From a virus, in the IMG/VR virus record IMGVR_UViG_3300036861_000805, positions 1 through 64,000 of that record: 64,000 bases of DNA; one strand, 5' to 3'. The notes under the pieces were generated by a model, which was not told the DNA's origin, did not search any database, and saw nothing but the letters and a program-made list of their open reading frames with translations. Below are positions 1 through 64,000 of the stretch, one piece after another. Position numbers and translations under genes: made by a program. Within the stretch, counting starts at the first letter, position 1, and every line of letters starts with the position of its first letter.

Positions 1-50
1 GCGCTCATCGGCGGCATGTCCACGACTTCGCCCTTTTTGCTCGCGCTCAT
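1..50 (-). CDS. N-terminus of a gene running off the window (MSASKKGEVVDMPPMSA...); candidate array-associated protein
   Basis: ATG at 50-48 overlaps the TGA of the 47..166 ORF (ATGA); open to window edge. Confidence 0.45.
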   Translation of the reverse strand, partial: MSASKKGEVVDMPPMS

Positions 51-166
51 CCCGAACACCTTTGTCGGTGTAGACAGATGAGAACAGGCTTCCCGCTCTC
101 TGCCTGCGAGACGGTTACGCCTTTCAGCACTTGCAGAATGTTGTCGGGAATCTCGGTGGTAGTCAT
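47..166 (-). CDS. 39-aa hypothetical protein directly downstream of array 1
   Basis: RBS GAAAGGAG then ATG; MTTTEIPDNILQVLKGVTVSQAESGKPVLICLHRQRCSG; translated by hand. Confidence 0.55.
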   Translation of the reverse strand: MTTTEIPDNILQVLKGVTVSQAESGKPVLICLHRQRCSG

Positions 167-176
167 GGGGCTCCTT

Positions 177-872
177 TCGATCGCTCGTACTTCACGGTTG
201 GCTCAACGGCGACGGCTCGCTCTTCCACGACGGTTGGCTCCAGATCCACGGCTCGCTCGATACTGACGGTGTTCTCAACGGCGACGGCTCGCTCCGTAGA
301 TACGGATGTCTCCCGTAGTACGGCTCGCTCTAGTTCCACGGGTGGCGCCAAGTGGGCGGCTCGCTTCCACGTCTCGGTTTGCTCAGCATCGACGGCTCGC
401 TCGGTCCTGACGGGTTGACTCTCCTTCCCCGCCTCGCTTCGCTGCTTCGGGTGACGCCAGCTTCTCGGCCTCGCTCATTCATCCCGGGCATCTCTCTGCA
501 CGCGGCTCGCTCCCAACCTTCGGTTTGCTCAACATCGACGGCTCGCTCCCAGTTCTCGGATGGCTCTGGGAGGACGGCTCGCTCGGGCGCTACGGGTGAC
601 GCGCTGATCGCGGCTCGCTCATGTACCTCGGGTGACTCCCGAAGTACGGCTCGCTCGTCATCGCCGGGTATCTCCAGCGCGTCGGCTCGCTCGCGCCGGA
701 CGGTTGTCACGCTCGATACGGCTCGCTCTTCGGAAGAGGGTGACTCGCGCAGCGCGGCTCGCTCACTCCAGACGGTTGTCACGTTTGCGACGGCTCGCTC
801 AGGGTTGATGGTGGTCTCGCTGGCTTCGACTCGCTCACCCGCCACGGGCGTCTCAATTCTCACGACTAGCGG
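177..872 (-). ncRNA. TIGR-like dual-repeat guide RNA array 1, 19 units of 36 nt
   Basis: + strand block CGGCTCGCTC (some variant) at 213,249,285,321,357,393,430,466,503,539,575,611,647,683,719,755,791,827 with degenerate ends at 177 and 863; second block CGGDTGDCTC-like midway; 8-nt variable segments between. Confidence 0.88.
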
Positions 873-1039
873 CGCCGCTCGACTGCATCTTGGAGCGCGC
901 CCAGCGCGTTCCCCAGATCGTTCGAGATAGGTTCCGGTTCGGAGGCGAGCATGGCTTCCAGAACGTCGCAGACGAGATGCTTCACTTTCCACCAGCGGTA
1001 GAGCTGGAAGCGGCGCAGGCGAAGCACCCAGTCGTTCAT
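866..1039 (-). CDS. hypothetical protein between arrays (MNDWVLRLRR...)
   Basis: ATG at 1039 overlaps stop of 1036..1317. Confidence 0.6.
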   Translation of the reverse strand: MNDWVLRLRRFQLYRWWKVKHLVCDVLEAMLASEPEPISNDLGNALGALQDAVERRR

Positions 1040-1317
1040 TCGGCGGAATCTGCGTAGTCGGCGGAGATGCCTGGCGCGGATGCAGGCTCGGCCTCCCGGA
1101 TCAGCGCCTGCTGGGAAACCATCACTGTGAAGCTGCGAGTACAAATATCCGCGCTCTCGAGAAGTACGCGCTCTTCGACGCGCACTGTGCGCGAAGACAT
1201 GAAGGTGCCTTCCGCCGGAAGCGTGTCGACGGCCGCGGAGAAGGCCTGGTCGCGGTCATCGAAGCGCTCGCCGGAGTCCTTTCCCGGCAAGATGACTTCC
1301 CAGTACGTGCGTCTCAT
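1036..1317 (-). CDS. hypothetical protein between arrays
   Basis: 93-aa ORF, RBS-like GAAAGGAAAAG upstream. Confidence 0.7.
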   Translation of the reverse strand: MRRTYWEVILPGKDSGERFDDRDQAFSAAVDTLPAEGTFMSSRTVRVEERVLLESADICTRSFTVMVSQQALIREAEPASAPGISADYADSAE

Positions 1318-2426
1318 CGCTTTTCCTTTCGCTTCGGGTCCGGGCGCACGGAGCGCTCAGGGGAGGGAATGTGGATGCGCATATGCTTGCCCTTCGGCAG
1401 TGGATGCACTTTCCCGCAGAGCTTGCATATCGTCCCCGCCGGCGCAGTGGCAAGGCAAGTGCTGCGGCGAGTCTTGGTTCGCTCCAGCGATACGGATGGC
1501 TCAGCAGGCTCGGCTCGCTCACCGAGTGCGGGTTTCTCTCCGTCTTCGGCTCGCTCGTGCGCGACGGGTGGCTCGGCGTAGGTGGCTCGCTCTTCCATGG
1601 CGGGTGGCTCTCGACCCGCGGCTTGCTCGCTTCGGACGGGTGCCTCCAGTCGCACGGCTCGCTCATTCGCGACGGATGGCTCGGCACCGGCGGCTCGCTC
1701 GCCAGGAGTGGGTGACTCTCCTTTATCGGCTCGCTCCCGTCGGCCAGGTGACTTCGCTGGTACGGCTCGCTCTCTCGTGTCGGATGCCTCACCATCGACG
1801 GCTCGCTCACTTGTCGCGGATGACTCAGCACAGACGGCTCGCTTCCGCTGGACGGGTGACTCCGCACTGACGGCTTGCTCCATAGATACGGGTGACTCCC
1901 GACGTCCGGCTCGCTCGCATGTCGCGGGTGACTCCTTTCCTTCGGCGCGCTCACAGCCTGCGGGTGACTCACTATCAGCGGCTCGCTCCTCACAGTCGGA
2001 TGACTCCTCTACTACGGCTCGCTCTGGACTCACGGATTGCTCTCGCATCCCGGCTCGCTCGGCGACCCCGGGTGATTTCTCAGCGGCGGCTTGCTCCTTA
2101 GTCTCGGACGACTCAACTTCGACGGCTCGCTCGTGCTGGAGGGATGGCTCCTGCTTCTCAACTCGCTCTTCGGCTTCGGATGCCTCGCGAAAAACGGCTC
2201 GCTCTGCTTCAACGGGTGGCTTCCTCGAGGTGGCTCGCTTGCAGGCGACGGATGACTCTCTCGGCTCGGCTCGCTCCCAATGGACGGATGACTCCGCGTC
2301 GTCGGCTTGGCTGGCCCTAGCCCCGCCCGGGGAGGCAGGGGCTAGGCCAGCTTTCTCGGGCGCGGGTGCGGCAGGTGGAGTGGGCTCCGCGCCCGATTCT
2401 TCGAGCAGATCGTCGAATTCGTTCAC
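1314..2426 (-). CDS. possible 370-aa ORF reading through array 2 (E-R-A 12-aa repeats, C-terminal CxxCxxxH)
   Basis: GTG at 2426 overlaps upstream TGA; its TGA overlaps ATG at 1317; no internal stop; may be partly a shadow of the RNA array. Confidence 0.4.
   Translation of the reverse strand: MNEFDDLLEESGAEPTPPAAPAPEKAGLAPASPGGARASQADDAESSVHWERAEPRESSVACKRATSRKPPVEAERAVFREASEAEERVEKQEPSLQHERAVEVESSETKEQAAAEKSPGVAERAGMREQSVSPERAVVEESSDCEERAADSESPAGCERAEGKESPATCERAGRRESPVSMEQAVSAESPVQRKRAVCAESSATSERAVDGEASDTRERAVPAKSPGRRERADKGESPTPGERAAGAEPSVANERAVRLEAPVRSEQAAGREPPAMEERATYAEPPVAHERAEDGEKPALGERAEPAEPSVSLERTKTRRSTCLATAPAGTICKLCGKVHPLPKGKHMRIHIPSPERSVRPDPKRKEKR
1475..2312 (-). ncRNA. TIGR-like dual-repeat guide RNA array 2, 23 units of exactly 36 nt
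   Basis: Edge block every 36 nt from 1475 to 2303 with no indel; sense consensus GAGCGAGCCG-N8-GAGTCA(C/T)CCG-N8. Confidence 0.9.
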
Positions 2427-2662
2427 CTGATCTGCCGCAGCTGGAACTTTCCATGCTGGCGCCTGAGCCATCTGATGTGTTCCAGCAGCTCCTTGACTTC
2501 CCGGTTGCGCTGTTCGGCTTCGCCGAGCATGCAGTTGAGCTTGTGCCAGCGCCAGGGTTTGTGGCGCAGCTTTTTCATCACGGGAATGGCTTGCTCGTTC
2601 TCGTGTAGAAGGGCTTGGCAATGTCTGAGCAGTCTGAGGCGTGCCTCTACGAGCTCATCCAC
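2423..2662 (-). CDS. hypothetical protein
   Basis: 79-aa ORF overlapping the RHH gene end. Confidence 0.6.
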   Translation of the reverse strand: MDELVEARLRLLRHCQALLHENEQAIPVMKKLRHKPWRWHKLNCMLGEAEQRNREVKELLEHIRWLRRQHGKFQLRQIR

Positions 2663-2840
2663 GATCGGTCTCGGCCTTGCGCACCCAGGCGTCGATCATG
2701 CTGTTCAGGATTTCCTGCATCGTGCGCCCGTCGTAGGCGAGCGCGACCTTGAGCCGGCGGTGCAGGGAGGCGGGCATGCGGAAGGTGACCTGCTGCAGGG
2801 GCTCGGTAGCGGGGGATTCAGATACCTCGGTATCGGGCAT
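2655..2840 (-). CDS. ribbon-helix-helix DNA-binding protein (ParG/CopG-like)
   Basis: QQVTFRMPASLHRRLKVALAYDGRTMQEILNSMIDAWV fits the RHH pattern; start taken at ATG 2840. Confidence 0.75.
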   Translation of the reverse strand: MPDTEVSESPATEPLQQVTFRMPASLHRRLKVALAYDGRTMQEILNSMIDAWVRKAETDRG

Positions 2841-2900
2841 TCGAGATACCGTAGCAGTTGGGTATTGAGATTTCAAGGTATCTGGGTATGTAGGGTGTTT
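2821..2900. promoter_or_regulatory. 8-bp-phased GGTAT/GATAC repeats, probable RHH operator
   Basis: GGTAT at 2829,2861,2877,2885 and GATACC at 2821,2845, all in one 8-bp phase. Confidence 0.5.
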
Positions 2901-3090
2901 GGTGGAAATATGGTGTGTGTAGAGCGGGAGTTCGCGCTCCCCCTTCAAGCGGCCGGGCTCATCGGGAGCAGCGGAGATCGAGACTGCCCAAGGCAGCATC
3001 GGGGCGCGCCGACGGCGCAGTCCCGGGAGTCGTTATCAGACTGATAACTCCAGGCCTGGAGCGGGCTGGGGAGGATTCCCTCCTAGAGAC

Positions 3091-3119
3091 TTGACAGATG
3101 ATAGGTGAGGCCTCATACT
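3091..3119 (+). promoter_or_regulatory. sigma70-type early promoter
   Basis: TTGACA-17 nt-CATACT. Confidence 0.7.
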
Positions 3120-3276
3120 AGGCAGGCAGCACGGAGCGAGCCGACTACCTTCGGGGACGAGTCCGAGGGATCTTCCCTCACTAGGAACCACCGAGGCGGG
3201 CAGACTCCAGGAACCTTGAAAACTCCAGTTCGCGAGGCTCCCACTAGGGGACTACTCCCCTGGAAACGGAGTCACA

Positions 3277-4071
3277 ATGAGCAAGACTGACGTCCTGACT
3301 GCCGAGCAGGAGACTGCCGAGCAGTCAGCACAGGCCGAGACCGAGCAGAACGAGGCACTCGTCCCGCTCGAACGGGCGATCACCTCCGACATGGAGCGGA
3401 TCGACCGTGCCGAGTCCATGGTCGGACGCCTCTTCACCCGCGTCGGCATTCGTGTAGACAAGGGTGCATTCCGCGTCTCTGACTACGGGCGCGATTGGCG
3501 AGTCTGGGCACGGCCGCTCGTGGGCCGTTCCGACTCGATCCTGTACAAGGTCCGGCAGGCGGGAGCGATCGCCCGAGTCCTCGGATTCGAGGAGACCGCG
3601 AAGCCTGAGGACCTGCCCGGCTACCTGACCCTCGTCCCCTTCTACGCGGTCATCAAGACCGCAAAGACGGACAAGGAGCGAGGGAAGGCGGAGGACAAGA
3701 TCCGCCGCGCGTGGGCGTCGCTCACGAGTGGGGGAACCTTCCCGACACAGGAGCAGGCGCAGGCGAAGGCAGACGCCATCGTCGGGCGGATCCGCCAGGC
3801 ACAGGAGAACGGTGCCGATACCGACCCCGACTCGGAGGAGACTCCGCAGTCTGGTGCGGAGGCTCAGGAGAAGGACTCCCCCGCGGAGATGGTCCGTTTG
3901 GATCCGGCCGCGGTCGAGGCCACTCGAAAGCATCTCGTCCCGTTCTTCAGGCAATGGCACAACGAGTACGGCGTGGAGGAGACCGCTGCCAAGGCGATCA
4001 TGTCTGCCACGCTGCGGCTCGTCGGGTCCGACGGACCCGGCCGGGACCTGATCGAAGCGGCGATCGGCTAA
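3277..4071 (+). CDS. hypothetical protein, first gene of the rightward arm
   Basis: 264-aa ORF, GGAG RBS. Confidence 0.8.
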   Translation: MSKTDVLTAEQETAEQSAQAETEQNEALVPLERAITSDMERIDRAESMVGRLFTRVGIRVDKGAFRVSDYGRDWRVWARPLVGRSDSILYKVRQAGAIARVLGFEETAKPEDLPGYLTLVPFYAVIKTAKTDKERGKAEDKIRRAWASLTSGGTFPTQEQAQAKADAIVGRIRQAQENGADTDPDSEETPQSGAEAQEKDSPAEMVRLDPAAVEATRKHLVPFFRQWHNEYGVEETAAKAIMSATLRLVGSDGPGRDLIEAAIG

Positions 4072-4151
4072 TGATCGTCGCCGCAGTCATCATCACGCTG
4101 TTTGCACTGATCGCGCTGCCCATGCTGGGCGTCGCGATTCTGTCCAGGTAG
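4071..4151 (+). CDS. small membrane peptide
   Basis: MIVAAVIITLFALIALPMLGVAILSR; TAATG coupling. Confidence 0.5.
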   Translation: MIVAAVIITLFALIALPMLGVAILSR

Positions 4152-4183
4152 TTCACCGAGTCTCGCGAGCGGAGTTTTCAGAC

Positions 4184-4214
4184 AGGGCCCCGGGAGACCG
4201 GGGCCCTTCTCTTT
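4184..4214 (+). terminator. intrinsic terminator
   Basis: AGGGCCCCGG-GAGA-CCGGGGCCCT followed by TCTCTTT. Confidence 0.65.
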
Positions 4215-4334
4215 GGTCCGGCCGGATTCCCCTGAGCGGAGCGGCTCGAGCTCGAGCCCTGGCGATCCCTGATCCTCGCGCGCGCGGATAGAAAGGTGTC
4301 CCTCGCGCGCACGCGTCACGCGGCGATGCGAAAC

Positions 4335-4364
4335 TTGACACGTCAAGGATACGGCAGCGACAAT
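4335..4364 (+). promoter_or_regulatory. sigma70-type promoter
   Basis: TTGACA-18 nt-GACAAT. Confidence 0.55.
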
Positions 4365-4441
4365 GTAGAGAGCCGTCGTGCGCCTCTCGCGCACGCGGCG
4401 ACCTGGGATTCTCAGTGTGAGAATCCGGAAAGGAGGCGACG

Positions 4442-4573
4442 ATGATCGCTCTGGCGATCCTCGGCACAGCCGCCTACGCCTGGACTGTCTGGTACCTCGT
4501 CGACTGGCGCCGGCAGTCTCGACGCGAGGAGTGGGCGGACCGCTTCGCCCGCTATTCGCTGCGCGTCTGGTGA
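4442..4573 (+). CDS. small membrane protein
   Basis: AAAGGAGG RBS; MIALAILGTAAYAWTVWYLVDWRR... Confidence 0.65.
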   Translation: MIALAILGTAAYAWTVWYLVDWRRQSRREEWADRFARYSLRVW

Positions 4574-4737
4574 GACGCGAGGCTATGGCGGCCTGCCTTC
4601 GCGCGCGGGACGCCTGGCAGCGAGCCGGACGTCCTGGCGCGGAGGAGCAGCTCGAGCTGTTCCCGGTCCATGTCTGGCGGCGACGCGAGGCCGATCGCGG
4701 GCACTTGGCTGATCGGCCGCATAAGCGCAGGCGCTAG
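4570..4737 (+). CDS. hypothetical protein
   Basis: GTGA coupling to previous gene. Confidence 0.5.
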   Translation: MRREAMAACLRARDAWQRAGRPGAEEQLELFPVHVWRRREADRGHLADRPHKRRR

Positions 4738-4833
4738 CCCTGCGGGTCGTCCCCCGGGAGGGGGATGCGCCCGGAGTGCTGGACACGGATTCTCAGACTG
4801 AGAATTCGGCCGCGCTCCAGAGAGGAGTTTCCG

Positions 4834-5058
4834 ATGAGCCCCGACGAAGAGGAACGCGTCGAACGCTGGCACGCGGAGTGCTTCGTCAACCTCGGGTTCA
4901 ACGGGTCACAGGTCGTCACCCTGCTCAACTGGGGAGTCGATCCGCACGAAGCGGCGCGACTGACCGAGCGCGGCTGTCCGCACGAGACTGCGATGCGGAT
5001 TCTCGTCCCGCTCGACGCGGCCTACGTGGCTCCGCTTGAGCTCGTGAGGTCCTTCTAG
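4834..5058 (+). CDS. conserved hypothetical protein (Thermoleophilia-like family)
   Basis: RBS GAGGAG; ERVERW...VDPHEAARLTERGCPHETAMRIL; family link is from recall. Confidence 0.7.
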   Translation: MSPDEEERVERWHAECFVNLGFNGSQVVTLLNWGVDPHEAARLTERGCPHETAMRILVPLDAAYVAPLELVRSF

Positions 5059-5124
5059 CCCTGCCGCTCCTCGCGCACGCCGCGGGGGGCGGGAGTGCTA
5101 CGCGCTCCGGAAAGGAGGCCACTC

Positions 5125-5379
5125 ATGGCCACTATCACCGACCGCACGAGCCCGCTCGTCGCCGTCCATCACGCCCTCGCCGGCGGTTGCTTTCGCGTCC
5201 GTCTGACGCAGGAGTCACGCGAGCGTGCGCCCGGGGCACGCGTGGGCGTCGTCCTGGACGATGAGGACACGCCGATCGGCTCGGCGAACGACTGGCTCTA
5301 CCAGGGAAGCGGATTCTCCGTCTGGACGCGTCCCTTCGCCGGCTTCGTCCCGCTCGAGCAGATCGAGTTCGTGTTGTAG
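5125..5379 (+). CDS. hypothetical protein
   Basis: AAAGGAGG RBS, ATG 5125. Confidence 0.7.
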   Translation: MATITDRTSPLVAVHHALAGGCFRVRLTQESRERAPGARVGVVLDDEDTPIGSANDWLYQGSGFSVWTRPFAGFVPLEQIEFVL

Positions 5380-5450
5380 CCCTGTGGGTCGAGTCTCAGC
5401 CTGAGAACCGGCCCAGAGCGCTATCCGGCGCTCGGAAAGGAGATACAGCG

Positions 5451-5699
5451 ATGAAAGCTTTCATCGCGCTTATCCTCGTCGTCGCATTCGGGCTCGCGCT
5501 CGCACGCGCCTGGGACTACGAGCAGAGCCGCTACTCGAAGCTTGAGACGCGACTCGTCCAGCTCGAGGTCCACGACTGTGGGCTCACGCAGTACGAGGAC
5601 CTCAGCATCGAGTTCCAGCGTGATGACGACATGAGGTTTGCGTGCGCCGCACTCATGCGCGGCAGTCCCGCTGGCGGGACTGAGCTTGACACGCCCTAG
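5451..5699 (+). CDS. membrane-anchored/secreted hypothetical protein
   Basis: RBS; hydrophobic N-terminus. Confidence 0.7.
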   Translation: MKAFIALILVVAFGLALARAWDYEQSRYSKLETRLVQLEVHDCGLTQYEDLSIEFQRDDDMRFACAALMRGSPAGGTELDTP

Positions 5700-5810
5700 G
5701 GTAAGGCTGGATGCTGCTGTTGTGCCCCTGGGACTGCGGTTTCAGGGGCACTTCGGGAGGCTCCGGCCTCCGGTTCTCAGACTGAGAACCGTCCGCGCGA
5801 AAGGAGTCCA

Positions 5811-5984
5811 ATGTCCACGCAGGAAGCGCCGCTCGCCAGAGGCGACCGCGTTGTTCTCGTCTCTGACGAGACGCGCCGCTACAAGGGCACGGTCGTCGAC
5901 GACGAGTACGTCGGGCGCAAGTTCGTTCGTTGGGATAACGGGCGCACTTGGATCTACACGAACAACGAGTTGCGCCGCGTCTAG
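5811..5984 (+). CDS. small SH3-like beta protein
   Basis: AAAGGAG RBS; MSTQEAPLARGDRVVLV...KGTVV...FVRWDNG. Confidence 0.65.
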   Translation: MSTQEAPLARGDRVVLVSDETRRYKGTVVDDEYVGRKFVRWDNGRTWIYTNNELRRV

Positions 5985-6065
5985 GCGCTGCGCGTCCCGC
6001 CGTCGCGTCTCCCCCCTCGGACGGGCGGCGGGGCGCGGAGCCCCTGGCTCCGGAAAGGAGAGATC

Positions 6066-6248
6066 ATGACTAGCACGCTTCGTCGCCGGATACGCGTCGA
6101 GAGAGATCTGCGCGTCCGCGCACGTCTCGCCGAGGTCTCGTTCTGCCGTGCCTGCGACATGCCGCACGAGTACGGGCAGCTCTGCGATCTGTGCGAGAGC
6201 AGACGCCTGCACCGCAAGGCAACCCGCACGGTTGCGCGTCCCGTATAG
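6066..6248 (+). CDS. small zinc-binding protein
   Basis: RBS; CRAC...CDLC. Confidence 0.65.
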   Translation: MTSTLRRRIRVERDLRVRARLAEVSFCRACDMPHEYGQLCDLCESRRLHRKATRTVARPV

Positions 6249-6426
6249 GCGGGGCGCGGAGTCGTCCGATTCCCCGTTTCTCAGACTGAGAATCGGCATA
6301 GAGAGGAGGAGGCACCGGGTACGCAACTACGGCTCACGCGAGGAGGCACAAGCCCTGGCACGCGAGCACGGTGCCAAGTACATCGAGAACTGATTCTCAG
6401 TCTGAGAATCGGAGGAAGGAGGAGCA

Positions 6427-6636
6427 ATGAAGCCGTACGTCGATCTCACGATCAACGCTGGGACTCTCCGCTCGATGACCGACGAGCAGTTCCACGCGCT
6501 GCGGGACAACGTTCTCGCGGATGGAAAATGGGAGACCGTTGACGGCCCGCTTCGCATCGACGGAGGCGAGTACCTGGGCGTCTACCTGCCCAACATCTTC
6601 ATCGGCATCGAGAAGGACGGATACACGCACTCGTAA
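6427..6636 (+). CDS. hypothetical protein
   Basis: GGAGGAG RBS; ends IFIGIEKDGYTHS. Confidence 0.75.
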   Translation: MKPYVDLTINAGTLRSMTDEQFHALRDNVLADGKWETVDGPLRIDGGEYLGVYLPNIFIGIEKDGYTHS

Positions 6637-6647
6637 AGGAGGATCTG

Positions 6648-7013
6648 ATGGATCTGTACTGCCCACACTGCGGCGAGCCCTGGGATTTCGACTCGCTGCA
6701 TGACGAGGCGCAAGCCGAGTACGGCGTGCCGTACTACATCGAGGACGATCCCTACGGATCGCTCAAGGCTCGCGTCAAGAACACGGCCTACGACTCGGAC
6801 GCCTACGACAAGGTGTTCCAGCGGGTGAGGAAGGAGTTCCAGCGCATCGGCTGCGGGGTGTTCGCGTCGTTCGGTGCGAAGTGCTCGACGCCCTCTACGG
6901 AAGTCGATCGCACGTTCGGGCTCACGCGCCAGGAGGCCGCAGGCGCGTTGTACGACTTGCTCGGCGACGACATGGACGGCGCAGCCGCCATGCTCGACGA
7001 CATGGGGTACTGA
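6648..7013 (+). CDS. hypothetical protein with CxxC
   Basis: RBS; MDLYCPHCGEPWD. Confidence 0.8.
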   Translation: MDLYCPHCGEPWDFDSLHDEAQAEYGVPYYIEDDPYGSLKARVKNTAYDSDAYDKVFQRVRKEFQRIGCGVFASFGAKCSTPSTEVDRTFGLTRQEAAGALYDLLGDDMDGAAAMLDDMGY

Positions 7014-7098
7014 CCGCTGCGCGTCACTCATTCACTTTCTGAATGAGTGCGCGCGGAGTCGTCATCCCGGCGCTCCACGACAGCGAAAGGAGTCCGCT

Positions 7099-7251
7099 AT
7101 GTCTACCACGGCTTCCGATCTTCCCGGCAAGACCGGGCCCGAGATCGCCGCGCTCGTCAAGGGCGGGGAGATCTCGCAGAAGGATGCGGAGAAGTTCGTC
7201 GGCGATCGCGCGGTACGCAAGCTCCGCTCGGCGCTCGACAAGCTGGCATAG
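7099..7251 (+). CDS. hypothetical protein
   Basis: GAAAGGAG RBS, ATG 7099. Confidence 0.65.
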   Translation: MSTTASDLPGKTGPEIAALVKGGEISQKDAEKFVGDRAVRKLRSALDKLA

Positions 7252-7255
7252 TCCC

Positions 7256-7298
7256 AAAAAGCGGTCCCGGACCGGCAATTGTGCGGTCCGGGACCGCT
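7256..7298 (-). terminator. strong hairpin with U-tract on minus strand
   Basis: AAAAAGCGGTCCCGGACCG...CGGTCCGGGACCGCT. Confidence 0.5.
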
Positions 7299-7321
7299 CA
7301 TGCACGTCCGAAGGAGGAATC

Positions 7322-7585
7322 ATGGAGCAGAACACGCTCCGGCACATCGCGGAGGACGCATTCCTCACTGCCGCGAAAATCCGCACGCTCGACGATGATT
7401 ATCTCGGAGTCGAAAATGAACTCGACTCCTATCGACTGGCCGAAATCATCGTAAATCTAGGCGAGCGCATCATCGACCAAGCAGGGATTCCACATGAAGC
7501 TGTATGGGTCCCCGATGCCTTGCGCGACATGCTCGATCCCGATTATCTCGGGCGCACAACCGGTGACCCACCGATCGGTTATTGA
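7322..7585 (+). CDS. hypothetical protein
   Basis: AAGGAGG RBS, ATG 7322. Confidence 0.7.
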   Translation: MEQNTLRHIAEDAFLTAAKIRTLDDDYLGVENELDSYRLAEIIVNLGERIIDQAGIPHEAVWVPDALRDMLDPDYLGRTTGDPPIGY

Positions 7586-7588
7586 CGG

Positions 7589-7615
7589 AAGGGCATCCCG
7601 AGAGGGATGCTTTTC
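7589..7615 (+). terminator. intrinsic terminator candidate
   Basis: GGGCATCCC-GAGA-GGGATGCTTTT. Confidence 0.55.
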
Positions 7616-7670
7616 GATGCCCTGACTCAGACGTTATCAGGCTGAGAATCGACCGAAAGGAGAGCACACA

Positions 7671-7913
7671 ATGGACAACCGCGTCCTGCAAGACGAGCAC
7701 GAGCAGGCGCTCACCCACATCGACAAAGCCGACGAATGGGCGAACAAAGACAACGTCGATCCTGACTATCGACGTGTCGCGGTTGACTACCACCTGCGGC
7801 TCGCACAAATCCACGCGACGCTCGCGACCGCGCAGAAGCTCGACACCCTGATCGGCCTCGTGTTCGACGAGGGTCGCCCCATCTATATGCGCGGGAAGGA
7901 GGTGCCACATTGA
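7671..7913 (+). CDS. hypothetical protein
   Basis: RBS, 80 aa. Confidence 0.7.
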   Translation: MDNRVLQDEHEQALTHIDKADEWANKDNVDPDYRRVAVDYHLRLAQIHATLATAQKLDTLIGLVFDEGRPIYMRGKEVPH

Positions 7914-8104
7914 CCCGCATCCCAGTCGAGGCGATCGAAGGTCTCGAAGAAGTCGTCACGCGCTGGCTCGACCAGCGCATCGGCGAACTGCGCGAGGAAC
8001 TCGGCGCGGAGCGCGTCGAACGCCAGAATGCGGATGAGGCGATCCGCGACTCACTGCAGACGCTCTCGCATCAGCTCGAGAACGTGGCGGGGCAGTTGTC
8101 ATGA
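7910..8104 (+). CDS. coiled-coil hypothetical protein
   Basis: GGAGG RBS, TTGA overlap. Confidence 0.65.
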   Translation: MTRIPVEAIEGLEEVVTRWLDQRIGELREELGAERVERQNADEAIRDSLQTLSHQLENVAGQLS

Positions 8105-8301
8105 GACGGCTGCCGAGTATCGGTGATCGCATCGAGCTCGTTCTCACTCTGAGAAAGCTATTCGGGGTCAAGGAGCTCGGATTCGTCACGTTGCTCGCGC
8201 TCGGTTTCTCAAGCCCGATGTTCGGAGGGCCGTGGCACGCCGCCGCGGCCTTCCTCGCTTACTGCGTGCTCTTCGTCTCGGTTGCACTGGACGGACGATA
8301 G
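8101..8301 (+). CDS. small membrane protein
   Basis: ATGA overlap; two hydrophobic stretches. Confidence 0.55.
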   Translation: MRRLPSIGDRIELVLTLRKLFGVKELGFVTLLALGFSSPMFGGPWHAAAAFLAYCVLFVSVALDGR

Positions 8302-8350
8302 ACCCGGCACGTAGAATGTCGTTAGCCCAGTAGTTCAACCGAAAAGGAGG
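8288..8350 (+). promoter_or_regulatory. promoter plus conserved leader (related copies at 11752-11807 and 18105-18173)
   Basis: TGGACG-18-TAGAAT-GTCGTTAGCCCAG...CAACCGAAAAGGAGG. Confidence 0.55.
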
Positions 8351-8354
8351 CGTC

Positions 8355-8588
8355 ATGCTGACGCTCGAACAGGTGGAGGCGAGAGACTTCACCTTCTGTA
8401 CCGCCGTCTATGGCAACCCGCTTCGCTTCGAGCGGTTTATCGTCGGGACGGGACTGAAGTCCGAGGCGGAACCTCGTGCGAGAGCCTTCGCCACGGAGCA
8501 ATGGGGCGAGCCCGAGAAGCTCTGGCTCTACCCCCGCACCTACATCAAGGATGCGCGGCGGCTGCTCGCGGAGGGTCGCCATGACTGA
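8355..8588 (+). CDS. hypothetical protein
   Basis: RBS, 77 aa. Confidence 0.7.
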   Translation: MLTLEQVEARDFTFCTAVYGNPLRFERFIVGTGLKSEAEPRARAFATEQWGEPEKLWLYPRTYIKDARRLLAEGRHD

Positions 8589-8952
8589 CAGCGCCCTCTA
8601 TATCCTCACTCCGCCCGTACCGTTCCGCGCGGGATTCGTGGGTACAGGCGACGCCAGTCCCTTCTATCACCACTGCGCGGACTGCACCCGCGCCACGTAT
8701 CCGGATATGCCCGACTCGGACGCGGAGCAGCCGATTACGGCTGTGCTCGCTGCGCCCGGGCTCGACACGCTCGTCTGGGATGCCATACGGCTCGTGCAAC
8801 TCGACGAGTCGGACTCGCTCTCGTACACGCCGGCGGTCTTCTGCGCCCAGCACGCGCAGGAGCGTTGGCCGCAGGAGTTCTGCCCGGAATGCGGGCAACC
8901 CGACAACTGCGGCGATTGCGACCACACACCGATTACGGAGGCTGTCGCATGA
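8581..8952 (+). CDS. Cys-rich hypothetical protein
   Basis: ATG 8581; several CxxC. Confidence 0.65.
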   Translation: MTDSALYILTPPVPFRAGFVGTGDASPFYHHCADCTRATYPDMPDSDAEQPITAVLAAPGLDTLVWDAIRLVQLDESDSLSYTPAVFCAQHAQERWPQEFCPECGQPDNCGDCDHTPITEAVA

Positions 8953-9293
8953 ACACTTACAGAGAGCAGCTCGCGCGACAGGAGGCTTTGCGAGCCTCCC
9001 TGCCCAAGCGCGAGTACATCACGAACCAGGAGTACGCGAAGCTCAAGTCCGCGCTCACGCGTGCGAAGAACTCGGGCGATCCGGCGCGCGTGCTCAAGGC
9101 AGTTGAGGCGGCGGTCGACGTCTTCAATCAGAAGATCTGGCCGGACGATTGGGCGATGTGGCGCATCGCGCTCGAGGATGCCTCGCAACAGGCGAAGTCA
9201 TCGGCGGCCCGTGCGTCCATCCGCGACGGTGAGTACGAGCGGCTGATGACGCTCTCCGACGAACTGTACGCGGCAAGCCTGGTCCTGTTCTGA
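8949..9293 (+). CDS. hypothetical protein
   Basis: ATGA overlap, GGAGG RBS. Confidence 0.7.
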   Translation: MNTYREQLARQEALRASLPKREYITNQEYAKLKSALTRAKNSGDPARVLKAVEAAVDVFNQKIWPDDWAMWRIALEDASQQAKSSAARASIRDGEYERLMTLSDELYAASLVLF

Positions 9294-9496
9294 TGACGCT
9301 GCGCGACTTCATACGAGAGAACCGCGCAGAGATCGACGCCATGATCAACGCGGAGCTATTCCGCTGGGATGGAGAGGGAGGCCGCGGGACGATCCCCAAT
9401 CCGCCGCCTCGACGCAACGACGACGAACGCGGCGCGTGGATAGTGAACTACGAGCCGCTCTACCGATGGGCACGCTCCTGTGGGGTGCCCGTCTGA
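9293..9496 (+). CDS. hypothetical protein
   Basis: TGATG coupling. Confidence 0.7.
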   Translation: MTLRDFIRENRAEIDAMINAELFRWDGEGGRGTIPNPPPRRNDDERGAWIVNYEPLYRWARSCGVPV

Positions 9497-9528
9497 GAAT
9501 CCCGCCTGGCGGGAGAGAGGAGAAAAGG

Positions 9529-10083
9529 ATGAGTGCGTGGGTCGTATCGAAGACGCACATCGACCTGCTCGTACGAGCAGCGCTACACGCTCGCGAGGTC
9601 AGCGGCCACGGCTTTTCATGGTGGGCCGTCGAAGAGAACGGTGGCTACGCCGGCTGGCGAGAGCTCGACGAATTCGCCGAGGAACGGGCGCCTCGCTATG
9701 AAGGGCACGAGTTCGTGAGCCCCTCCGCGCTCGGGCAGATCCTCGTGAACGAGAACGTCATGAGCGTGCATCACCGCTACCCGGACGACAACCCCGATAT
9801 GGGGGAGTTGCCCGGTCCAGTCGACGCCTACTACATGGGTCCCTACGTGTACGAGAATCCGGGCTATACGCTCACACCCGGCGAAGTGTTCGCAGCGATC
9901 GACTGTCTCGACTACCAGAGCTGCGAGCACGATGAGTGGATGCAGTCGGAGGCCTATGCGTTCCTGCGCGCCCTGCGTGTGCGCTATTGCCAGAAGGTCG
10001 AAGGGTACGCCGAGGCTCCTCATGGCTGGGAGCAAGAGGACCTGGCCAAGCGACCGCGTGAGTTCTCGCGGAGGGTCCTCTGA
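9529..10083 (+). CDS. conserved phage hypothetical protein
   Basis: MSAWVVSKTHIDLLV...CLDYQSCEHDEWMQSEA. Confidence 0.8.
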   Translation: MSAWVVSKTHIDLLVRAALHAREVSGHGFSWWAVEENGGYAGWRELDEFAEERAPRYEGHEFVSPSALGQILVNENVMSVHHRYPDDNPDMGELPGPVDAYYMGPYVYENPGYTLTPGEVFAAIDCLDYQSCEHDEWMQSEAYAFLRALRVRYCQKVEGYAEAPHGWEQEDLAKRPREFSRRVL

Positions 10084-10310
10084 TGCGCATCGTCATCGCC
10101 ATTGATCTCGGGAACGAGGCTATGCAGACCATGCAGGACGTCGCCGACGCGCTTGCGAAGTGCCTGACGGCGAGCACGGACATGAACGAGCCGCTGCTCA
10201 TGAACGAGAGCGGCCGCGTTCGCGACCTGAACGGAAATACAGTGGGAGCCTGGGAAGTAGTCGATCTCGCCAACGGCAGCCCGTCATGGTTGACGAGTTT
10301 CTCAGACTGA
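10083..10310 (+). CDS. hypothetical protein
   Basis: coupled start; VRDLNGNTVGAW motif. Confidence 0.7.
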   Translation: MRIVIAIDLGNEAMQTMQDVADALAKCLTASTDMNEPLLMNESGRVRDLNGNTVGAWEVVDLANGSPSWLTSFSD

Positions 10311-10325
10311 GAAAGGAGGAGAAGC

Positions 10326-10616
10326 ATGAACGAGTCCATCATCGACCGCACGGCTGACCAGGCGGTCGGCTTCCTGCGCGTGTTCCACGTGATAGGCAAG
10401 CGGGCAGGTGTCGTGCACTGGCGCCACGACGTCGCAGCCCGTGATGAGAACCACGCTTGTGACCTTGCGCGTGAGTTCATCCTGACCAGCAAAGCGAACA
10501 TCTTGCACGACGTGCGAGGCGATCTGCGCTTCAGCGCCGAGCGTGCACGCATGCTCTCAGAACCCTATGGATGGATCATCGGAGTACGAGATCCAAAAGG
10601 AGAAGACAATGGCTAA
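10326..10616 (+). CDS. hypothetical protein
   Basis: AAAGGAGG RBS. Confidence 0.7.
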   Translation: MNESIIDRTADQAVGFLRVFHVIGKRAGVVHWRHDVAARDENHACDLAREFILTSKANILHDVRGDLRFSAERARMLSEPYGWIIGVRDPKGEDNG

Positions 10617-11754
10617 GTCGTTTACATTCCGCGCGTCCGCGGCCGAGATCCTGGGGGTCGTCAGCCGCGTCACTCGTACCAACAAGAACGCCGTCGAAGT
10701 CCTGAACGGCGTGCATCTCGCGCTTGAGGGCAAAGAGCTGATCGTGCAGGGATCGGACATGAGCCTGATCCTGCGTGAGCGTCTTCCGGTCACGCACGTC
10801 GGCGAGGGCACGCGCGTCGTGCTCAAGGCGGATAAGGTGCTCAAGGGGCTGCGCACGCTCGACGGCATCGTCACATTCGCTGGTCGCAAGAATGTGCTCG
10901 CGATCCGGAACGGCACAACCACGCTCAACTACGCGCTCGGCAACGTCGAGGACTATCCGACGCTGCCCGTTGGCCCGACGGATTCCGCAGTCAGTTGCGA
11001 GCGCAAGGAGTTCGAGCTCACATTCGGCACCGTGAAGGCCGCACTCGGCAAGGACCAGTCGCGGCCGATTCTGTGCTGCGTCAAGCTTGAGATGGACCCG
11101 GAGTGGAAAGGCCGTTTCCGTATGACGGCCACGGACTCCTACCGTCTGGCCTCAGACTCCTGCGCTTCAACGCAGGCGGAGTTCGGCGAGGCGAACGTCG
11201 ACGGCCAGGACTTCGCCAAGGCACTTCAGTTCGTCGGCCACGGCCTCGCGAAGAAGGTCACGCTGTCGCGTTTCGACAAGTGGGTCGTGCTCTCCGAGGG
11301 AGAGCGGAGCGCGTGGCTGCGCGTGATCGAGGGACAGTTTCCGAACTATCGACAGCTCCTCCCGCAAAGTTGGGAGGCCTGCATCGAGCTCAACCGACGG
11401 GAGGCGCTCAAGGCCTTCGATCGCATGAGCAAGCTGAACGAATATAACCGCCCGGCGAAGATCACCTGGGCTGCGGATGCAGTCCTAGCGACCATCGGCT
11501 CGGACATCCCGGACGTGAACCTCGTCGAGTCCAGAATCGAGGCCACGGCCACGGGCGCATATGAGCTGGGGCTCCCGTATGGGATCAACCCAACGTTCAT
11601 GTACGACGCCCTGCAGTCAATCGGCGGAGAGAAGGTGCGTTTCCACTACATCAACCCGCTCCGGCCCTGCCTCATCACCGAGCCGGACTGGAACCACGAA
11701 GGCGGGGGGATGCCGGATCGCTTCTACCTTGTCATGCCGATCCGGTTGCCATAG
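10609..11754 (+). CDS. dnaN: DNA polymerase III beta subunit (sliding clamp)
   Basis: DYPTLP, SRPIL, ATDSYRLA, IEGQFPNYRQLLP, C-terminal YLVMPIR; about 380 aa. Confidence 0.9.
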   Translation: MAKSFTFRASAAEILGVVSRVTRTNKNAVEVLNGVHLALEGKELIVQGSDMSLILRERLPVTHVGEGTRVVLKADKVLKGLRTLDGIVTFAGRKNVLAIRNGTTTLNYALGNVEDYPTLPVGPTDSAVSCERKEFELTFGTVKAALGKDQSRPILCCVKLEMDPEWKGRFRMTATDSYRLASDSCASTQAEFGEANVDGQDFAKALQFVGHGLAKKVTLSRFDKWVVLSEGERSAWLRVIEGQFPNYRQLLPQSWEACIELNRREALKAFDRMSKLNEYNRPAKITWAADAVLATIGSDIPDVNLVESRIEATATGAYELGLPYGINPTFMYDALQSIGGEKVRFHYINPLRPCLITEPDWNHEGGGMPDRFYLVMPIRLP

Positions 11755-11812
11755 ACGAGTGATAGGCCGACAGCTAGAATGTCGGTAGCCCAGACAACCG
11801 AAAGGAGAAACC

Positions 11813-12307
11813 GTGCGTGATCCAATCCCTCCGGGGAGGGTGGCGAATGGCGCATCCCTCGCCGACCGCGTCGAGCACTACCTCAGACGCGTCGTTGTCG
11901 ACGCGGAATCGGGATGCTGGTTGTGGCAAGGGGGAAGAAACGTGTACGGCTATGCAGAGGTGTCTATCCGATACCAGAAACGCCGTGTGCATCTGGTCGT
12001 GTACGAGGTACTCGTAGGCCCTATCCCTGACGGCCACGATCTGCACCATCGCTGTCCAAACAGACACTGCATCTACCCGCGCCACCTAGAGCCGTTGACA
12101 CATGGGCAACATGCGTATCTCCATTTCGCTTCGTTATTTACTGCTGCCAACGAAAGGCGTCGAGCGGCAACACACTGCAAACACAATCATCTGCTGAGCG
12201 GCGACAACCTTTACATCCGTCCTGACGGGCGGAGGTCGTGCAGACGGTGTCGAGCGAATGCGGTAGTTCGATACGAGAGGAGGAGACGCTGTGTACGAGC
12301 CACGTGA
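11813..12307 (+). CDS. HNH homing endonuclease
   Basis: GCWLWQG...LHHRCPNRHCIYPRHLE...THCKHNH...CRRC. Confidence 0.85.
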   Translation: MRDPIPPGRVANGASLADRVEHYLRRVVVDAESGCWLWQGGRNVYGYAEVSIRYQKRRVHLVVYEVLVGPIPDGHDLHHRCPNRHCIYPRHLEPLTHGQHAYLHFASLFTAANERRRAATHCKHNHLLSGDNLYIRPDGRRSCRRCRANAVVRYERRRRCVRAT

Positions 12308-12533
12308 TCCTCTGCCCCCGGGCCATGGAGAGCCGCGGTCATTGAACCCCCGCGGCACCTTCGACACCGATCCTGGTGTTCAGTTCCGCTGCCCCGAGTG
12401 CGGTGTGATGGTCCAGAACCTGCGCCCAGATGCTCATGGCGAGTGGGAAGGCTACTGTCCGTCCCACGGAACGGTTCCGGCAGTCGCTCTGGGTTCTCAG
12501 ACTGATAACGACGACGAGGATCAGGATGAGTGA
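12291..12533 (+). CDS. zinc-ribbon hypothetical protein
   Basis: CPEC...CPSH. Confidence 0.6.
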   Translation: MYEPRDPLPPGHGEPRSLNPRGTFDTDPGVQFRCPECGVMVQNLRPDAHGEWEGYCPSHGTVPAVALGSQTDNDDEDQDE

Positions 12534-12795
12534 GCCACTCGACTGGCCGATGAGGCTGGCTAAGGTCGCCTCGCTACTCGACGACGAAACCGTAGACGTT
12601 GTGCTCGACGAGGACGATGGCTACTGCCACATCGTCGACGCAGATGGGCTCACGTACTACTGCGGCAAACCGCGTGTGGGCGAGGTCGCCTGCAAGACCT
12701 ACGAGGGCGAGGCGATCTGCCCGACATGCGGACTCCCAACGTGCCCGACGTGTGCGGTGCGCTCGGATCTCGCCGTACGACTGGAGGGAACATGA
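12526..12795 (+). CDS. Cys-rich hypothetical protein
   Basis: ATG 12526; CPTCGLPTCPTC. Confidence 0.65.
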   Translation: MSEPLDWPMRLAKVASLLDDETVDVVLDEDDGYCHIVDADGLTYYCGKPRVGEVACKTYEGEAICPTCGLPTCPTCAVRSDLAVRLEGT

Positions 12796-13061
12796 CGAGC
12801 GAAGAGCAGACGGAGCGTCGCCTGAAGCGTGAGGCGGACACGCTCCTGAAGACGATCAAGGTGGGCGACAAGTCCGTAAACGTCGCCCGTGTCGAAGTCA
12901 CCTACCAACGCCCAGGCGACATCGAGCACGCGGGACACCTCGTCGTCGTTATGCCGGGAGACGTGGATCCCTGGCAGATGGCGCGTGAGCAGGGCTACCG
13001 CTACCTCGAGAGCCTGGGGGAACTGGAGTACAGCAGTGTCGACGACATCTACGCGATCTAA
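12792..13061 (+). CDS. hypothetical protein
   Basis: GGAGG RBS; ATGA overlap. Confidence 0.65.
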   Translation: MTSEEQTERRLKREADTLLKTIKVGDKSVNVARVEVTYQRPGDIEHAGHLVVVMPGDVDPWQMAREQGYRYLESLGELEYSSVDDIYAI

Positions 13062-13277
13062 GCCGCTGGAGTTCAAGGGGCGCCACCGCGTCTCAATCAT
13101 CCTCCGCGCCCCCGACCTGACGCCCGTAGAGGCGAAGGAACTCGTGAAGGAACTTCGCGACGCGCTCCGCTATGTCCGGAACGGAAGCGGCGGCAGACCA
13201 ATCCAAGCCACGGTCAGCTGGACAGACCTGGATGATCTCGGAACCTACGCACTAAGGCTGCGGAGGAGGCGGGTGGT

Positions 13278-13709
13278 ATGACGCGATCTGAGCACAACGT
13301 GCTCTGCCCGGATTGCAGGCAGCCGGTGCGCCCCTGCAATCTGAACCGTCACCGTCGCACGCACCTGCCGCGGCCGGTGAGAAGGACGACGGCGGGCTAC
13401 CAGTGGACGAAGTTCACGCGCCCGAAGCGGCCGCTCATTCAGTACCGAGATCATGACCGGCGCTACGACGAGGCGTTCCCGCGCGGCGAGGGACGTTATC
13501 GCTTCCGTGTGTACCGTCTGCGCGCCGGCGAGTTGCAGCTGCTCGCCGCTGCTCCCGATCCACCTGGCTACGGAGTCGCGCTCTTCGAGCTCTACGAGGA
13601 CGGTGAGTACATCGTCGACGACGCGACGGGCATCCTCGACACGATCGAAGATCCGGGCGACTGGATCGTGCACCCGTTCGCGCTCGGTAGACGAAGGGAG
13701 GCGGCATGA
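13278..13709 (+). CDS. C2H2-like zinc finger hypothetical protein
   Basis: CPDC...LNRHRRTH. Confidence 0.65.
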   Translation: MTRSEHNVLCPDCRQPVRPCNLNRHRRTHLPRPVRRTTAGYQWTKFTRPKRPLIQYRDHDRRYDEAFPRGEGRYRFRVYRLRAGELQLLAAAPDPPGYGVALFELYEDGEYIVDDATGILDTIEDPGDWIVHPFALGRRREAA

Positions 13710-13864
13710 ACGCAACGAACGAAACAGACATTGAAAGACTGTGCGGAGAGATCGCGCAGCTCATAAAAGCCCTGCGAGCCGTGGAGGAAATTGCACTGGA
13801 TCACCGCGAGCGCCATATCGCGTTTCAGCTGATCCTCCGCGAAATCCAAAGGGTGCTTCCGTGA
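13706..13864 (+). CDS. small hypothetical protein
   Basis: GGAGG RBS, ATGA overlap. Confidence 0.55.
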   Translation: MNATNETDIERLCGEIAQLIKALRAVEEIALDHRERHIAFQLILREIQRVLP

Positions 13865-13992
13865 CACACGAGCCGACACCCGCGAAGTTGTCATGACCCA
13901 TCCGTGGCCGTATCTGCTCGGCGTCGGCATCGGCTGGGTTACAGCAGGCGGCTTCGTCGCCGCGGCCTTCTGGTTGGAGAAGAAGGTGGGAC

Positions 13993-14538
13993 GTGACGCG
14001 CGTCGCCGCCGCTAACGCCTGGCTCGACGAGTACCGCGAGCGGGTGCCCGAACGGGTCCTCGAGATGGCTCGCCTACACGTGGAGGAGTGCTTAAGCTAC
14101 GCGCAGATCGGGGAGCGCTACGGGATTTCCAGGCAGCGCGTCGGGCAGCTGCTCACGCCGCTTGACCTCGCGCATCCCGAGGTTCAGCGCAGAGATGAGG
14201 AGGGACTGCGCAAGGCAGCCAGGCGCATCGAGCAACGGCGCTCGACACTCGCAGTCGAAGCGGAGAAGCTCGGCTACAGCTCAGGGGACTCGTTGCGCAC
14301 GGCGCTCTGGAGGATCGGGCTCAAGGTGCACGAACCCCCTCCGGCCATGCCGAAACACGGGACTGTCGCCCGCTATCGACGCGGATGCCAGTGCACGCGC
14401 TGCCGCAGAGCGAACGCCGACTATGCCCGCGAGCGCTACCAGGAAGCTCGCTCAACGGCTGAGGCCCGAGAGCAGGCGCGCGTGAAAGCACGCGCGAAAC
14501 GCGCCGAGAAGCGGCGCAGGAAGGAGATGATGGAATGA
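13993..14538 (+). CDS. sigma70 region-4-like HTH DNA-binding protein
   Basis: SYAQIGERYGISRQRVGQLL; HGTVARYRRGCQCTRCRRAN. Confidence 0.75.
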   Translation: MTRVAAANAWLDEYRERVPERVLEMARLHVEECLSYAQIGERYGISRQRVGQLLTPLDLAHPEVQRRDEEGLRKAARRIEQRRSTLAVEAEKLGYSSGDSLRTALWRIGLKVHEPPPAMPKHGTVARYRRGCQCTRCRRANADYARERYQEARSTAEAREQARVKARAKRAEKRRRKEMME

Positions 14539-14777
14539 CCAGCCACACATATCACGAGGACTCGCACACGCATGGGCTAGCAGACGATTGCCCGCGCTGT
14601 TACGAGCATTCTCTGCATCCGTTCGAGTCGCTCGACGAGAGCAACATCCGCAACCTCGCACTCCGCGTCGAGCAGAACCTAGACGCGCGCTCGGAGAACG
14701 AGCGCACGGCCATGAACGTCATCGACATGGTGCTCTTCCGCGCCAGGCGGCTTAAGGCCATGGGAATCGAGATCTGA
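14535..14777 (+). CDS. hypothetical protein
   Basis: ATGA overlap; CPRC. Confidence 0.7.
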   Translation: MTSHTYHEDSHTHGLADDCPRCYEHSLHPFESLDESNIRNLALRVEQNLDARSENERTAMNVIDMVLFRARRLKAMGIEI

Positions 14778-14794
14778 AAGGAGGCGTATCGACG

Positions 14795-15037
14795 TTGACA
14801 GTCCACAACGCCGTATTGCAAGTCGGGGACGAGGTCTTTCACTTCTCGTCTCTCGACGGGGAGTCCTGGCTGCCCGTGACGCGGCCGGGGAACGAAGGTG
14901 AAGAGGAGAAGATCCACAATCTCTTTGAGGGCGACGGCAATTTCAAGCCGATGGCCTTCACGAAGTCCTACCTAGAAGGGCAGGGCGCACTGTTCACGAT
15001 GGATTCTCAGACTGAGAATCAGGAGGAGGCAGGATGA
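14795..15037 (+). CDS. hypothetical protein
   Basis: AAAGGAGG RBS, TTG start. Confidence 0.65.
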   Translation: MTVHNAVLQVGDEVFHFSSLDGESWLPVTRPGNEGEEEKIHNLFEGDGNFKPMAFTKSYLEGQGALFTMDSQTENQEEAG

Positions 15038-15327
15038 CACGCACCGAAGTGCTCAACCTGGTGCACCCCTCGGTGCTCGTCTACTTCGAGCAACCGCTCA
15101 GAAGCGCAGCGGGCACCGACTTGTTCCAGGCCGGTGAAGTCGGAGCGATTGAGCTTCGTCGGATCGACTCCTGGGGCGACGAAATCGCGCTCTACAACTC
15201 GCCACTCTTGCCGAAGCACGCGATCGGCTTTTGCACAGCGAACGAACTAGCGGGCAAGGTGAGACTCGCGACACGCGATGAAGAGATCGCGTGGATCATA
15301 AGAGCAGCACGAAAGGAGGCGTCATGA
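15034..15327 (+). CDS. hypothetical protein
   Basis: RBS, ATGA overlap. Confidence 0.65.
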   Translation: MTRTEVLNLVHPSVLVYFEQPLRSAAGTDLFQAGEVGAIELRRIDSWGDEIALYNSPLLPKHAIGFCTANELAGKVRLATRDEEIAWIIRAARKEAS

Positions 15328-15530
15328 TGACGCTTGCAGAGGAACTGCTGCGTGAGTCCGGAGGCGATCCCGTGCAGGCTGCGGTGATCATGGCCGAGGC
15401 CCTCATGCAGGACGATCCCGCCACCTTCAAGGCGGGATACACCCAGGCCAACGCGGAGATCGCCGCGGCCGAGTACATGGGCGTCGACCGGGAAACCGTG
15501 CACGATGCCCTAGAAAGGAGAAAGAGCTAG
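15324..15530 (+). CDS. hypothetical protein
   Basis: RBS, ATGA overlap. Confidence 0.65.
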   Translation: MMTLAEELLRESGGDPVQAAVIMAEALMQDDPATFKAGYTQANAEIAAAEYMGVDRETVHDALERRKS

Positions 15531-17360
15531 ATGGCCATTGGAACCCAACGACTCCCCGCTCCCGCCTACGACACAGACGGGTGCCCGACGTGCATCGGGA
15601 TGGGGACGCTCGAGGCCACAGATCTCTTCTGTGGCGCCGGCGGGTCGAGCCTCGGGCTCGAATTCGTGCGCTGTCCCGACTGCGGGCGGCAGCTCATCGA
15701 GGTGACGCAGTGCCTGAACCACTGGGACCTCGCAGTCGAGGCGCACAACGCGAACTTCCCGCACGCAGACCACGACGTGCATGACGTCGAGGTTGTCCCC
15801 GCATCGCGCTTCCGCAGGACGCCGCTTCTGTGGGCTTCCCCGGAGTGCGTGCATCACGCCTACTGCCGGGGGCGCAAGTCGGACGACGACTCCGCCGAGC
15901 GCTCCCGCATGACGATGAGCGACGTCGTCCGCTTCACAGAGTTCCACCGCTACGACGCCGTCATCGTCGAGAACGTGATCGAGGCGCGACTGTGGGAGCC
16001 CTTCGATCGCTGGTTCGAGGCGATCTGCAACCTGGGCTACTCAGGCCGGATCGTCTACTTCAACTCGCAATTCGCGCTTCCGACGCCGCAGTCTCGAGAT
16101 CGCATGTATGTCGTCTTCTGGCGCGACGGTCTTCCTGAGCCGGACCTCGACTTCCGGCCCACGTCTTGGTGCTCGAACTGCGAGACCATCGTCCGCGGCA
16201 TGCAGTGGTGGAAGAAGGCGAGCAAGGGGTCGCTTCGGGACACGCCCGGAAAGTTCCACTGGGGCCGTTACGGCGCTCAGTACCTGTACGTGTGTCCCCG
16301 CTGCTACCAGAACGTCGCTCCGGCCGTCGTCGGCGCGAAGTCGATCATCGACTGGGGTCTCGCCATGACGCGCATCGGAGACCGGGAGAAGCCGCTCGCC
16401 ACGAAGACGAGGGAGCGGATCCGCACGGGCCTCAAGCGTCTGGCGACGACGGAGCCGGTCACCGTGCAAGTCGGTGGCCATCTGTACGAGCGGCCGGGTT
16501 ACGCTCGCGTGTGGAGCGTGCACGATCCTCTGCGGACGGTCACGGGCACGCCCTACATGGGTCTCGTCGTGCCCGAGAAGATCAACGGGGTCGTGCTCCG
16601 AGTAGGCGGACAGTCCGCAGTGCCGCGAACACCCGGCGAGCCGACGAACACGCTCACGGCCCACGACCGACAGATGGCCCTCGTCATCCCGAACCGCGAG
16701 AACGGTGTTGGCGACGCCATCGAGGAGCCTATGCGTACCGTCACGACAGCGCCCGCGCAGCACATGCTCGTGCGAGTGAATCGCGGCGGCGATCGCAGGC
16801 CGCTGGCGATCGAGGAGCCCGTGCCAACCGTCGCCGGACACGGAGAGATGGCGCTCGTCTCTTTCCGAAATCACGGAGACGCGGCGCCGGTCGAGATCCC
16901 GGCGCACACGGTGACGAGCGGCGCCTATCACCACGGGCTCCTTGTCTACAACGGCGTGCCCGGATTCGTGCGCTCACTCGAGGACGCGGCGGGCACGGTG
17001 ACGAGCCGCGACAAGCAATCACTTCTCGTCCCCTACTACACGAACGGAAACGGCAAGAGCACGGAGATGCCGATGGGGGCGGTGACGGGCAAAGATCGGG
17101 AGGCGCTCGTCATCAGCGAGGAGGACATCAATGACTGCCTCTTCCGGATGCTGCAGTGGCCGGAACTCCTGGCCGCTCAGCAGATGCACCTGCGACCCGA
17201 CGGCAAGGCCTACAACCTGAACGCGCGGCGACGGAACAAGCGCGGCAAGTTCGTCGAGCTCTCGAACGAGCTGCGAGTGAGGATGATCGGGAATGCGGTC
17301 TCCTCGCCCGTGGCGACGATGCTCGGCAGGGCGGTCGTCCAGTCCCTCATGGCGACATGA
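15531..17360 (+). CDS. DNA (cytosine-5) methyltransferase
   Basis: DLFCGAGG, WASPEC, ENV, PQSRDR, IGNAV motifs; repeated EPxxTVT modules. Confidence 0.92.
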   Translation: MAIGTQRLPAPAYDTDGCPTCIGMGTLEATDLFCGAGGSSLGLEFVRCPDCGRQLIEVTQCLNHWDLAVEAHNANFPHADHDVHDVEVVPASRFRRTPLLWASPECVHHAYCRGRKSDDDSAERSRMTMSDVVRFTEFHRYDAVIVENVIEARLWEPFDRWFEAICNLGYSGRIVYFNSQFALPTPQSRDRMYVVFWRDGLPEPDLDFRPTSWCSNCETIVRGMQWWKKASKGSLRDTPGKFHWGRYGAQYLYVCPRCYQNVAPAVVGAKSIIDWGLAMTRIGDREKPLATKTRERIRTGLKRLATTEPVTVQVGGHLYERPGYARVWSVHDPLRTVTGTPYMGLVVPEKINGVVLRVGGQSAVPRTPGEPTNTLTAHDRQMALVIPNRENGVGDAIEEPMRTVTTAPAQHMLVRVNRGGDRRPLAIEEPVPTVAGHGEMALVSFRNHGDAAPVEIPAHTVTSGAYHHGLLVYNGVPGFVRSLEDAAGTVTSRDKQSLLVPYYTNGNGKSTEMPMGAVTGKDREALVISEEDINDCLFRMLQWPELLAAQQMHLRPDGKAYNLNARRRNKRGKFVELSNELRVRMIGNAVSSPVATMLGRAVVQSLMAT

Positions 17361-17370
17361 CCAGCGAACC

Positions 17371-17649
17371 ATGACGACGGGACCGGAACGTGGGTCGGAG
17401 GAATATCTCGTCATCCTGGAGCGCAGGATCAAGGAGCAGCGTGATCACATCGAGAGCCTGAACGCACTACGCGAGACCGTAAGCAACCGACAGGAGCGCA
17501 AGCGCATGGAAAAGCTCGAGCGAGCTCTCGGCCGCGCGACACTCAAAATCGAGGAGCAGAAGCGGGCAATCGCTTACCTTCGCGACAGGCTCGCTGAGCA
17601 CGGAGAGGAACCAGTTCGGCGCGGTCCCCCGAAGATCCATGTGCCATGA
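17371..17649 (+). CDS. coiled-coil hypothetical protein
   Basis: heptad-rich ORF. Confidence 0.6.
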   Translation: MTTGPERGSEEYLVILERRIKEQRDHIESLNALRETVSNRQERKRMEKLERALGRATLKIEEQKRAIAYLRDRLAEHGEEPVRRGPPKIHVP

Positions 17650-17665
17650 GTAGCGGCGTGAAGTT

Positions 17666-18124
17666 GTGAAACTCTCCGCCTGGCAGCAGGTCGCGATCGA
17701 GAACTGGACGCTGATCCCAGAGGAACAAGCGCGGCCGATCTTCGGTCATCGCTCAATCGCGGGCACGCTCGTCCTAACGGTGCGCGCGGGCTGGGGCTGA
17801 GTAGCCGAGAAGTTCGGCGGACCCGTGTGGCACGCGAGCGGAAGCACACCGGACAGGAATCCACGAGAAGGTCGCCGTCTTGCACGGGCGGGGCTCTCTG
17901 GTGTTGGTGACGCCGAGCTGGGCGAGTGGGCATATGAGGGCGAGCGACCCGGCATTTTCCACGTCCTGCGTCGGCTAACCACCGAGGAGCGCGAGGCTTT
18001 CGGCGTTCCCGAGCCCTACGACATCAGGGGTACTCCCGAGGAGCAGCGACGCGTCGCTGCCGTACTCAACGAAGCTTCGTATCTCCGTGCACACTTTCCC
18101 TGGCTTGACGAGCAGCGCCGCTAG
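17666..18124 (+). pseudogene. ORF interrupted by a single in-frame TGA at 17798-17800
   Basis: GTG 17666 frame resumes after TGA and joins the 17825..18124 ORF. Confidence 0.45.
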
Positions 18125-18177
18125 GCTTCATGCTGTCAGCGTAAGACCAGCCCGTAGTTCAACCGAAAGGAGGCCAC

Positions 18178-18360
18178 GTGGCCACCCTCGTTACTGCGGC
18201 GACGCACTTCCCGCGGAAGAAGTCGAAGTCGCTGTCGTCACTGAACTCCACAGTGATAGAGGAGGTCGCCGAGGTCGCCATGCACGGCGACGATGAGATC
18301 GGCGAACCGGCTCGTGCGGACGGCACCATCGAAGTTTCCTGGGACGTGCAAGATGAGTGA
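18178..18360 (+). CDS. hypothetical protein
   Basis: AAAGGAGG RBS, GTG. Confidence 0.65.
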   Translation: MATLVTAATHFPRKKSKSLSSLNSTVIEEVAEVAMHGDDEIGEPARADGTIEVSWDVQDE

Positions 18361-18532
18361 ACTCGGGTCGCCGATGGCCGAAATGTCGCGGGCGATCCGC
18401 ACCACCGTCCAAAAGCACGGCCCGCGCCTTCGTGACCTGCCGAGTGAAGTGCTGAAAGACTTCGAGCAGATCGTAAGCGCCTACGCGCTCGATCTCCGTG
18501 CCGAGATCGAGCGACGGAAGGAGCAGTCATGA
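18353..18532 (+). CDS. hypothetical protein
   Basis: overlapping start ATG 18353. Confidence 0.6.
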   Translation: MSELGSPMAEMSRAIRTTVQKHGPRLRDLPSEVLKDFEQIVSAYALDLRAEIERRKEQS

Positions 18533-18753
18533 ATCTCAAACTTTCCTACGCACAGGAGCGCAACCTCATAACGCTCGTGGACCTATATCCCAAGTGGATC
18601 CGCCCCGGATATCTGCATACACGCGCGAACACGCTCGAATCACTGGCGCGGTTTGGACTCGCCCAAGAGCGAATGCGAACGGGCGTCGGCCTTTACTGGG
18701 AATACCGGGCAACGAATGAGGGCATCGCTCTCTGCAACTCGATGGGGGACTGA
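18529..18753 (+). CDS. small winged-helix-like hypothetical protein
   Basis: TLESLARFGLA...YRATNEG. Confidence 0.6.
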   Translation: MNLKLSYAQERNLITLVDLYPKWIRPGYLHTRANTLESLARFGLAQERMRTGVGLYWEYRATNEGIALCNSMGD

Positions 18754-18971
18754 TGAAACCGACACCGATGACAAGCGAGACCCTGGCTGCAGTTCTTCGA
18801 CACATGGCCGAGCGAGTCGAAAAGCATGACTCGTTCGAGGGCAGCATCCAGTACCTCATGCCCACTACCGAGAACGTACCGGACGATACGTACACACTCG
18901 TTCAGGCGAGCTACCGCATCGGAAACACGGACGGGCAAGGCGGCGTCCGGCTGATCGGAGAGGAGATCTGA
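18753..18971 (+). CDS. hypothetical protein
   Basis: coupled; YRIGNTDGQGGVRLIG. Confidence 0.7.
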   Translation: MKPTPMTSETLAAVLRHMAERVEKHDSFEGSIQYLMPTTENVPDDTYTLVQASYRIGNTDGQGGVRLIGEEI

Positions 18972-19255
18972 TGAGCGAACTAGGCAAGCGCATCCAACGC
19001 GCGCGGCGCGGCAGCGGGTACACGCAGAAAAGCCTTGCCGAGCGCATGGGCGTGGAGTCGATCACCGTCTCACGCTGGGAGCGCGGCGTCACTCAGCCTA
19101 GCCTGCGCACGCTCGAGCGCATCTCCGCCCTCACGAAGGTACCGCTTTCGGACTTCGTCTCGGGCGACGGTGCCCCTAACGTCATCCTCGACGAGCTCAA
19201 GCGCATGCGCGAGGACATCGCGGAGATCAAGCGCGCGCTCATTCCAAGACGATGA
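18971..19255 (+). CDS. XRE-family HTH regulator (Cro/CI-like)
   Basis: TQKSLAERMGVESITVSRWERGVTQPS. Confidence 0.9.
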   Translation: MSELGKRIQRARRGSGYTQKSLAERMGVESITVSRWERGVTQPSLRTLERISALTKVPLSDFVSGDGAPNVILDELKRMREDIAEIKRALIPRR

Positions 19256-19503
19256 AGGAAACCATGACGAAAACGAGCAACCTCGATCAGGGCCTACTGG
19301 CGCAGGTGCGGCCCTCGGGCAAACACGACTCCGCGGCAAGACGCCGAACAGTGCGACGAGGCCGGGAACGCGGCTGTTGGTTGTATGTCCCCGCTGAGGT
19401 GATGGCCGAGGTCGGCGTGCGGCCGACCGATCCTCCGCCCTTCTACCGCACATGGGCGGGACACAAGCGAACCGTACTCGTCCAGTTCTACGACGAGCGA
19501 TGA
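19252..19503 (+). CDS. hypothetical protein
   Basis: ATGA overlap. Confidence 0.6.
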   Translation: MKETMTKTSNLDQGLLAQVRPSGKHDSAARRRTVRRGRERGCWLYVPAEVMAEVGVRPTDPPPFYRTWAGHKRTVLVQFYDER

Positions 19504-19686
19504 GGGAGTAGCTGTGTATATCGACGAGCAGCAGCAGTTGAAGCAGGAGCTTCTTGCTCTCCGCCAGTCTCTTACACCGCCACCCAGCTGCGCACAAGGG
19601 CACCTATTCAGGAAGAAGAAAGGAGGCGTACTCGAATGCGAGCGCTGTCTAATGACCCCCTTCGGCGTGCTCAGAGAGGAGGACCG

Positions 19687-19875
19687 ATGAGCAGTTGGGA
19701 AGTCTTCAGCCAGGAGGTGGCGTGCCCGGGGTGCGGCGCGCAGTACACATATCTCGTGGAAGCTCCGCCGATCGCAATGGTCGTGCGGCGCTTCGTGAAC
19801 GACGAAGGGCGCGAAGTCGGGGAGGACTGCCCACGCTGCTGGGAGCCGCTGCCCGTACCCGAGGAAGCGCTGTGA
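19687..19875 (+). CDS. zinc-ribbon protein
   Basis: GAGGAGG RBS; CPGC...CPRC. Confidence 0.65.
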   Translation: MSSWEVFSQEVACPGCGAQYTYLVEAPPIAMVVRRFVNDEGREVGEDCPRCWEPLPVPEEAL

Positions 19876-20087
19876 TCCCTTTGGAACGTGAAGTGCTGAG
19901 CGAATGGCGCGGTGCCGAGGCGGTTGCCCTCTACGGCGTCTGCGCATGCGAGAAAGCCACGCTCCAGAACCAGACGTGGTATGTGGTGCGCGAGAGCCGC
20001 CTGGAGCGGGACGGCCACATCTCGACTCACGGCTACGTCAGGTGCGCCCTCTGCCGCCGACCCTTGGGCTGGTGGGATCGTGCCTAG
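19872..20087 (+). CDS. Cys-containing hypothetical protein
   Basis: GTGA overlap. Confidence 0.55.
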   Translation: MIPLEREVLSEWRGAEAVALYGVCACEKATLQNQTWYVVRESRLERDGHISTHGYVRCALCRRPLGWWDRA

Positions 20088-20319
20088 CTCTCAGACTGAT
20101 AACGCATTTGAAGCCAAGCTCCGTCGCCTCGCCGAGGCCCTGCCGGCGGCAGTCTACGTCGGCCCACGGATCCTCCAGCATCCCCAGGGACGCTCCGAGT
20201 GGCACGTCGTGTCCGTGATGCACGAGAACGGTCGTTGGCAGGCCGTCTACTGCAAGACGCAGGAGATGGCCCAGGCGATCGAGCAGGCAGCCCGCTATGC
20301 CGAAAGGATCTCCAAGTGA
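20080..20319 (+). CDS. hypothetical protein
   Basis: GTG 20080 overlapping previous stop region. Confidence 0.55.
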   Translation: MPSSQTDNAFEAKLRRLAEALPAAVYVGPRILQHPQGRSEWHVVSVMHENGRWQAVYCKTQEMAQAIEQAARYAERISK

Positions 20320-20609
20320 AGACGATCTGGAAGTTCCCGCTGCATCATGCTGCCGACGAGGTCAGTATCGACATGCCTAAGGGGGCACGGATTCTCACGG
20401 TTCAGATGCAGGGAGAGACGCCCTGCCTATGGGCGGGCGTCGACCCCAACGCCGTGCTCGAGGCGCGAAGGATCTTGATCATGGGTACCGGACACCCGCG
20501 CCATGAACTGCAGTGGCTCGACGGCGACGAAAGCTCCCTGCGCTACATCGGCACTGTGCAAATGGCTGGCGGACAGCTCGTCTACCACTTCTTCGAGTGG
20601 CGGGGCTAG
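20316..20609 (+). CDS. conserved phage protein
   Basis: MKTIWKFPL...MPKGARILTVQMQ...GTGH...YIGTVQ...LVYHFFE. Confidence 0.75.
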   Translation: MKTIWKFPLHHAADEVSIDMPKGARILTVQMQGETPCLWAGVDPNAVLEARRILIMGTGHPRHELQWLDGDESSLRYIGTVQMAGGQLVYHFFEWRG

Positions 20610-20613
20610 CGTG

Positions 20614-20638
20614 TCCGAGTCAGCGCGTAAAGTTACCG
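20614..20638 (+). repeat. 25-bp intergenic element (copy at 27815-27839; inverted core at 32157-32171)
   Basis: TCCGAG(T/A)CAGCGCGTAAAGTTACCG, 24/25 identical. Confidence 0.7.
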
Positions 20639-20639
20639 C

Positions 20640-20930
20640 ATGCTTCGTCGCTTCCTGAACCATCTCCAGGGGATCGACCCCGAGTTGAACTCTCTGTCCG
20701 ACGAGCTCGGCGCTCCGAGGGAGTGGGTGGTGTGTCCTCATTGCGGTGCGCAATCTTGGCGGCTCCCGCCCCATGGAATCACGGAGCCCTGTCCGCTCGT
20801 TCAGGGAATGGTCGATTCCGTTGGTCTCAAGTTCGATGCCGAGCGCAACCTCGTGATCGGTTCGCGTCAGCAGATGGAGGCCATAACCAGGCTCTTCAAT
20901 CAGCAGCTCGGAGAAGGAGACGATCAATGA
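20640..20930 (+). CDS. hypothetical protein
   Basis: CPHC; 96 aa. Confidence 0.6.
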   Translation: MLRRFLNHLQGIDPELNSLSDELGAPREWVVCPHCGAQSWRLPPHGITEPCPLVQGMVDSVGLKFDAERNLVIGSRQQMEAITRLFNQQLGEGDDQ

Positions 20931-21127
20931 GAGGAATCGCCTCGTACACCCTTGAGGTCCTCGCACCGAGCGAGGTTCCCGCAGAGGAGGGATCAGCCTA
21001 TAACGCCGAACAACAGGAGCGGCGCGTTCTCTCCAAGCTGCCAGCCCTCGTCGAGGAGGCGGAGGAGAACTTGAGTGACATGCTTCCCGAAGGATTTCGG
21101 GTGCGGATCTCCGAAGCCCAATTCTAA
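20927..21127 (+). CDS. hypothetical protein
   Basis: AAGGAG RBS, ATGA overlap. Confidence 0.65.
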   Translation: MRGIASYTLEVLAPSEVPAEEGSAYNAEQQERRVLSKLPALVEEAEENLSDMLPEGFRVRISEAQF

Positions 21128-21142
21128 TCGAAAGGAAGAGAA

Positions 21143-21334
21143 ATGAAAAAGCAGCTGCTCGTCTGTGATCAATGCGGGAATGAAGTCGACTCTGACGGTG
21201 GAGTCCTGCGCTTCAACTACACCGACGGCCGGCGTGGATCCAAAGTTGCGGATCTCTGCGGGGTCTGCGCCAACAACCTCCCTGGTTCTCCAACAGCTCG
21301 CCGAGGGCGCCCGAAGAAGGAAGCACAGGAATGA
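21143..21334 (+). CDS. Lsr2-like small DNA-binding protein with AT-hook
   Basis: VCDQC...ADLCGVC...RRGRPKK. Confidence 0.6.
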   Translation: MKKQLLVCDQCGNEVDSDGGVLRFNYTDGRRGSKVADLCGVCANNLPGSPTARRGRPKKEAQE

Positions 21335-21732
21335 GTCGAAGCGTCGCAATGGGAAATTCGCTACCCCCGTGCAACAAGTGCGGCGGAGACTTGGTCCAGG
21401 AGCCCGAGCATCACAATGATCCGCGCGGCCCGGAGACGATCTTCCGTTGCACGAGTTGCGATCAAGTCATAGGTGTCCGCCCCGACGGCTCGCTTTGGGA
21501 GACGATCACAACCATCTACGGCAGGCCCACCACTGCGCAAGAACACCACGACCTCGCGGACGGGCAGGAGAAGGACAAGATCTTCTTCTCACAGCTTCGG
21601 CTCGCCGCTCACTACCAGACACTGTCCGAGCACATGCATTTCGTGAACGGGATGATGGACGCCGTCGAACGCTACAAGGCAGAGCATCCGCTTCCCGTCA
21701 GTCTCTGGCGACGGATCAAAGAAAGGATTTAG
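21331..21732 (+). CDS. zinc-ribbon hypothetical protein
   Basis: CNKC...CTSC. Confidence 0.65.
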   Translation: MSRSVAMGNSLPPCNKCGGDLVQEPEHHNDPRGPETIFRCTSCDQVIGVRPDGSLWETITTIYGRPTTAQEHHDLADGQEKDKIFFSQLRLAAHYQTLSEHMHFVNGMMDAVERYKAEHPLPVSLWRRIKERI

Positions 21733-21735
21733 AGC

Positions 21736-22257
21736 ATGAGCGACGGAGCAAACCTGGGCATCACCGCAGGACGAGCCCTCGGGACGATCCTCGGAGACGA
21801 CCCGCAGCCCTCAGACGACGGACGCGCAACGCCAGAAGAGGTCCGGGCTCGCTTGGAGGCTGCACCTCTCTTCGAGGGTCCCGCTCCCTGGGAAGGCGTC
21901 GAGCCTGGTGGTGACGATCCCGAGGGCCGCGACGAGGCTTACAGCGCAGCCTGCGACTCGATCGGGCACGCGTTCCTCATCCTGATCGAGGAGGACCCAT
22001 CCCTACTCGAGCCGCATCCCTATCCAAAGACGTACCCAGACGGAAGCCCTATGCCCGACTGGACGAAGGGAAAGAACCGTGACCAAGACAGCGTGGTCTG
22101 GGATGCGATGAAGGAGCGCTGGCCACATGCGAACGGCTGGCTCGGTGGAGCAAGCGGTTTCCAGGTCGGGTTCGCACTCAACGCTGCCCTCTATGCCTCC
22201 GGCCACAAGCCTGTGCCCAATCCGGCGATCGTGGAAGTGGAGGTCCCGAATGGCTGA
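21736..22257 (+). CDS. hypothetical protein
   Basis: 173-aa ORF in operon. Confidence 0.75.
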   Translation: MSDGANLGITAGRALGTILGDDPQPSDDGRATPEEVRARLEAAPLFEGPAPWEGVEPGGDDPEGRDEAYSAACDSIGHAFLILIEEDPSLLEPHPYPKTYPDGSPMPDWTKGKNRDQDSVVWDAMKERWPHANGWLGGASGFQVGFALNAALYASGHKPVPNPAIVEVEVPNG

Positions 22258-23461
22258 GGAAACCGACACCGATGTCATCGACGCCGAGGTCGTCGAGGAA
22301 GTGAGAAACCTTCCGGCCGTAAGGGCGTCCGAGGCGATCATCACTCGCGCCGAGCTCACCGTCGACGAAGTCGTCGCGCAGAAGGACAAGATCGAGGAGG
22401 TAATGAGGCGCGTCATGAAGCGCGACGTCCATTACGGCGTCATTCCGGGGGTGAACAAGCCGAGCCTGCTCAAGCCTGGCGCCGAGGCGATCAACGTGGC
22501 GTTGCGACTGGCGGCGCATTACGACTCCGAGAAGATCTGGCACGAAGACGGGCACCTCACCGTCGTCGCCAAGTGCGAGCTGCGCCACATTCCCACGGAT
22601 CTCGTCGTCGGCACCGGCGAGGGCCTATGCACGACGAAGGAATCCCGCTACGCGTTTCGCAAGGGCACGCGCCTGTGTCCGAACTGCGGCGAGCCACAGA
22701 TCAAGCGCTCGAAATTCAAGCCCAAGCGGGGCGATTACGACGGCGCGGGCCCGGACGATCCTCCTGGCTGGTACTGCTGGAAGAAGCAGGGCGGGTGTGG
22801 CATGAACTTCGCTCACGACGACGAGCGCATCATCTCGCAGTCCGAGGAGAAGATCCCGAATCCCGATCTAGCGGACACCTACAACACCGTGCTCAAGATG
22901 GCCGACAAGCGCGCACTGATCGCCGCGGATCTGAATGCCACCGCGGCTTCGGACATCTTCACCCAGGACGTCGAGGATGCTCCCGCCAGCGGGAGTGACA
23001 CCCCCGAAGAAGTCGCCAAGGACGAAGCCGTGACTGAAGAGAGGGCATTCGATCCCGGCAAGGATTTGCTCGAAAACGCGATCCAGGGTTCAGGAGAAGA
23101 GCAAGTCGCGGCCGTCCAGGAGGCCCTGCGAAACCTGAATGAGCGGATCGACTGGAGAGCGCTGATCGGGCAGGTGACGAAGCAGCACTTCAACAAGGCA
23201 TGGTCCAAGCTGACCAAGGCCGAGAAGACCGAGTGGTGGATCCGAGTTCGCAACGCGGCCGCAAAGCTCGAAGAGATCTCGCCTCCAGATCTCGGAGCCT
23301 CGCCCGAGTACATCCAGGATGCGTTCGCGTTCGCGTTCAATAGCCTCGCGGTGGAGATCGTCACTCTGGAACCGCCAGAGCCGGAAGAAGCCATCGAAGG
23401 CGTGTTGTCAGAGGAAGACGTAGAGAGACTGGCCGAAGAAGCCAGGGACACGGAATTCTGA
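22250..23461 (+). CDS. putative recombination / single-strand annealing protein
   Basis: HYGVIPGVNKPSLLKPGAE...NTVLKMADKRA...ASDIFTQDVED; function inferred. Confidence 0.6.
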   Translation: MAEETDTDVIDAEVVEEVRNLPAVRASEAIITRAELTVDEVVAQKDKIEEVMRRVMKRDVHYGVIPGVNKPSLLKPGAEAINVALRLAAHYDSEKIWHEDGHLTVVAKCELRHIPTDLVVGTGEGLCTTKESRYAFRKGTRLCPNCGEPQIKRSKFKPKRGDYDGAGPDDPPGWYCWKKQGGCGMNFAHDDERIISQSEEKIPNPDLADTYNTVLKMADKRALIAADLNATAASDIFTQDVEDAPASGSDTPEEVAKDEAVTEERAFDPGKDLLENAIQGSGEEQVAAVQEALRNLNERIDWRALIGQVTKQHFNKAWSKLTKAEKTEWWIRVRNAAAKLEEISPPDLGASPEYIQDAFAFAFNSLAVEIVTLEPPEPEEAIEGVLSEEDVERLAEEARDTEF

Positions 23462-23614
23462 TGCCAGTAGCCGAAGGGCCCCTCCCGGGGCCCTTCTCCC
23501 TCCAGCACCTTTCGCCGCGCCGGCGAAAGTTGTAGTCTCTCGGACGCCTATGAACGAAAGACTGGAAAGACCGTAGCACGTCCGGCGGTTGTTACGCAGC
23601 TTGTAGAAGCTGCA

Positions 23615-24472
23615 ATGCGTGACCGGATGGTGTATCGGGATCGCATCTGCTTCGCATCGAAAGCGACACTCGCGCAAGCCGCTGGCTGCTCGACGCGCTC
23701 GGTGCAACGGGCTTGGCGCGAACTCGAGCTCTCTGGCCGCTGGGAATGTGTCAAATCCCTACCTTCTGGAAAAGCCCCCAAGACCAGGGTGTGGAGAGCC
23801 GTGTCCGAGGAGACCACCGGAATCGTCGAGCGGGCCGTGGTAACCGAGACTACCGGAGCTGTCGAGCGAGCCGCGAGATCCGAGAACACCGGAGCGTACG
23901 AGCGTTATTTTGTCTCCCGACGTACTTCGTACAGAAAACCTCAAACCCCTCGGCCTTCTGATCTCAGGATCAGCGCTAGCGAAGGACCACGGCCGAGGCG
24001 CGCGAGCGCGCCGACCATCCGCTGCGGTAGGAGGAGAAGACTCGTGGAACGACACCCAGAAAAACTCTCCGAAGGGGTGGTGCGGCGGAATGGCGAGGTA
24101 ACTCCCTGGAATGCTGGAGACGCCGTAGCTGCCACGGTGGACTTCTGCCGCACACGCGGCATACCCCTTGCTCCCTCGATCCGAGCGCGACTGGGGAAGG
24201 CAGCGAAGGCGCTGCTCGAATCAGACTTCCCTCCGAACGTCGTCGTCGCTTCCTGTGTCGTTGCGATCAGGACTGGCTGGTTCGGATCTGTGGAGACGAT
24301 CGCGCAGGAAATGGCTGTAGCTCAGGCGGGGGAGCGGATGACGCGGCAGGCCTATGTTCAGGCGATGCACGAGACATCGAGGGAGATGGAACATTCAGAG
24401 AGCGAAGTGTGGAAAACGCTACGTGAGGAAACGCAAAGACGAGCAGAGAAATCGAAAGGAGCCGAAGCATGA
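23615..24472 (+). CDS. phage replication initiator-like HTH protein
   Basis: CFASKATLAQAAGCSTRSVQRAWRELE; upstream of loader-like gene. Confidence 0.65.
   Translation: MRDRMVYRDRICFASKATLAQAAGCSTRSVQRAWRELELSGRWECVKSLPSGKAPKTRVWRAVSEETTGIVERAVVTETTGAVERAARSENTGAYERYFVSRRTSYRKPQTPRPSDLRISASEGPRPRRASAPTIRCGRRRRLVERHPEKLSEGVVRRNGEVTPWNAGDAVAATVDFCRTRGIPLAPSIRARLGKAAKALLESDFPPNVVVASCVVAIRTGWFGSVETIAQEMAVAQAGERMTRQAYVQAMHETSREMEHSESEVWKTLREETQRRAEKSKGAEA
23792..23904 (+). repeat. three-unit TIGR-like mini-array inside the initiator gene
   Basis: TGGAGAGCCG-N8-GAGACCACCG-N8-GAGCGGGCCG-N8-GAGACTACCG-N8-GAGCGAGCCG-N8-GAGAACACCG-N8-GAGCG. Confidence 0.75.
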
Positions 24473-24960
24473 CGCAGATCGTGATCGACCTAGGCGAGGT
24501 CTGGGCTGATGAGCAAACCGTGGCTGAGGCGATCCTCGAACGGGCCGTGACGAGTCTGTTCGGAAGATACGAGTTACAGAAAGCCGTCGAGAAACGCGTG
24601 GCCGAGATGGCGGAGGAGCAGATCCGCGAGGCTGTCGCGCCGCTTGTCGCCAAGGCGCTCGAGAGGCCGTACCAGCCGACGAACGCCTACGGCGACAGGG
24701 TCGGCGAACCGACTGAACTCCGCGAAGTCATCGTCACGAGGGTCGAGTCGGAGTTAAAGCAGTCGCGCGCGGATTCTGGTGGTTTCAGCAGCTCTCGCCG
24801 CGAGACGCTGCTCGATGAAATCATCGGGCGCCAACTCGGGAAGGTGGTCGGCGAAGACCTGCGTCAGGCGATGGATGCTGCGCGCAAGAAGGTTCGGGAG
24901 GCGGTAGAAGCAAAAGGCGCAGAGGTGCTAGCGGAGACGATTGCGAGGATGGCGCGATGA
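24469..24960 (+). CDS. conserved phage hypothetical protein
   Basis: RBS; PTNAYGDRVGEPTELRE. Confidence 0.75.
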   Translation: MTQIVIDLGEVWADEQTVAEAILERAVTSLFGRYELQKAVEKRVAEMAEEQIREAVAPLVAKALERPYQPTNAYGDRVGEPTELREVIVTRVESELKQSRADSGGFSSSRRETLLDEIIGRQLGKVVGEDLRQAMDAARKKVREAVEAKGAEVLAETIARMAR

Positions 24961-25160
24961 GCCTTACTGCTGAGCAGATCCAGGACCTGCCCTGGGCCAC
25001 ACTGGACGATCTTCTCGACGCGAAAGAAGATGTAGCTGCCTACGGGCGCTGTTACGCGGAGATCTTGGACATCGAGGGGGACATGCGGATGCGGCGCATC
25101 TTGCCGGGGAGTCGCGCGACACCCATTCACCCTCCGCCTCAAGTGGGGGAGACTGGATGA
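24957..25160 (+). CDS. hypothetical protein
   Basis: ATGA overlaps at both ends. Confidence 0.6.
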   Translation: MSLTAEQIQDLPWATLDDLLDAKEDVAAYGRCYAEILDIEGDMRMRRILPGSRATPIHPPPQVGETG

Positions 25161-25684
25161 AGATCGGAGAGGCAGCAGAGCTTGTGGGCGTGATGGCCGC
25201 AATGACGAGCACCCGCTTGCTCGAGCAGGAACGGGAAGTCTGGATCGAGCAGGTATCGCCACTCGATGCGGATCTGGCGACGAAAGCCGTGCTCGAAGGT
25301 CGCCGGGAGTGGAAGCGCTTTCCCTCCTGGGCCCAATTCCATGAGGCATATGCGCTACAGAAGAAGCTCTCCGAGCCCGTCGGCGAGCAGCGGGACATGA
25401 TCGAGGTCCAAGGTAAGCGAGGCATAGCGACGCCGGAATGGGTCTACGTGTGGTGGTGGGCGCGCCGTTCGCGTACGCCCCGTTCTCTCATCCCCTTCCC
25501 GCAGGAGAAGGGTTTCGCGGACGACGCTGACATCATGTCCCAGGAACGCTACGACAAGCTGCTCGCAGAATGGGTAGCCGCCGGCTCTCCGAAGAAGGAT
25601 GTCGCTGAGGCGATGATCGGAAAGACCTCGAAGGGATCCACAGTCGACGACACGATCGCCGTGCTGAAGGAGACTGCGGAATGA
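25157..25684 (+). CDS. helicase loader/inhibitor-like protein (G39P-like)
   Basis: W...LDADLATKAV...KRFPSWAQF pattern and position. Confidence 0.5.
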   Translation: MKIGEAAELVGVMAAMTSTRLLEQEREVWIEQVSPLDADLATKAVLEGRREWKRFPSWAQFHEAYALQKKLSEPVGEQRDMIEVQGKRGIATPEWVYVWWWARRSRTPRSLIPFPQEKGFADDADIMSQERYDKLLAEWVAAGSPKKDVAEAMIGKTSKGSTVDDTIAVLKETAE

Positions 25685-25700
25685 TCCCGCTGGCGGGACA

Positions 25701-26426
25701 ATGAGTGCGCCGGCGGGACCCATGACAGCACAGGAGGTGAAGGATCGCCTGCGTGTCCACTATCCAGGGGGTGTCTTCGCAGGGATGCCCGGGCCGTGGA
25801 CGGTGATCGAGGAGTGGCGCAACATCGATTTTCTTGCCTGGAGCGCATGGGGGTCAAAAGGAAAGTTCATGCGTATCGGCCACGAGATCAAGGTGAGCCG
25901 CGCGGATCTGCGATCTGAACTTTTAGATCCAGGCAAGCGTGTGCTGAACGTGAACTGGTGCCACGAGTTCTACTTCGTCGTTCCCAGCGGACTTCTCACA
26001 GAGGAAGAGTTGGACTATCAGGAGCCTGAGTGGGAGGGCACGGACTTCCTAGGTGAGCGCTGCCCGGGGTTGTGGGGGAAGCAATGCCAGACATGGGGGC
26101 GACGAAGGACGCACTACGTCTACGTGCCGCTCCCGTACGTCGGCTCATGGACTCACGCCTGGGACTACATCGTCTGCCCCACCTGCAAGGGCAGGGGCGT
26201 CGTCCAGATTTCCCGTGTCGAGCGCGAGGCTCCAACATGTTGGGTTCCTCGAGACGTGGGGCTCCTGCAAGTCAGCAGGCGCGGGGTGTCGATCTTCAAG
26301 CGGAGCCCAAGACGTACCGAGGTTCCGCATCTGAGTGATCGCGAGTTCGGACAACTCGTTCGCTGGATCAGCATGCGTCCGGATTTGCGGCACCATCAGC
26401 AAACCGCCCTTTCACTGGCCGTGTGA
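25701..26426 (+). CDS. MmcB-like PD-(D/E)xK nuclease with zinc-finger insert
   Basis: IDFLA...HEIKVSRADL...WCHEFYFVVP...VGLL. Confidence 0.65.
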   Translation: MSAPAGPMTAQEVKDRLRVHYPGGVFAGMPGPWTVIEEWRNIDFLAWSAWGSKGKFMRIGHEIKVSRADLRSELLDPGKRVLNVNWCHEFYFVVPSGLLTEEELDYQEPEWEGTDFLGERCPGLWGKQCQTWGRRRTHYVYVPLPYVGSWTHAWDYIVCPTCKGRGVVQISRVEREAPTCWVPRDVGLLQVSRRGVSIFKRSPRRTEVPHLSDREFGQLVRWISMRPDLRHHQQTALSLAV

Positions 26427-26477
26427 TGAATCTCTCCGTTTGGCAGCGCATCGCGATCGAGAACTAGGGATGCTGCC

Positions 26478-26801
26478 GTGAGCAAACTCACCTGTGGAGG
26501 TGGCATCTTCGGCGAGGACCGCAGCGCGCTGTGTCTGGAGGAGCCGTTCCTGCACGCGCTTTTCTTGGACGAGACCGACACTTTGTGCTGTACGAAGCAT
26601 GTGCGGGTACTGAAGTACATGCGGATCATGGAGTTCAACGGGACGCCTCAGGTGCACGAGGTGACGTCAGAATGCCTTGATCCCGAGTCCGTCTGGGACG
26701 TTGAGGAGAACTGCTGCGTGCTCGAGGAGGACGAGCCGCTGGAGATCTCCGAGCGAGAGCAGATGCTCGCCCAAGCGCGACGTCGATACCTACACAGATG
26801 A
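26478..26801 (+). CDS. hypothetical protein
   Basis: 107 aa, Cys-rich. Confidence 0.6.
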   Translation: MSKLTCGGGIFGEDRSALCLEEPFLHALFLDETDTLCCTKHVRVLKYMRIMEFNGTPQVHEVTSECLDPESVWDVEENCCVLEEDEPLEISEREQMLAQARRRYLHR

Positions 26802-27313
26802 CGCGGAACAGAAAGATTCCGACCGAAGTGTGGGTGCTTCCGCGCCCTCGTCGCGACGCCTATGTCGGCTCCTTCCCGCTCCATTTCGAGCAGCGCTGGT
26901 GGCGTGTCGTCGGCAAGCCCGAGAGAGTGCTACAGCCGTTCGGCGGGCTGTGCGAGATCGGGGACTCTGTGGATCTGAATGAGAGCACCGCGCCTACCTG
27001 GGTCGGTGACGCACACGATCTGCACTGGATCGCCGACGATACATACGACGCCGTGCTCCTCGATCCGCCGTACTCGGACGAGGAGTCGGAGGAGCTCTAC
27101 GGCACGCCGCCGCTTCGCTACGGGAAGTTCGTTCAGGAGGCGGTGCGGGTGTGCAAGCCAGCGGGGCATGTGGCGATCTACCATAAAATCATGGCGCCGC
27201 GGCCGAAGGGCACGATCCTCGTCCATCGCATCGTTGTCCTCACCCGGGTCTGGCACTCCGCCCGCATTTGCATGATCTTCCGGAAGGACGACCGACTCAC
27301 CCTTGACCTATGA
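26798..27313 (+). CDS. short N6/N4 DNA methyltransferase-like protein
   Basis: VLQPFGG, VDLN, DAVLLDPPY. Confidence 0.75.
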   Translation: MTRNRKIPTEVWVLPRPRRDAYVGSFPLHFEQRWWRVVGKPERVLQPFGGLCEIGDSVDLNESTAPTWVGDAHDLHWIADDTYDAVLLDPPYSDEESEELYGTPPLRYGKFVQEAVRVCKPAGHVAIYHKIMAPRPKGTILVHRIVVLTRVWHSARICMIFRKDDRLTLDL

Positions 27314-27486
27314 CACTCTGCTCCGTCTGCCGTACTCCAAGACAATGCCTGCAAGAGGGCTGCTTCGTCGGGCGCGGGAAGAAGCGGCCCCCGAAAGAGG
27401 ACTTGAAACGCGAGCCAGATCGCGCGAGGATGCGCTGGCACAACCGCCACAAACGATTCATTCACTGACGACCCTTGGGAGGGGGA

Positions 27487-27831
27487 ATGTCGCTGTCAGA
27501 TCTCCGCCCGGACCCACCCGCCTGGGCGCTCGAAGCAGGACTGCCAGAGCCAGAAGAGAACGAGAGCTTCGTCGCCTACACTAGGCGTCTCGGGCTCGAC
27601 GTCGAGAAGCTGCTCGCCGATCTCACCGATCAGACGGCACCACTCGCCAACGTGCGCCTCGGCTCACGCCTCATGCGCCTGATACCGGACGCGTACGAGA
27701 GACACTTGGCGCAGCTCGTCGCGAAACATGGTGTCTCCTCGCCAGAGCGCAAGAGGCGGACGGAGAACCTCGCTCGCTCTCTCTTCGGCAAAGACTACCG
27801 TGCGAGGAAGTCCATCCGAGACAGCGCGTAA
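27487..27831 (+). CDS. hypothetical protein
   Basis: GGAGG RBS, ATG 27487. Confidence 0.65.
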   Translation: MSLSDLRPDPPAWALEAGLPEPEENESFVAYTRRLGLDVEKLLADLTDQTAPLANVRLGSRLMRLIPDAYERHLAQLVAKHGVSSPERKRRTENLARSLFGKDYRARKSIRDSA

Positions 27832-27860
27832 AGTTACCGTCATCCACGAAAGGAGAAACG

Positions 27861-28127
27861 ATGTACGACGAGGGATATGCCGACAAGTCGACGCCCGAAC
27901 GCGAGAGTTCCGGGCTCCAGCTCCAGTACGTCTGTGCGGAGCTCTCGAAGGAAGTCGAAATGCTTGAGCAACGACTGGTACCGGTACTGCGGCGAGTCCC
28001 GGAGGACCAGGTAATGCCCTCAACAATGCTGCGGGATTCCTCCGATTCGCCGCTCGCAGATCGAGTGGCCGAGCTACGTGAGGTCCGCGCGAAAATCACC
28101 AATCTGATCCAGCGTCTCGACGTCTAG
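27861..28127 (+). CDS. hypothetical protein
   Basis: AAAGGAG RBS. Confidence 0.7.
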   Translation: MYDEGYADKSTPERESSGLQLQYVCAELSKEVEMLEQRLVPVLRRVPEDQVMPSTMLRDSSDSPLADRVAELREVRAKITNLIQRLDV

Positions 28128-28130
28128 GGA

Positions 28131-28460
28131 ATGAAGCTCGTCGTCAACGAATCGCTCCCGCGCGCGCTCCGCCGGGCTCTCGAGCGGGATGCGCGCGGAA
28201 AGAACACTACGCTGAACGACGTCGCCGGCGAGATTCTCGCGGAGCACTATGGCATCGAGTGGGTGCATTCCGGGAGGAGCTACGAGCGCACCTCGGATCG
28301 CTTTCGGCTCAAAGTCCCCGACGCGATGCACCGCTTGCTCCTGATGGAGGCGGCGGATAGGCTCGGCACCCTCCGAGGCGTCGCGATCGGGACGCTTGAG
28401 GCTCACTACGGAACAAGGAAGAACATCAACGTTGGGCGGAGACCCAGAGGAGGCAAGTAG
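28131..28460 (+). CDS. tandem RHH-like DNA-binding protein
   Basis: two strand-helix-helix patterns (SLPRALRRAL...; LKVPDAMHRLL...). Confidence 0.5.
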   Translation: MKLVVNESLPRALRRALERDARGKNTTLNDVAGEILAEHYGIEWVHSGRSYERTSDRFRLKVPDAMHRLLLMEAADRLGTLRGVAIGTLEAHYGTRKNINVGRRPRGGK

Positions 28461-28462
28461 AC

Positions 28463-28711
28463 GTGGCCGAAACGATGTACGTGATCTTGAAGCAAAACGA
28501 GCTCGCCTCGGTACCGACAGAAGCGACATTCGGCGATACTGGTTGGGTCGAGATCGGCAAGCAGGCTGCGAGCAACCGCGAGGGTGCCATCCGAGCATTC
28601 ATGAACGAAGGCGAGAACGGCGACATGTTCGGCGAGGGCTCTTACCGTGCCGTCTCCGAGACTTCCTGGGGCGAGCCTGTTCCGATCGCGAAGAAGATCT
28701 CGTTCGGCTAA
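28463..28711 (+). CDS. hypothetical protein
   Basis: GGAGG RBS. Confidence 0.65.
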   Translation: MAETMYVILKQNELASVPTEATFGDTGWVEIGKQAASNREGAIRAFMNEGENGDMFGEGSYRAVSETSWGEPVPIAKKISFG

Positions 28712-28714
28712 CCG

Positions 28715-29338
28715 GTGGCGGGCGTTCCTGCCATTCTCCAAGCTGAGGCTTTTGAGGCCGCAGGGATCACGTTTACCGAAACCTCCCTGCAGATCGCGAA
28801 CCCAGAAGGGCTAAGCCGCGACGCCTACCTCCGCCTCGGAGCGTTCCTTGCGACGATCGGACGCGGTTACTGCTTCTGGGTTGGCGATCTTCTCAACAGT
28901 GCCGAAGACAATATCGAGGAGTGGGCACAACTCGAGGCGATCCTGCCTCATTCTCCGCATACCCTCGTCAACTACAAGTCGGTCGCATCCCGCATCCCGC
29001 GCACGCGGCGCCGCAAGATGCTCTCCTTTTCGACCCACGCGGAGGTCGCCTATCTCGACCCTCGAGTGCGAGACCAGTGGCTCGACAAGGCTGAGCGCTA
29101 TGACTGGAAACGAGAGGACATGCGCGCAGCGCTGAACGATGCGGGGCTGAAACCGAAAAGCTCGGGCTCGGTGGGCAATGAGGCCTTAACGAGCAAGAGC
29201 GATCCCTTAGGACGAGCAGGACTGGATCGCGAGGAACGCCTCGGTGCGAATGAGGCGCCTGCCCTTGGTCGCAGGGGTGAACTCGTGCCGAGCCCGAAGA
29301 TCTGCCCGCACTGCGGCCACGTGCTGGAGGAAGAGTGA
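28715..29338 (+). CDS. LmbU-like DNA-binding protein
   Basis: FWVGDLL...RRRKMLSFSTHAEVAYL...WLDKAE. Confidence 0.65.
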   Translation: MAGVPAILQAEAFEAAGITFTETSLQIANPEGLSRDAYLRLGAFLATIGRGYCFWVGDLLNSAEDNIEEWAQLEAILPHSPHTLVNYKSVASRIPRTRRRKMLSFSTHAEVAYLDPRVRDQWLDKAERYDWKREDMRAALNDAGLKPKSSGSVGNEALTSKSDPLGRAGLDREERLGANEAPALGRRGELVPSPKICPHCGHVLEEE

Positions 29339-29536
29339 ATGCCTAGCCATTGGGAACGACTGCTCGCTCAGATCGGACTGTCTGGCCGCACGCGGATGAC
29401 GCCAGCCGGGCCGCGACACGCCTCGCGTGACATCGTGGAGAGCACGAAACCCAATTGCTCCTCAAAGCAGCGAACACGGGATCGTGCTCGCGCCAAGTGC
29501 GCGAAGCAGGCACGCAAGAGGAATCGGAGGCGATAG
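29339..29536 (+). CDS. small basic protein
   Basis: ends KQARKRNRRR. Confidence 0.5.
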   Translation: MPSHWERLLAQIGLSGRTRMTPAGPRHASRDIVESTKPNCSSKQRTRDRARAKCAKQARKRNRRR

Positions 29537-29538
29537 CA

Positions 29539-31296
29539 GTGCTGAAGGTCAGCAAGGATCTCTCGCTGCCGCTTGATCTCGCTGGAGAGGCCACAGCGAT
29601 CCTCGCAAAACGAGGTGCTGGTAAGACGAATACAGCCACCGTCTTCGCAGAGGAACTCATCCGTGAGGGCGTGCAGACGGTGATCCTCGATCCGGTGGGC
29701 GCATGGTGGGGCATTCGCTATGGATCAGATGGCGAATCTCCGGGCCTGCAGGTGCCAGTGCTCGGGGGCGCACACGGTGACGTGCCGCTCGAGCAGACTG
29801 CCGGCGCGCTCATCGCCGACGTCGCAGTCGATTCCGGCCAGTCGCTCCTCCTCGATCTCTCGGATCTGCCCTCCAAGGCAGCAGTCGGCCGCTTCGTCAC
29901 CGACTTCGCGGAGCGCCTCTTCCGACGCAAGGCTCGGGACCACTCGCTCCTGCATCTGATCCTCGAAGAGGCTGACAGCTTCGCTCCGCAGAAGGTGAAG
30001 GGCTCCGAGCGCATGCAGGGCGCGATCGAGCAGATCGTGCGCCGCGGCCGAGCTCGCGGACTCGGTGCCACACTCATCACCCAGCGCTCCGCTGTTCTCT
30101 CGAAGGACGTGCTGACGCAGGCTGACACGCTCGTCGTCATGCGCACGACGGGCCCGCATGATCTGCGCGCAGTGAAGGAGTGGATCGACTCGCGCGGAGA
30201 CGAGCGCGGCGCCGGCGTCATGGATTCACTGCCTTCACTCGCCACAGGAGAAGGATGGATCTGGAATCCCGAGAACGACGTGCTCTCGCGCGTGCAGTTC
30301 CGGGCGCGCAAGACGTTCGACTCCTCACGCACGCCGAAGGCAGGCGAGCACCGGGCGGAACCCGAGAACGCGGCCTCGATCGACATCGCTGCTCTGGGTG
30401 AGAAGATCAAGGCGACGGCCGAGCGCGTGAAGGCTGAGGATCCGCGAGAGCTGAAGACACGCATCCGAGAACTTGAGTCCGAGCTCGCACACAAGAATGA
30501 CGTCACAGTCGTGACGGAAACCGTCGAGGTGCCTGTCTTCAACGGAGAGATCGAGAATCTCGAGACCCTGATGAGACAGCTCAAGCTGCGAGTCGACGAC
30601 GTCGCTGAATTTCAGCATACGATCCACGATTCGTACGAGAGCCTTGTCGCACGCATTGCCGAACTGAAGGGAGTATCGAATGTCCGATCTGACACCCGAG
30701 CAGGAAGAACTGCTGCGCGAGATCGAAGCGCGGCTCGGCCGGATCGAGGGCGTGCTGAACGTCATGCTCATCGCCCGCGGCATCGATCCGAAGACGCTCA
30801 AGCCGCTGAAGGCTTCGAGCCGACCGTCCCGCAGCAGAAGGTCCTCGACGCCCTCGCTTGGCTCGAGTCGATAGAACTCGAAGGAGAGCGTCGCCGCGTC
30901 GGCTTCATCGCGGGCTACTCTCCGAACTCGGGCAACTTCAACAACCTACTTGGGCAGCTCCGTACAGCGAGCATCGTCGACTATCCGAAGGTGGGCACAG
31001 TCGAGCTCACGGATGCAGGACGTGCTCTCGCGCAGGCTCCTGAGGAAACGCCCACAACGTCGGCCCTGCACGCAAAGGTGCTGGAGAAGCTCCCTGGTCC
31101 GCAGCGACGTGTTCTGGAGGCACTGCTTGCTCGCTACCCACATGACGCATCGAAGCAGGAGATCGCCGACGAGGTCGGCTATTCCGCAAACAGCGGCAAC
31201 TTCAACAACATCCTCGGCAAGATGCGCACGCTCGGCATCATCGAGTACCCCGCTCCTGGCTACGTGCGCGCCGAAGACGTGCTCTTCCTCGAATGA
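29539..31296 (+). CDS. HerA/DUF87-like P-loop ATPase with coiled coil and tandem C-terminal winged helices
   Basis: AKRGAGKT, LILEEAD, RGRARG, ITQR; duplicated GYSxNSGNFNNxLG. Confidence 0.85.
   Translation: MLKVSKDLSLPLDLAGEATAILAKRGAGKTNTATVFAEELIREGVQTVILDPVGAWWGIRYGSDGESPGLQVPVLGGAHGDVPLEQTAGALIADVAVDSGQSLLLDLSDLPSKAAVGRFVTDFAERLFRRKARDHSLLHLILEEADSFAPQKVKGSERMQGAIEQIVRRGRARGLGATLITQRSAVLSKDVLTQADTLVVMRTTGPHDLRAVKEWIDSRGDERGAGVMDSLPSLATGEGWIWNPENDVLSRVQFRARKTFDSSRTPKAGEHRAEPENAASIDIAALGEKIKATAERVKAEDPRELKTRIRELESELAHKNDVTVVTETVEVPVFNGEIENLETLMRQLKLRVDDVAEFQHTIHDSYESLVARIAELKGVSNVRSDTRAGRTAARDRSAARPDRGRAERHAHRPRHRSEDAQAAEGFEPTVPQQKVLDALAWLESIELEGERRRVGFIAGYSPNSGNFNNLLGQLRTASIVDYPKVGTVELTDAGRALAQAPEETPTTSALHAKVLEKLPGPQRRVLEALLARYPHDASKQEIADEVGYSANSGNFNNILGKMRTLGIIEYPAPGYVRAEDVLFLE
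30680..30874 (+). CDS. nested overprinted small protein within the ATPase gene
   Basis: AAGGGAG RBS, GC3-rich codons, amphipathic helix. Confidence 0.5.
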   Translation: MSDLTPEQEELLREIEARLGRIEGVLNVMLIARGIDPKTLKPLKASSRPSRSRRSSTPSLGSSR

Positions 31297-31517
31297 TGTA
31301 CTCAGTCGGATATGCAATCCGCGATGCTCGCCAGACGCGGGGCATGTCGCAAGTCGCTCTCGCCAGGACAGCAGGTGTCACTGATCGTGCGATCAGCTAC
31401 TGGGAGGCAGGTGTAAAGATCCCCAATCTCATGCTGCTCGTGAAGCTCGCTGGCGCTCTCCACGTGGAGTTCGTATGCATCGGCGACGGAGTCCTCTGGC
31501 GAGAAGATCCACGATGA
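31293..31517 (+). CDS. XRE-family HTH protein
   Basis: MSQVALARTAGVTDRAISYWEAGVKIP. Confidence 0.85.
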   Translation: MMYSVGYAIRDARQTRGMSQVALARTAGVTDRAISYWEAGVKIPNLMLLVKLAGALHVEFVCIGDGVLWREDPR

Positions 31518-31738
31518 GTGTGTTCCCGCTCGAGTGGCGCTGTGCTTGCGGCGCGAGGGGACGATCGGTCAGCTCCGGCTTCGTGGGAGGAAGCATGGCC
31601 GCTCACCTACGGCGCTGCAAGCAGCGTCGGCGGAGCAAGCGCCCGTACTTCCGGCTCGCTCTAGACGATGTCTGGGAGTGCGCGTGGCTTGAGCGCAAGG
31701 ATGATTGGTTCTCGTTCTCGAAACATGCATTCGCCTGA
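31514..31738 (+). CDS. hypothetical protein
   Basis: ATGA overlap. Confidence 0.55.
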   Translation: MSVFPLEWRCACGARGRSVSSGFVGGSMAAHLRRCKQRRRSKRPYFRLALDDVWECAWLERKDDWFSFSKHAFA

Positions 31739-31789
31739 CAGACGGTTTGTTGTCTGCCCTCTCAGGCAACATTAGATTCGTGATCTTCG

Positions 31790-32089
31790 ATGAACGAATC
31801 CTGGGAGAACATCCGAGCGCGGATCATCGATCGCGACCGCGCTTGTAGCGGCCGCTTCCTGGGCGGGCCCTGCTCGCCGCTCATCGACGTCCATCACATC
31901 GTCCCGCGCGACGAGGGCGGGACGGACGAGGATGAGAACCTGCTCGCGCTCTGCCACCGCCACCACCCGATGCTGGAGTCCATGCGCAGGCAGATCCTGC
32001 GCCGCCGGGGATGGAAGACGTGCCCGCACGATCACCGTTATTCGTGGGCTCGCGAGGAATGCGAGGCAAAACTGAACCGTGCGGCATAG
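31790..32089 (+). CDS. HNH endonuclease
   Basis: DVHHIVPRDEGGTDEDENLLALCHRHH. Confidence 0.85.
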   Translation: MNESWENIRARIIDRDRACSGRFLGGPCSPLIDVHHIVPRDEGGTDEDENLLALCHRHHPMLESMRRQILRRRGWKTCPHDHRYSWAREECEAKLNRAA

Positions 32090-32194
32090 GTGGGTCGGGG
32101 GGCGGCAGCGGTGTTCATCCCGAGAGACCGGAGTGGGGCGGGGCGTCCGGTCGATGCGATAACTTTACGCGACCCTAATCGTCAAAGGAGTCCC

Positions 32195-32770
32195 ATGAAG
32201 AAGATTCCAACCATCTTCGAACGCGACTGGGAAGGAGATCGGTCCCGCGTGCTCGACGAGGTTGTGCCCGGCTGCATGTGGGTGATCGCTGGCGAGGGAG
32301 TTGCGACTCGCAAATACGACGGAACGGCCTGTCTCGTCGAAGATGGCAAGCTCTGGAAGCGTCGTGAGCAGCGCGCGGGAACCGGGGCCCCTCCCGAAGA
32401 CTTTAGGCTCGTCGAGCACGATCTGACGACAGACAAGATCATCGGCTGGGTGCCCGTCGGGGATGGCCCCGACGACAAGTGGTATCGCGAGGCACTCAAC
32501 AACGCTGGCGGTATTGGAGGACTCCCAGATGGCACCTATGAACTCCTGGGCCCTAAGGTGCAGGGTAACCCCGAACGCTTCGAGCAGCACACGCTGCTCC
32601 GACACGTGGACGCCGAGCCGTACATCGTTCCTCGCACCTACGCGGGCATGAGAGACCTGCTCAAAGAGCTCGATGTCGAGGGCTTCGTCTTCCATCATCC
32701 TGACGGACGCATGGCGAAGATCAAGGCCCGCGACTTCGGGATCAAGCGCCGGCGGCTTGAGCGTGTCTGA
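32195..32770 (+). CDS. minimal ATP-dependent RNA ligase-like protein (DUF5565-like)
   Basis: TRKYDGT (motif I), YEL, EGFVF (motif IV), AKIK (motif V). Confidence 0.75.
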   Translation: MKKIPTIFERDWEGDRSRVLDEVVPGCMWVIAGEGVATRKYDGTACLVEDGKLWKRREQRAGTGAPPEDFRLVEHDLTTDKIIGWVPVGDGPDDKWYREALNNAGGIGGLPDGTYELLGPKVQGNPERFEQHTLLRHVDAEPYIVPRTYAGMRDLLKELDVEGFVFHHPDGRMAKIKARDFGIKRRRLERV

Positions 32771-33203
32771 GCCAGGCTCAGAACTCGTTCTCGCGCACTC
32801 CGGCGAACTTGTCGACCTCGAGGACGTTACCCAAGTCGCGGTCGCGCTGCGTAACGTGCAGGACATGGAGAAGCAGCTCAGGGAAGCCGTGCGCGTCCTC
32901 AAGAGCGCGCTCGTCTATCACTCGGGAGAAGCGGGCACGAAGACGCTCCACCTGGACGGTGTCGGCACAGTCCAGCTGAAGAACGACACGGTCGTCGAAT
33001 GGGACATTGTCGGGCTCGAGCGGCGCCTGCGGCGCGCCGGCGCACCGGACGATTTGATCGGTGAGATCATCGTGACGACGATCTCGCAGAACGTCGACGC
33101 GAAGCGCGCGAAGCAAGCGGCGAGCGCGAACAAGAAGTACGCGCGCGCGGTCGAACTCTCGCGCAAGGAGATTCCGAAGGTTCCTACGGTCTCGTTTGCT
33201 TGA
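32763..33203 (+). CDS. hypothetical protein
   Basis: GTG 32763 overlapping previous gene end. Confidence 0.7.
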   Translation: MSEPGSELVLAHSGELVDLEDVTQVAVALRNVQDMEKQLREAVRVLKSALVYHSGEAGTKTLHLDGVGTVQLKNDTVVEWDIVGLERRLRRAGAPDDLIGEIIVTTISQNVDAKRAKQAASANKKYARAVELSRKEIPKVPTVSFA

Positions 33204-33245
33204 CGAACGTCCGAGAGACGTGCGAGGATCCGGCAACCTACAAGT

Positions 33246-33333
33246 TCTCCTGATGGGCTTCGCTTGGAGACAGCAAGCCGGACCTGCCGTCAGCAAAGGT
33301 CCGAGGACCTGCCCCCGTCGAAAGGATCGGAGA
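33246..33333 (+). promoter_or_regulatory. multibranch structured 5' leader
   Basis: several nested stems; follows TTGACG-18-GAGGAT at 33200-33229. Confidence 0.45.
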
Positions 33334-33343
33334 CATTCTCAGA

Positions 33344-34024
33344 GTGTTCACGACACTCGTCATCTGCATACTGATCGCATCGCTCAGCATCGCGGCCTCG
33401 AGCCGCACAAGTGCTGCGCCGAAGGCAGCCGCAGGCCTGAAGGTGCGGAAGGGAGCCGGGCCGGACTTCCCAGTTCTCCGGCCCCGCTGCAGCTCTGCCC
33501 GCAGAGCTGTGCCATGGTACCGCTCCGCTACGCATTCGTGGCAGCGTCTGAGAGACGCCGTGCGCCTCGCAGGACCCAGCCCGAAGGTCAGAGGCCACTC
33601 CTGCGGCTTCGCTCGCTACGCGGCCGGAGAATGGCAGAGTCGTGCCCGCACGGCTCGCTTCACATACAAGAAGTGGCTCACGGAGCGTGTGCTCCAAGAG
33701 CAGGAGTCATATCTCGAAGCCGTCGAAGAAGTGCAACGCGTCTATCTAGGAAGCAGAGGCTGGCTTCAGTCTTGCCCTCGTTCAGAGGGCGGTTGGGGTC
33801 GCTGGGTCCTGAACCGCGAGGGCTCTGGTGCAGGCGGTTGGCTTCAGTTCATGGAGTCGACTTTCTGGCGCATGTTCTACGCGGCCAAGGCTGAAGCTGA
33901 GGCAAAGGGATTCGTCGTGCCACGTTCAGCAGCTTCTTGGTACTCGCCGCTCGGACAGGCTCTCGCCGGTGGCTGGGCTCTGACACACGGCGCGACTCAT
34001 GAGTGGAGCGGGAGCACCTGTTGA
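33344..34024 (+). CDS. secreted lytic transglycosylase-like protein
   Basis: signal peptide; SEGG...SGAGGWLQFMESTF...W. Confidence 0.6.
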   Translation: MFTTLVICILIASLSIAASSRTSAAPKAAAGLKVRKGAGPDFPVLRPRCSSARRAVPWYRSATHSWQRLRDAVRLAGPSPKVRGHSCGFARYAAGEWQSRARTARFTYKKWLTERVLQEQESYLEAVEEVQRVYLGSRGWLQSCPRSEGGWGRWVLNREGSGAGGWLQFMESTFWRMFYAAKAEAEAKGFVVPRSAASWYSPLGQALAGGWALTHGATHEWSGSTC

Positions 34025-34428
34025 CGATCCCCGATCCTCGGCCAGCAGGACGCATCCGTGATCCAGATCTTCTGGCTGTCCTGCATCGGGAATGGGAGGA
34101 ATGCGCGCTCTGCTACGAGACCGCGTACTCGTTCGGGCGGCTCTCACTTCACCACATCCACAAGCACCCACGGAACGATGTGCGCGCAAATCTCGTCATG
34201 CTCTGCGGGGACGGCGTGCGCGGCTGTCACGGGCGCATCGAGGCACACGATCCTGAGACGCGTGCCGCACTCTGCGTCTACATCCTGGCCGAGCGGCCAG
34301 ACACGATCCTGTACCTAAACGATCTTCTCGGCGGGGAAGAGCCGACTCGTGAATGGCTTCATCGCGATGTTCGGCTACCATCCCGAGCGGGAAGGGCTGT
34401 CGCTTCTGCCGACGCCCCTTTCGGTTGA
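34021..34428 (+). CDS. HNH endonuclease-like protein
   Basis: CALC...LHHI...NLVMLCGDGVRGCHGRIE. Confidence 0.75.
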   Translation: MTIPDPRPAGRIRDPDLLAVLHREWEECALCYETAYSFGRLSLHHIHKHPRNDVRANLVMLCGDGVRGCHGRIEAHDPETRAALCVYILAERPDTILYLNDLLGGEEPTREWLHRDVRLPSRAGRAVASADAPFG

Positions 34429-34486
34429 AAGGGCTGGGGGAGGCTCCGCTTTGCGGGGCCTCTCTCTTTATCAGTCTGAGAATGCA

Positions 34487-34510
34487 AAGGCCCCGCTGGG
34501 ACGGGGCCTC
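34487..34510 (-). terminator. terminator hairpin between the convergent arms
   Basis: AAAGGCCCCG-CTGGGA-CGGGGCCTC. Confidence 0.45.
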
Positions 34511-34560
34511 CGCACATCACTTGGGGAGAAGATGCGGCTTTCGCCGAAAGCGTACTCCCT

Positions 34561-34995
34561 TCAGACACCTTTCGCTGGCGCCGGACTCTCACCCTTCGTC
34601 CCGAGAGCAACCACAGCGCGGAAGGCTGCGGCGATGGCCCCCGTGATCGCGGCCGTCACCAGGGCACGCCAGGTGCCGAGATCGGGCGCCTGGTTGATGA
34701 GATCCGTCGTCGAGACGATCAGCGTTCCGACAAACGTCACCGAGAAGAGATCGATCCTCGAGACCCACGCTAGCGGCACTCCCAGAGGAGTGAGCAACGT
34801 TCCCCAGGAGAACTCCGAGAGGAAGGCCTTGATGACGAGTAGGCCTGCGGCGATGGACGCTCCCAGAGCGGCCACGCCGAGGGCCCGTGCATCAGCAAGA
34901 TTGGGCGCCTCCCAGATGCCGGGCATATAGGTCAGAAGTGAAGCGAGAAACGCGAGGATGAACCCCTTCCCCGCCTTCTCGAGCCATACGGACAC
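34561..34995 (-). CDS. holin-like membrane protein
   Basis: four hydrophobic helices with an internal duplication (APNL/APDL). Confidence 0.7.
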   Translation of the reverse strand: MSVWLEKAGKGFILAFLASLLTYMPGIWEAPNLADARALGVAALGASIAAGLLVIKAFLSEFSWGTLLTPLGVPLAWVSRIDLFSVTFVGTLIVSTTDLINQAPDLGTWRALVTAAITGAIAAAFRAVVALGTKGESPAPAKGV

Positions 34996-35045
34996 ACCGA
35001 CTCCTTTCGTTGGCTAGCCGAAAGGAAGTCTGACGTGTCTGGCGG

Positions 35046-35474
35046 CTAGATGATCGAGCCGCGACGAAAAAGGAGAGCTACGGCGTGCACGGTATTGCGA
35101 GCACCGAGCTTGCGCGCCGCCTTCTGCTGGTGAAACTTGACGGTCTGAATGGCCAAGCCGAGCTGCGCGGCGACATCCTTCATCTGGTAGCCGTCAGCGA
35201 GCAGCATCATCACTTCTAGCTCACGGGCTGTGAGATCCTCTTCATCAACGCTGGGAGAACGGCGATGAGGCAGTGCCGCCTCGCCATACGCCTCGATAGC
35301 TTTGATTGCCCCCACGATCGCGTCCGTAACCTTCGCGCCAGGATCCGGAGGGTTCCAGCCAGCCTTGAGGAACGCCTTCACTACACGGCCCCAGAAGACG
35401 CGCGGATTCTGCTCCAACAGTCTCTGGAGATCTTCTTGACTCAGGAAGTGGTCTCCATTCTCGAGAGCACACAC
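35046..35474 (-). CDS. LuxR-type HTH regulator
   Basis: LTARELEVMMLLADG...TVKFH...KLGARNTVHAV. Confidence 0.85.
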   Translation of the reverse strand: MCALENGDHFLSQEDLQRLLEQNPRVFWGRVVKAFLKAGWNPPDPGAKVTDAIVGAIKAIEAYGEAALPHRRSPSVDEEDLTARELEVMMLLADGYQMKDVAAQLGLAIQTVKFHQQKAARKLGARNTVHAVALLFRRGSII

Positions 35475-36160
35475 GCCTCGCCGTACTCGCCGAGGAGTCT
35501 CTCCAGAATGGTGAGTTCGAGCCAGACGACGCGCGGGTAGTCCTCGCCCCAGGAATTCAGAAGAGGCACGCCACCTATCTCCGCATAGTTCGGAGAGGCG
35601 AGCGCCTCAAGAATCTCGTCTACGCTTCCAGCCCAGCGGTACTCCCCGATTCCGTAAACGGGATTCGGTTCCTCTTTTTCCCGTCTGCTCCAGAGCACAG
35701 AACCCTGCGAGTTGAGGATGCGTGCGCCGGCGTCGATCGAGGTGCCGTTGTTATCGCCAGGATTGGTGTCGTCCCATTCGTCCGAGGCCTTGGCCTGGTT
35801 CCAGAGCCACGCGCCATCAAAGAGCACCTTGTAGAACTGCGTGATCGCCCTCGAGAGCGAGAAGCCGACGCAGGCCGACAGGCGTCCCTGGTTGTAGAAG
35901 TGGTACCAAGCGTCGCGATCCGGGAGTTGGCCGTTATCGACGAGGATCGCGTGTCCTCCTTCGATTATGCCCAGGTTCGGCCGCCTGACCCACCAACGGT
36001 TGTCGAAGAATTCTGGCTTGTCGCAGCTTGAGTACCAGTTGATCCCGAGGACAACGGGGGTGCGTCGGAAGCGCTCGGGCTCGGGCGCAGCCGCAAGTGG
36101 GTAGCGCTCGACGTGCCGCCAGGTCGTCGGGGTTCTCCTGCCGAATCCTGTTTCGCTCAC
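35441..36160 (-). CDS. papain-like (C1A) cysteine peptidase with rearranged motif order
   Basis: GGHAI, NQGRLSACVGFS, LLNSWG. Confidence 0.75.
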   Translation of the reverse strand: MSETGFGRRTPTTWRHVERYPLAAAPEPERFRRTPVVLGINWYSSCDKPEFFDNRWWVRRPNLGIIEGGHAILVDNGQLPDRDAWYHFYNQGRLSACVGFSLSRAITQFYKVLFDGAWLWNQAKASDEWDDTNPGDNNGTSIDAGARILNSQGSVLWSRREKEEPNPVYGIGEYRWAGSVDEILEALASPNYAEIGGVPLLNSWGEDYPRVVWLELTILERLLGEYGEACVLSRMETTS

Positions 36161-37005
36161 AGCAGCTTCAACTCCTCGTTCGTGAGAGGTGGACGGACGG
36201 TGAACATGTATTCCCCCGGAAAACGGGAGTAACCGCGCAGCGACTCGATTAGCTCCGGCGCTCGCTCAGATCCGTTTGAGCCCCATTCGGCGGTATCGAA
36301 GGTCCCGGGCTTGATGCACTGGATGACGTGGCGCTCGCTGTGGAAGTGAGCCAGGTCCCCAACCCGGAAGGGGCTCCCGATCTTGGGCCAGTCATCCTCG
36401 TGGTCGTCTGTATTCCCTGCGCCCGAGTAGTTGTACTTCGAGGGATCGGGAACAATGATCCCGCTCTTCGTCTGCGCATAGCGGCTCGACTGCACGACCA
36501 TCGCCGAGCAGTCACTCTCACCACCGGCTTCGGGATCGACCGTGGGATCAAACAGCCGATGCTGATCGTAGTGCCAGCGGTCAGCGTTGGCGATGGTCTT
36601 GCGCCAGAAATCGTTGATCCAGAACTGCACCTTGGCAAGAGCCGTTCCCACGGCGATGAGCCCCGCCTCGTCCTGGACGATCTTGCGCGAGTAGAAGTCG
36701 AGCGCATACTCGCCCTTGTGCGGGCCCGTGGGCACGCGTCGCGTGCGGATGTGCTCCCACACCTCCTTGCCATAGCTGCCGTCCCGCGGATCCGTCTTCT
36801 TGCGGATCCCCTGGTTGATCTTGAGGTCGGCAACGAGTTCCCACAGATTGCGGTTGTAGTGCTGGTCGTAGTCCGTCCACTCGAGCTTGCCGATGCGCCC
36901 GAAGAAGCGTTTGAGCGCCTCCGCCGTCGGCCCCTTGGACTTGAGCGGCCCCGCCGCCAGACCATAGGGGACGGTGAACGGGAACTGTTCGGGCGTAAGA
37001 CTCAC
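36157..37005 (-). CDS. NlpC/P60-like endolysin
   Basis: HYDQHR...DCSAMV...GNT...GDL...HV. Confidence 0.7.
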   Translation of the reverse strand: MSLTPEQFPFTVPYGLAAGPLKSKGPTAEALKRFFGRIGKLEWTDYDQHYNRNLWELVADLKINQGIRKKTDPRDGSYGKEVWEHIRTRRVPTGPHKGEYALDFYSRKIVQDEAGLIAVGTALAKVQFWINDFWRKTIANADRWHYDQHRLFDPTVDPEAGGESDCSAMVVQSSRYAQTKSGIIVPDPSKYNYSGAGNTDDHEDDWPKIGSPFRVGDLAHFHSERHVIQCIKPGTFDTAEWGSNGSERAPELIESLRGYSRFPGEYMFTVRPPLTNEELKLL

Positions 37006-37610
37006 AGGACGTACTCACCGAGGTAGTCCACGCCCGGCCAATCGGCCCACTGTGCATAGGACGGAGCCGGTTTGCCTTCGACCGGATAAACCCCGAAGAC
37101 GGGCTGCGAGGTCGGCCATCCGAGATCACGCGCGATCCGATCCATGCTGTCGGGAGTCGCGTTTGGGTTCTCGTTCAGATACGCCTCCACGAGACACGTG
37201 AAGCCCGCGTCGATAAGCGGCCGCGCCGCCTCGCGCGACTGCAGGGGCGTGTTGAAGTTCGTGCAGATGGCGAGCGGACACGAGGGAAGCGATCCACCCC
37301 CAGCGCCCTTGATGACGTTCATGATGCCTTCGTAGTCTCCCGGACCTTCGAGCTCGGCGATCGCGAGATCGGCGTTCCCCGGTGTCTTGTAGATACTCCC
37401 GCCCTCCGTGAACCAACACCCCGCGAGAATGCCGCGCGCGTGGAAAGCGGCCACGTATTCGTTCCAGATCGAGCGGTTGTAGGCCTCCGTCGCAGGGTCG
37501 TCCAGCTCAAGCACGACCCATTCGTAGCCCTTCTGCTGAGCGAGCGCCGCCGTCTCGGCTAGTGAGTGGCGGCCGGAGGTATAACCCTTCATCGGCCCCC
37601 ACGCGAGCAT
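37002..37610 (-). CDS. putative glycoside hydrolase-like lysin
   Basis: alpha/beta barrel-like pattern, lysis cassette position. Confidence 0.45.
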   Translation of the reverse strand: MLAWGPMKGYTSGRHSLAETAALAQQKGYEWVVLELDDPATEAYNRSIWNEYVAAFHARGILAGCWFTEGGSIYKTPGNADLAIAELEGPGDYEGIMNVIKGAGGGSLPSCPLAICTNFNTPLQSREAARPLIDAGFTCLVEAYLNENPNATPDSMDRIARDLGWPTSQPVFGVYPVEGKPAPSYAQWADWPGVDYLGEYVL

Positions 37611-37617
37611 TACGCCT

Positions 37618-37941
37618 CTACGGAAAGGGGCGGGAGGGCGGCGCCTCCTTCAACGCCGCGATCTCTGCTCGCATTTCGATGATGGCCTGCCCGTGTGCGT
37701 CGACGTCCCGCTTGATCGCGTCCGTGAAGTCCGCGTTTGCCTTGACGACATCGCGCAGGCCAGTCACGTCGTATTCCTTCTCGCCGCCGACCCAGCGCTT
37801 CCACAGCGGTAGCTTCGACGTGAAGCCCTTGCCGAGCACCTTCTTCGAGAGGTCGTCGATGCGTACCACGAGCGCGTTCATGTCCGCGCCGGTGGGCGGC
37901 TGTGTCGGCTTAGCGCTTGCCTGAAGCTTCTTCTTCGGCAC
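37618..37941 (-). CDS. hypothetical protein
   Basis: 107-aa ORF in operon. Confidence 0.6.
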   Translation of the reverse strand: MPKKKLQASAKPTQPPTGADMNALVVRIDDLSKKVLGKGFTSKLPLWKRWVGGEKEYDVTGLRDVVKANADFTDAIKRDVDAHGQAIIEMRAEIAALKEAPPSRPFP

Positions 37942-38000
37942 GAGGAGAAGAGTAGTCCTAGTTCAGGACGACGATGGAGGGCACGTCATGCTTATGTGCC

Positions 38001-38684
38001 CTACTTCGACTTGCAGGGTGGCGGCTTCCCGTTCGTACAGGGCTTCGGCGAGGGTGGGTTGGGCGGCTCCGGTGTCCCCGGAGGGCCCGGGTTTCCCGGC
38101 GGCCCCGGCGGCCCGGGTGTCCCCGGCGGCCCCTGACCCTCGGCCCCCGGCGGGCCCTGTGGTCCCGCTGGTCCTGTCGGCCCGGCCGGTCCTGCGGCGC
38201 CCGCTGGCCCCTGTACCCCCCTGCAGATCATCGGGTGCGCCAGGCAGAAAGTGCGAATGGCGACCGCGAGCTCGCGTTCTGTTGGAGCGCGTCCTACCGC
38301 ACCGGTCGTACCCATGCGCCCTCGGCAGGGATCGCTGGCGCTGTTGCAGAAGACCGTGATGGCGCGTACTAGCTGCGCCCGCGTCGGATCGGGCCCGCGT
38401 GCTCCTTGCGGACCTGCCGGCCCGCGCGCCCCGACTTCCCCCGGCTTCACTTTCTTGGCGGCAAAGCGGCGCTCGAGCGCGTCGATACAGGCTTTCTCCC
38501 TCAGTCCTGCGCACACGCCTGTCCGAATGATCCGCTCGGTCGTCTGTACGCGCCGCTCCGTCTGCCACTGCTTATACGCACTCGCCGCCTGGGCGGTGGC
38601 TACGAGAACGAACAGCGCGACAATGACGATGCCTAGGGCATTGCGCGCTCGCATCTCTCCCTGCTCGAACTCAGGTGCGCTCAT
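38001..38684 (-). CDS. membrane-anchored collagen-like protein
   Basis: TM helix plus GPx repeats. Confidence 0.75.
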
Positions 38685-39090
38685 TCGAACCTTTCAGGAT
38701 CCGACGAATGACCTTTCTGTCGTGCCAATCAAGGGAGCTTTGAACCGCGACAAGCAGAGCGATGGCGATCAGTCCTGCCGTGATGATGAGCCCTACGGTA
38801 CTCACGCGGGCTGGGCCTGGAATAGCTGGAGGCTGGAGCCCAGCGTAAAGACCGATCGAGACAACAATCACTGCCTGTGCGATCCGCAGAACCTCACGGC
38901 GCAAGTAGCCGCGCGCGAGCAAGTGCAAGTCCTCCGCTCCTAGCGCTCTCGCATAGCGGTAGTCCAACCAAAGCGCACGAACACGCAGGCTCGCGACGCA
39001 GAGAGCAAGGAGCCCTGCACCAAACCAGATCGCTTCGATCAGCGTCCAATCGCCCCATTGCGGTATCTCGATCAAGGTCGTCGCCATCAT
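38671..39090 (-). CDS. membrane protein
   Basis: three TM helices. Confidence 0.7.
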
Positions 39091-39254
39091 TCGCTCGCGC
39101 TTTTTCTGCGCCGGGGATCGAAGAGATCACGCTCCCGACGCAGATGCTCTACGCGGGCCAAGCGGCGCTCGTGGTCATGGAGCTGCTGCTCATGTTCAAC
39201 GAGCCTCTTCTCAATTGCCTCGTCGCTGATGCGGCGCTTGCGTACTAGTCTCAT
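39087..39254 (-). CDS. small coiled-coil protein
   Basis: ATGA overlaps both sides; MRLVRKRRISDEAIEKRL. Confidence 0.55.
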   Translation of the reverse strand: MRLVRKRRISDEAIEKRLVEHEQQLHDHERRLARVEHLRRERDLFDPRRRKSASE

Positions 39255-39466
39255 CGTTTTCGCTCCGCAGCCTCCAGGGCCCTTTGCGCGATTTCAGCCT
39301 GTTTGTAGACAAGATCCATTGCTCGGTCTCGCTCGGCCAGCACTCTCCCGTGTGCGGCTCCGCTGACGATCCAGCCGCGGATGAAAGCGAGCGCAAAGAA
39401 GGCGAGAATTCCAAGCGCGCCCGCATTCGAGAGCCACTGAAGCAGTGGATCGGGCGTTTGTGCCAA
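39251..39466 (-). CDS. small holin-like membrane protein
   Basis: GALGILAFFALAFIRGWIV. Confidence 0.65.
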   Translation of the reverse strand: MAQTPDPLLQWLSNAGALGILAFFALAFIRGWIVSGAAHGRVLAERDRAMDLVYKQAEIAQRALEAAERKR

Positions 39467-39562
39467 CTCACTGATCAGGGCTTGTCTTTGACACCGGCTG
39501 CCTCCCCATTATCTCCCCGGAAGCGTATGCTCGCCTGCGGACGCCTCTAGTCGGGTTCGGGA

Positions 39563-40156
39563 TCAGCGGTTACTTGCGAAGACCCCATAGAAGCAATCGC
39601 CTACTGCTCCGTCCTCGTTGAGATGAGCCACGAACCCGGGGGCTCCAAGCCATTCCTCAAGTTGCTCTCGATGAAGTTCCTGGGGATGGCCTTCCCTCGC
39701 CGGCATGTTGAGCCACTCGAAGATTCTGATCGTCGCAGCGGCGGCTTTAGCTCGAGCAATGATTCGACCCGGATCTTTCGCATGGGTCAGCACGTTGTAG
39801 ATCCAGGCGTCATCAAATGCTTGCCGCCCGGTGGTGCCGTTCTTGCTCGCAACGAAGTCCTCTCCCTCTTCGGATTTCAAGGCAACTCCATGAGCCTTGT
39901 AGCGAGCCTTCACCCAAGGCGGGTAGGGGGCGGGATCGACTACCAGCACCCGGCCAAAGTTCACGCACTTGAGAAGAAGCGAGACGGGCCCGCCGCCGAT
40001 GTCAACGACAGAACGTCCGCCGAGATCGAAGGTCGGAGGATGCGCACAGTTCCAACTCGCGAGTAATCCCATGCGGGGCGCGTATGCGAGTTGCTTCTGC
40101 TCCTCATGAAAGCTATTGCAACAGTCCCCGAACCACTCAGCGTCGAACGAAGGCAA
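39563..40156 (-). CDS. class I SAM methyltransferase
   Basis: VVDIGGG, VVDP, NVLTH. Confidence 0.8.
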   Translation of the reverse strand: MPSFDAEWFGDCCNSFHEEQKQLAYAPRMGLLASWNCAHPPTFDLGGRSVVDIGGGPVSLLLKCVNFGRVLVVDPAPYPPWVKARYKAHGVALKSEEGEDFVASKNGTTGRQAFDDAWIYNVLTHAKDPGRIIARAKAAAATIRIFEWLNMPAREGHPQELHREQLEEWLGAPGFVAHLNEDGAVGDCFYGVFASNR

Positions 40157-40715
40157 GGCCGCTCCATCTCCAGTAGCCGTGCGGAACGAATTCCATCGTC
40201 TTGCGCGTCAGACGTTTGTCGTGACGGAAGCCGATCTCCGCCAGATGCTCGATCCAGTAGCCGTCATTCTTGCAATTGACGTGGTGGTGGCCGCCTTGCC
40301 CAGGTTGTCCATGCGTCATGAGCAGAATCTTCGCGGCCCGGAAAGTGGCGAAGAAGTTCGACATATAGCGCTCTTCGACGTGCTCCACGAATTCGCATGA
40401 CCAGCAAAGATCGAACTCGCGGCCAGGGACGTAGGGGCCCTTCGTGTAGTCGTGCTGCACAATCCAGGGATCGCCTTGTGGCATACCCTCGACTCCGAGA
40501 ACGTCGCAGCCGAGATCGCGGAAGTAGCGGAGCGCATGCCCCTCACCGCAGCCGACGTCGATCACGGAGCGGACCTTGCGACGCTTCACGATCCAGGACC
40601 ACAGCTGCGGACAGTAGCTTCCGGCGTCTCCTCCGACGAGATAACCGCCGAGATGACCAGCCTTGAGCATGTTGCTGACCATGATGGGCTTCCGAGGAGT
40701 TCCGAATTCACTCAC
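40137..40715 (-). CDS. class I SAM methyltransferase
   Basis: VIDVGCGEG, FDLCWSCEFVEHV. Confidence 0.85.
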   Translation of the reverse strand: MSEFGTPRKPIMVSNMLKAGHLGGYLVGGDAGSYCPQLWSWIVKRRKVRSVIDVGCGEGHALRYFRDLGCDVLGVEGMPQGDPWIVQHDYTKGPYVPGREFDLCWSCEFVEHVEERYMSNFFATFRAAKILLMTHGQPGQGGHHHVNCKNDGYWIEHLAEIGFRHDKRLTRKTMEFVPHGYWRWSGLAFVRR

Positions 40716-40727
40716 CGACTTCTCCTC

Positions 40728-41843
40728 TTACTCGAAGAATCCCGTCGCCCAGAGTGTGTCAAGTTGATCGAACCAACGCATGAACATCGAGCCGACAGCC
40801 TCAAGCGAGAACCGCGTAATCGCATAACTTCGGATCGCCTGTCGGTCGAGACTGACCACCTCCTCGACTGCAGCTGCGCCCTGCTTGGGGGTGCGAAAGA
40901 GTCTCCCGCTGGCGGGACTAAGAAGTTCGGGGAAGGCCCCCCAGTCCGAAGCTACGACCGGCGCACCGGCAAGCATGGCCTCGACGGCGACACCACCGAA
41001 GGGCTCGATGTACTTGGTGGGCACGAGTACGGCTGCGGCTTTGGCCATCAATTCCGCACGTTCGGCGAAGTGCACTTCTCCCACGTATTCGAGATCGCCT
41101 GTGATCTCGTCCCCTTCGTAGTTCACGACCCTGCCCTTGCTCCACTCTCGAGCGCCAGGGCCCGCGATGATGAGCTTGCGTCCTGCACGTTCGGCGATCA
41201 TGGCCGCGATGTCGACACCCTTACGCTGGATCACGCGGCCCATGTAGAGGAGATAATCGCCGGGTTCGGCGAGGTAGAACTGCGCCGGCTCGAAGAAGTT
41301 CGGGATCACCTGGTGGTAAGCGGGGCCATCGGTGATTCGGCGCAACCCGTACACGTGGTGCATCCAGGCATAGCTCTCGAAAGCGGAGAAGGGACTCCAG
41401 AATCCCTCGTAGCCGATTCCGTATTCGACGCAGAGCGGGCCGCGCCGACAGTCATCTCCTGAGATCGCCTGCCCGATCGGCTGCTGCGTTCCGGTGATGA
41501 GGCATAGATAGTCGCGCTCGCGCATGCGTTCTCGGATCGCATCGATGGCCTTGACTGCGGGCTCTTGCCAGTACGGTAGGGCGGCGTCCCACTCGAAGGG
41601 TGTGCCCGCAGTGTTGAAGCCTTCCCCGAAACCCCAGCGCTCGCGGTCGGCTTGGGTCGTGATGACGACGTGCTCGGTCGCGCGGAAGTAGTCATCCGTG
41701 ATGTCCGGTCCGTACGAGAAGACTTCGCAACCCTGATCGAGCATCATCGGACAGAAGCGATGGTGCTTCATGGTGTAGGCACAAGTCGAATGTTGCTCGG
41801 TCAGCGTTGTGTGCGGCAACGAGATGACATGCAGGCGTCTCAT
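40728..41843 (-). CDS. GT4-family glycosyltransferase
   Basis: MGRVIQRKG, EPFGGVAVEAMLAGAPVV. Confidence 0.9.
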   Translation of the reverse strand: MRRLHVISLPHTTLTEQHSTCAYTMKHHRFCPMMLDQGCEVFSYGPDITDDYFRATEHVVITTQADRERWGFGEGFNTAGTPFEWDAALPYWQEPAVKAIDAIRERMRERDYLCLITGTQQPIGQAISGDDCRRGPLCVEYGIGYEGFWSPFSAFESYAWMHHVYGLRRITDGPAYHQVIPNFFEPAQFYLAEPGDYLLYMGRVIQRKGVDIAAMIAERAGRKLIIAGPGAREWSKGRVVNYEGDEITGDLEYVGEVHFAERAELMAKAAAVLVPTKYIEPFGGVAVEAMLAGAPVVASDWGAFPELLSPASGRLFRTPKQGAAAVEEVVSLDRQAIRSYAITRFSLEAVGSMFMRWFDQLDTLWATGFFE

Positions 41844-41856
41844 GCCCGCCAGCAGT

Positions 41857-42342
41857 TCAGCTGGCCCGGATGAAGCCCGCGGACAGATCGACGATGATGT
41901 CGTCCCCGTTCGGAACGGCGTAAGAGCCATTCACGATCAGATCATGGGCGCTGACAGGGACGAGGTTCGCATCCGTACCCGCCGTCGTGTCGTTGTCGTA
42001 GGCGATGAGCATCTGCGCCCAGATGTCACCCGCGGAGATGATCGCGAAGGTCTGCACGGGGATCGCGATGGTGATCGAGTTCGTGGTGTCGTCGACCGTG
42101 TAGGCCGCGAGATCGACATCCGTCAACGTCTTGCGGCCGTACCCCACATTCGTGACCTCGTTCGTTGTGCCAGCCAGAACATCGGCGACGGTGTCCTTCG
42201 TCTTCAGGACTGAGGGCTGCTCGAGTCCAGACTCCGCGAGCACCAGCAGGATGAAGGCGCTGTTCGTGGGATCGTTGTTGTTGACGCGGTTGTAGAGCTC
42301 GACCTCGCGTCCCAGAGAGACATTCGCCTGCCACTGGGGCAT
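41857..42342 (-). CDS. virion structural/minor tail protein
   Basis: NEVTNVGYGRKTLT...PNGDDI; position. Confidence 0.65.
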   Translation of the reverse strand: MPQWQANVSLGREVELYNRVNNNDPTNSAFILLVLAESGLEQPSVLKTKDTVADVLAGTTNEVTNVGYGRKTLTDVDLAAYTVDDTTNSITIAIPVQTFAIISAGDIWAQMLIAYDNDTTAGTDANLVPVSAHDLIVNGSYAVPNGDDIIVDLSAGFIRAS

Positions 42343-42494
42343 TACTTCACCGGCCTGGGCGTGATCGTCTGCGGGCCCTTGATCGTGACCTTGGCGGGTA
42401 GCACAGTGCGCCTGGTTAGAACGAGCTCGGGCCGCATCTGCTGTTCGTTGCCGCTGCGAGTTACGGTAGCCTCAAGAACTTCGCTCTTGGACAC
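42342..42494 (-). CDS. small hypothetical protein
   Basis: GTG start, TAATG coupling. Confidence 0.45.
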   Translation of the reverse strand: MSKSEVLEATVTRSGNEQQMRPELVLTRRTVLPAKVTIKGPQTITPRPVK

Positions 42495-42503
42495 GTCAGG
42501 ATC

Positions 42504-43829
42504 CTAGACTCCGTCACGGACGCCGTCGAAGCCTCTGAGACCTCTACCGAAGCCGAGCCCAGCTCGCCGATCCGCATATCTCCAGTTCATGCCCACGATG
42601 GGCTGGAAATCCTCGCCCACCAACTCCGTTACCGTGCCACGATCGCGTGCGCTGTCGTGCGCGAGCCCGCCCGACTGCCGCTGGAAGCTGCCGAAGGCCT
42701 GTGAGTGCCGGTTACCTGCAGTCTGCGGATGACGAAACGGCGGCGCGTCCACATCCTGGAATGAGACGACGCCTTGGTTGAGGGCTGCATCGCAGACCCC
42801 GAAGCCGATGGACGAGCCGTTCGTCGCTGGACTGTACTCCGTTTCCGCGGACTCGTGGGCCAGATCGTTGGCGAAGAACACCAGTCCGCGCGGCAGGTAC
42901 GGCGTCGTGACGCTGCCCGTCTGGCCGCTCGTGTGGTGGTAGACCCAGCGCCCGACGGCGGCATCCTCGAAGGCCATCCACGCGTACTGTCGCGCGATGC
43001 TCCCCTCAACCTTCGTGAAGTTGAGCGTGAAGCCGTCGGCATCCATGGAGTCCAGCTCGGCTGTCACCTGCAAAACGGGGTGATAGTCGGTCACGCCAGG
43101 GATGGGAGCGAAGACGTTTGCATCGCGGGTCATGGCGATGCACTTATCGCCCTGGGCGATCTGGTTCGTGTAGACGTCACCTGAAAGTGAGCCGCACCAG
43201 ATACTGAACTGGTTATTGGCGTCGTCGGCCGCACCGATCATCACCCGCGCCATGCTCGCGTCCGCGATCTCCAGCGTCGTCACTTGCGTCGTTACGAACA
43301 ACACCGCCCCAGGCGTGAAGCCAAGGCCGCTGATGGACTGCAAGCCGGGAGCGCTCGGTGACAACTCAACGCCGCAGTCGTAGCCACCCTGCCCGGCGAG
43401 CGCCAGGTAGAGCACATCTAGGTCGAAAGGCAGCGGGTTCGGCACATTGAAGGCGAAACCATCATCCGCGAAGCCGTTGAAGTCGGCCAGCTCGGGCAAG
43501 ATCTGAAGCTCGCTGAGCCAAGCGCTGCGCTGCGTCGTCGTGAGATAGGGATGGAAGACCTTGGCCCCAAACTGATGCCCCCTGGCTGCCCCGCCGAGGA
43601 AGAAATAGTTGGAGGCCGCGACACCGTTGCCCGGATAGTGCGCAGTGACGATCAGGGCCTCCGGGCGAAAGGCGAGACCCGTCTGCGCCGGGTAGCTCTC
43701 CTCCGGCAACGCACTGCTGAGAGTAATGACGCCAGCCGCCGACTGCCGCTCGCTTCCCATGAGTGCGAGCCAGTGGCGATAGCGGTCGGCGTTCGAGGCA
43801 TTGACTGCCGTGTACTCGAAGCCACTCAT
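42504..43829 (-). CDS. minor tail protein
   Basis: beta-rich repeats (GFTP, DADGFTLNF); ATG 43829. Confidence 0.65.
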   Translation of the reverse strand: MSGFEYTAVNASNADRYRHWLALMGSERQSAAGVITLSSALPEESYPAQTGLAFRPEALIVTAHYPGNGVAASNYFFLGGAARGHQFGAKVFHPYLTTTQRSAWLSELQILPELADFNGFADDGFAFNVPNPLPFDLDVLYLALAGQGGYDCGVELSPSAPGLQSISGLGFTPGAVLFVTTQVTTLEIADASMARVMIGAADDANNQFSIWCGSLSGDVYTNQIAQGDKCIAMTRDANVFAPIPGVTDYHPVLQVTAELDSMDADGFTLNFTKVEGSIARQYAWMAFEDAAVGRWVYHHTSGQTGSVTTPYLPRGLVFFANDLAHESAETEYSPATNGSSIGFGVCDAALNQGVVSFQDVDAPPFRHPQTAGNRHSQAFGSFQRQSGGLAHDSARDRGTVTELVGEDFQPIVGMNWRYADRRAGLGFGRGLRGFDGVRDGV

Positions 43830-44599
43830 CCGATGATCGTCCCGAAGGTGTAGCCGGCGGCGGAAATGTTCTCCATGACTACCTCGACAGGTACCTGACT
43901 CACGCGCGCCTTTCCAGTTGTCGGCGAGACAACCGCCTCCGTCGGTCCCTGCGACAGTCGCGCCCGCGTATTTGCGGTATAGACGGCAACCGTCCACATC
44001 ATGTTCTGGACCGCAACGGAGACCGCCCACGTACCGGGATCTTCCGTCCCGTCGTCGCTAGTCACCTGTTTCGATGCGCCGAGCACGCCGATGATCGCAC
44101 CTGAAGCGGTGCCGACGAACAAGGTCGCATTGGAGTAGCCGCTTGGCCCCGATGTCAGGGTGGCTGAACGATCGAAGCCTCCGACTGAGAGCCAAAGAAC
44201 GTCATAACCCGATCGAAGCGCATCGAGAGAGGGAGAATTTGGGTTGGCATTGGCGCTGTTCGATGCGGGCGTCCCGATTACAAGCGAGTCGCCCCCCGTG
44301 ATGCGGTAGCAGAGGGCGACGATGGGCCGCGACGTCCCGAGTGTGACGGTGATCGTCGCACCCTCGGTCCCATCGGCGATTCGCCAGGCGCAAGATTGCG
44401 TGTCGTCCGAGGCATCGAGACTTGTCTCGTCTAGCTCCGTCCATCCAGCCGGCCAGGAGATTGTGGTTCCGGCTGTGGCACGGACGACAGCAAAAAGAAT
44501 GTCGCCAGAGGAGATGCTCCCCGGAAGGTTGACCGCTTGACTCAGACTCCCAGTGGGCTGATCGGTCGTCGCTCGAGCGGCATCTACCGGAGCGGCCAT
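43826..44599 (-). CDS. minor tail protein
   Basis: S/T/G-rich beta protein. Confidence 0.65.
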   Translation of the reverse strand: MAAPVDAARATTDQPTGSLSQAVNLPGSISSGDILFAVVRATAGTTISWPAGWTELDETSLDASDDTQSCAWRIADGTEGATITVTLGTSRPIVALCYRITGGDSLVIGTPASNSANANPNSPSLDALRSGYDVLWLSVGGFDRSATLTSGPSGYSNATLFVGTASGAIIGVLGASKQVTSDDGTEDPGTWAVSVAVQNMMWTVAVYTANTRARLSQGPTEAVVSPTTGKARVSQVPVEVVMENISAAGYTFGTIIG

Positions 44600-44603
44600 C
44601 TAA

Positions 44604-45638
44604 CTAGACAGAAACCTTCGCACCGAATTCAGCGCTGTTCACGTCACTGATTGACCACGCCCCTCCACCCGGCTTCGTCTCACGAATATCCGGGTAGTAG
44701 GAATAGCCGACGCTAAGCGCCTTGTCCGAGCTGTCAACCTCCGTTCCCGCAAGCCTTGCGACACTGACGATCGAGCGTGTGCCCGCATCTGTCTTAGCGG
44801 CGTAGGGAAGCGGTTGCACACCGAATACCGTTCCGGCAGTCGGGGTCAGATTGGTCATGGCGTAGGTGTCCTTGTCGCCAACGTCAGGAGATTCGACGTA
44901 ATCCGTGTCGCTGTTCGGCGTAGCCTCGTCGACGAGCAGGTAATTGTCCGTCGAGTTGCCATCTGATCCATCGAACTGGCTGGAATTGCCGTTGCCGTTC
45001 GGGAAGAGAGCCTCGACGCGGACGTCTCCGAGAAAGCTGTTTGTCGGCGAGCCCCCGGTGCCGTCGCAGAGATAAAGATCGTCGAAAAACCAGGTACTCT
45101 GCGCTCCCCCAGAGGATGCTCCCGCCGCATAGAGCCGGAGACGGTCGGCACTTGCGTTTGCCGCGTTCCGCGTATCTCCGGAGAAGTTGATGTCGGTGAC
45201 TCCGTTCACCTTGACGATCGCCACACCGTTGACATCATCGATAATGACCTTCATTTCTATGTAGTACCAAGTGTTCAGGGAGAGCGGAATCGTGCCGGTC
45301 GCGAGCACAGTTCCGTTCCGCGTTGCTTGGAGGAAGGTTCCGTTGAAGCGGAGATCGACGTGGAGTGTGCCGCCGTCGAAGAAGCCGAACAGTCCGCCAG
45401 GGTTGGTGCCCGGCGAGCCGAAGTCGGAAGACGTAAGCGCCGCGCCGACGATCCAGGTCGCTTGCGCGTTGAGGACTTTGATGAGACTCCCGTTGCTCTG
45501 TAGCTGCAGTCGGCTACCGCCAAGTCGTCCCGCTCCGACTACTGCCGGGGCTCCGCCGGAGGTACCCGCAGAAGTCCATTTCTGTGCGAGTTGAGCGGTC
45601 GCATAATGATCCCACCCGTCGATAAAACGAAGCGCCAT
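44604..45638 (-). CDS. minor tail protein (lectin-like)
   Basis: WYYIEMK...FDDLY...FLGDVRV. Confidence 0.7.
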   Translation of the reverse strand: MALRFIDGWDHYATAQLAQKWTSAGTSGGAPAVVGAGRLGGSRLQLQSNGSLIKVLNAQATWIVGAALTSSDFGSPGTNPGGLFGFFDGGTLHVDLRFNGTFLQATRNGTVLATGTIPLSLNTWYYIEMKVIIDDVNGVAIVKVNGVTDINFSGDTRNAANASADRLRLYAAGASSGGAQSTWFFDDLYLCDGTGGSPTNSFLGDVRVEALFPNGNGNSSQFDGSDGNSTDNYLLVDEATPNSDTDYVESPDVGDKDTYAMTNLTPTAGTVFGVQPLPYAAKTDAGTRSIVSVARLAGTEVDSSDKALSVGYSYYPDIRETKPGGGAWSISDVNSAEFGAKVSV

Positions 45639-45641
45639 TTA

Positions 45642-47261
45642 TCAGCTCCTTTGCACCGTAAGCGAAACCGTAACGCGGGTAATGGTCGTCACCGAATCGA
45701 CATTGAAGCCGAGAATGTCGCCGGCGGTGATGCTCGTAGTCCAGCCGGAGAGAGTCGTGTCCTGTGATTTCGTCGCCGAGGAGATGGTGGGTGGCGTCGC
45801 TGAGGTAATCGAGTCCGGGTCCGTTGGAGGATAGTTAGCGTAAGTGTCTTTCCAGATATCGATGACGATGCTCCCACTCTGGTCAGCGAACAGCCGCGCA
45901 GCGGTAATCGTGCAGTTGAAGGGCACTTCCAGATATCCCTTCTGGCCCGTCGTAATCACTACCCCGCCGCCGTCGATGACGAACTCGATGGCCAGAACCG
46001 TTCCGCCAGGGCCTGTCGCGCCAGTAGCTCCGTTCGCTCCAGTCGCTCCCTGTGCCCCGGTCGCTCCAGCGCTTCCGGCCGTACCGGTGGCGCCGGTAGC
46101 TCCCGGCACTCCGGGAGCGAAGGCGACGACGGTGTCGCCGAGCGCAGTCGAGAGCGCGATACCCGAATCGTCGATGTAGGTGACGTGGATGCGGCGGTAG
46201 CCGGAGACAGTGTCGATGGCGTCGATGCGGTAGACGACCCAGCGCGTCGGGTCCGTCTCGCTGAGGATCTTCAGATAGCCCGGGACGGTCGCAAAGAGGT
46301 CGAGCCACGCGGTAACGTCGCTGCCCCACGTGTCGAGCAGGTCTATATACAGCTCCGTGACTGCGGAATAGGTCGCGCTGTTGAAGCGCAGGTTCCCGGA
46401 ACCGGGATCCGCGTCAGTCGTGGAGGAGTCGTCGAAGTTGAACTCGAAGGCGTCTGAACCAAGCGCGCCCTGCGCGCCGGTCGCTCCGGTGGCCCCGCCT
46501 GGCGAGCCAGTCGCCCCTGTCGCGCCAGAATCGCCGTCCGAGCCGTCAATGCCCGCCAAGCCAGTCGCTCCAGTTGCCCCGTCAGGAGGGCCTGCTGGCC
46601 CCGTAGCACCCGTGGCACCCGCTCCGGTCGCTCCGGTTGCGCCTGTGGCTCCCGTGGCTCCTGCGACGCCCGTAGGCCCCGTAGCACCGCCTGGCGAGCC
46701 CGCCGCTCCGGTAGCACCTGTCGCTCCGATGCCGGTCGCGCCAGTGAAACCGCGCACGCCAGTTGCGCCGGTAGCGCCACTTGCACCCGTGTAGCCGCGA
46801 GGCCCGGCGCTTCCCGCCGGGCCTGCCGGGCCCGTTGCACCCGCACTGCCCGAGGCGGGCCAGTAGATGCGCACCTCCCCGTCGTCGTAGTCGATCGTGA
46901 CCCGGCCAACCTGGAACTCAGACGTTGCCGGATCCCAGACGTCAACGAGGAAGGAGACGTTGTGTGGAGGTCGGAAGGTGGGTTCGACTCCCACGACGTC
47001 GGGCAGGATGCAAGCAACTGTTCCCGAGACTCCGGGGATAAGTGTGCCCTTGAACTCGAGCGAGTTGTCCGCATGCAGCCGGTACTGAAAATCTCCGAGG
47101 GAGAGCTCGGGATGCGTGTCGGAGGGCTGCGTCCACGTTCCGAGCAGCGTGGGCGTATTCCAGCGACCGGCGAGCGGCCGGCGCTCCTGTCTCGTTACTC
47201 GCTGATCGACGTATCGCTGACGGCGTTCCGGGTCGTTCTCGTCGTAGACCGGGCGACTCAT
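45642..47261 (-). CDS. collagen-like tail fibre
   Basis: GAT/GPx triplet tracts. Confidence 0.8.
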
Positions 47262-48569
47262 CTAAATTGAATCCTGGTCGGGGGACGTCTCGAACTCACC
47301 AAGCGTCTCGACATCGTCGTCGTCGACGTCCACCGTGTATCCGTAGATGCGCATGCCGCCGGACTCTGTCATGCGGCTCTTCTGACCCATGTTTACGGTC
47401 ACGAGATCGCCGACGTCGAAGTCTCCGGGAAGGAAGATGTCCATGCCCGCGGGCACCGTCGTGAACTGGCTCTTGCGCACGGGCGTGATGTAGAGCATCT
47501 CGCGCGGCTTCGCCCGCAACAGGCTCTCCACCTGCCACTGGCGTACGAACAGAGGATAGGCCGAATCCTCGGAGCCGAAGTTGTCGTAGACGTTGATCAG
47601 CATGAAGACGCCGATTTCGCTGCGGGAGGTCCAGATGAGGTTTCCAAGCGGACCGACGACGGGATACACGCGACCACCGGGAGGGTTGAAGGCGGCAGTG
47701 ATGAGGTCTGGATGATCTGCCGTCACGTTTGCTCGCCAGTGCTGCTGATCCATGCGCTGGCCGAGGAAGTACCAGAGCTTGGTCGCGATCGAGCTCATGT
47801 CCTCGGAGCGACGGAAGCGCGAGATGTTGTCCGCATCCGCCTCGATGCCGTAGTCGAAGTGCACGCTCGAGGTGCGATCGGTGCCGAAATCGCCGTTGTA
47901 GCAGTGCACGATTCCCATGTTCTGAAAGCCTTCGGCTCCGATTCCTCCCACGACCGGCTCGATGTAGATGTCGAGCTCTCCGCTGTTGGTCAGAAGGGTC
48001 GCCACCTCAGCGATCGACATGGGAAAGTCTGTGGGCGCACCCCGGAGATCCGCCCCTCCTGTCGCGTAGGTCGAGGCTGCGAGATCTAGGAAGAGTTGCC
48101 CCTCCGCATCGTCGGGGATCTCCGCGGGGTTTTCCGAGGCGAGGAGGATCTCCTCCATGATCTGCGGCCCTGTCTGGTTGCGGACGATGAACTGCGGGTC
48201 CGAGAAGTCCCCGACCGTGTGCCCGGGAGAAGCGACGCCGTCACGCGCCGGGCGGTAGGGCCAGACCCTCATCGGATCGTAGGACGTGACGCGTGTATAG
48301 GCGATGTCCTCATCCCCTTCGTCCTCCACGATCCAGCAGAGGCCGTGGTGGAAGAGCCCCATGGAATCGAGGTTGAACTCGATCTGGCGATAGCCCGCAC
48401 AGATCAGCGGGCGGCCGTCATCCTGAGTCTCGCCTGCGATCGAGGAAGGAATGCGGAAGGTGCAGGAGCTGGGTCGACTCAGCCGGCGCCTGCCCTGTTT
48501 GTCGAAAGCGTAGGTGTAGATGTCTCCCAGCGAGGTGCCATCTCGCTTCCTAACGACGAGCGAGCCCAT
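47262..48569 (-). CDS. baseplate hub/minor tail protein
   Basis: follows Dit; DFDVGDLVTV; ATG 48569. Confidence 0.7.
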   Translation of the reverse strand: MGSLVVRKRDGTSLGDIYTYAFDKQGRRRLSRPSSCTFRIPSSIAGETQDDGRPLICAGYRQIEFNLDSMGLFHHGLCWIVEDEGDEDIAYTRVTSYDPMRVWPYRPARDGVASPGHTVGDFSDPQFIVRNQTGPQIMEEILLASENPAEIPDDAEGQLFLDLAASTYATGGADLRGAPTDFPMSIAEVATLLTNSGELDIYIEPVVGGIGAEGFQNMGIVHCYNGDFGTDRTSSVHFDYGIEADADNISRFRRSEDMSSIATKLWYFLGQRMDQQHWRANVTADHPDLITAAFNPPGGRVYPVVGPLGNLIWTSRSEIGVFMLINVYDNFGSEDSAYPLFVRQWQVESLLRAKPREMLYITPVRKSQFTTVPAGMDIFLPGDFDVGDLVTVNMGQKSRMTESGGMRIYGYTVDVDDDDVETLGEFETSPDQDSI

Positions 48570-49081
48570 TAGACGGGGAAGCTGCCCGAAGGTGGATAGG
48601 TGACGTAATCCGGATCGGCCGCAATCAGCCCGAAGTTGAAGAGTCGCCACTGGATCCCGGTGAAGCCGACGGGGGGATCGTGGGCGCGCACGATGAGCTG
48701 GTGCTCGCTGAGACCTCGCGGCGTCCAGGTGAGGGTCCCGTCCGCGCGCTCGATGGACTTGAGCGCCGCCTTCAGATACTGCTCCATGAGATTGCGCGCG
48801 ATTCCCGTGGCGTTCGAGTTCGAGTTGCGCGTCGATCGGATGATGATGACGCCGGGGATCGTCAGTACACGAGGGCCCTCAAGGCGACCGTGCACAAGGC
48901 CTCCGTCTGTATTCGGACGGTTGTCCGTCGGGATCCGCAAGGGGGCGCCATCGAGCCCGTCGATCTCATCCCCGATATAGAACTCGTCCTCGCCGTAGGA
49001 GTTGAAGCGATCGAGACCCGTGTGGTTGAAGGTGATCGTTCCCCAAGGGGTGTCGAGCACATACGGAACGGTGACGTCCAT
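48569..49081 (-). CDS. distal tail protein
   Basis: follows tape measure; GLDGAP...LIAADP. Confidence 0.7.
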   Translation of the reverse strand: MDVTVPYVLDTPWGTITFNHTGLDRFNSYGEDEFYIGDEIDGLDGAPLRIPTDNRPNTDGGLVHGRLEGPRVLTIPGVIIIRSTRNSNSNATGIARNLMEQYLKAALKSIERADGTLTWTPRGLSEHQLIVRAHDPPVGFTGIQWRLFNFGLIAADPDYVTYPPSGSFPV

Positions 49082-49084
49082 CTC

Positions 49085-52000
49085 TTACTCCGTGTCCATG
49101 AAGGCGCTCGAAGCTCGCTCGGAGCGACGCGCCTCCGGATGACCCGCACGACGGTTCAAAAGCATGAGCTGGTGCACCATCTGCACCATCAGGGTGATCA
49201 TGCGGGAGGCCTGCGCATGCGAGGAGCCGCGCTCCTGGACTGCAGCTCTCGCAGCCTGATCTTGCAGTGCATTCGTAGGAAGCTTGGCGGCCGCGCCCGC
49301 CATTCGCTCCTGAATGAAATGCTGCGCCGCGATGCCCGAGATCCCAGCCGCCGTGGCTGAGCTAGGTGAAGGAGCCGTCCCGCGCAGGCCGGTACTTGCT
49401 GAGGAGGTGCCGCCAACTGTTCCCGAAAGCGCCTGAGCGGGGAGCAGATTCCCGAGAAGCGTCGCGGCGAATCCCTGTTGTGTCGTCAGGAACTCAAAGG
49501 CCATGGCCCTGAACTCCTCCTTGACCTTCTTCTGCTCGTCCCGCAGGTCCTTCAGCTCCTTCTGCGCCTGACGCAGGGCGAGGATCCAGCGCTTGCGCTC
49601 GAGGCTTCCCGCCCGCGTGGCCTTGATCCGCCCGCGGTAGAAATCGATCTCGGCCTTCAGGGCGCGAGCCAGCGCAGCCTTATTGCCGGTGGTCTCCGCG
49701 ATCTGAACGTCGAGCTCGAGTGATTCCTGCTCACGTTCGAGGGCGGCCCTGCGCTTCTCGCGTGCAGCCTCGTTCTGCTGGCGGATGAGATCCGCGCGTC
49801 GCGCCCTCTCGTCGTTTAGCTGGCGAGTGAGATCGAGGATGACCTCATTGGCAGTCTTCGCATCCCGAATCCGCTTCTTTGCCTCCCGAATCTCAGACTG
49901 ATAGAGCTTGATCAGCGCGTTCGAGAGGTCGAGGTCGTCGGAGAGCTTCTTCGAGGCTTCGATCTTTGCCTTGTTGAGAGTGAGCCTCGTTTCGGCGCGT
50001 GCGAAGGAGTCGATGACGGCCTGGTCGTGCTTGTTGTTGGCCTGGATGATCTTGTTCTTCGCCGTCTCCGCGTCGCGCGCAGCCCGCTCTCTCGCCTGTG
50101 CACGATCATCCAGGATCCCGGTGATTTCGTCGTCCGTCTTCTTGAGCGCATCCGCAGCATTCCGGATCTTGTTCCCTTGCTCTCTGCTGATCCTCCCCGC
50201 CTCCGTTGCGGCTCTCACATCTTCAGCGGTCGCGCTCGGAGGAAGCCCGGCGCCTACAAGAAGTGCAGCAAGTCTCCTCTGCTGTCTTTCGCGTCTTGTT
50301 CTAAGGAGCGCGAGACGTCCGGCTTCATCTCCCCTGGCCTCTGCGATCGCAAGTGCCGTATCGAGCCCGGTTGTAAGTGCTGCTCCGATATCTTCGCCAG
50401 CGGTCTCGGCAGTTGGCTTCGTCGCGTTGGCGAGGTTCGTCAGTAACTCGTTGGTGGTGTCAACGAGATCAGGAAAGGCCGCCCTAAAGGAATCATCGAT
50501 TCCCTTGACGACTCCCTTACCGATGTCCTCGCCTGCCTTCGGTGCTGTGAGCGCGGCGGCGCGCAGCGCGCTCACCATGTCGAGGAGCTTTTCCCGGAGA
50601 GAAGCTGCACTTGGATTGCTGCGATCGAGACCCGCTGCGAGTTTCTGGATCGCGTCCGCCGATCTCTCGAAGGATTCTGCAGTACCTCGTTCTGCCGGAA
50701 GGGCTCTGACGATCTTCTCCACCCCAAGCACGGCATCCTCGAGATTCCCGTCAAGATCTCGCACGGAAGCGCCCATTCGACCGAGGCCTGCTACTCCGAG
50801 GTCGGAGAGACTGATAAATCTCTTTTTCAGCTCTTCGGTCTGCTGTTCGAGACCCTCGAACAACTGCTGCCGGGGGATCTCCAAAGCGACCGGGATCCTG
50901 ATGTCGGGAACGCTGGCTCCGGCCTGTAGTTGCTCGATGACCCCCTGGATATCTCGCGCCAACTGCTGCGCTGCGGGGCTTCCCTTTTCGAGCTCCGTGA
51001 CGATCTTCTGCAGTCCGACTACGGTCTCGTTGAGCCCGACTATCGGTGCACCCTGACCAAAGGGAACATTCTGAGCCTTCTGCAATTCGAGAATGAGGAG
51101 AGCAACTTCCTGACGAGCACTTTCGGCGCTCACTTCCACAGGCTCGAAAAGATCGCGAAGACCAGCGATGGCGAGTCTCGGGATAAGGCCGCCAGAAGCG
51201 GCTGTCTTGAGACTTTCTCGTATGCCTGTCCCGATTCCTTCGCCTAGGAACCCGAGGCCAAGATCGTCGAGGGTTCGGTTGAGATCGCCGAGCACCCCGA
51301 TCCCCTCGTTGGCCGTCGAGATCAGCTCGCTGAGGCCTTCGATGAATCCACCGAGCGGGCCCAAGGTGACGTTTCCGAGATTGACCCCGAGTGTCGCGAG
51401 GCTGTTCTTCAGGGCTTCGAGCTTGCCGTTGAAGCCGGCGGTCTGCGCCCCAGCCAATTCCTGCGCGGCGCCGGCGCGGTTGACTGCCTCGATTTCTTCC
51501 TGCAACTCCTGGGCTGTGACTCGACCGAGAATCCCCTGCGCGACGATCGAACGGGTTGTGAAGATCGTCCCCAGTGCACGGCGCCTCTCGGCTGCACCGA
51601 GACGGTCCGTGGCCTCCTGGATTTGACGGAAGATATTGATGTTCAGGCGCCCAGCGGAGTCAAGAACACGAACCGATGCGCCGCTCTCGAGGCGCAGTTT
51701 TTCGAGTACCGCTCGTGCCTTGTCCGCGGGATTGAGGAGACGCAGCATTGCATTGCGCAGCGTCGTACCAGCTTCGCCACCCTGGCGACCTGCACGAGCC
51801 ATTTCTGTGATGAAGGCCACGAGTTCGTCGATCCCGACCCCGGCGATGCGGGCGACGGCCGCAGAGTTCTCAAGTGCCTCGCCCATTTCGGTGATGCCGC
51901 CCTGCGCTTCTTTGGAAGCATTCGCGAGCAGATCGGCGACATGAATCGCCTCGGTCCCGGATTTTCCGAACGCGTTGAGGGCGGAAGCGACAAGATTTGC

Positions 52001-53455
52001 TGCCTGGGCCTGGTCGATCTCTCCAGCCGTCGCGAGCTGAAGTGTGCCTCTCGCCGCCGCAATAGAGTTTTCGACAGAGAGGCCCGCTTTGGAGAGCTCC
52101 GTCATGGCAGTTGCCGCGTCTCCTGCGTTGACGGCCGGGAGCGTGATGTCTGCACCAAGGGCGACTGCTTGCGCGCGCACACGCTCCATCTCGTCGGCGG
52201 TCGCTTCAGCAGTGACGCGGAACACGTTCAGCTGCTGCTCGAGGTTCGCAGCCGAGCCGACAGCCTTCACGAAGCCGATCGCCGCAGCCGTACCCACGAG
52301 GAAGGGACCACTCGCCGCCAGAACTGCTCCTCGCAGGCCAAGCGTGCCAAGCGAGGCGGCAAGGGCTCCCTTGGCGAGCTGGCGATCTTGGCGGATCCGC
52401 TCATTCAGTGGGCCGAGACCTCTGAGGCGCTCAACAGTCAGGGCCCGCTCGGCCTGCACTTGCTGAAGAAGCGCGGCGTTAGTAGCTTCGAGTTCTGCGG
52501 CTTCCTGCGCCATGACGGTGTTGCCGAGACGTTCAGCCGCGATACGAATCTCCTTCGCCTCGGCGACGGCGGCCTCCAAGGCTCGCTCTGCCTGCAGCTG
52601 CGCGTTGTTCACGGCACGTACTTCCGCGACTTTACGAAGCGACGCCGTTTCGACTCCCGTCGCCGCAGCGGCTGTGCTCGTCGCATCGGCACTTGCGATC
52701 TTCAGTGCGGCATGTCGTGCCTCCGTACGATCTGCAAGCTGCGTCGTTTCGATGCGTTCGAGCTGAGCGGCAAGAGCCTGTCTATCTGTCGCTAGACCCT
52801 CTTGGATCGTGGCCTGACGACGAGCTTCGGCTTCATTCCCGGCATCGAGCGCAGCTTTCCGACGTACCTCGGCGCTGAGTTCCGCGGCGCTCGCCTGGGC
52901 AAGTCCGGCCGCGGATGTCTTCCTGGCGCTTTCGAGCGCGACGGCTCGTTCGTCGGCCGTGGTAACTGATCCCAGAGCGGTTGCATATGCGCGCTCGGAG
53001 GCAATGAGGGCGGCCTGTGTTCCTTGCCGTGCCCTCTGAACATCGCGCAGGATTCGTTCCTCTTCGCTCAGCTTTGCCGCAGCAGCGGCAGCAGCTGGCC
53101 CGGCAGCTCCCGCCGCCGCGGCAGCTGCGCTGACACCCGCAGCCTGCCTTGCCGCAGCAGCCTGCGTGACACCGACGGGAGTGACCTTGACGGGAATCTC
53201 GAGTCCGGCCAGCTGCTCGCGCAACTTGGTGCGGAAACCAGTAACGTCCGGACGAACGGGGACGTCGAAGGCAGCCCGTCCGATCTCCCGCTTCAGCTGC
53301 CGCCGAAAGGCTTGCAGCTCGAGCTTGACGGGGATCTTGAAAACGCCCGCCCGCTTGATCGCACTGTTGACATCAGCCTTTAGCTGCTCGCGGAAGGTGC
53401 TCGCGTCCGGCTTGAGCTTGACCCTGGCGGTCGCGAAATATTCCGTGTTACCCAC
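49085..53455 (-). CDS. tape measure protein
   Basis: 1456 aa Ala-rich helical; AMTELSKAG, GGEAGTTLRNAM core. Confidence 0.92.
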   Translation of the reverse strand: MGNTEYFATARVKLKPDASTFREQLKADVNSAIKRAGVFKIPVKLELQAFRRQLKREIGRAAFDVPVRPDVTGFRTKLREQLAGLEIPVKVTPVGVTQAAAARQAAGVSAAAAAAGAAGPAAAAAAAKLSEEERILRDVQRARQGTQAALIASERAYATALGSVTTADERAVALESARKTSAAGLAQASAAELSAEVRRKAALDAGNEAEARRQATIQEGLATDRQALAAQLERIETTQLADRTEARHAALKIASADATSTAAAATGVETASLRKVAEVRAVNNAQLQAERALEAAVAEAKEIRIAAERLGNTVMAQEAAELEATNAALLQQVQAERALTVERLRGLGPLNERIRQDRQLAKGALAASLGTLGLRGAVLAASGPFLVGTAAAIGFVKAVGSAANLEQQLNVFRVTAEATADEMERVRAQAVALGADITLPAVNAGDAATAMTELSKAGLSVENSIAAARGTLQLATAGEIDQAQAANLVASALNAFGKSGTEAIHVADLLANASKEAQGGITEMGEALENSAAVARIAGVGIDELVAFITEMARAGRQGGEAGTTLRNAMLRLLNPADKARAVLEKLRLESGASVRVLDSAGRLNINIFRQIQEATDRLGAAERRRALGTIFTTRSIVAQGILGRVTAQELQEEIEAVNRAGAAQELAGAQTAGFNGKLEALKNSLATLGVNLGNVTLGPLGGFIEGLSELISTANEGIGVLGDLNRTLDDLGLGFLGEGIGTGIRESLKTAASGGLIPRLAIAGLRDLFEPVEVSAESARQEVALLILELQKAQNVPFGQGAPIVGLNETVVGLQKIVTELEKGSPAAQQLARDIQGVIEQLQAGASVPDIRIPVALEIPRQQLFEGLEQQTEELKKRFISLSDLGVAGLGRMGASVRDLDGNLEDAVLGVEKIVRALPAERGTAESFERSADAIQKLAAGLDRSNPSAASLREKLLDMVSALRAAALTAPKAGEDIGKGVVKGIDDSFRAAFPDLVDTTNELLTNLANATKPTAETAGEDIGAALTTGLDTALAIAEARGDEAGRLALLRTRRERQQRRLAALLVGAGLPPSATAEDVRAATEAGRISREQGNKIRNAADALKKTDDEITGILDDRAQARERAARDAETAKNKIIQANNKHDQAVIDSFARAETRLTLNKAKIEASKKLSDDLDLSNALIKLYQSEIREAKKRIRDAKTANEVILDLTRQLNDERARRADLIRQQNEAAREKRRAALEREQESLELDVQIAETTGNKAALARALKAEIDFYRGRIKATRAGSLERKRWILALRQAQKELKDLRDEQKKVKEEFRAMAFEFLTTQQGFAATLLGNLLPAQALSGTVGGTSSASTGLRGTAPSPSSATAAGISGIAAQHFIQERMAGAAAKLPTNALQDQAARAAVQERGSSHAQASRMITLMVQMVHQLMLLNRRAGHPEARRSERASSAFMDTE

Positions 53456-53893
53456 GCTCGAAGCTCCTCAGGCCTCCGCCACTCATGCCAGACATGCGAG
53501 CTTCGAGCCAAGAGAGCGCGCGATTGTTCATGGCGACGATGTCTTCCTCGGACATCTCCTCGGCCGGTCTCTGGCCCTCGTTCTGTCTGCGAGGGCGAGC
53601 CGCGACAGAACGCTCTCCCTCAAGATCAGGAGGTGGCTCAGAGCTTGGATCGTAGCCTTCGGCCCAGAAGCGGGCCGCGTGAATCGCATCCTCGAGCGAG
53701 AGTCCAGAGATGTTGATGCCGCCAACCTGCCGGGAACGCTGAAGTTCCTTGACGAGCGCTGCGTATGCCAGATTGAGCCACTCGCGGAGGGAAAGGGCAT
53801 TCGGATCCCCCCCTGCGAGCGTTACGCTACCTGCGAGATAGGTGCGGATTCCCCAGGCCCAGCTTCCGAGGGCTCTGGCGTACGCGTAGGGCG
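53448..53893 (-). CDS. tail assembly chaperone, -1 frame extension
   Basis: open -1 frame (...GGDPNALSLREWLNLAYAALV...) with no early start codon. Confidence 0.6.
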
Positions 53894-54310
53894 CTCGGGG
53901 ATCTGGACCTCCTGCAGCCAGACGAGAAGCAACTGCAGCTGCTCAATCGAGATGTGTTTGTCCTTGTCCTCGATGATTTCGGTGAAGCGTGCGCTGTCCG
54001 AGGATTCGATGAGCATCTTGACTCGCTTGACGACGTATTCGAAGCTCTCGATGACCGTCCCACGATCCTCGAGCACGACCGTTTCCGGATCTTCGCCCTT
54101 CGCGGCTGCAGCAGCCTTGAGCTTCGCAAGCTCGGCGTCTCGCTTGCGCTGCTCCTCTTCTTGCTCCGACTGCTGCTTGTCGAGAAATTCGCCCCAAACC
54201 CGCCAGTGCATCTGCACCCAGTGAAAGCGCTGCCCACCCAGAATAAAGTCCCGCGGCGCCGTGAAGACTTCGTCGAAGTTCGGCGCCTCAGCGGTCTCAA
54301 CCTGTGACAC
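53822..54310 (-). CDS. tail assembly chaperone
   Basis: GTG 54310 with GGAGG RBS; precedes tape measure; RPT near C-terminus. Confidence 0.75.
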   Translation of the reverse strand: MSQVETAEAPNFDEVFTAPRDFILGGQRFHWVQMHWRVWGEFLDKQQSEQEEEQRKRDAELAKLKAAAAAKGEDPETVVLEDRGTVIESFEYVVKRVKMLIESSDSARFTEIIEDKDKHISIEQLQLLLVWLQEVQIPERPTRTPEPSEAGPGESAPISQVA

Positions 54311-54324
54311 TCTTACCCTCCTCG

Positions 54325-54897
54325 TTAGGAGCCGATGAGCAGCTCTTCGTAGCCTTCGAGCCCGACTCGAATCACCGCTGTCCAGCCAGCGCACCCGCCG
54401 GCGGGAATCATGGGGATGAGCCCGTCGAAGAACACTTCGTCACACAGGCTAACGAGGTGTTCGGCGCGCACAAGGTTGTGCAGATGGTTCCAGAGTGCCC
54501 ACGCGTCCGCGTAATGTTGTCGGGCGGAGGTCGTCAATGCATCGGCGCTTGGGGGGACGAAGACCGCCGTGGCGCTGCTTGTGCCAGTCGGAATGCACCG
54601 AAAGATGTGAGCGACCATCGTCACGGAGTTTTTCCAGGCCTCACGCACAGCACGTCGCCCGGCGTCGAGACCGCCCGGTGTCGTGTCGAGTTCTCCGATC
54701 GGATCTACTCGGACGACAAGCTGAGTGCAGCAGTCCCGGCCAACGAAATCCGCGACCGGCATCCCCGGCGAAAGGAACTGCCGCTCCGGCGCTCCCTCGA
54801 GTTCGGGGATGAAGTCCGGAATGGTGTCGAGGGCTTCCGCACAGTCGTCGAGGTACGCCTGCGCGATCAGGTAGAGATCGTCAGGGCCCGTCGACAT
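54325..54897 (-). CDS. tail terminator-like protein
   Basis: DCCTQL...RC...GGCAGW; position. Confidence 0.6.
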   Translation of the reverse strand: MSTGPDDLYLIAQAYLDDCAEALDTIPDFIPELEGAPERQFLSPGMPVADFVGRDCCTQLVVRVDPIGELDTTPGGLDAGRRAVREAWKNSVTMVAHIFRCIPTGTSSATAVFVPPSADALTTSARQHYADAWALWNHLHNLVRAEHLVSLCDEVFFDGLIPMIPAGGCAGWTAVIRVGLEGYEELLIGS

Positions 54898-55257
54898 CTA
54901 GGCTCCACGTCTGAATCCGGCAGCAATGAGCGCTGGCGCGAGGAAGGGATACTGATAGAACGCGCCCTGAGGGGTCACGCCGCCGAGTTCGAGTGCGATC
55001 GGGTAATTGAAGTCCGGATGCCCTCTCCAGGGATGAGCCGCATCCGCCAGGACGACGGAATAGAGCGAATCCGCCTCCTGGAAGATGCCAGCGTCGCGAA
55101 GAGACTGGATCGCATCTCCCGAGCGAACATGCGCACTCAGGTTGTTGTGCGCGTACGTCACGATCTCCTGGGACTTGCGGGAGATGTAGCGCCCAAGCTC
55201 TCCTTCCTCGGAGTGGAAGAACTGACGGATCACTCCGTCGTGCAGGATCACACTCAT
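54898..55257 (-). CDS. neck/tail completion protein
   Basis: VRSG...LELG...YPFLAPAL. Confidence 0.6.
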   Translation of the reverse strand: MSVILHDGVIRQFFHSEEGELGRYISRKSQEIVTYAHNNLSAHVRSGDAIQSLRDAGIFQEADSLYSVVLADAAHPWRGHPDFNYPIALELGGVTPQGAFYQYPFLAPALIAAGFRRGA

Positions 55258-56357
55258 ACGGGATGCCTGGGCGCGTAGCGCAATCTCGATGCGGGGCTCA
55301 TGACGGTCGGCGATCGGAGGAGCCCATGCGGATTCACAGTGTTCAGGAAGTAGTCCACCTCGCCGATGCCCGTGGCCCAGACGCCATCTCTGTTGCGCAC
55401 AAAGTAGCTGCGTTCCACGGTGATGCCTTGACGGGTGACGCGGGTCACGCCGCGCGGGAGAGCGCAGGACTCGTCGTTCTGGCAGGACTTGATGATCTCG
55501 CATGCAAGCGCCGCGGCCGCAAGCTGACCCATGACCGGAGGTGCCTTGCCGTAGGTGTAGGTGACTGCGAACGCTCCCGCAGCATCGTCGTCGACATCCG
55601 TGGACTGGCAGCGCGGCCAGAGTGCCCCGTCCTTGCGCACCAGATCGCGATTTCGGCGAACGAAATACGTGTCCGGCTCCACGATCTCGCCGTCAATCAG
55701 TACCTCGGTGATCTCCCGGACATGGCCAGCAAGCTTCACGACAGACTCTGCTCGGCAGCCGCAGACGAACCCGCTCCAGCAGCCTCGCCATTCGTCCCAT
55801 CCGACGAGATGACCACGGGAGAGCACCTGCAGACCGCAGAGGCAGCTATCGGTCCCGCAAGGGCGCACGGTCGTCTCACAAACTCCGGCCCAGCGCTTGC
55901 CGGATGCCAGGTAAAGCAGTTCGCTCGAGCCGACGATCGCAGAGTCAAGTAGGACGATGTCGGAGCCGAGATTGTCGGTATTGCAGCATTCGAGGACGTT
56001 CTCGCTCGTCGTCCAGGCCGAGCACAGAACCGAATCTGAGACGTCAACTCCCAAGGAGGGAAGCGAGAGGCTCGTATCCTGAACTAGGAGTTCATCTTCG
56101 CCCCCGGTGCCCGGATCAAAGCTGCCGTCGTTCGACCAGATGATCGTGTATTGCCCTTCCGTCGCCGGGGCTGTGAGCATGGCCCGGTAGCTGCCCGTCG
56201 GATTGCCGGCGATCGTCAGCTCGATGATGCCGACTGTAGTCGGCCCGAGCACGGTGTTGTTCTGATTATCGTTGATCGCGACGGCAAGTGCACCCACGAG
56301 ACCACTGACGCCGGCGTCGTAGGTCGCCTCGAAAACCGCACTCGGTTCCTGCTGCAT
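55254..56357 (-). CDS. head-to-tail adaptor
   Basis: TVRPC...WPRCQ...CALPRGVTRVTRQGIT...TGIGEVD. Confidence 0.75.
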   Translation of the reverse strand: MQQEPSAVFEATYDAGVSGLVGALAVAINDNQNNTVLGPTTVGIIELTIAGNPTGSYRAMLTAPATEGQYTIIWSNDGSFDPGTGGEDELLVQDTSLSLPSLGVDVSDSVLCSAWTTSENVLECCNTDNLGSDIVLLDSAIVGSSELLYLASGKRWAGVCETTVRPCGTDSCLCGLQVLSRGHLVGWDEWRGCWSGFVCGCRAESVVKLAGHVREITEVLIDGEIVEPDTYFVRRNRDLVRKDGALWPRCQSTDVDDDAAGAFAVTYTYGKAPPVMGQLAAAALACEIIKSCQNDESCALPRGVTRVTRQGITVERSYFVRNRDGVWATGIGEVDYFLNTVNPHGLLRSPTVMSPASRLRYAPRHPV

Positions 56358-56367
56358 GGCGCTCCTT

Positions 56368-56676
56368 TTAGGCGCTTGCTCGGCTTGCTGCGGCGGCGAT
56401 CGACCGCTTCTTCGTCAAGGCAGTCGCGTCGCCTGTGAGATCGGCGAAGACGGCCACGTTGTTGAAGGCCCCGAAGGCATTGTTCGCAAGTAGCGCGGCG
56501 AGCTCAGTGTTCGTGAGTGTGACACCGTCCTTGTAGGAGTAGGCGTCCACGTCCGTCCCGCCCGCGTTCACGTTCACGAGCTGCTCGTCGCTTCCATTCA
56601 CGATCGTGTAGTTGACGTTGAAGACCTCGAGCCGACCGTCAATATCGAACTCGTCGAAGTGATGCCAATGCTCCAT
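56368..56676 (-). CDS. hypothetical structural protein
   Basis: GGAGG RBS. Confidence 0.65.
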   Translation of the reverse strand: MEHWHHFDEFDIDGRLEVFNVNYTIVNGSDEQLVNVNAGGTDVDAYSYKDGVTLTNTELAALLANNAFGAFNNVAVFADLTGDATALTKKRSIAAAASRASA

Positions 56677-56732
56677 CTTTCCTCCTAGCTTTCGCTGCTA
56701 TTGCCGTCGAGTTTGACATTTGTGGCGGACAT

Positions 56733-57512
56733 TCAGATCACCGCTCTCTCGGGAACCCACAGATCCGGTACGAAGATCCCACTCTTGCGACGATGCCAGG
56801 ATTCGCGTGCCTTGCGGAGTCCTCCCATGAAGACGGCGGTGGAAGCGAAGCCGAGCCCGTGATAGCTCCGCTCCTGTGATTCAAGCTCGACGCCGACACT
56901 GGCGAATGCGGTGGAAGTGGTACCGCCGAAGGTCAATGTGGCGGCGTTCTCGCCGCTGTCGAGGACAGCCGAGCCGAGGCCGGTCGCCGGGGTGTTATAG
57001 CCACCATCAGCTCCCTCGATGTATCCCGTGCGCGGATTCATCACGGCGGCGTTCGCGCCCGCTGCAACGGCAATCAGCATGGGATTGCGATCATGTGGCG
57101 TTTGGTTTAGGACCGGCGCAGGTGTCGTGCCCGCTACGCCGCTCGACTCTCCGCCATTCGAGCGGACGGCCGAAGCTCCTGTAAGCGTCATGCCCGACAG
57201 TCTGTAGACGTGTAGCCCGCCGCCGGTCGATCCCGCCTGCGCCGCCGTGAAGATCGTGCTGCTCGCTGCCGGGATGAGCGCAGTCCGCACCCAGACCGTG
57301 AGAACGCCAGTGGTCGAAAAGCCCGTGCGGTCGGAGTCGGCCTGCGTGTAAGTGCCCGAGGAATTGTTGTCGGTGACGGCCGTGGTACCGCCCGACAGGC
57401 CCGAGGATGCCGCGATTATCACGATCAGGTCACCTATCGCAGGCGTAGCGGTAACGGTCTTATCCCCCGCCGCAGTCGTCCAGGTCGATCCCGCGAATGT
57501 CCAGGCAGGCAT
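56733..57512 (-). CDS. virion structural protein
   Basis: T/G/A-rich beta protein. Confidence 0.65.
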   Translation of the reverse strand: MPAWTFAGSTWTTAAGDKTVTATPAIGDLIVIIAASSGLSGGTTAVTDNNSSGTYTQADSDRTGFSTTGVLTVWVRTALIPAASSTIFTAAQAGSTGGGLHVYRLSGMTLTGASAVRSNGGESSGVAGTTPAPVLNQTPHDRNPMLIAVAAGANAAVMNPRTGYIEGADGGYNTPATGLGSAVLDSGENAATLTFGGTTSTAFASVGVELESQERSYHGLGFASTAVFMGGLRKARESWHRRKSGIFVPDLWVPERAVI

Positions 57513-57515
57513 CTC

Positions 57516-59366
57516 TTACGTCCTCGTGTAGTTGATGACCACGCCGATCAGCTTGGCATCGACCGCGAGGTTGTCGTTCGCCACGTCACGCCGGATTCGG
57601 ATCACCACAAGTTCGCCCGCGGCCGCACCAGTGAGTGTGACCGCGGGTGTAGCGTCCGACTTCTGCGCCTGAAGAGCTGTCGCCGTGTGAGCATCGGAGA
57701 TCACCTGTGCCGTGCCAGGAGCCGCATCGATTGTTTCCGAGTCACCGTAAGAGCGCCCAGCAATCTCCCACTGCACGTTGTTGGTCGAGACGCCAGTCGC
57801 GGTCCACCAGAATTCGGCCGTGACCGTGCCGCCATCCCAGTCCGAGGGCATCGCGAACGTCGCCCACGCGATCTCCTGCGTCGTCGTGTCGAAGTCGAGC
57901 GTGTAGTAGTTGAGGACGTTCGTGACCTCGACGTTCTTGACGAGCTGCGGACCGTTTGTCGTTGCCGGAATGAGACCCTGTGCGCTCAGATAGATGACGC
58001 CACTCGCCTTCGGGCCAGTTGCTCCCTGTGCCCCGGTCGCTCCCGTTGCCCCGGCAGAACCCGTTGCCCCGGTGGCACCCTGCGCACCGGCTGTCCCCGT
58101 GGCACCCGTCGCCCCATCGAGACCGTCCAAACCATCGAAGCCCGTTCCCCCCTGCGGACCAGTAGCGCCCGTCGCCCCCTCTACCCCTGTTGCCCCTGCT
58201 GCTCCTGTGGCTCCTTGAGTGCCTGTAGCCCCGGTAGCTCCATCCAGGCCGTCCAGACCGTCGGATCCGGTAGCTCCTGCGGAGCCGGTGGGACCAGTCG
58301 CACCCTGGATACCGGTCGCCCCCTGGGGGCCCGAAGCTCCAGTCGCACCATCAGCACCCGTGGCCCCGGTGCTGCCCTGAGTTCCGGTAGCCCCTTGGGT
58401 TCCCGTTGCTCCGGTAGCACCTTGGATTCCGGTAGCACCTGTCGACCCCTGAGTGCCCATCGCACCTGTACTACCTGTCTCTCCTTGCGCACCGGCTATC
58501 CCCGTCGCGCCAGTAGCTCCATCCGGTCCCTCAAGGCCATCCATACCCGTAGCCCCTGTTGCTCCAGCACTACCCGCAGTGCCGGTAGCTCCGGTTGCGC
58601 CCTGCGTGCCCACGATTCCCGTCGCCCCCGTCGCTCCATCGACCCCTGCGCTTCCTGTAGCGCCGGTCGCCCCCTGGGTCCCCGTGGCTCCGGTCGAACC
58701 CGTACCCGTTGATCCTTGCGCACCAGTAGCTCCCGTGCTTCCCTGGATTCCCGTCGGGCCAGTCGCACCCTGCGGCCCCGTAGCTCCCGTGAATCCGTCG
58801 AGACCATCAAGCCCGTCGAGGCCTGTGGCGCCTTGCAGGCCTGTCGCACCTGTTGCTCCCGTCGTTCCCTGAGTACCCGTTGCACCCGTTTCTCCCGCGC
58901 CAGTAGCACCGGTGTTTCCGGCCGCTCCCTGCACACCCGTGGCACCAGTGGCTCCTGCTGTTCCTGCCGTACCCGTCGCGCCGGTAGATCCCTGCGTCCC
59001 CGAGCCTGTAGCACCTGTAGCACCCGTCGCCCCCGTCTCTCCATCGGCACCATCCAGACCGCCGAGACCAGTCGCACCTGTTTCGCCAGCTCCCGTCGCT
59101 CCCGTGATTCCGGTCGCGCCAGTTGCCCCCGCAGTACCGGTTGCGCCAGTAGAGCCAGAACCGGTTCCTCCTGTCGCTCCCGTTGCACCATTAGCCCCGG
59201 TAGCACCCTGGGACCCGGTTGCTCCGGTATTCCCGCCAGCGGGAGGATCGATATAGACGTGCGTCAGACCGTCGCCAGCAACTTGCAGGATCTTGCCCGC
59301 GGCCTGGGCCGAATTGTCGACATCGAACAGAGCTTGCAGGAAGCGAATGACTTGAATCGCTGCCAT
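57516..59366 (-). CDS. long collagen-like head/neck fibre
   Basis: about 400 aa of G-X-Y dominated by GAT. Confidence 0.85.
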
Positions 59367-59428
59367 CAGCGCTCCTTATCCGCGGGTTGCACGACCATGC
59401 CGCGGAGAGTCGCCTTATCCCGAGCCGT

Positions 59429-60328
59429 CTACTGGAGGCTCCAGTCGATGAGGACGCCGACCTGGAGAGCGGTGTCCCAGTCATAGACGACGAAACGCTC
59501 GGGATAGACCGTGACCAGGTTGATCGAGCGATCGAGAGACTCACCGATGGTGACCCTCGGCCCGTCCCCAATCCTGACCTCGAGCGGCCCTGTCGCGAAG
59601 ACCCAATCCTTCGTGTCATCCGGCCCGGGCAGGCCTCCACCACCGAGGGGATGAACTCCGATATATCCGGATCCCGAGACGACGGGGGTCCCGTTACGTG
59701 TGCGGATCCCGGCTTCCGGCGTCTCCTCGTTGATATCCGAGTTGTCGTTCAGAAGCTCGGAGCCGAACCCCCAAGCTGCGACGACAGCGGGGGTCGCATG
59801 GATCATGAACTCTCGCCCTGTGCGGCTGGCGCCTGCGTTCTCGAGATAGCCGAGACCGACTGCCGGACTGACTGCTGCGCCCGCCAGCGCAACGAAATTC
59901 GTGTCTCCGAGAAAACGGTTATTCGACTGCGCGACGCCTCCTGCGATCGCAGCCTCGACACCGTGTGAAAGTGTGGCGTTGAGAGCCAACCGCGCGCGCT
60001 CGATGAAGGACTCGTCGCGTGCGTCGAAGCTCGAGCACTCGAGCGGGAAGTAGATCGCGATCGGATCGAAGCGATCTCCCGGCTGAGGATCCTCGTCCGC
60101 CGCGGTCTCCTTGGTGCGAAACGTTCCTACGGAACAGGGTTCCCAGTCGAAGGGCGTCCCGGCGGGATAGCCATAGACATTGACCCCCGCCATCCACCGG
60201 GGCTCGCCCTCGTCCTCTCCTACTTCTTCGACGACGACCCCGGGTGTCTTTAACAGGCTGTACCGACGAGCAACGGGAAGGGGGCCGTTGATGGCCTGAG
60301 CTTCCCCTACTCCGGTCAACGTTGCCAT
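59429..60328 (-). CDS. capsid pentamer-like / minor capsid protein
   Basis: NGTPVVSGSGY...WVFATG...ER pattern as in two-capsid actinophages. Confidence 0.6.
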   Translation of the reverse strand: MATLTGVGEAQAINGPLPVARRYSLLKTPGVVVEEVGEDEGEPRWMAGVNVYGYPAGTPFDWEPCSVGTFRTKETAADEDPQPGDRFDPIAIYFPLECSSFDARDESFIERARLALNATLSHGVEAAIAGGVAQSNNRFLGDTNFVALAGAAVSPAVGLGYLENAGASRTGREFMIHATPAVVAAWGFGSELLNDNSDINEETPEAGIRTRNGTPVVSGSGYIGVHPLGGGGLPGPDDTKDWVFATGPLEVRIGDGPRVTIGESLDRSINLVTVYPERFVVYDWDTALQVGVLIDWSLQ

Positions 60329-60355
60329 CTTGCGGCCCCCTTACTCGTCGATTCA

Positions 60356-61024
60356 CTAGCTCCCCGGCGTGACGGCGCCGGTAGCGCAGTCAGCTGCGGG
60401 GATGGTGTCGGCCGTCTTCCAGTACGCGCCTTCCATCCCGACGTCGGAGCCGTCCGGCGGACCATCGCCGTACGGGCCCCCACCCCAGAGATCGTTGGAA
60501 CGCGAGAAGCCGGTCAGCACCGGATTCATGTAGTCCTCCTCGGCCGTGTTGTCCGACCACTGCCAGACCGACGCAGGGAAGACCCAGTGGATGTATGGCA
60601 GGGACGAGTCCTTCTTCGATCCGAAGAGGTGCTGCGTCCAGATCTCGACCGCGACCATCTGCGCCTGCTCGTCACAGTCGAGGGCCGTCGGGAAGTGCTG
60701 TCCGACGACTCCATTGCCTTCGGTGGGATCCGTGATGCTCGTCCCGCCCACCATGAGAACCGTCAGCTCAGGCTCGACGGCCCCGTCGGTGAAGGTGAAC
60801 TCCCACCAGTTGAAGATGTCCTCCGACTTGAATCGAGACAGGGAACAGCCACAGCCGTTGCGCTGGCTGAAGGTCGCCCCGGTATCGATGTTCGGAGAGA
60901 AGGCAAACGAGATCTGCTTGTCCGTGACATACGTGTTGTCGCCTGCGGCGACGTTTCCGAGATCGTCGAGCAGAGTGACTCTCAGACCACACAGCCCGAA
61001 GCTCGGCCCACAGCGGATCGCCAT
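60356..61024 (-). CDS. major tail protein
   Basis: LRVTLLD...NGCGC...VAVEIWT...YIHWVFP...WGGGPY. Confidence 0.75.
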   Translation of the reverse strand: MAIRCGPSFGLCGLRVTLLDDLGNVAAGDNTYVTDKQISFAFSPNIDTGATFSQRNGCGCSLSRFKSEDIFNWWEFTFTDGAVEPELTVLMVGGTSITDPTEGNGVVGQHFPTALDCDEQAQMVAVEIWTQHLFGSKKDSSLPYIHWVFPASVWQWSDNTAEEDYMNPVLTGFSRSNDLWGGGPYGDGPPDGSDVGMEGAYWKTADTIPAADCATGAVTPGS

Positions 61025-61128
61025 TTAGAGCACCTCCTTGTTGTGCATGGCGGTCGCGAGGAGAACGGGAGAGCCGCTTGCCTTTATGGCTTTCATCGCG
61101 TCTCTCCCGTCCTTCGTTCCTCGAGTCC

Positions 61129-62976
61129 CTATGCGCACGTCGGCGCGGTCCCCAGTGCCGGGTACACGCCGTTCGGGCAAATGTCCTGAGTGATCCAGAG
61201 AGCGGCCTGTGCTGGGCCGATGCGAGCCACGTTCTCGAAGGACTCCCCAAACAGCTGGAAGTCGTTCGTCGAGTTGAGCGTCGAATCACGGACGAGGCCG
61301 AGCTCGAGCACGCCCATGTCGAGGTGGATGAACTCGCCCTCCGGGAAGAGCGGGTACTGCACCTCGGCCGGAAAGAGCTCCAGCGGGCCCACGGCCTGCG
61401 TGGCCCCGAACGTGTCCGCACCCGTGACGTCGTCGAGCGAGTACGAGATGCGGATGCCATACTGAGCGAGCTTGGCGGTCAGAGCCGCGCGTGCGCGGTC
61501 TGCCGTGTCGAGCTGCTTCAGTGCGTCGTCGGCAGCCAGGATGTCGCCGATCCAGGACGGCATGATCGTCCGGAAGACGACGTTGTCGTCCATCCGGAGA
61601 CGTCGCTTGATGCCCGCCGTCGCCGCGGTGATGGCGTACACGAGGCTCGCGAACGCGTTCATCGTGGCTCCGACGGCTGCCTGCGTGACCTGCACCGACT
61701 GCGTCTTGATCCCGTCGAGCAGGAAGGTGTCCGCCGTTCGTGCCCAGGCGGCCATCGTCAGATCGTTCTCGTGCGCGATCCGCTCCGGCCACGCCCGGGC
61801 GTTCAGATTGCCGTACTCACGGCAGTGGCTGATCACGACAACGGAGGTCTCGACGTAATCGACGCAGTCGAGGTCCTGGCAGGACTTCGTCGCGAAGGTC
61901 CCGCCGAGGGCATCCTCGTCCGCCGTGATCTGCGAGATCGCCGTGGTGATGTCACCGATCGTGGGCGACTCGGGAACGTTCACGCCGCCGCGATCCGCCT
62001 GGAAGGACGCGAGTGCTTCCCGCACCGGCCGCGCCTGCGAGGCGAAATTGACGAGCGTGTAGATGTTCTCGAGCGGTGCACAGAGACCACCGGACGCGAT
62101 CATCCCCATGAGACCCGGAATGCCCGCCGGAATCACCGAGCGGATCTTGCGAGCATTCGCATCCGGATCGCCCGGGAACAGTCTTCGCTCCTCGGGGAAG
62201 GGGAAGTTCGCCGACGCGACGAGGAAGCGCTGCTCGATCCCCGCCTCATGCTTGGTCTGCGGCCCGAGTGAGCGAGCCACCGTCTTGATGGCCTCGGCGA
62301 GGCCCATCCGGTCGAGCATGGTCCCTCCGCGGACACCGGCCTGGCCGGCGACTGCGATCAGGCCCGCACCCGTGGATTCGCCACGGCGCTCGGCAGAGGG
62401 AGCGGGCGGGCGACGAAGCGGCGTACGCTTCGGCGACCGTGGCGTACCGGCCGATGCCGTTGCGGCCTCCTCTTCCTTCTCCTTCTCCTCTTCCTTCTCC
62501 TCGTCTTCCTCGGCCTTGCCTTCGCCCTCGGCAGCGAGCGACTCAGAACCCTCCTCGGAGCTCTCTCCCTCGCCCTCAGACGCCTCGGCTTCGGCTCCGG
62601 CCTCTTCGCCTTCGCCGGCACCTTCCTCTTCGCCTTCGCCGCCGGCATCCTCTTCGCCGCCCTCAGCCGCTTCGTCCTCCTCGACTGCAAGCGCCTGGGC
62701 CGCGCGCTCGGCGAGCTCGTTCTTGCGATCGACGTATTCCTGCGCGAGATCGTCGCGGCGCTTCTGCTCCGCCTTGATCGCCTCGATCTGCCCAATCCCA
62801 CGCTCCATCTCGGCGAGCTCCTCGTCAGGGGAGACGCCCTTCAGGAACTCCTCGTTGCCTTCGTTGATCGCCTCGAGGGCGACCTCGTGCTCCTTCAGTA
62901 GAGCTTCCAGCCTCTCGTCGGTGACGTTCTCGACATCCGACAAGTCCTCAGGAAGCTCGGGGAACAGTGGGTCCAT
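61129..62976 (-). CDS. major capsid (hexamer) protein with acidic N-terminal scaffold region
   Basis: ASGGLCAPLENIY, RGGV, LELGLVRDSTLNSTNDF. Confidence 0.88.
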   Translation of the reverse strand: MDPLFPELPEDLSDVENVTDERLEALLKEHEVALEAINEGNEEFLKGVSPDEELAEMERGIGQIEAIKAEQKRRDDLAQEYVDRKNELAERAAQALAVEEDEAAEGGEEDAGGEGEEEGAGEGEEAGAEAEASEGEGESSEEGSESLAAEGEGKAEEDEEKEEEKEKEEEAATASAGTPRSPKRTPLRRPPAPSAERRGESTGAGLIAVAGQAGVRGGTMLDRMGLAEAIKTVARSLGPQTKHEAGIEQRFLVASANFPFPEERRLFPGDPDANARKIRSVIPAGIPGLMGMIASGGLCAPLENIYTLVNFASQARPVREALASFQADRGGVNVPESPTIGDITTAISQITADEDALGGTFATKSCQDLDCVDYVETSVVVISHCREYGNLNARAWPERIAHENDLTMAAWARTADTFLLDGIKTQSVQVTQAAVGATMNAFASLVYAITAATAGIKRRLRMDDNVVFRTIMPSWIGDILAADDALKQLDTADRARAALTAKLAQYGIRISYSLDDVTGADTFGATQAVGPLELFPAEVQYPLFPEGEFIHLDMGVLELGLVRDSTLNSTNDFQLFGESFENVARIGPAQAALWITQDICPNGVYPALGTAPTCA

Positions 62977-63203
62977 TTCGGTCTCCTTCGACTCGAACTA
63001 ATGAGCGTCGGAGTCCTAAGGACCCAACTGACACGAGAGGTCTAAGCCGTCTCAGCGCTTGCGCAGCAGATTAGACCACCCAGCGGATGTGCGCTAGTAT
63101 CGGTGCCGATACGAGAGCTGCCGAGCTCCCTCCGTCCCTCGACTTCGATAGCCGAACCGCCGAGTTCGAGCAGCCCACTCAGACGACATAGGAGGTAAAA
63201 CCG

Positions 63204-63665
63204 GTGAGCACTCACACGCTCGACGCGAGCGGATCGCGTCCCCTCACTACCATGATCAACGACCCGGCGAGAACGGCGGCGACCGTCGGCGCGAAGCTCG
63301 GAGACGACGTCGTCGCGACGCTCGGCAACTTCGCCTACGTCGAAATTCCGATCCCGACGACTCCCGGCGCGTGCGAGATCGTCGTCCGCCAGCGCGTCGA
63401 GAAGCAGATGAAGCGTGACGAGAAAGGCGACCCGGTCCGCGACGCGGACAAGAACGTCGTCTATGAGGAGGTCGAGGTCGAGAGCCGGACGCTTCGGCTT
63501 CGCGCATTCACCTACGTCATCGGCCGCACCGAGAGCGAGACGCCGCACTCGACCTTCCGTGTCGTCAACCTCGACAAGGATCCCAACCCTCCGATGGCGC
63601 TCTGGGGCGACGTCGTCGCCGAGGCGAAGATCGACCTCGGCTACGGGACGGAGCCGACGCCGTGA
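63204..63665 (+). CDS. hypothetical protein, opposite to structural operon
   Basis: AGGAGGT RBS, GC3-rich. Confidence 0.75.
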   Translation: MSTHTLDASGSRPLTTMINDPARTAATVGAKLGDDVVATLGNFAYVEIPIPTTPGACEIVVRQRVEKQMKRDEKGDPVRDADKNVVYEEVEVESRTLRLRAFTYVIGRTESETPHSTFRVVNLDKDPNPPMALWGDVVAEAKIDLGYGTEPTP

Positions 63666-63883
63666 GCGAGGAGACCGTCATCGGGGGCCCGCTCGACTCT
63701 CGCGGAAGCAAGGCTCACGGAGGATCGCTCTACCTGGACGGATGCGACGTCGATCTCTCGCGCGAGGCGCTTGTCCTCGACGTCCGCATCTCGAAGGTCG
63801 ACTCCAGCAAGCTGGAGACGATCGTCGTCACGATCAAGGGAGTCGAGGTCGCGAGTCTCCCGGCGACTTTCGTCTTAGTCTGA
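63662..63883 (+). CDS. hypothetical protein
   Basis: GTGA overlap. Confidence 0.6.
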   Translation: MSEETVIGGPLDSRGSKAHGGSLYLDGCDVDLSREALVLDVRISKVDSSKLETIVVTIKGVEVASLPATFVLV

Positions 63884-64000
63884 CCAGTCGAGCTCAAGCG
63901 GATTGCGCTCGCCGATGAAATTGAGCGCACAGCGCCCGCGGTCTTTCCCCCAGAGCGCGTTCTGACGTCCCTTCACCGATTCGACGGTGTCCGGATGCTC
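63875..64000 (-). CDS. C-terminal end of a gene entering from the right edge
   Basis: open frame ...ALNFIGERNPLELDWSD-stop. Confidence 0.4.
   Translation of the reverse strand, partial: EHPDTVESVKGRQNALWGKDRGRCALNFIGERNPLELDWSD

Follow-up and report, generated by a model that had tools for sequence, protein, structure and literature searches.

The window analyzed here comprises the first 64,000 nucleotides of the viral record IMGVR_UViG_3300036861_000805. Near its start lies a tandem array of short repeats (array 1) that is interrupted as a reading frame, which raises the question of whether these repeats are maintained for their nucleotide geometry or as part of a repeat protein. Judged from sequence comparisons, array 1 appears to be a dual-repeat TIGR array (probability of about 0.8) carried in a minus-strand early-gene transcript. 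Together with two further arrays of the same phage (arrays 2 and 3), it would belong to a repeat family that elsewhere adjoins a nuclease-less TasA-like protein.

Organization of the arrays

Dual-repeat TIGR arrays are defined, in the available text of Faure et al. (Science 2025, PMC12045711), by two alternating repeats of 8–12 nt, short spacers of fixed length, and 36-nt tigRNAs. The corresponding feature of the window is:

177–872, minus strand: array 1, 19 dual-repeat TIGR-type units (edge 10 nt, spacer A 8 nt, loop 10 nt, spacer B 8 nt)

Each half-period of array 1 spans 18 nt, of which the first 10 form a conserved block and the remaining 8 vary. Two blocks alternate, an edge with the 10-nt consensus GAGCGAGCCG and a 10-nt loop, GAGnnAnCCG. 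Positions 1–3 (GAG) and 8–10 (CCG) are the most informative columns in edge and loop alike. The inner 4-mer of the edge, CGAG, pairs C-G at its ends, while the inner 4-mers of most loops (TCAC, CCAT, CCAC) show no such pairing. Pairable inner bases are the property by which TIGRFinder tells an edge from a loop, as given in the available text of Xu et al. (bioRxiv 10.64898/2026.09.09.750476). The terminal edges are cut, at the 5' end in 872–863 and at the 3' end in 186–177 (GAGCGA+TCGA). An earlier reading of this DNA made without database searches (the sequence-only reading) had proposed an edge/loop design with 19 units, which is borne out on the minus strand from 872 to 177. Seventeen of the 19 units are 36 nt long and the other two are 37 nt.

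Two further arrays of the phage follow the same design:

1475–2312, minus strand: array 2, 23 units (46 half-units), strictly 18-nt phased
1314–2426, minus strand: open frame holding array 2, 370 codons from the GTG at 2426, overlapping the upstream stop (GTGA) and the downstream start (ATGA)
23792–23904, plus strand: third array, 3 units in frame within the HTH_36 replication-initiator gene (23615–24472; Pfam, PHROGs)

A chance origin of the arrays is ruled out by repeat counts far above expectation. The exact edge is present in 31 copies in the 64-kb window, compared to 1.16 expected, and at least 31 copies were reached in none of 100 shuffles. Array 1 and array 2 contain 14 of these copies each, and 3 are elsewhere in the window. 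Pairs of consecutive, phased half-units, allowing one mismatch at most, number 66 in the window (0.05 expected).

Array 2 has no indel in its 46 half-units. The third array is located just past the HTH_36 domain, starts with a 5'-cut edge and ends with a 3'-cut edge, and is followed by an AT-richer stretch. The estimate of about 42 units across the two large arrays was right (19 and 23), with the 3 units at 23792–23904 in addition. Loops are more diverse in array 1 than in array 2, as had been noticed, with 13 distinct sequences among 17 parsed loops vs 14 among 23. Perfect edges number 14 of 23 in array 2 and 14 of 18 in array 1, a preservation equal to that of arrays linked to a tas gene (see below). 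An Arc/ParG-like ribbon-helix-helix (RHH) gene is located two genes upstream of array 2; it has no relatives among the viral contigs.

Reading frames and the two 37-nt units

The following features define the reading frames of array 1 and its surroundings:

866–1317, minus strand: two small coupled genes, encoding 93 aa (1317–1036) and 57 aa (1039–866)
861–863, minus strand: GTG of the upstream E-R-A register, 2 nt past the TAG (868–866) of the preceding 57-aa gene
466–476, minus strand: 11-nt edge GAGCGAGGCCG with one extra G, which makes the first 37-nt unit; present in X1 and X2 contigs
411–421, minus strand: 11-nt loop GAGTCAACCCG with one extra base, which makes the second 37-nt unit; present in the X1 contig only
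330–332, minus strand: TAG ending the frame carried through from the GTG at 863, outside the local E-R-A register
163–168, minus strand: ATGA overlap, in which the TGA (165–163) of the downstream E-R-A register overlaps the ATG (168–166) of the next small gene

The two large arrays are embedded in a minus-strand chain of genes, in the order array-2 frame, 93-aa gene, 57-aa gene, array-1 frame, 39-aa gene and 68-aa gene, with junctions that are mostly 4-nt overlaps. Directly 3' of array 1 is an RBS followed by an ATG. No terminator-like site was found on the minus strand in 1–3400, a scan covering both arrays, and a sigma-70 promoter scan gave none on the minus strand. The 93-aa and 57-aa proteins do not match Tas, Pfam or PHROGs, the product of the array-2 frame has no Pfam or PHROGs family, and none of the flanking proteins is related to a protein of the other array loci described below.

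The E-R-A frame of array 1 (GAG-CGA-GCC) runs from the GTG at 863–861 to the first insertion. The three local registers, 863–471, 469–413 and 411–163, are each free of stops. Thus, with its GTG start and ATGA end, array 1 is shaped like a coupled gene save for two single bases. The TAG reported at 330–332 is present, but its assignment to the E-R-A frame holds only for the frame carried through both insertions; the local register around 332–330 reads ..GAA CTA GAG CGA.. and is not interrupted there. A plus-strand frame encoding a G-S/W-L hexapeptide was rejected, since the common loop reads TGA in that frame.

The two single-base insertions are found where they had been placed, in the edge at 476–466 and the loop at 421–411. 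With these two blocks parsed as an 11-nt edge and an 11-nt loop, all 38 variable segments are 8 nt long, in agreement with the constant segment length described previously; the 37-nt units may also be parsed with a 9-nt spacer. Independent Logan contigs were aligned to positions 100–2500 of the window to check the insertions. Run X1, the likely source sample, provides a 21,946-nt contig (depth 18) that covers 125–2500 with no differences and no gaps. Run X2, a soil metagenome from another study, provides low-depth pieces, of which a 157-nt contig (depth 2.8) spans 448–604 without differences. The insertion at 476–466 is therefore seen in a second soil sample; the X2 coverage stops short of 421–411. 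The runs listed as containing this part of the window include no RNA run. Since the contigs of both runs match the window without difference, the objection that the indels could be assembly errors fails as far as it could be run: both are reproduced in X1, and that at 476–466 also in X2. As far as can be told, the extra bases at 476–466 and 421–411 are genuine. No canonical slippery site for programmed −1 frameshifting was seen by eye in 476–403.

Related arrays in other viruses adjoin a TasA-like gene

To collect relatives of the arrays, viral contigs were searched with the pattern edge-N8-GAGNNANCCG-N8-edge. Fifty other viral loci, on 49 contigs, share the edge GAGCGAGCCG and the geometry. 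A tas family first surfaced in one of these, L049, whose array continues in frame into a C-terminal domain that weakly matches Pfam Transposase_20. A tblastn search with this domain gave matches beside the arrays in most loci. An HMM of the neighbouring gene, built from 37 ORFs, matches 40 of the 50 loci at E<1e-40, and tas is located elsewhere in the record for 5 of the remaining 10. The 5 loci without a TasA-like gene are fragments, 6–44% complete. Overall, the edge of the present phage is identical to that of arrays with TasA-like genes on 44 of the 49 other viral contigs.

A profile with 20 members (20 of the 39 ORFs found) matches PDB entry 9MTY, which is the model of the TasR ribonucleoprotein from Faure et al. 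(PMC12045711), with an E-value of 1.8e-31, TasH chains with 2.7e-20 and the IS621 transposase with 8e-9. Of its 20 members, 18 match Pfam Transposase_20. The neighbouring proteins are 250–290 aa long and do not contain a nuclease domain, and are therefore regarded as TasA-like. The available text of Xu et al. (bioRxiv 10.64898/2026.09.09.750476) describes TasA and dead TasR as RNA-guided repressors. The tas gene is co-directional with the GAG...CCG strand of the arrays, and the arrangement usually seen is [array]-[tas]-[array], all on one strand. The identity of the edge with that of Tas-linked arrays, the profile matches to TasR and TasH, and the architecture together identify arrays 1 and 2 as probable dual-repeat TIGR arrays.

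The position of the third array allows another explanation, in which the repeats are sites at the DNA level, iterons or centromere-like, bound by the phage initiator or by the ribbon-helix-helix protein encoded nearby. The three units of that array are in frame directly past the initiator HTH, with an AT-richer stretch behind them, and an Arc/ParG-like gene is two genes upstream of array 2. Lambda-type origins sit within the initiator gene in a comparable position. However, phages in which the neighbouring genes are unrelated carry the same repeats together with Tas genes. A clustering of neighbouring genes (BLAST, E 1e-8, 50% cover) gave no gene family in more than 5 loci except the array frames, a weak test since it also missed the conserved tas. 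Furthermore, only 10 of 18 bp are fixed, the 18-bp period is off the helical phase, and relatives with a homologous initiator C-domain do not contain the units. Because the repeat goes with Tas genes in unrelated phages, we consider binding sites on DNA highly improbable.

Frame breaks are common in the family

The relatives show how far reading frames are kept in TIGR arrays of this type, which the probable identification of array 1 as a member makes relevant to its own frame breaks. We tallied the spacings between exact repeat anchors modulo 18 (n = 1085, including this phage and a few near-identical contigs). The remainder is 0 in 978 cases, +1 in 63, −1 in 10, +2 in 7 and ±3 in 3, so that +1 steps make up 63 of the 107 spacings that are not multiples of 18 nt. 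Half-units of 19 nt beside an intact tas are of two kinds, those with a 9-nt spacer and those with an 11-nt repeat such as GAGCGAAGCCG or GAGAACACCCG. Eleven-nucleotide edges like GAGCGAGGCCG occur in Tas-linked arrays, and loops resembling the 11-nt GAGTCAACCCG are present in L029 and L037. After de-duplication, stops in the spacer codons of the E-R-A register are found in 96 of 1706 half-units (5.6%); stops at codon 2 within the repeats affect 69 half-units of the de-duplicated set, for example in GAGTGAACCG loops. Among arrays of at least 20 half-units, 33 of 36 are broken as frames by a stop or a frame-breaking step, and 3 are open. Since Tas-linked arrays contain both kinds of 19-nt half-unit as well as broken frames, 37-nt units and frame breaks are normal for the family.

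The base composition of the arrays in this phage was compared with that of coding sequence. The wobble base of codon 2 (repeat position 6) is A in 44 of 46 half-units of array 2 and in 29 of 33 of array 1, while the first two bases of the same codon vary in both arrays (CG, TC, CC, GC, CA, AC and others). The spacers have a GC content of 0.60 at E-R-A third positions, compared to a GC3 of 0.71–0.79 in the flanking genes. In the opposite direction, stops in the E-R-A register are found in none of the 81 half-units of the arrays of this phage, vs 5.6% per half-unit elsewhere (P ~0.009).

These data bear on the possibility that array 1 is a frame-shifted paralogue, either a pseudogene or a ribosomal-frameshift gene, of a repeat protein composed of dodecapeptides E-R-A-x-x-x-E-S/P-P-x-x-x, the protein then being what functions and the resemblance to TIGR arrays a matter of ancestry only. 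The intact frame of array 2, with its GTGA overlap at the start and ATGA at the stop, is in line with such a protein, as are the course of array 1 from a GTG to an ATGA overlap in stop-free local registers broken by two bases only, the stop avoidance (P ~0.009), and the similar Cys-rich tail after the array here and in L005. TIGR units in frame inside genes are also described in the available text of Xu et al. (bioRxiv 10.64898/2026.09.09.750476). Against it, the wobble A of codon 2 is fixed where the residue varies, with CGA, GCC and GAG fixed, and the spacers do not share the GC3 bias of their neighbours. The product of array 2 belongs to no Pfam or PHROGs family, 33 of the 36 long arrays in the family have broken frames, and +1 steps dominate their indels. 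Array 1 itself stops at the TAG at 332–330, and its frame breaks are real, one of them being present in a second sample as well. A repeat protein thus appears improbable.

The proposal that selection acts on the array at the level of RNA rather than of a reading frame is therefore supported, by the Tas-linked relatives, by the frequent +1 indels, by the 33 of 36 long arrays that are not open, and by the conserved wobble A. Nevertheless, the reading frame is probably not irrelevant in this phage: both large arrays were probably also read by ribosomes, with array 1 now frame-broken. Given the stop avoidance and the coupling of starts and stops, the expectation of no translation, which had accompanied the RNA proposal, is risky, for array 2 at any rate.

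The complete phage genome lacks a tas gene

The record of this phage is 86,757 bp long, its ends overlap by 127 bp, CheckV rates it as 100% complete, and the gene chain continues across the junction. No tas gene was detected in it. Neither Pfam Transposase_20 nor profile A1 has a match in the complete genome. The TasA-like HMM run over all six frames reaches a best E-value of 6.9, and hhalign of A1 against the 153 ORFs of at least 180 aa a best probability of 1.5%. Pfam Nop also has no match in the complete 86,757-bp genome; this search is insensitive, since it missed the tas gene in 20 records (of the 50 loci) that do carry one. Profile A1 or the TasA-like HMM recovers tas in the records of 45 of the 50 other loci. 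Among 30 other array-bearing records compared for completeness, all 13 that are at least 90% complete contain tas; in one of them (G023) the match has an internal TAA. Arrays and tas are both absent from two complete distant relatives of the phage (G031 and G032), and TIGR units are missing from relatives that share the initiator C-domain. No history of tas loss could be reconstructed, because G031 and G032 lack both elements and the early region is not conserved.

As no tas is present anywhere in the complete genome, "guides" is used here as an architectural term and does not denote a demonstrated function. With the Tas gene missing, putative guides would need a protein from outside, or they would be decoys or leftovers.

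Potential targets of the spacers were sought with 41 units, each taken as a 16-mer in either of the two-strand arrangements and in two arrangements that served as controls. No exact 16-mer target is present in the genome of the phage itself. A single match with one mismatch was found there (the unit at 2168 against 22774, minus strand; shuffled controls gave 0–0.2), which is not counted as significant. No targets with at most one mismatch were found in the other loci together with G031 and G032 (1.28 Mb, both strands). Eight of 82 spacers are identical to a spacer elsewhere, compared to about 2 expected under uniform composition, an excess too weak to interpret.

The arrays might be an inert remnant of an ancestral array-tas-array locus, in which two small genes took the place of tas. 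They would then survive only because ribosomes have to traverse them on the way to the coupled downstream genes. The usual layout in the family is [array]-[tas]-[array], and here the 93-aa and 57-aa genes, unrelated to tas, fill the 600 nt between the arrays where Tas-linked loci have it. In array 1 the loops are more diverse, two units are irregular and the frame is broken, and no spacer targets were found in the phage's own genome or in 1.28 Mb of other loci. On the other hand, edges and phasing are kept as in Tas-linked arrays, array 2 is free of indels over 46 half-units, and 45 units are a heavy load for a densely packed phage. The sequence is also identical in two soil samples, which is weak evidence since the samples may be close in time. 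On balance, we regard an inert remnant as unlikely.

Comparison with known TIGR systems

Arrays 1 and 2 are best compared with the TIGR-TasA arrays described by Faure et al. (PMC12045711, available text), which likewise have alternating 10-nt repeats, fixed spacers, a 36-nt unit and truncated edges, and are phage-borne. TIGR repeats begin with a box D-like and end with a box C-like motif, UG...CCA in TasR arrays (PMC12045711). Start and end motifs common to both repeats are also present here, as GAG...CCG rather than UG...CCA, and by analogy GAG and CCG may be the counterparts of box D and box C. The typical array, as described in the same source, has truncated edges at its ends, is followed by a terminator and most often contains 5 to 15 units (PMC12045711). 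In contrast, the arrays here have 23 and 19 units, show no terminator-like site after them in the minus-strand scan of 1–3400, and belong to a phage without tas in its complete genome. They also differ in occupying the position of a "gene" among translationally coupled ORFs and in their avoidance of stops in one register.

The SpTIGR array of Salicola phage CGphi29, a TasH system, has the same proportions, with 8+8 (16) variable nucleotides in a 36-nt tigRNA organized as 10-8-10-8 (PMC12045711, available text). Its effector, an HNH-fused TasH, is encoded beside the array, unlike in the present phage; this comparison is one of description and not of repeat sequence (PMC12045711). The intragenic TIGR units in the available text of Xu et al. 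(bioRxiv 10.64898/2026.09.09.750476) resemble those studied here in being in frame within coding sequence, where they occupy disordered linkers. Their host gene is tas, whereas here the units are located in an ORF of their own and in a replication-initiator gene, in a genome without tas. The same text also reports arrayless Tas proteins, leaving open another source for their guides, which is the mirror image of an array without Tas.

Available portions of the two texts (PMC12045711 and bioRxiv 10.64898/2026.09.09.750476) contain neither the word "orphan" nor the word "standalone", and a literature search combining "TIGR array" with "orphan" returned nothing relevant. Because published surveys take tas genes as their starting point, they cannot see arrays that lack tas. 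The dual-repeat TIGR array as a type is already known; what is new here are arrays of this type that are Tas-less and threaded through a reading frame.

Functional implications

If the arrays are indeed TIGR arrays, a role as trans-acting guides or as a decoy has close to an even chance. An inert leftover is possible but has the poorer odds, and some other role is rather unlikely. In a tentative model, which we consider doubtful as a whole, the Tas-less phage exploits or disables the Tas of a host, prophage or rival by means of its 45 units, as parasitic guides or as an "anti-TIGR" sponge, and the same DNA is a translated spacer gene that keeps the operon coupled. In the broader reading that we favour, the early transcript would carry 42 two-spacer modules from arrays 1 and 2. 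Two-spacer guides of about 36 nt would be cut from it only if a Tas of the same family were supplied in trans, conceivably from the host, from a resident prophage or from another phage infecting the same cell. This foreign Tas would either be armed with the phage's own spacers or be titrated by the array as a decoy. Both arrays would have been kept open to let ribosomes reach the coupled downstream genes, and the frame of array 1 would have been broken later by two 1-base insertions that left the repeat geometry unharmed.

Cas-less, virus-borne mini-CRISPR arrays and RNA anti-CRISPRs offer a precedent for an element that has the RNA half only and uses or hinders a foreign effector. They differ in that the system there is Cas, and here of Tas type. 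To our knowledge, a mini-CRISPR-like or anti-CRISPR-like role has been shown for no TIGR array.

Descriptions of TIGR-Tas systems go back no further than 2025. The finding of two large, well-kept arrays in a complete phage that has no effector suggests that guides and effectors need not travel together, and the arrayless Tas proteins of Xu et al. would be the other half of this picture. Tas-less arrays make the distinction between a trans-acting (arming) and a decoy (sponging) role directly testable. They also indicate that a guide array can thread through a translated, coupled frame; gene callers will label such arrays as repeat proteins.

Further occurrences of the repeats

In prokaryote genomes, the edge word is found at 97 loci, mostly in perfect 18-bp or 9-bp tandem repeats (Actinomycetes, Myxococcota), and 8 of the 97 have a Tas nearby; this search gave no clue to the host of the phage. 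The loop sub-type GAGBCAYCCG, the closest to the loops of this phage, is limited among viral contigs to L037 and L049, both with tas. It also occurs in 9 metagenome pieces, of which 5 have a Tas and 2 are repeats of the same contigs. The phage that contains L049 (G015) is unrelated to the phage described here. Both here and in L005, the sequence after the array encodes a similar Cys-rich tail (C-x4-PAG-x2-C-x2-C).

Array units within coding sequences

The replication-initiator gene of the phage (23615–24472) contains a short run of array units:

23792–23904, plus strand: three-unit mini-array of the TIGR type, in frame within the gene

The HTH_36 domain encoded by this gene is followed directly by the mini-array and then by an AT-richer stretch. 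The mini-array is absent from the initiator relatives in G031 and G032, two complete distant relatives of the phage. The ORF immediately upstream of the initiator gene (22127–23461) harbors a 16-mer (22759–22774, minus strand) that differs at one position from a sequence of the unit at 2168 in array 2, namely its reverse-complemented spacer A joined to its spacer B. Roughly 0.08 such matches are expected by chance, and this one is probably noise.

In another viral locus, L049, units are joined to the effector gene:

L049:11238–12698, plus strand: open frame of 487 codons, array–tas fusion

This frame encodes a TasA-like domain with ∼15 array units joined in frame at its N-terminus, a case of guide units within tas itself. 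In viral locus L005 (oriented 6800–7291), the array has an RHH-like N-terminus on one side and, on the other, a Cys-rich tail of the form C-x4-PAG-x2-C-x2-C. Array 2 of the phage is followed by a tail that closely resembles it (1314–1474, minus strand). These are the only two cases of such a tail after an array among 51 sequences.

The tas match in the 100%-complete viral genome G023 (C1:8499–9290; record of locus L009) contains one internal TAA, and this gene may be broken. If so, it could represent an intermediate toward the Tas-less state.

Edge-like words in prokaryotic genomes

The word GAGCGAGCCG was found in many Actinomycete and Myxococcota genomes (L051–L147), within perfect 18-bp or 9-bp tandem repeats. 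Their "spacers" are identical, and they resemble ordinary VNTR-type repeats rather than TIGR arrays.

Structural region and genome ends

In the structural region, long ORFs on the minus strand, which probably encode tail-fibre proteins, contain Gly-X-Y-like (collagen-type) repeats with a 9-nt period:

38062–38207, minus-strand ORF: Gly-X-Y-like repeats
46015–46073, minus-strand ORF: Gly-X-Y-like repeats
58024–58080, minus-strand ORF: Gly-X-Y-like repeats

The phage record represents either a closed circular genome or one that is circularly permuted: its ends share an identical 127-bp overlap (window 1–127, genome 86631–86757), across which the early gene chain runs on.

What the first reader, a model, noticed from the sequence alone, without database searches (positions are those of the whole stretch)
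1314..2426. Array 2 lies within an ORF coupled to neighbours at both ends: possible dual coding
Seen: GTG at 2426 overlaps the upstream stop (GTGA); the frame gives an ordinary N-terminus (NEFDDLLEESG...), crosses all 23 units without a stop, ends with a CKLCGKVH...H zinc-like tail, and its TGA overlaps the next ATG (1317). Inference: the array may have expanded inside a gene in 12-codon steps, and translation across it could prevent polarity on downstream genes. Caveat: with roughly 92 free codons in GC-rich DNA, absence of stops alone is only weak evidence.
Basis: partly seen in the sequence, partly recalled or inferred. Interest (0 to 1): 0.72.

Follow-up and report, generated by a model that had tools for sequence, protein, structure and literature searches.

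The report
Guide-RNA array inside a phage gene
A 23-unit array of TIGR guide-RNA repeats sits in frame inside a small phage gene whose relatives lack the array, so the same DNA appears to serve as protein code and as guide-RNA repeats, in a complete phage genome with no recognisable partner (Tas) protein.

Summary
GTG 2426 overlaps the upstream stop (GTGA), the frame crosses all 36-nt units without a stop, and its TGA overlaps the next ATG at 1317.

The array is a dual-repeat TIGR array, a kind described by Faure et al. 2025. The same repeats lie beside, and co-oriented with, a TasA-like gene in 25 of 34 IMG/VR stretches.

Three array-free proteins of 124-129 aa share the ORF's N-terminus (MxEFDDL at residue 1) and its C-terminal Cys/His block (58% identity over 40 aa). 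The array is therefore an in-frame insertion in a real gene.

Related arrays as a whole carry stops at chance frequency: 74 against 77.3±7.0 expected. They split into two groups, however. Phase-broken arrays have stops in 23 of 112 units. Phase-kept arrays have them in 2 of 62. That gives P about 0.006 for the window's 0 of 22.

Translation itself and the anti-polarity idea remain untested. The complete genome (terminal repeats, CheckV 100%) has no detectable TasA, Nop or ParB-like gene.

A 2026 preprint reports in-frame arrays only inside tas genes. This scan noted an array in an unrelated gene once before, on other DNA (e1-5901838). I class this as a new variant of a known kind.

The parts
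1314..2426 (-). Whole ORF of 370 codons: small Cys/His-tail protein gene carrying the array in its middle
   Evidence: Open frame. N- and C-terminal homology to the array-free proteins P0028, P0059 and P0064.
2277..2426 (-). N-terminal 50 codons. The GTG start overlaps the upstream stop (GTGA). The MxEFDDL motif is shared with homologs at their residue 1.
   Evidence: BLASTP gives 6 of 7 identical at residue 1 with P0064. P0065 also begins MSEFDELL. Codon-usage score 0.04, which is ambiguous.
2310..2351 (-). GC-rich hairpin inside the N-terminal coding part, just upstream of the first unit
   Evidence: RNA fold of 2290-2370: -45.1 kcal/mol, z = -3.1, and 1 of 200 shuffles folds as well. Function unknown.
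1476..2276 (-). Dual-repeat TIGR array: 22 units of 36 nt (10-nt repeat, 8-nt spacer, 10-nt repeat, 8-nt spacer) plus a terminal truncated edge repeat. Read in frame it gives E-R-A-x3-E-[SPA]-[PS]-x3.
   Evidence: The same repeats lie next to TasA genes elsewhere. No stop in this frame.
1314..1484 (-). C-terminal 56 codons plus stop: conserved block C-x9-CKxCGxVHP...IH.P. The TGA overlaps the next ATG.
   Evidence: 58% identity over 40 aa to P0028, pairwise E = 4e-14. Alignment A2. The same motif ends five other small metagenome ORFs.
2423..2662 (-). Upstream 79-aa ORF whose stop overlaps the array ORF's start
   Evidence: Codon-usage score 0.26, gene-like. No family found.
2655..2999 (-). Ribbon-helix-helix protein gene, first gene of the leftward operon
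   Evidence: Pfam RHH_10 at E = 1.5e-7, with a weak ParG match. PHROG Arc-like repressor at E = 0.002.
1036..1317 (-). Downstream 93-aa ORF, start overlapping the array ORF's stop (ATGA), with an AAGGA-type ribosome-binding site
   Evidence: Codon-usage score 0.22.
163..863 (-). Array 1: 17 units of the same kind, also free of stops in the same motif-anchored frame, but broken once by a 38-nt unit
   Evidence: 0 stops in 15 clean units against 2.1 expected, P = 0.09.
23808..23905 (+). About 2.5 units of the same pattern, in the same E-R-A frame, inside a 285-aa replication-initiator-like ORF (23615-24472)
   Evidence: PHROG replication initiation protein at E = 7e-5. Homologs P0067 and P0068 lack this segment.

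Best explanation
Array 2 is a dual-repeat TIGR array, a guide-RNA array of the TIGR-Tas kind. It sits as an in-frame insertion in the disordered middle of a small phage gene.

The ancestral gene encodes about 125 residues: an N-terminus MxEFDDL, a disordered linker, and a C-terminal Cys3-His knuckle (C-x9-CKxCGxVH). In this phage 22-23 units of 36 nt (12 codons) have accumulated in the linker, at least partly by duplication.

Two constraints act on the same DNA. One is at the nucleic-acid level and keeps the two 10-nt repeats, synonymous positions included. The other is at the reading-frame level: every unit is exactly 36 nt and there is no stop, so ribosomes that start at the GTG coupled to the upstream gene can reach the conserved C-terminal knuckle and the ATGA-coupled downstream gene.

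Shown here: the repeat anatomy, the identity of the repeats with TasA-associated arrays, the open frame, the depletion of stops, and the array-free homologs.

Inferred: that the ORF is translated; that the transcript is also used as a pre-tigRNA; and that translation keeps the operon expressed by avoiding polarity. Because this genome has no detectable Tas gene, any guide function would need a Tas protein supplied in trans.
For: 1. Anatomy. The unit is a 10-nt repeat, 8-nt spacer, 10-nt repeat, 8-nt spacer, with all spacings 36 nt. This matches the description of dual-repeat TIGR arrays (PMC12045711, sections 4 and 44).

2. Same repeats elsewhere. A pattern search found 34 IMG/VR stretches. 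A TasA-like ORF lies in 25 of the 34 loci, always on the repeat's strand. TasA was found in the whole record of 4 more.

3. Real gene. HMMER against 1.84 billion representatives gave three array-free proteins, P0028 (E = 2.3e-6), P0059 and P0064 (each just under 1e-3), that match the C-terminal tail. Pairwise identity is 58% over 40 aa, E = 4e-14. The same proteins begin MSE[FY]D at residue 1, as the window ORF does at GTG 2426.

4. Stop depletion. 0 stops in 22 units against 3.1 expected (P = 0.02-0.04), and 0 in 37 units against 5.2 (P = 0.002-0.004). The outside null gives P = 0.006.

5. The pattern recurs. Phase-kept arrays of GC >= 0.58 have a stop in 2 of 62 units, against 23 of 112 in phase-broken arrays. 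The frame is always the same one.
   - It runs into TasA in L033, L015 and L016.
   - In L034 a ParB-like ORF carries 8 units, and its TGA overlaps the tasA GTG.
   - 43 of 59 representative hits carry at least 4 phased units, and 11 of those also hold a TasA domain.

6. Nucleic-acid constraint. Third codon positions of the repeats are kept in 21-22 of 22 units. Yet CGA is only 110 of 760 Arg codons, and TCA 45 of 550 Ser codons, in this phage's genes.

7. Operon setting. There is no minus-strand terminator after either array. The junctions of the leftward operon that I read are tight: overlaps of 4 or 8 nt, and one GTG 2 nt after a stop.
Against: Codon usage does not look like that of an ordinary gene. 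The free spacer codons score -0.27, which is like a wrong frame. The flanks score 0.04 and 0.00, between real genes (0.35±0.21) and wrong frames (-0.37±0.30). GC3 in the array is 0.60, against about 0.78 in this phage's genes.

The GTG start has no Shine-Dalgarno sequence.

Because units are 36 nt, the C-terminus stays in frame automatically. Stop depletion is therefore the only statistical sign of selection on the frame, and on the window alone it is modest.

Pooled related arrays have stops at chance frequency, so an open frame is not a general property of these arrays.

Array 1 is broken by one 38-nt unit.

The exact 370-aa product is not among the gene calls of the 15-billion-protein collection.

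The homologs are metagenome predictions on contigs of at most 1.8 kb, with no context.

No Tas gene was found in this genome, so RNA-level use is not demonstrated here.
Confidence: 0.7

Rival explanations
1. The gene is dead. A TIGR array expanded inside it and destroyed its function. The frame is open only because units are 36 nt and, by luck, no spacer carries a stop. The array works, if at all, purely as RNA, and the flanks are relics.
For: Codon-usage scores of the spacers (-0.27) and flanks (0.00-0.04) are not gene-like. There is no Shine-Dalgarno sequence before the GTG. P(0 stops) for array 2 alone is only 0.02-0.04 by within-window shuffles. Array 1 already has a frame-breaking 38-nt unit.
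Against: The C-terminal block keeps all Cys and His residues and 58% identity to homologs, although the array is old enough for its spacers to have diverged. The outside null gives P = 0.006. Stop depletion goes with kept phase across independent phages. A second gene of the same genome, the initiator-like one, carries units in the same frame and is otherwise conserved.
Confidence: 0.17
2. The array is a DNA-level binding array, a centromere or iteron set, for the neighbouring ribbon-helix-helix protein or a ParB-like protein. It is not an RNA guide array.
For: A ParG/Arc-like RHH gene lies two genes upstream. ParB-like genes lie next to arrays with the same repeats in several loci. The repeats are strictly phased direct repeats.
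Against: The same repeats are flanked by TasA (Nop-type) genes, co-oriented, in 25 of 34 loci. The 36-nt dual-repeat layout with two short spacers is the published TIGR layout, and the tasParB-tasA operon is described (PMC12045711, section 44). No partition ATPase or ParB_N was found in this genome (I ran no ParA-specific search).
Confidence: 0.05
3. It is simply a protein with a 12-residue tandem repeat, and the nucleotide repeat has no role of its own.
For: The frame is open and both flanks are homologous to a real protein family.
Against: Synonymous positions of the repeat codons are as conserved as the rest, and the codons used (CGA, TCA) are rare in this phage. Variable positions show no residue preference or codon adaptation. 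Identical nucleotide repeats occur in phages of 45-72% GC, often with stops and with 37-38-nt units.
Confidence: 0.03

Closest known systems
Dual-repeat TIGR arrays of TasA / tasParB-tasA systems (Faure et al. 2025, Science, PMC12045711; I read sections 4, 5, 6, 10, 25, 44 and the figure legends)
   Same: Two alternating 10-nt repeats with two short spacers, a 36-nt unit, long arrays, and occurrence in tailed phages. Identical repeats lie beside TasA and ParB-like genes in other viral contigs.
   Different: No Tas or tasParB gene in this complete genome. No terminator after the array. The array lies inside a protein-coding gene that is not tas.
Intragenic TIGR arrays inside tas coding sequences (Xu et al. 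2026, bioRxiv 10.64898/2026.09.09.750476; I read the outline, section 5 and passages found by search)
   Same: The array lies in a coding sequence without breaking the frame, in a region expected to be disordered. I saw the same layout in TasA of L016, L033 and L015, and in 11 representative proteins.
   Different: That preprint describes arrays inside tas, mostly of the stem-loop type. Here the host gene is an unrelated small Cys/His-tail protein (with a second case in an initiator-like gene), and the array is a 23-unit dual-repeat array.
Earlier finding of this scan, e1-5901838 (another genome; an AI note, not a publication)
   Same: A TIGR array in frame inside an unrelated, apparently translated gene of a complete phage of about 83 kb.
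   Different: That phage has a Tas gene 27 kb away. This one has none detectable, and here array-free homologs of the host gene were found.
Virus-borne mini-CRISPR arrays without cas genes, and RNA anti-CRISPRs made of solitary repeats (recalled from memory; no call)
   Same: A virus carries guide-type repeats but not the effector, so the RNA must act with an effector supplied in trans, or against it.
   Different: A different system (CRISPR). Those arrays are short and, as far as I recall, not embedded in translated genes.

Membership tests
Dual-repeat TIGR array | Two distinct alternating 8-12-nt repeats separated by short (about 8-12 nt) spacers, with a unit of about 36 nt | tested here: met
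   The layout is 10-8-10-8 nt. There are 22 units plus a terminal edge, and all spacings are 36 nt. Definition taken from PMC12045711, section 4.
Dual-repeat TIGR array | Association with a tas gene (Nop-domain protein) in the same locus or genome | tested here: not met
   A TasA HMM built from 17 locus proteins gave a best E of 1.3 on all six-frame ORFs of at least 50 aa. Alignment A3, Pfam Nop and Transposase_20 gave no match in G000. The genome is complete by CheckV and has terminal repeats. A very divergent Tas cannot be excluded.
Dual-repeat TIGR array | The repeat sequence is the one used by known Tas-linked arrays | tested here: met
   The same edge and loop pattern lies next to a co-oriented TasA-like ORF in 25 of 34 IMG/VR loci. 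It also does so in 2 of 11 stretches from bacterial genomes.
Dual-repeat TIGR array | [quoted passage not shown] | tested here: inconclusive
   Each spacer is preceded by CCG and followed by GAG. The letter sets used for dual-repeat arrays are not in the text I could read, and figures and supplements were not available.
Dual-repeat TIGR array | [quoted passage not shown] | tested here: not met
   A truncated last edge repeat is present (1484-1476). The simple scan found no minus-strand terminator in 1-3400, and the frame continues into a coding tail.
Dual-repeat TIGR array | Transcription and processing into 36-nt tigRNAs bound by Tas | not testable with these tools
   No RNA run is listed for this DNA.
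Intragenic TIGR array (Xu et al. 2026) | Array inside a coding sequence without disrupting the reading frame | tested here: met
   The frame is open from GTG 2426 to TGA 1314, and both flanks are homologous to array-free proteins.
Intragenic TIGR array (Xu et al. 2026) | The host gene is tas | tested here: not met
   The host ORF's flanks match no TasA model and no Pfam family.
Intragenic TIGR array (Xu et al. 2026) | The insertion falls in a disordered region of the protein | tested here: inconclusive
   The homologs' middle parts are unalignable and rich in P, S, T and E. The ESM Atlas model of P0064 has mean pLDDT 0.41. Low confidence is only a hint of disorder.
Small Cys/His-tail protein family (P0028, P0059, P0064) | N-terminal MSE[FY]D motif and C-terminal C-x9-CKxCGxVHP...KIH.P block | tested here: met
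   Alignment A2 has invariant columns M1, E3, D5 and the Cys/His block.
Partition centromere / iteron array | Cognate partition ATPase and centromere-binding protein next to the repeats | tested here: inconclusive
   An RHH gene is present. ParB_N was not found in the genome. I ran no ParA- or ParM-specific search. The repeats' link to TasA elsewhere argues against this family.

The most novel reading that the evidence does not exclude
This complete, Tas-less phage keeps about 40 TIGR units as translated inserts in its own genes because the RNA is meant for somebody else's Tas protein. The phage may borrow a TasA from the host or a resident element to guide it against competitors. Alternatively, it may soak that TasA up as a decoy. 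In either case, Tas-dependent processing would cut the very mRNA that encodes the Cys/His-tail protein and the coupled downstream genes. The operon would then double as a sensor that switches when a Tas-bearing rival is present. More broadly, TIGR units would be able to colonise disordered linkers of unrelated genes in one fixed frame (E-R-A) and persist there.
Probability: 0.15. Interest if true: 0.85.

Novelty: new variant of a known kind. Interest (0 to 1): 0.6.

Why it matters
TIGR-Tas systems were described only in 2025, and their natural roles and the way their arrays arise are still open questions. Published catalogues search around tas genes. Arrays in Tas-less genomes, or inside unrelated genes, fall outside such a search by design.

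This case shows, with array-free homologs as a control, that a long dual-repeat array can live in frame inside an ordinary gene. It also shows that keeping the phase goes together with avoiding stops across independent phages. That points to a real link between guide-RNA arrays and translation.

It gives a concrete test bed for three questions:
- Does translation protect or compete with tigRNA maturation?
- Do arrays grow by duplication?
- Can guide arrays act in trans between mobile elements?

Tried and rejected
**Searches for close relatives, all blank.**
- blastn of 1-4200 against phages and plasmids.
- tblastn of the array ORF, the RHH protein and P0064 against phages.
- The search for related loci in viral contigs with the array ORF, the 264-aa neighbour and alignment A1.
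- A region search of the C-terminal tail among proteins of 203-648 aa.
- The scan's own index of relatives.

Neighbouring proteins are singletons in the 15-billion-protein collection.

**Pfam and PHROGs.** No family was found for the array ORF, its tail or its homologs. One weak PHROG hit to the tail (E = 0.0025) I disregard.

**ESM Atlas.** Only scores below 0.8 and TM below 0.5, so no lead.

**Rfam.** Nothing except a sub-threshold hairpin-ribozyme hit in array 1.

**Spacer targets in the phage's own genome.** No perfect 16-nt match in any of 28 geometries for 37 units, and 5 one-mismatch hits in all, which I judge to be near chance (my own rough estimate; no control was run). I did not search other genomes for targets.

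**Sequencing runs.** No RNA holder is listed. A second soil sample holds short contigs identical to the window (8 pieces listed, 0 other letters). It gives no variant with which to test frame conservation.

**Centromere reading.** This was my first guess, from the RHH and ParB-like neighbours. I dropped it once the TasA link and the TIGR papers were in hand.

**Literature.** One search was badly framed and returned unrelated papers. One search ('tigRNA' plus 'orphan') gave one general review that I did not read. 'Orphan' occurs 0 times in the two TIGR preprints I searched. I found no printed report of TIGR arrays inside non-tas genes or in Tas-less genomes. Supplements (for example Table S1 of Faure et al.) and the TIGRSafari resource were not available and may hold such cases.
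Full report
**What is there**

On the minus strand an ORF runs from GTG 2426 to TGA 1314, 370 codons. Its start overlaps the stop of a 79-aa ORF (GTGA). Its stop overlaps the ATG of a 93-aa ORF (ATGA).

Between codons 51 and 314 lie 22 complete 36-nt units and a terminal truncated repeat. Every repeat start between 1476 and 2268 is exactly 36 nt from the next.

Each unit is a 10-nt repeat (GAGCGAGCCG), 8 variable bases, a second 10-nt repeat (GAGNCAYCCG) and 8 variable bases. In the ORF's frame this reads E-R-A-x3-E-[SPA]-[PS]-x3.

**What genome this is**

The window is the first 64 kb of a single 86,757-nt virus record with a 127-nt direct terminal repeat. CheckV rates it 100% complete.

It encodes a major head protein, a terminase, a head-tail adaptor, a sliding clamp and a DNA methyltransferase. 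The head protein is at most 35% identical to those of Arthrobacter, Gordonia, Microbacterium and Mycobacterium phages; 131 records matched, none covering 80% of the query.

It has no close relative in the collections I could search. A second soil sample holds identical short contigs.

**What the array is**

A pattern made of two edge repeats and one loop repeat found 34 stretches in IMG/VR viral contigs and 11 in bacterial or archaeal genomes.

A conserved ORF of 260-300 aa lies next to the arrays. It carries the motif KG.GP..AA......I..A...S.LW.FAGL and matches Pfam Transposase_20 (IS110 family) weakly (E = 0.0015, below the cut-off). It occurs in 25 of the 34 viral loci, always on the strand of the repeat. 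Whole-record searches added 4 of the 9 remaining loci. ParB-like genes are further neighbours.

Faure et al. 2025 define TIGR arrays as two alternating 8-12-nt repeats with short spacers. [quoted passage not shown] The paper also describes tasParB-tasA operons whose arrays have 10-nt repeats (PMC12045711, sections 4, 5, 44).

Array 2 is therefore a dual-repeat TIGR array by anatomy and by repeat sequence.

**Is the ORF real?**

A HMMER search of the whole ORF against 1.84 billion representatives gave 59 hits at E <= 1e-3. Most match only the repeat part.

Three small proteins match the C-terminal tail: P0028 (124 aa), P0059 (125 aa) and P0064 (129 aa). All begin MSE[FY]D, as the window ORF begins (V/M)NEFDDL at GTG 2426.
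- C-terminal block against P0028: 23 of 40 identical, E = 4e-14.
- N-terminus against P0064: 6 of 7 identical at residue 1, E = 0.003.

In the four-way alignment the array appears as one large insertion between a conserved N-terminal motif and the block C-x9-CKxCGxVHP...IH.P.

A fourth protein, P0065, shares only the N-terminal part. Five short metagenome ORFs end in the same CKLCGKVH motif behind other N-terminal parts, one of them a ribbon-helix-helix domain.

So the start codon, the frame and the tail belong to a real, if tiny and uncharacterised, protein family. The array sits in that family's variable and probably disordered middle; the Atlas model of P0064 has pLDDT 0.41.

**Is the open frame selected?**

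Because units are 36 nt, the tail stays in frame whatever happens. The informative signal is the absence of stops.

Within the window, column shuffles expect:
- 3.1 stops in array 2 (P = 0.022; analytic 0.043);
- 2.1 stops in array 1 (P = 0.09);
- 5.2 stops in both together (P = 0.002).

Across the other loci the picture has two parts. Pooled, 307 distinct 36-nt units carry 74 stops in this frame against 77.3±7.0 expected.

The arrays nevertheless fall into two groups.
- Arrays with any spacing that is not a multiple of 3: 23 arrays, with many units of 37-38 nt. They have a stop in 68 of 247 units. Among those of GC >= 0.58 the figure is 23 of 112.
- Arrays that keep phase: 9 of 98 units overall, and 2 of 62 at GC >= 0.58.

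At the phase-broken rate, 0 of 22 has P = 0.006 and 0 of 37 has P = 0.0002. This grouping was made after seeing the data, and GC content confounds part of it. One phase-kept array, in L044, has stops at chance frequency (5 against 6.0 expected).

**In-frame arrays elsewhere**

In-frame arrays recur, always in the same frame.
- In L033 the frame runs through 16 units into TasA.
- In L015 it runs through 3 units into TasA.
- In L016 the array lies inside TasA, between two CxxC pairs.
- In L034 a ParB-like ORF carries 8 units, continues for about 45 codons, and ends in a TGA that overlaps the GTG of tasA.
- In L019 the frame's stop overlaps the ATG of the next gene.

Of the 59 representative hits, 43 carry at least 4 phased units. 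Of those 43, 11 also match my TasA model: 5 have the array internal, 5 at the N-terminus and 1 at the C-terminus. The rest have other partners, among them a Sigma70_r4 domain. These are gene-caller predictions, so they show open frames, not translation.

Xu et al. 2026 already state that arrays, mostly stem-loop and less often dual-repeat, can lie inside tas coding sequences without breaking the frame. In what I read, they do not mention other host genes.

**Two layers of constraint**

The repeats are held at the nucleotide level. Third codon positions in the repeat codons are the same in 21-22 of 22 units. The codons used are rare in this phage: CGA is 110 of 760 Arg codons and TCA is 45 of 550 Ser codons.

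The spacers show no codon adaptation. Their score is -0.27, against 0.35±0.21 for real 50-codon windows, and GC3 is about 0.5-0.6 against about 0.78.

The polypeptide is therefore best seen as a tolerated passenger whose only requirements are no stop and no frameshift. The flanks score 0.04 and 0.00, which is ambiguous.

**How the array grew**

Spacer pairs with at most 6 of 16 mismatches number 9, against 2.3±1.5 in shuffles. They include pairs between array 1 and array 2. Units are thus partly related by duplication, which fits growth in 12-codon steps.

**The operon**

The leftward operon reads, in order: RHH gene, 79-aa ORF, array ORF, 93-aa ORF, 57-aa ORF, array 1, 39-aa ORF, 68-aa ORF. 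The junctions that I read are overlaps of 4 or 8 nt, or a start within a few bases of the stop. The simple scan found no minus-strand terminator. Published arrays, by contrast, typically end in a terminator.

I could not test it.

**No Tas gene**

None of the following finds anything in the complete genome:
- my TasA HMM (best E = 1.3);
- alignment A3;
- Pfam Nop, Transposase_20 and ParB_N;
- profile HMMs of the ParB-like and other array neighbours.

The two other 100%-complete records with these repeats both have TasA. A very divergent effector cannot be excluded. Otherwise the arrays must work with a Tas supplied in trans, work against one, or be relics whose repeats have not yet decayed.

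Spacers have no perfect target in the phage's own genome.

**Verdict**

- The dual-coding reading is supported on the gene side by homologs and on the frame side by a moderate, recurrent statistical signal.
- Translation and the anti-polarity function remain inferred.
- The kind of array is known, and in-frame arrays inside tas are in a preprint. An array inside an unrelated gene was noted once before by this scan, on other DNA (e1-5901838).
- New here are the array-free homologs as a control, the link between kept phase and absence of stops, a second gene of the same genome with inserted units, and the absence of any Tas gene from a complete genome.

Noticed in passing
whole genome G000 (window 1-64000 plus 22.7 kb beyond): The phage genome is complete (127-nt terminal repeat, CheckV 100%) and carries about 40 TIGR units. 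No TasA, Nop, Transposase_20, ParB_N or tasParB-like gene is detectable. The other two complete records with the same repeats both have TasA.
   Followed up: yes
window 23808-23905 (+), in ORF 23615-24472: About 2.5 TIGR-type units lie in the same E-R-A frame inside a replication-initiator-like gene, just after its HTH. Homologs P0067 and P0068 (45-67% identical) lack about 32-38 residues there, so this too is an in-frame insertion.
   Followed up: yes
window 163-863 (-): Array 1 has 17 units and is stop-free in the motif-anchored frame. One degenerate 38-nt unit (about 440-403) shifts the frame by +2. The first part's frame ends at 330. The second part's frame is open from 474 and ends in a TGA overlapping the ATG (166) of a 39-aa ORF that has a strong AAAGGAG ribosome-binding site.
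   Followed up: partly
window 828 and 1476 (-): The last repeat of array 1's first block and the last repeat of array 2 are 648 nt apart, exactly 18 x 36. The two arrays are therefore in register across two intervening genes (chance 1 in 36). Unexplained.
   Followed up: no
window 2310-2351 (-): A strong GC-rich hairpin lies inside the N-terminal coding part, immediately before the first unit (81-nt fold -45.1 kcal/mol, z = -3.1). It has no T-run, so it is not a classical terminator.
   Followed up: partly
window 1808/402 and 1916/330 (unit starts, -): Units of array 2 and array 1 share 12 of 16 spacer bases. This points to duplication of units between the two arrays rather than independent acquisition.
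   Followed up: partly
L034:698-1606 (+) and L034:1603 onward: A ParB-like ORF (GGHH motif; no Pfam hit at E <= 0.01) carries 8 units in frame near its C-terminus. Its TGA overlaps the GTG start of tasA. This is an in-frame array in the tasParB-type partner gene, translationally coupled to tasA.
   Followed up: partly
L016:884-1984 (+); proteins P0010, P0015, P0026, P0034, P0041: In several TasA proteins the array sits at one and the same internal site (TasA profile positions about 192-206). In L016 it lies between two CxxC pairs.
   Followed up: partly
L019:976-2256 (+): A 6-unit array follows tasA in the same reading frame, separated by a single stop codon. The frame's own stop overlaps the ATG of the next gene.
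   Followed up: no
L046:115-585 (+), L047-L050: The C-terminal motif C-x9-CKLCGKVH ends several unrelated small ORFs in soil metagenome contigs. One of them sits behind a ribbon-helix-helix domain (FitA-like RHH, E = 4e-5). This suggests a small mobile Cys/His module on DNA-binding proteins.
   Followed up: partly
window 3277-4071 (+): A 264-aa protein is transcribed divergently from the array operon. It has an acidic N-terminus, no family in Pfam or PHROGs, no relatives in viral contigs, and is a singleton in the protein collection.
   Followed up: partly

What the first reader, a model, noticed from the sequence alone, without database searches (positions are those of the whole stretch)
1475..2312. 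23-unit, perfectly phased 36-nt dual-repeat array: TIGR-like guide RNA array in a phage
Seen: 23 units of exactly 36 nt; minus-strand unit is GAGCGAGCCG-N8-GAG(T/C/G)CA(C/T)CCG-N8. Two different conserved blocks alternate, both typically starting GAG and ending CCG, separated by short variable segments of fixed length. Established: TIGR-Tas systems (Faure et al., Science 2025) use arrays of alternating edge and loop repeats with two ~9-nt spacers, processed to 36-nt tigRNAs that guide Nop-domain proteins (related to IS110 and box C/D proteins) to DNA, one spacer per strand. Inference: this is a GC-rich actinophage TIGR variant; the functional spacer is probably the 8 variable nt plus one semi-conserved flanking G.
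Basis: partly seen in the sequence, partly recalled or inferred. Interest (0 to 1): 0.95.

Follow-up and report, generated by a model that had tools for sequence, protein, structure and literature searches.

The report
Orphan TIGR guide-RNA array in phage
A soil phage carries long repeat arrays built like the guide-RNA arrays of TIGR-Tas systems but has no gene for the Tas protein such guides need, so they must use a protein made elsewhere, act as decoys, or be leftovers.

Summary
Window 2312..1485 (minus strand) is 23 units of exactly 36 nt with no indel, closed by a truncated edge at 1484..1475. The same strand holds 19 more units at 872..187, and 2.5 units lie on the plus strand at 23810..23899.

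It is a dual-repeat TIGR-type array. The same edge repeat and 10-8-10-8 layout occur in at least 118 IMG/VR stretches. In 87 of those 118 a TasA-like gene sits beside the array, always on the same strand, at a median gap of 33 nt. That protein matches the solved TasR and TasH structures. Spacers show no codon periodicity and carry in-frame stops family-wide.

The twist is that this complete 86.7-kb phage (direct terminal repeats, CheckV 100%) has no detectable Tas, Nop or IS110-type gene. All four other records at least 90% complete that I tested do have one. The edge repeats are as well kept as in Tas-linked arrays.

Best reading: an orphan TIGR array whose RNAs use a Tas supplied in trans, as guides or as decoys. 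A relic is the main rival. An earlier follow-up in this scan (e1-6117568) reached the same reading for the sister array of this genome.

The parts
1475..2312 (-). TIGR-type array A1. It has 23 units of 36 nt (edge GAGCGAGCCG, 8-nt spacer A, loop GAG[TCG]CA[CT]CCG, 8-nt spacer B). The first edge (2312..2303) keeps only its 3' half. A closing edge at 1484..1475 keeps only its first 6 nt.
   Evidence: same repeats next to tasA elsewhere
2313..2348 (-). GC-rich hairpin directly upstream of the first unit. It is the only strongly predicted structure in the array transcript.
   Evidence: MFE and centroid both pair 2348..2313; the array as a whole folds less well than its shuffles, z +2.26
177..872 (-). 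Arrays A2 and A3 on the same strand. They comprise 11 units (872..477), 2 units each with a 1-nt insertion in a repeat (476..403), 6 units (402..187) and a closing truncated edge (186..177).
23810..23899 (+). Mini-array of 2.5 units inserted in frame into the linker of the replication-initiator-like gene 23615..24472.
   Evidence: gene identity; homologues lack the insert
1314..2621 (-). Open frame of 435 codons that runs through A1 in the GAG-CGA-GCC ('ERA') frame. It is probably not an ordinary gene.
   Evidence: GC3 is 0.58 overall and 0.45-0.59 in its non-repeat flanks, against 0.71-0.83 in real genes. It has no stops: 0 against 3.1 expected in A1 alone (P 0.036) and 0 against 4.2 in all 40 units (P 0.007).
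1036..1317 (-). A 93-aa gene with no known relatives, lying between A1 and A2 where tas sits in many related loci.
   Evidence: GC3 0.74; no Pfam or PHROG family; the only match in the 5.8-billion-protein collection is itself
2423..2999 (-). Two co-oriented genes upstream of A1: a ribbon-helix-helix protein (2999..2655) and a 79-aa protein (2662..2423).
   Evidence: RHH_10 E 1.5e-7; Arc-like repressor PHROG E 0.002

Best explanation
Window 1475-2312 is a dual-repeat TIGR array. It is one of three on the minus strand of the phage's left end (42 units in all), and 2.5 more units sit in the replication-initiator gene.

Shown:
- The architecture is that of a TIGR array.
- Its repeats are homologous at nucleotide level to arrays that directly flank tasA genes in many uncultured soil phages.
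- The sense strand is fixed by that linkage.
- The complete genome lacks any tas gene.

Inferred:
- The array is transcribed leftward, together with the RHH and 79-aa genes upstream and the small genes downstream.
- A TasA dimer made by another element in the same cell (host chromosome, prophage or co-infecting phage) binds the GAG...CCG boxes of edge and loop.
- Host RNases trim the transcript in mid-edge to 36-nt RNAs of the form AGCCG, 8 nt, loop, 8 nt, GAGCG.
- These RNAs then either direct the borrowed, nuclease-free TasA to 8+8-nt sites on the two strands of some other DNA, or simply fill it with useless guides (an RNA decoy).

My odds: TIGR-type array about 0.9; orphan in this genome about 0.85; functional in trans (guide or decoy) about 0.5.
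For: Architecture:
- Units are 10-8-10-8 = 36 nt. Both repeats begin GAG and end CCG. The array opens with a 5'-truncated edge and closes with a 3'-truncated edge. This matches the description in Faure et al. 2025 (passages read).

Family:
- At least 118 IMG/VR stretches have the same pattern. They hold 1573 distinct units, G000's included.
- Spacer positions carry 0.16 bit or less and show no 3-periodicity. Spacer GC is about 0.5 against about 0.64 in the flanks.
- A Tas HMM hits 87 of 118 stretches, on the same strand as the array in 87 of 87, at a median gap of 33 nt.
- The Tas profile matches PDB 9MTY (TasR, 1.4e-21), TasH (1.9e-13) and IS621 (7e-5).
- The last base of edge and loop changes together: 118 loci G/G, 9 A/A, 0 discordant.

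Orphan status:
- No hit in G000 with the Tas HMM at full sensitivity (best E 2.8) or with the A1 profile reading through stops.
- No hit with PF01798 or PF02371.
- hhalign gave at best 3.2% probability over 209 open frames, with a positive control at 100%.
- The Tas next to the most similar array also finds nothing (best E 1.1).
- The same profile found Tas in 7 of 12 other whole records, including 4 of 4 that are at least 90% complete.

Maintenance:
- The edge-exact fraction of 0.74 is at the 49th percentile of 80 Tas-linked arrays.
- A1 has 23 units without an indel.
- The sequence is identical in the contigs of two soil runs.

A source of Tas in trans is plausible. Tas homologues of this clade lie in bacterial assemblies of several soil phyla, some next to arrays.
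Against: - There is no RNA evidence at all, and no promoter-like or terminator-like site on the minus strand.
- No target was found. G000 spacers against G000 give no exact 16-mer, and hits with 1 mismatch or fewer equal the null. Family spacers against 1.1 Mb of related loci equal the null.
- The host is unknown, so no Tas donor is identified.
- Loop interiors are unusually mixed (94th percentile of entropy; the commonest loop makes up 13% of units).
- A2/A3 carries two 1-nt insertions.
- Both of these features also fit decay after loss of tas.
- The nearest array type, in G016, is fused in frame to a tas gene. The 435-codon frame here may therefore be what is left after a deletion.
Confidence: 0.55

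Rival explanations
1. Relic. The phage, or the module it acquired, once had an array-tas-array locus. The tas gene was deleted or replaced by the 93-aa gene, and the arrays are now neutral leftovers.
For: - The genome has no tas.
- The layout array / small gene / array mimics the array / tas / array layout seen in many loci.
- The closest array type, in G016, is fused in frame to tas. Here the same kind of frame ends in a 57-codon tail.
- Loop interiors are mixed (94th percentile).
- A2/A3 has two 1-nt insertions.
Against: - Edge repeats are as exact as in Tas-linked arrays (49th percentile).
- A1 has 23 units in perfect register.
- There are three arrays, plus an insert in a second gene.
- No trace of tas remains between the arrays.
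- Spacer GC of 0.55 is still like the family's and has not drifted to the genome's 0.63.
Confidence: 0.25
2. Translated repeat protein. The 435-codon frame is a real gene for an acidic, disordered protein with a 12-residue repeat (ERAxxxESPxxx), and the nucleotide regularity is a by-product.
For: - The ERA frame has no stop in any of the 40 minus-strand units: 0 against 4.2 expected, P 0.007 by column shuffle.
- The 2.5 plus-strand units are read in that same frame inside a real gene.
- In G016 16 units are open in that frame and run on into tas.
- Arrays inside tas coding sequence are reported in print (preprint 10.64898/2026.09.09.750476, section 5 read).
Against: - Third codon positions of the conserved blocks are as invariant as the first and second.
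- Spacer GC3 is 0.60 and flank GC3 0.45-0.59, against 0.71-0.83 in the phage's genes.
- The two 1-nt insertions break the frame between A2 and A3.
- Family-wide the frame carries 269 stops in 1535 units, and 85 of 118 locus-strands have at least one.
- This frame is simply the least stop-prone of the three.
- No Pfam family matches.
Confidence: 0.07
3. DNA-level binding sites, either iterons for the phage's HTH initiator or a centromere-like array for the RHH/ParG-like protein, rather than RNA.
For: - 2.5 units sit in the linker of the initiator-like gene just after its HTH domain and are followed by an AT-richer stretch. This is where lambda keeps its origin iterons (recalled, from no call).
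- An RHH protein with a weak ParG match is encoded upstream.
Against: - The same repeats are tied to tasA on the same strand in 87 of 87 loci. That fits an RNA, not a duplex site.
- Homologues of the initiator lack the insert: 2 of 2 proteins that include the N-terminus, and 0 of 6 metagenome loci have any paired GAG....CC[GA] boxes.
- No G000 protein recurs near arrays elsewhere.
- No ParB is present.
Confidence: 0.05
4. Cryptic effector. The phage does encode a partner for the array, but one unrelated to the Nop/IS110 fold or too diverged to detect. Candidates are the 93-aa, 79-aa or RHH proteins beside the arrays.
For: - These genes flank the arrays on the same strand.
- The 93-aa protein has no relatives at all, so nothing excludes a new function.
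Against: - The profile used is sensitive enough to reach IS621 in the PDB, yet nothing in G000 approaches significance.
- None of the flanking proteins recurs next to arrays in 118 loci.
- They are far smaller than any Tas.
Confidence: 0.08

Closest known systems
Dual-repeat TIGR arrays of TIGR-Tas systems (Faure et al., Science 2025, PMC12045711; passages and section 6 read), especially TasA loci and the SpTasH array with 8-nt spacers
   Same: - Two alternating 10-nt repeats, two 8-nt spacers and a 36-nt unit.
- Both repeats share their first and last bases (box D-like GAG, box C-like CCG), and these change together in edge and loop.
- The array opens with a 5'-truncated edge and closes with a 3'-truncated edge.
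- Arrays lie up- and downstream of a small gene.
- Identical edge repeats sit next to TasA-like genes in 87 of 118 viral stretches.
   Different: - The complete genome has no tas gene, whereas published surveys started from tas loci.
- The boxes read GAG/CCG rather than the UG/CCA of TasR arrays.
- No terminator-like site follows the array.
- Loop interiors are unusually varied.
TIGR units inside coding sequence (Xu et al. 2026 preprint, 10.64898/2026.09.09.750476; outline and section 5 read)
   Same: Units lie in an open frame without breaking it, in a linker or disordered stretch. This holds for the 435-codon frame here, for the initiator-gene insert here, and for G016, where 16 units run on into tas.
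   Different: The preprint describes units inside tas itself. Here the host genes are not tas.
Orphan CRISPR arrays, viral mini-arrays and RNA anti-CRISPRs (recalled from general knowledge; no paper on them was read here)
   Same: A mobile element carries guide-array repeats without the effector, and could either borrow a resident effector or block it.
   Different: The repeat architecture and the protein family differ. No function was tested here.
Origin iterons inside a phage initiator gene (lambda O/ori; recalled, from no call)
   Same: Short direct repeats lie in the linker after the DNA-binding domain of an initiator-like gene.
   Different: The repeats are those of Tas-linked arrays, and homologous initiators lack them.

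Membership tests
Dual-repeat TIGR array | Two distinct alternating short repeats (8-12 nt) separated by two short spacers (about 8-12 nt), with a unit of about 36 nt | tested here: met
   10-8-10-8 in 23 of 23 units with no indel; definition from passages
Dual-repeat TIGR array | Edge and loop repeats share start and end motifs (box D, box C) that covary between the two repeats | tested here: met
   GAG....CCG is kept in 18 of 23 edges and 18 of 23 loops. The majority last base per locus is 118 G/G, 9 A/A, 0 discordant. The 118 were selected for CCG by my pattern. The six A/A loci that came from the Tas-first search were not.
Dual-repeat TIGR array | Array begins with a 5'-truncated edge and ends with a 3'-truncated edge | tested here: met
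   The first edge keeps only AGCCG. The last keeps only GAGCGA. The same holds at both ends of A2/A3.
Dual-repeat TIGR array | Rho-independent terminator after the array | tested here: not met
   No terminator-like site on the minus strand in 1..3400. The paper says 'typically', so this is a weak criterion.
TIGR-Tas system | A gene for a Nop-domain Tas protein beside the array | tested here: not met
   None anywhere in the complete 86.7-kb genome. The feature is met at homologous arrays in 87 of 118 stretches.
TIGR-Tas system | Array transcribed and processed to 36-nt tigRNAs bound by Tas | not testable with these tools
   No RNA run is listed for this DNA
TIGR-Tas system | Spacers A and B pair with adjacent stretches on opposite strands of a DNA target | tested here: inconclusive
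   No excess of matches in G000 itself or in 1.1 Mb of related loci. 16 nt is too short for database-wide searches.
Protein tandem repeat (12 residues) | Conservation follows codon position, and the frame is kept open in homologous arrays | tested here: not met
   Wobble bases are invariant and spacers lack periodicity. There are 269 stops in 1535 units, and 85 of 118 locus-strands are interrupted.
Origin iterons of an initiator gene | Repeats in the initiator's linker are a conserved feature of that gene family | tested here: not met
   Homologues lack the insert. Binding was not testable.
CRISPR array | One repeat of about 25-36 nt alternating with spacers of similar size | tested here: not met
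   Two different 10-nt repeats and 8-nt spacers. cas genes were not searched for.

The most novel reading that the evidence does not exclude
This may be the first case of a virus that keeps TIGR guide arrays (44.5 units in four places) but no Tas. On this reading the phage lives off an RNA-guided effector encoded by its host, a prophage or a rival phage. It would either re-aim that TasA at DNA of its own choosing or flood it with dummy guides, as an RNA 'anti-TIGR'. The 2.5 units inserted in its own replication-initiator mRNA would tie that gene to the same borrowed protein.
Probability: 0.35. Interest if true: 0.8.

Novelty: new variant of a known kind. Interest (0 to 1): 0.6.

Why it matters
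TIGR-Tas systems were described in 2025, and their natural roles and targets are still unknown (passages read). Both published surveys started from tas genes, so arrays without tas could not appear in them. My three literature searches for orphan, anti-TIGR or Tas-less arrays found nothing on the subject.

A complete phage that keeps well-preserved arrays without the effector suggests that tigRNAs can be traded or used against the effector's owner, as happens with CRISPR arrays. It also gives a concrete pair to test: this array together with a TasA from a locus that has the identical edge repeat.

The comparative set built here may help work on how these arrays grow and what they target. It covers at least 118 viral stretches with strict strand linkage, edge-loop covariation, arrays far from tas, and arrays inside open frames.

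If the array turns out to be a relic, the finding is a modest note on the decay of TIGR loci.

Tried and rejected
Targets:
- G000 spacer pairs were searched against G000 in four arrangements with gaps of 0-2. There was no exact hit, and counts at 1-3 mismatches equalled mismatched-pair nulls.
- 1552 family spacer pairs against 1.1 Mb of array-masked loci gave 0-3 exact hits, against nulls of 0.9-1.4.

Expression:
- No RNA holder is listed.
- Only contigs could be laid on the stretch.

Relatives of the phage:
- No match in the phage collection by DNA or with the initiator protein.
- No relatives in IMG/VR through the 264-aa protein, the RHH protein, the major head protein or the initiator alignment.
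- The head protein is absent from six array-bearing records.

Association with ParB, reported for some TasA loci:
- None in G000.
- One weak hit, below the family cut-off, in 5 records.

Other checks:
- No tyrosine integrase.
- In Rfam, only a hairpin-ribozyme match at E 0.2, far below its gathering score.
- The 93-aa gene has no family and no homologue.
- Of the 106 pattern hits in bacterial genomes, only 9 have a Tas nearby.
- The three I opened were plain 9- or 18-nt tandem repeats, not arrays. I therefore drew no host inference from them.
- The within-spacer shuffle overstated stop depletion, because T is enriched at the first spacer base. I replaced it with a column shuffle (against 59).
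- The tblastx output was noise and was not used.

Not seen:
I could not check whether the IMG/VR loci used here are already in the published tas tables.
Full report
**The observation**

Reading the minus strand in 36-nt steps from window 2312 gives 23 units in perfect register down to 1485. A last, truncated edge follows at 1484..1475.

- Each unit is a 10-nt edge (GAGCGAGCCG), 8 variable nt, a 10-nt loop (mostly GAG[TCG]CA[CT]CCG) and 8 variable nt.
- Edges are exact in 14 of 23 units and differ by one base in 6.
- All 46 spacers differ from one another.
- The exact edge 10-mer occurs 31 times in the window, against 1.16 expected (0 of 100 shuffles reach 31). 29 of the 31 lie in arrays.
- The first edge keeps only its 3' half and the closing edge only its 5' part. 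This is how Faure et al. describe the ends of TIGR arrays (passage read).
- Contigs from two soil-metagenome runs of two studies carry the stretch without a differing letter. One run may be the source, and the other covers it only in pieces.

**More of the same in the genome**

The window is the first 64 kb of an 86,757-bp virus record with 127-bp direct terminal repeats, rated 100% complete.

- On the same strand, downstream of a 93-aa gene, lie 11 more units (872..477), two units that each carry a 1-nt insertion in a repeat (476..403), and six more units (402..187).
- On the plus strand, 2.5 units lie at 23810..23899, inside a 285-codon gene with an N-terminal HTH_36 domain and a replication-initiator PHROG match.

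**Not a protein repeat**

A 435-codon frame (1314..2621) runs through the array, reading GAG-CGA-GCC as Glu-Arg-Ala.

Against a coding origin:
- Across 1573 distinct units from this genome and related loci, the third codon positions of the conserved blocks are as invariant as the others.
- The 16 spacer positions carry 0.16 bit or less, with no three-base rhythm in GC.
- In G000 the spacer GC3 in that frame is 0.60, and the non-repeat flanks of the frame have 0.45-0.59. The phage's real genes have 0.71-0.83.
- The two 1-nt insertions shift the frame between A2 and A3.
- Family-wide the frame holds 269 stops in 1535 units, and 85 of 118 locus-strands have at least one.

One point in favour remains. 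G000's 40 minus-strand units have no stop in that frame, against 4.2 expected (P 0.007, column shuffle). That frame is the least stop-prone of the three. Arrays inside open frames are known. I leave this as unexplained rather than as evidence for a gene.

**What it is**

- Clustering the flanking proteins gave one dominant family of about 280 residues, present in 67 stretches.
- With an HMM of that family, 87 of 118 stretches have a hit at E 1e-5 or better. In all 87 the gene is on the same strand as the array, at a median distance of 33 nt, with units upstream, downstream or both.
- A profile of nine members matches PDB 9MTY at 1.4e-21. This is the TasR model of Faure et al..
- The same profile matches TasH of Salicola phage CGphi29 at 1.9e-13 and the IS621 transposase at 7e-5.
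- Pfam sees only a weak Transposase_20 match and no nuclease domain, so the family is TasA-like.
- Where the edge ends in A instead of G, the loop does too: 118 loci G/G, 9 A/A, none discordant. Six of the nine A/A loci came from a Tas-first search of bacterial genomes.
- This is the edge-loop covariation that the paper takes as the mark of binding by a symmetric dimer (passage read).
- The array RNA is predicted to be less structured than its shuffles (z +2.26). That agrees with the paper's remark that pre-tigRNAs form no long duplexes.

**The twist**

G000 itself has no tas. Every search below found nothing:
- The family HMM with all filters off, against every open frame of 40 codons or more (best E 2.8).
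- The nine-member profile, reading through stops.
- Pfam Nop and Transposase_20.
- hhalign against 209 open frames of 150 codons or more (best probability 3.2%, positive control 100%).
- The Tas that accompanies the most similar array type (best E 1.1).

The method works elsewhere. Of 12 other whole records tested with the same profile, 7 have a Tas. The five without are 28-85% complete. All four that are at least 90% complete have one.

Most of the 31 Tas-less stretches in my set are simply cut off next to the array. In several phages a second array lies 5-15 kb from tas.

G000's arrays are not visibly decayed. The fraction of exact edges (0.74) sits at the 49th percentile of 80 Tas-linked arrays. 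The loop interiors, however, are among the most varied (94th percentile).

**The nearest relative of this array type**

Only two other IMG/VR stretches have a unit with a G000-type loop. One lies in an 84.5-kb record that is 90% complete (G016).

- There, 16 units with ..CACCCG loops are open in the same frame and run straight into a divergent tas (487-codon open frame). A TnpB-like gene lies next to it.
- G016 does not share G000's head protein.
- This suggests that the 435-codon frame in G000 may descend from such an array-tas fusion that lost its tas part. No remnant of tas is detectable.

**The units in the initiator gene**

Two homologous proteins that include the N-terminus, and the open frames of two metagenome loci, have the HTH and the C-terminal domain but lack about 30 codons exactly where G000 has the units. 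None of six homologous loci has paired GAG....CC[GA] boxes.

The mini-array is therefore a lineage-specific insertion into a linker. It is not a conserved protein motif or a conserved set of iterons.

**How it probably works, and what is not known**

By analogy with the Tas-linked arrays, the minus strand is the RNA. Processing in mid-edge would give 36-nt RNAs of the form AGCCG, 8 nt, loop, 8 nt, GAGCG.

With no tas in cis, there are three readings:
- The RNAs are loaded on a TasA made by another element in the cell, and act as guides.
- They are loaded in the same way but act as decoys.
- They are leftovers.

Homologues of this TasA clade lie in bacterial assemblies of several soil phyla, so a donor is conceivable. 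The host of this phage is unknown.

I found no targets. Neither G000's own genome nor 1.1 Mb of related loci is enriched for spacer matches. At 16 nt, wider searches are uninformative, a point the 2026 preprint also makes.

There is no RNA evidence and no recognisable promoter or terminator on the minus strand. The arrays lie in a leftward run of small genes that starts at an RHH gene, next to a divergent control region.

**Novelty**

The array type and its protein partner belong to the published TIGR-Tas family. The loci I collected may already be in the published tas tables, which I could not see.

What I did not find in print is a TIGR array in a complete genome without tas. Three searches of the held library found nothing on this.

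An earlier follow-up in this scan (e1-6117568) reached the same orphan-array reading for the sister array at 177-872 of this genome. I reached mine before seeing it, and the tests above are my own.

Noticed in passing
window 3032-3050 and 3091-3119: A perfect palindrome (TTATCAG-A-CTGATAA) lies in the gap between the leftward RHH/array operon and the rightward genes. It sits next to the only sigma-70-like promoter match in 1..3400 (plus strand). It looks like an operator of a divergent control region.
   Followed up: no
window 187-2312, spacers: Near-duplicate spacers exceed a column-shuffle null: spacer A has 15 pairs within 2 mismatches against 6.3 expected (P 0.0015), and spacer B has 13 against 5.8 (P 0.0055). 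The unit at 330 resembles the unit at 656 in spacer A and the unit at 1916 in spacer B. This suggests growth by duplication and recombination of units.
   Followed up: partly
window 187-2312, GAG-CGA-GCC frame: There is no stop codon in 40 units, against 4.2 expected (P 0.007). The codon composition nevertheless does not look coding. This is unexplained.
   Followed up: partly
L249 5848-8356 (record G016): A 16-unit array is open in frame with a divergent tas gene. It is directly followed, with overlap, by a TnpB-like gene (Cas12f1-like TNB 6.7e-21, OrfB_IS605 2.8e-14). Two RNA-guided protein families thus sit side by side.
   Followed up: partly
L096 1500-1800 (with L045, L057, L095, L116, which share flanking gene clusters): A short array of this family lies in the gap between a large unannotated gene and a gene with a weak portal match. 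No tas was found in the 24-kb record, which is 43% complete.
   Followed up: partly
L227-L241 (bacterial genome contigs): TasA homologues of this clade occur in assemblies labelled Acidobacteriaceae KBS 96, Effusibacillus consociatus, Bryobacteraceae, Gemmatimonadetes and others. Where arrays are present, their edges and loops end in CCA instead of CCG.
   Followed up: partly
L129, L131, L147 (Actinoplanes and Streptomyces contigs): The pattern hits there are plain 9- or 18-nt tandem repeats of the GAGCGAGCC type, not arrays. They are a trap for motif-based array finders.
   Followed up: yes
The hairpin upstream of array A1 (2348..2313) has a similar CTAGCCCCTGCC start. I only looked at the sequences.
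   Followed up: partly
window 3134-3143 (+) and 31652-31661 (-): Two solitary exact copies of the edge 10-mer have no loop-like partner 8 nt downstream at 3134. About one copy is expected by chance.
   Followed up: partly
G000 83943-84017 (-), outside the window: A tRNA-Met gene lies among the small leftward genes between the genome end and the terminase large subunit (81341-82927).
   Followed up: no
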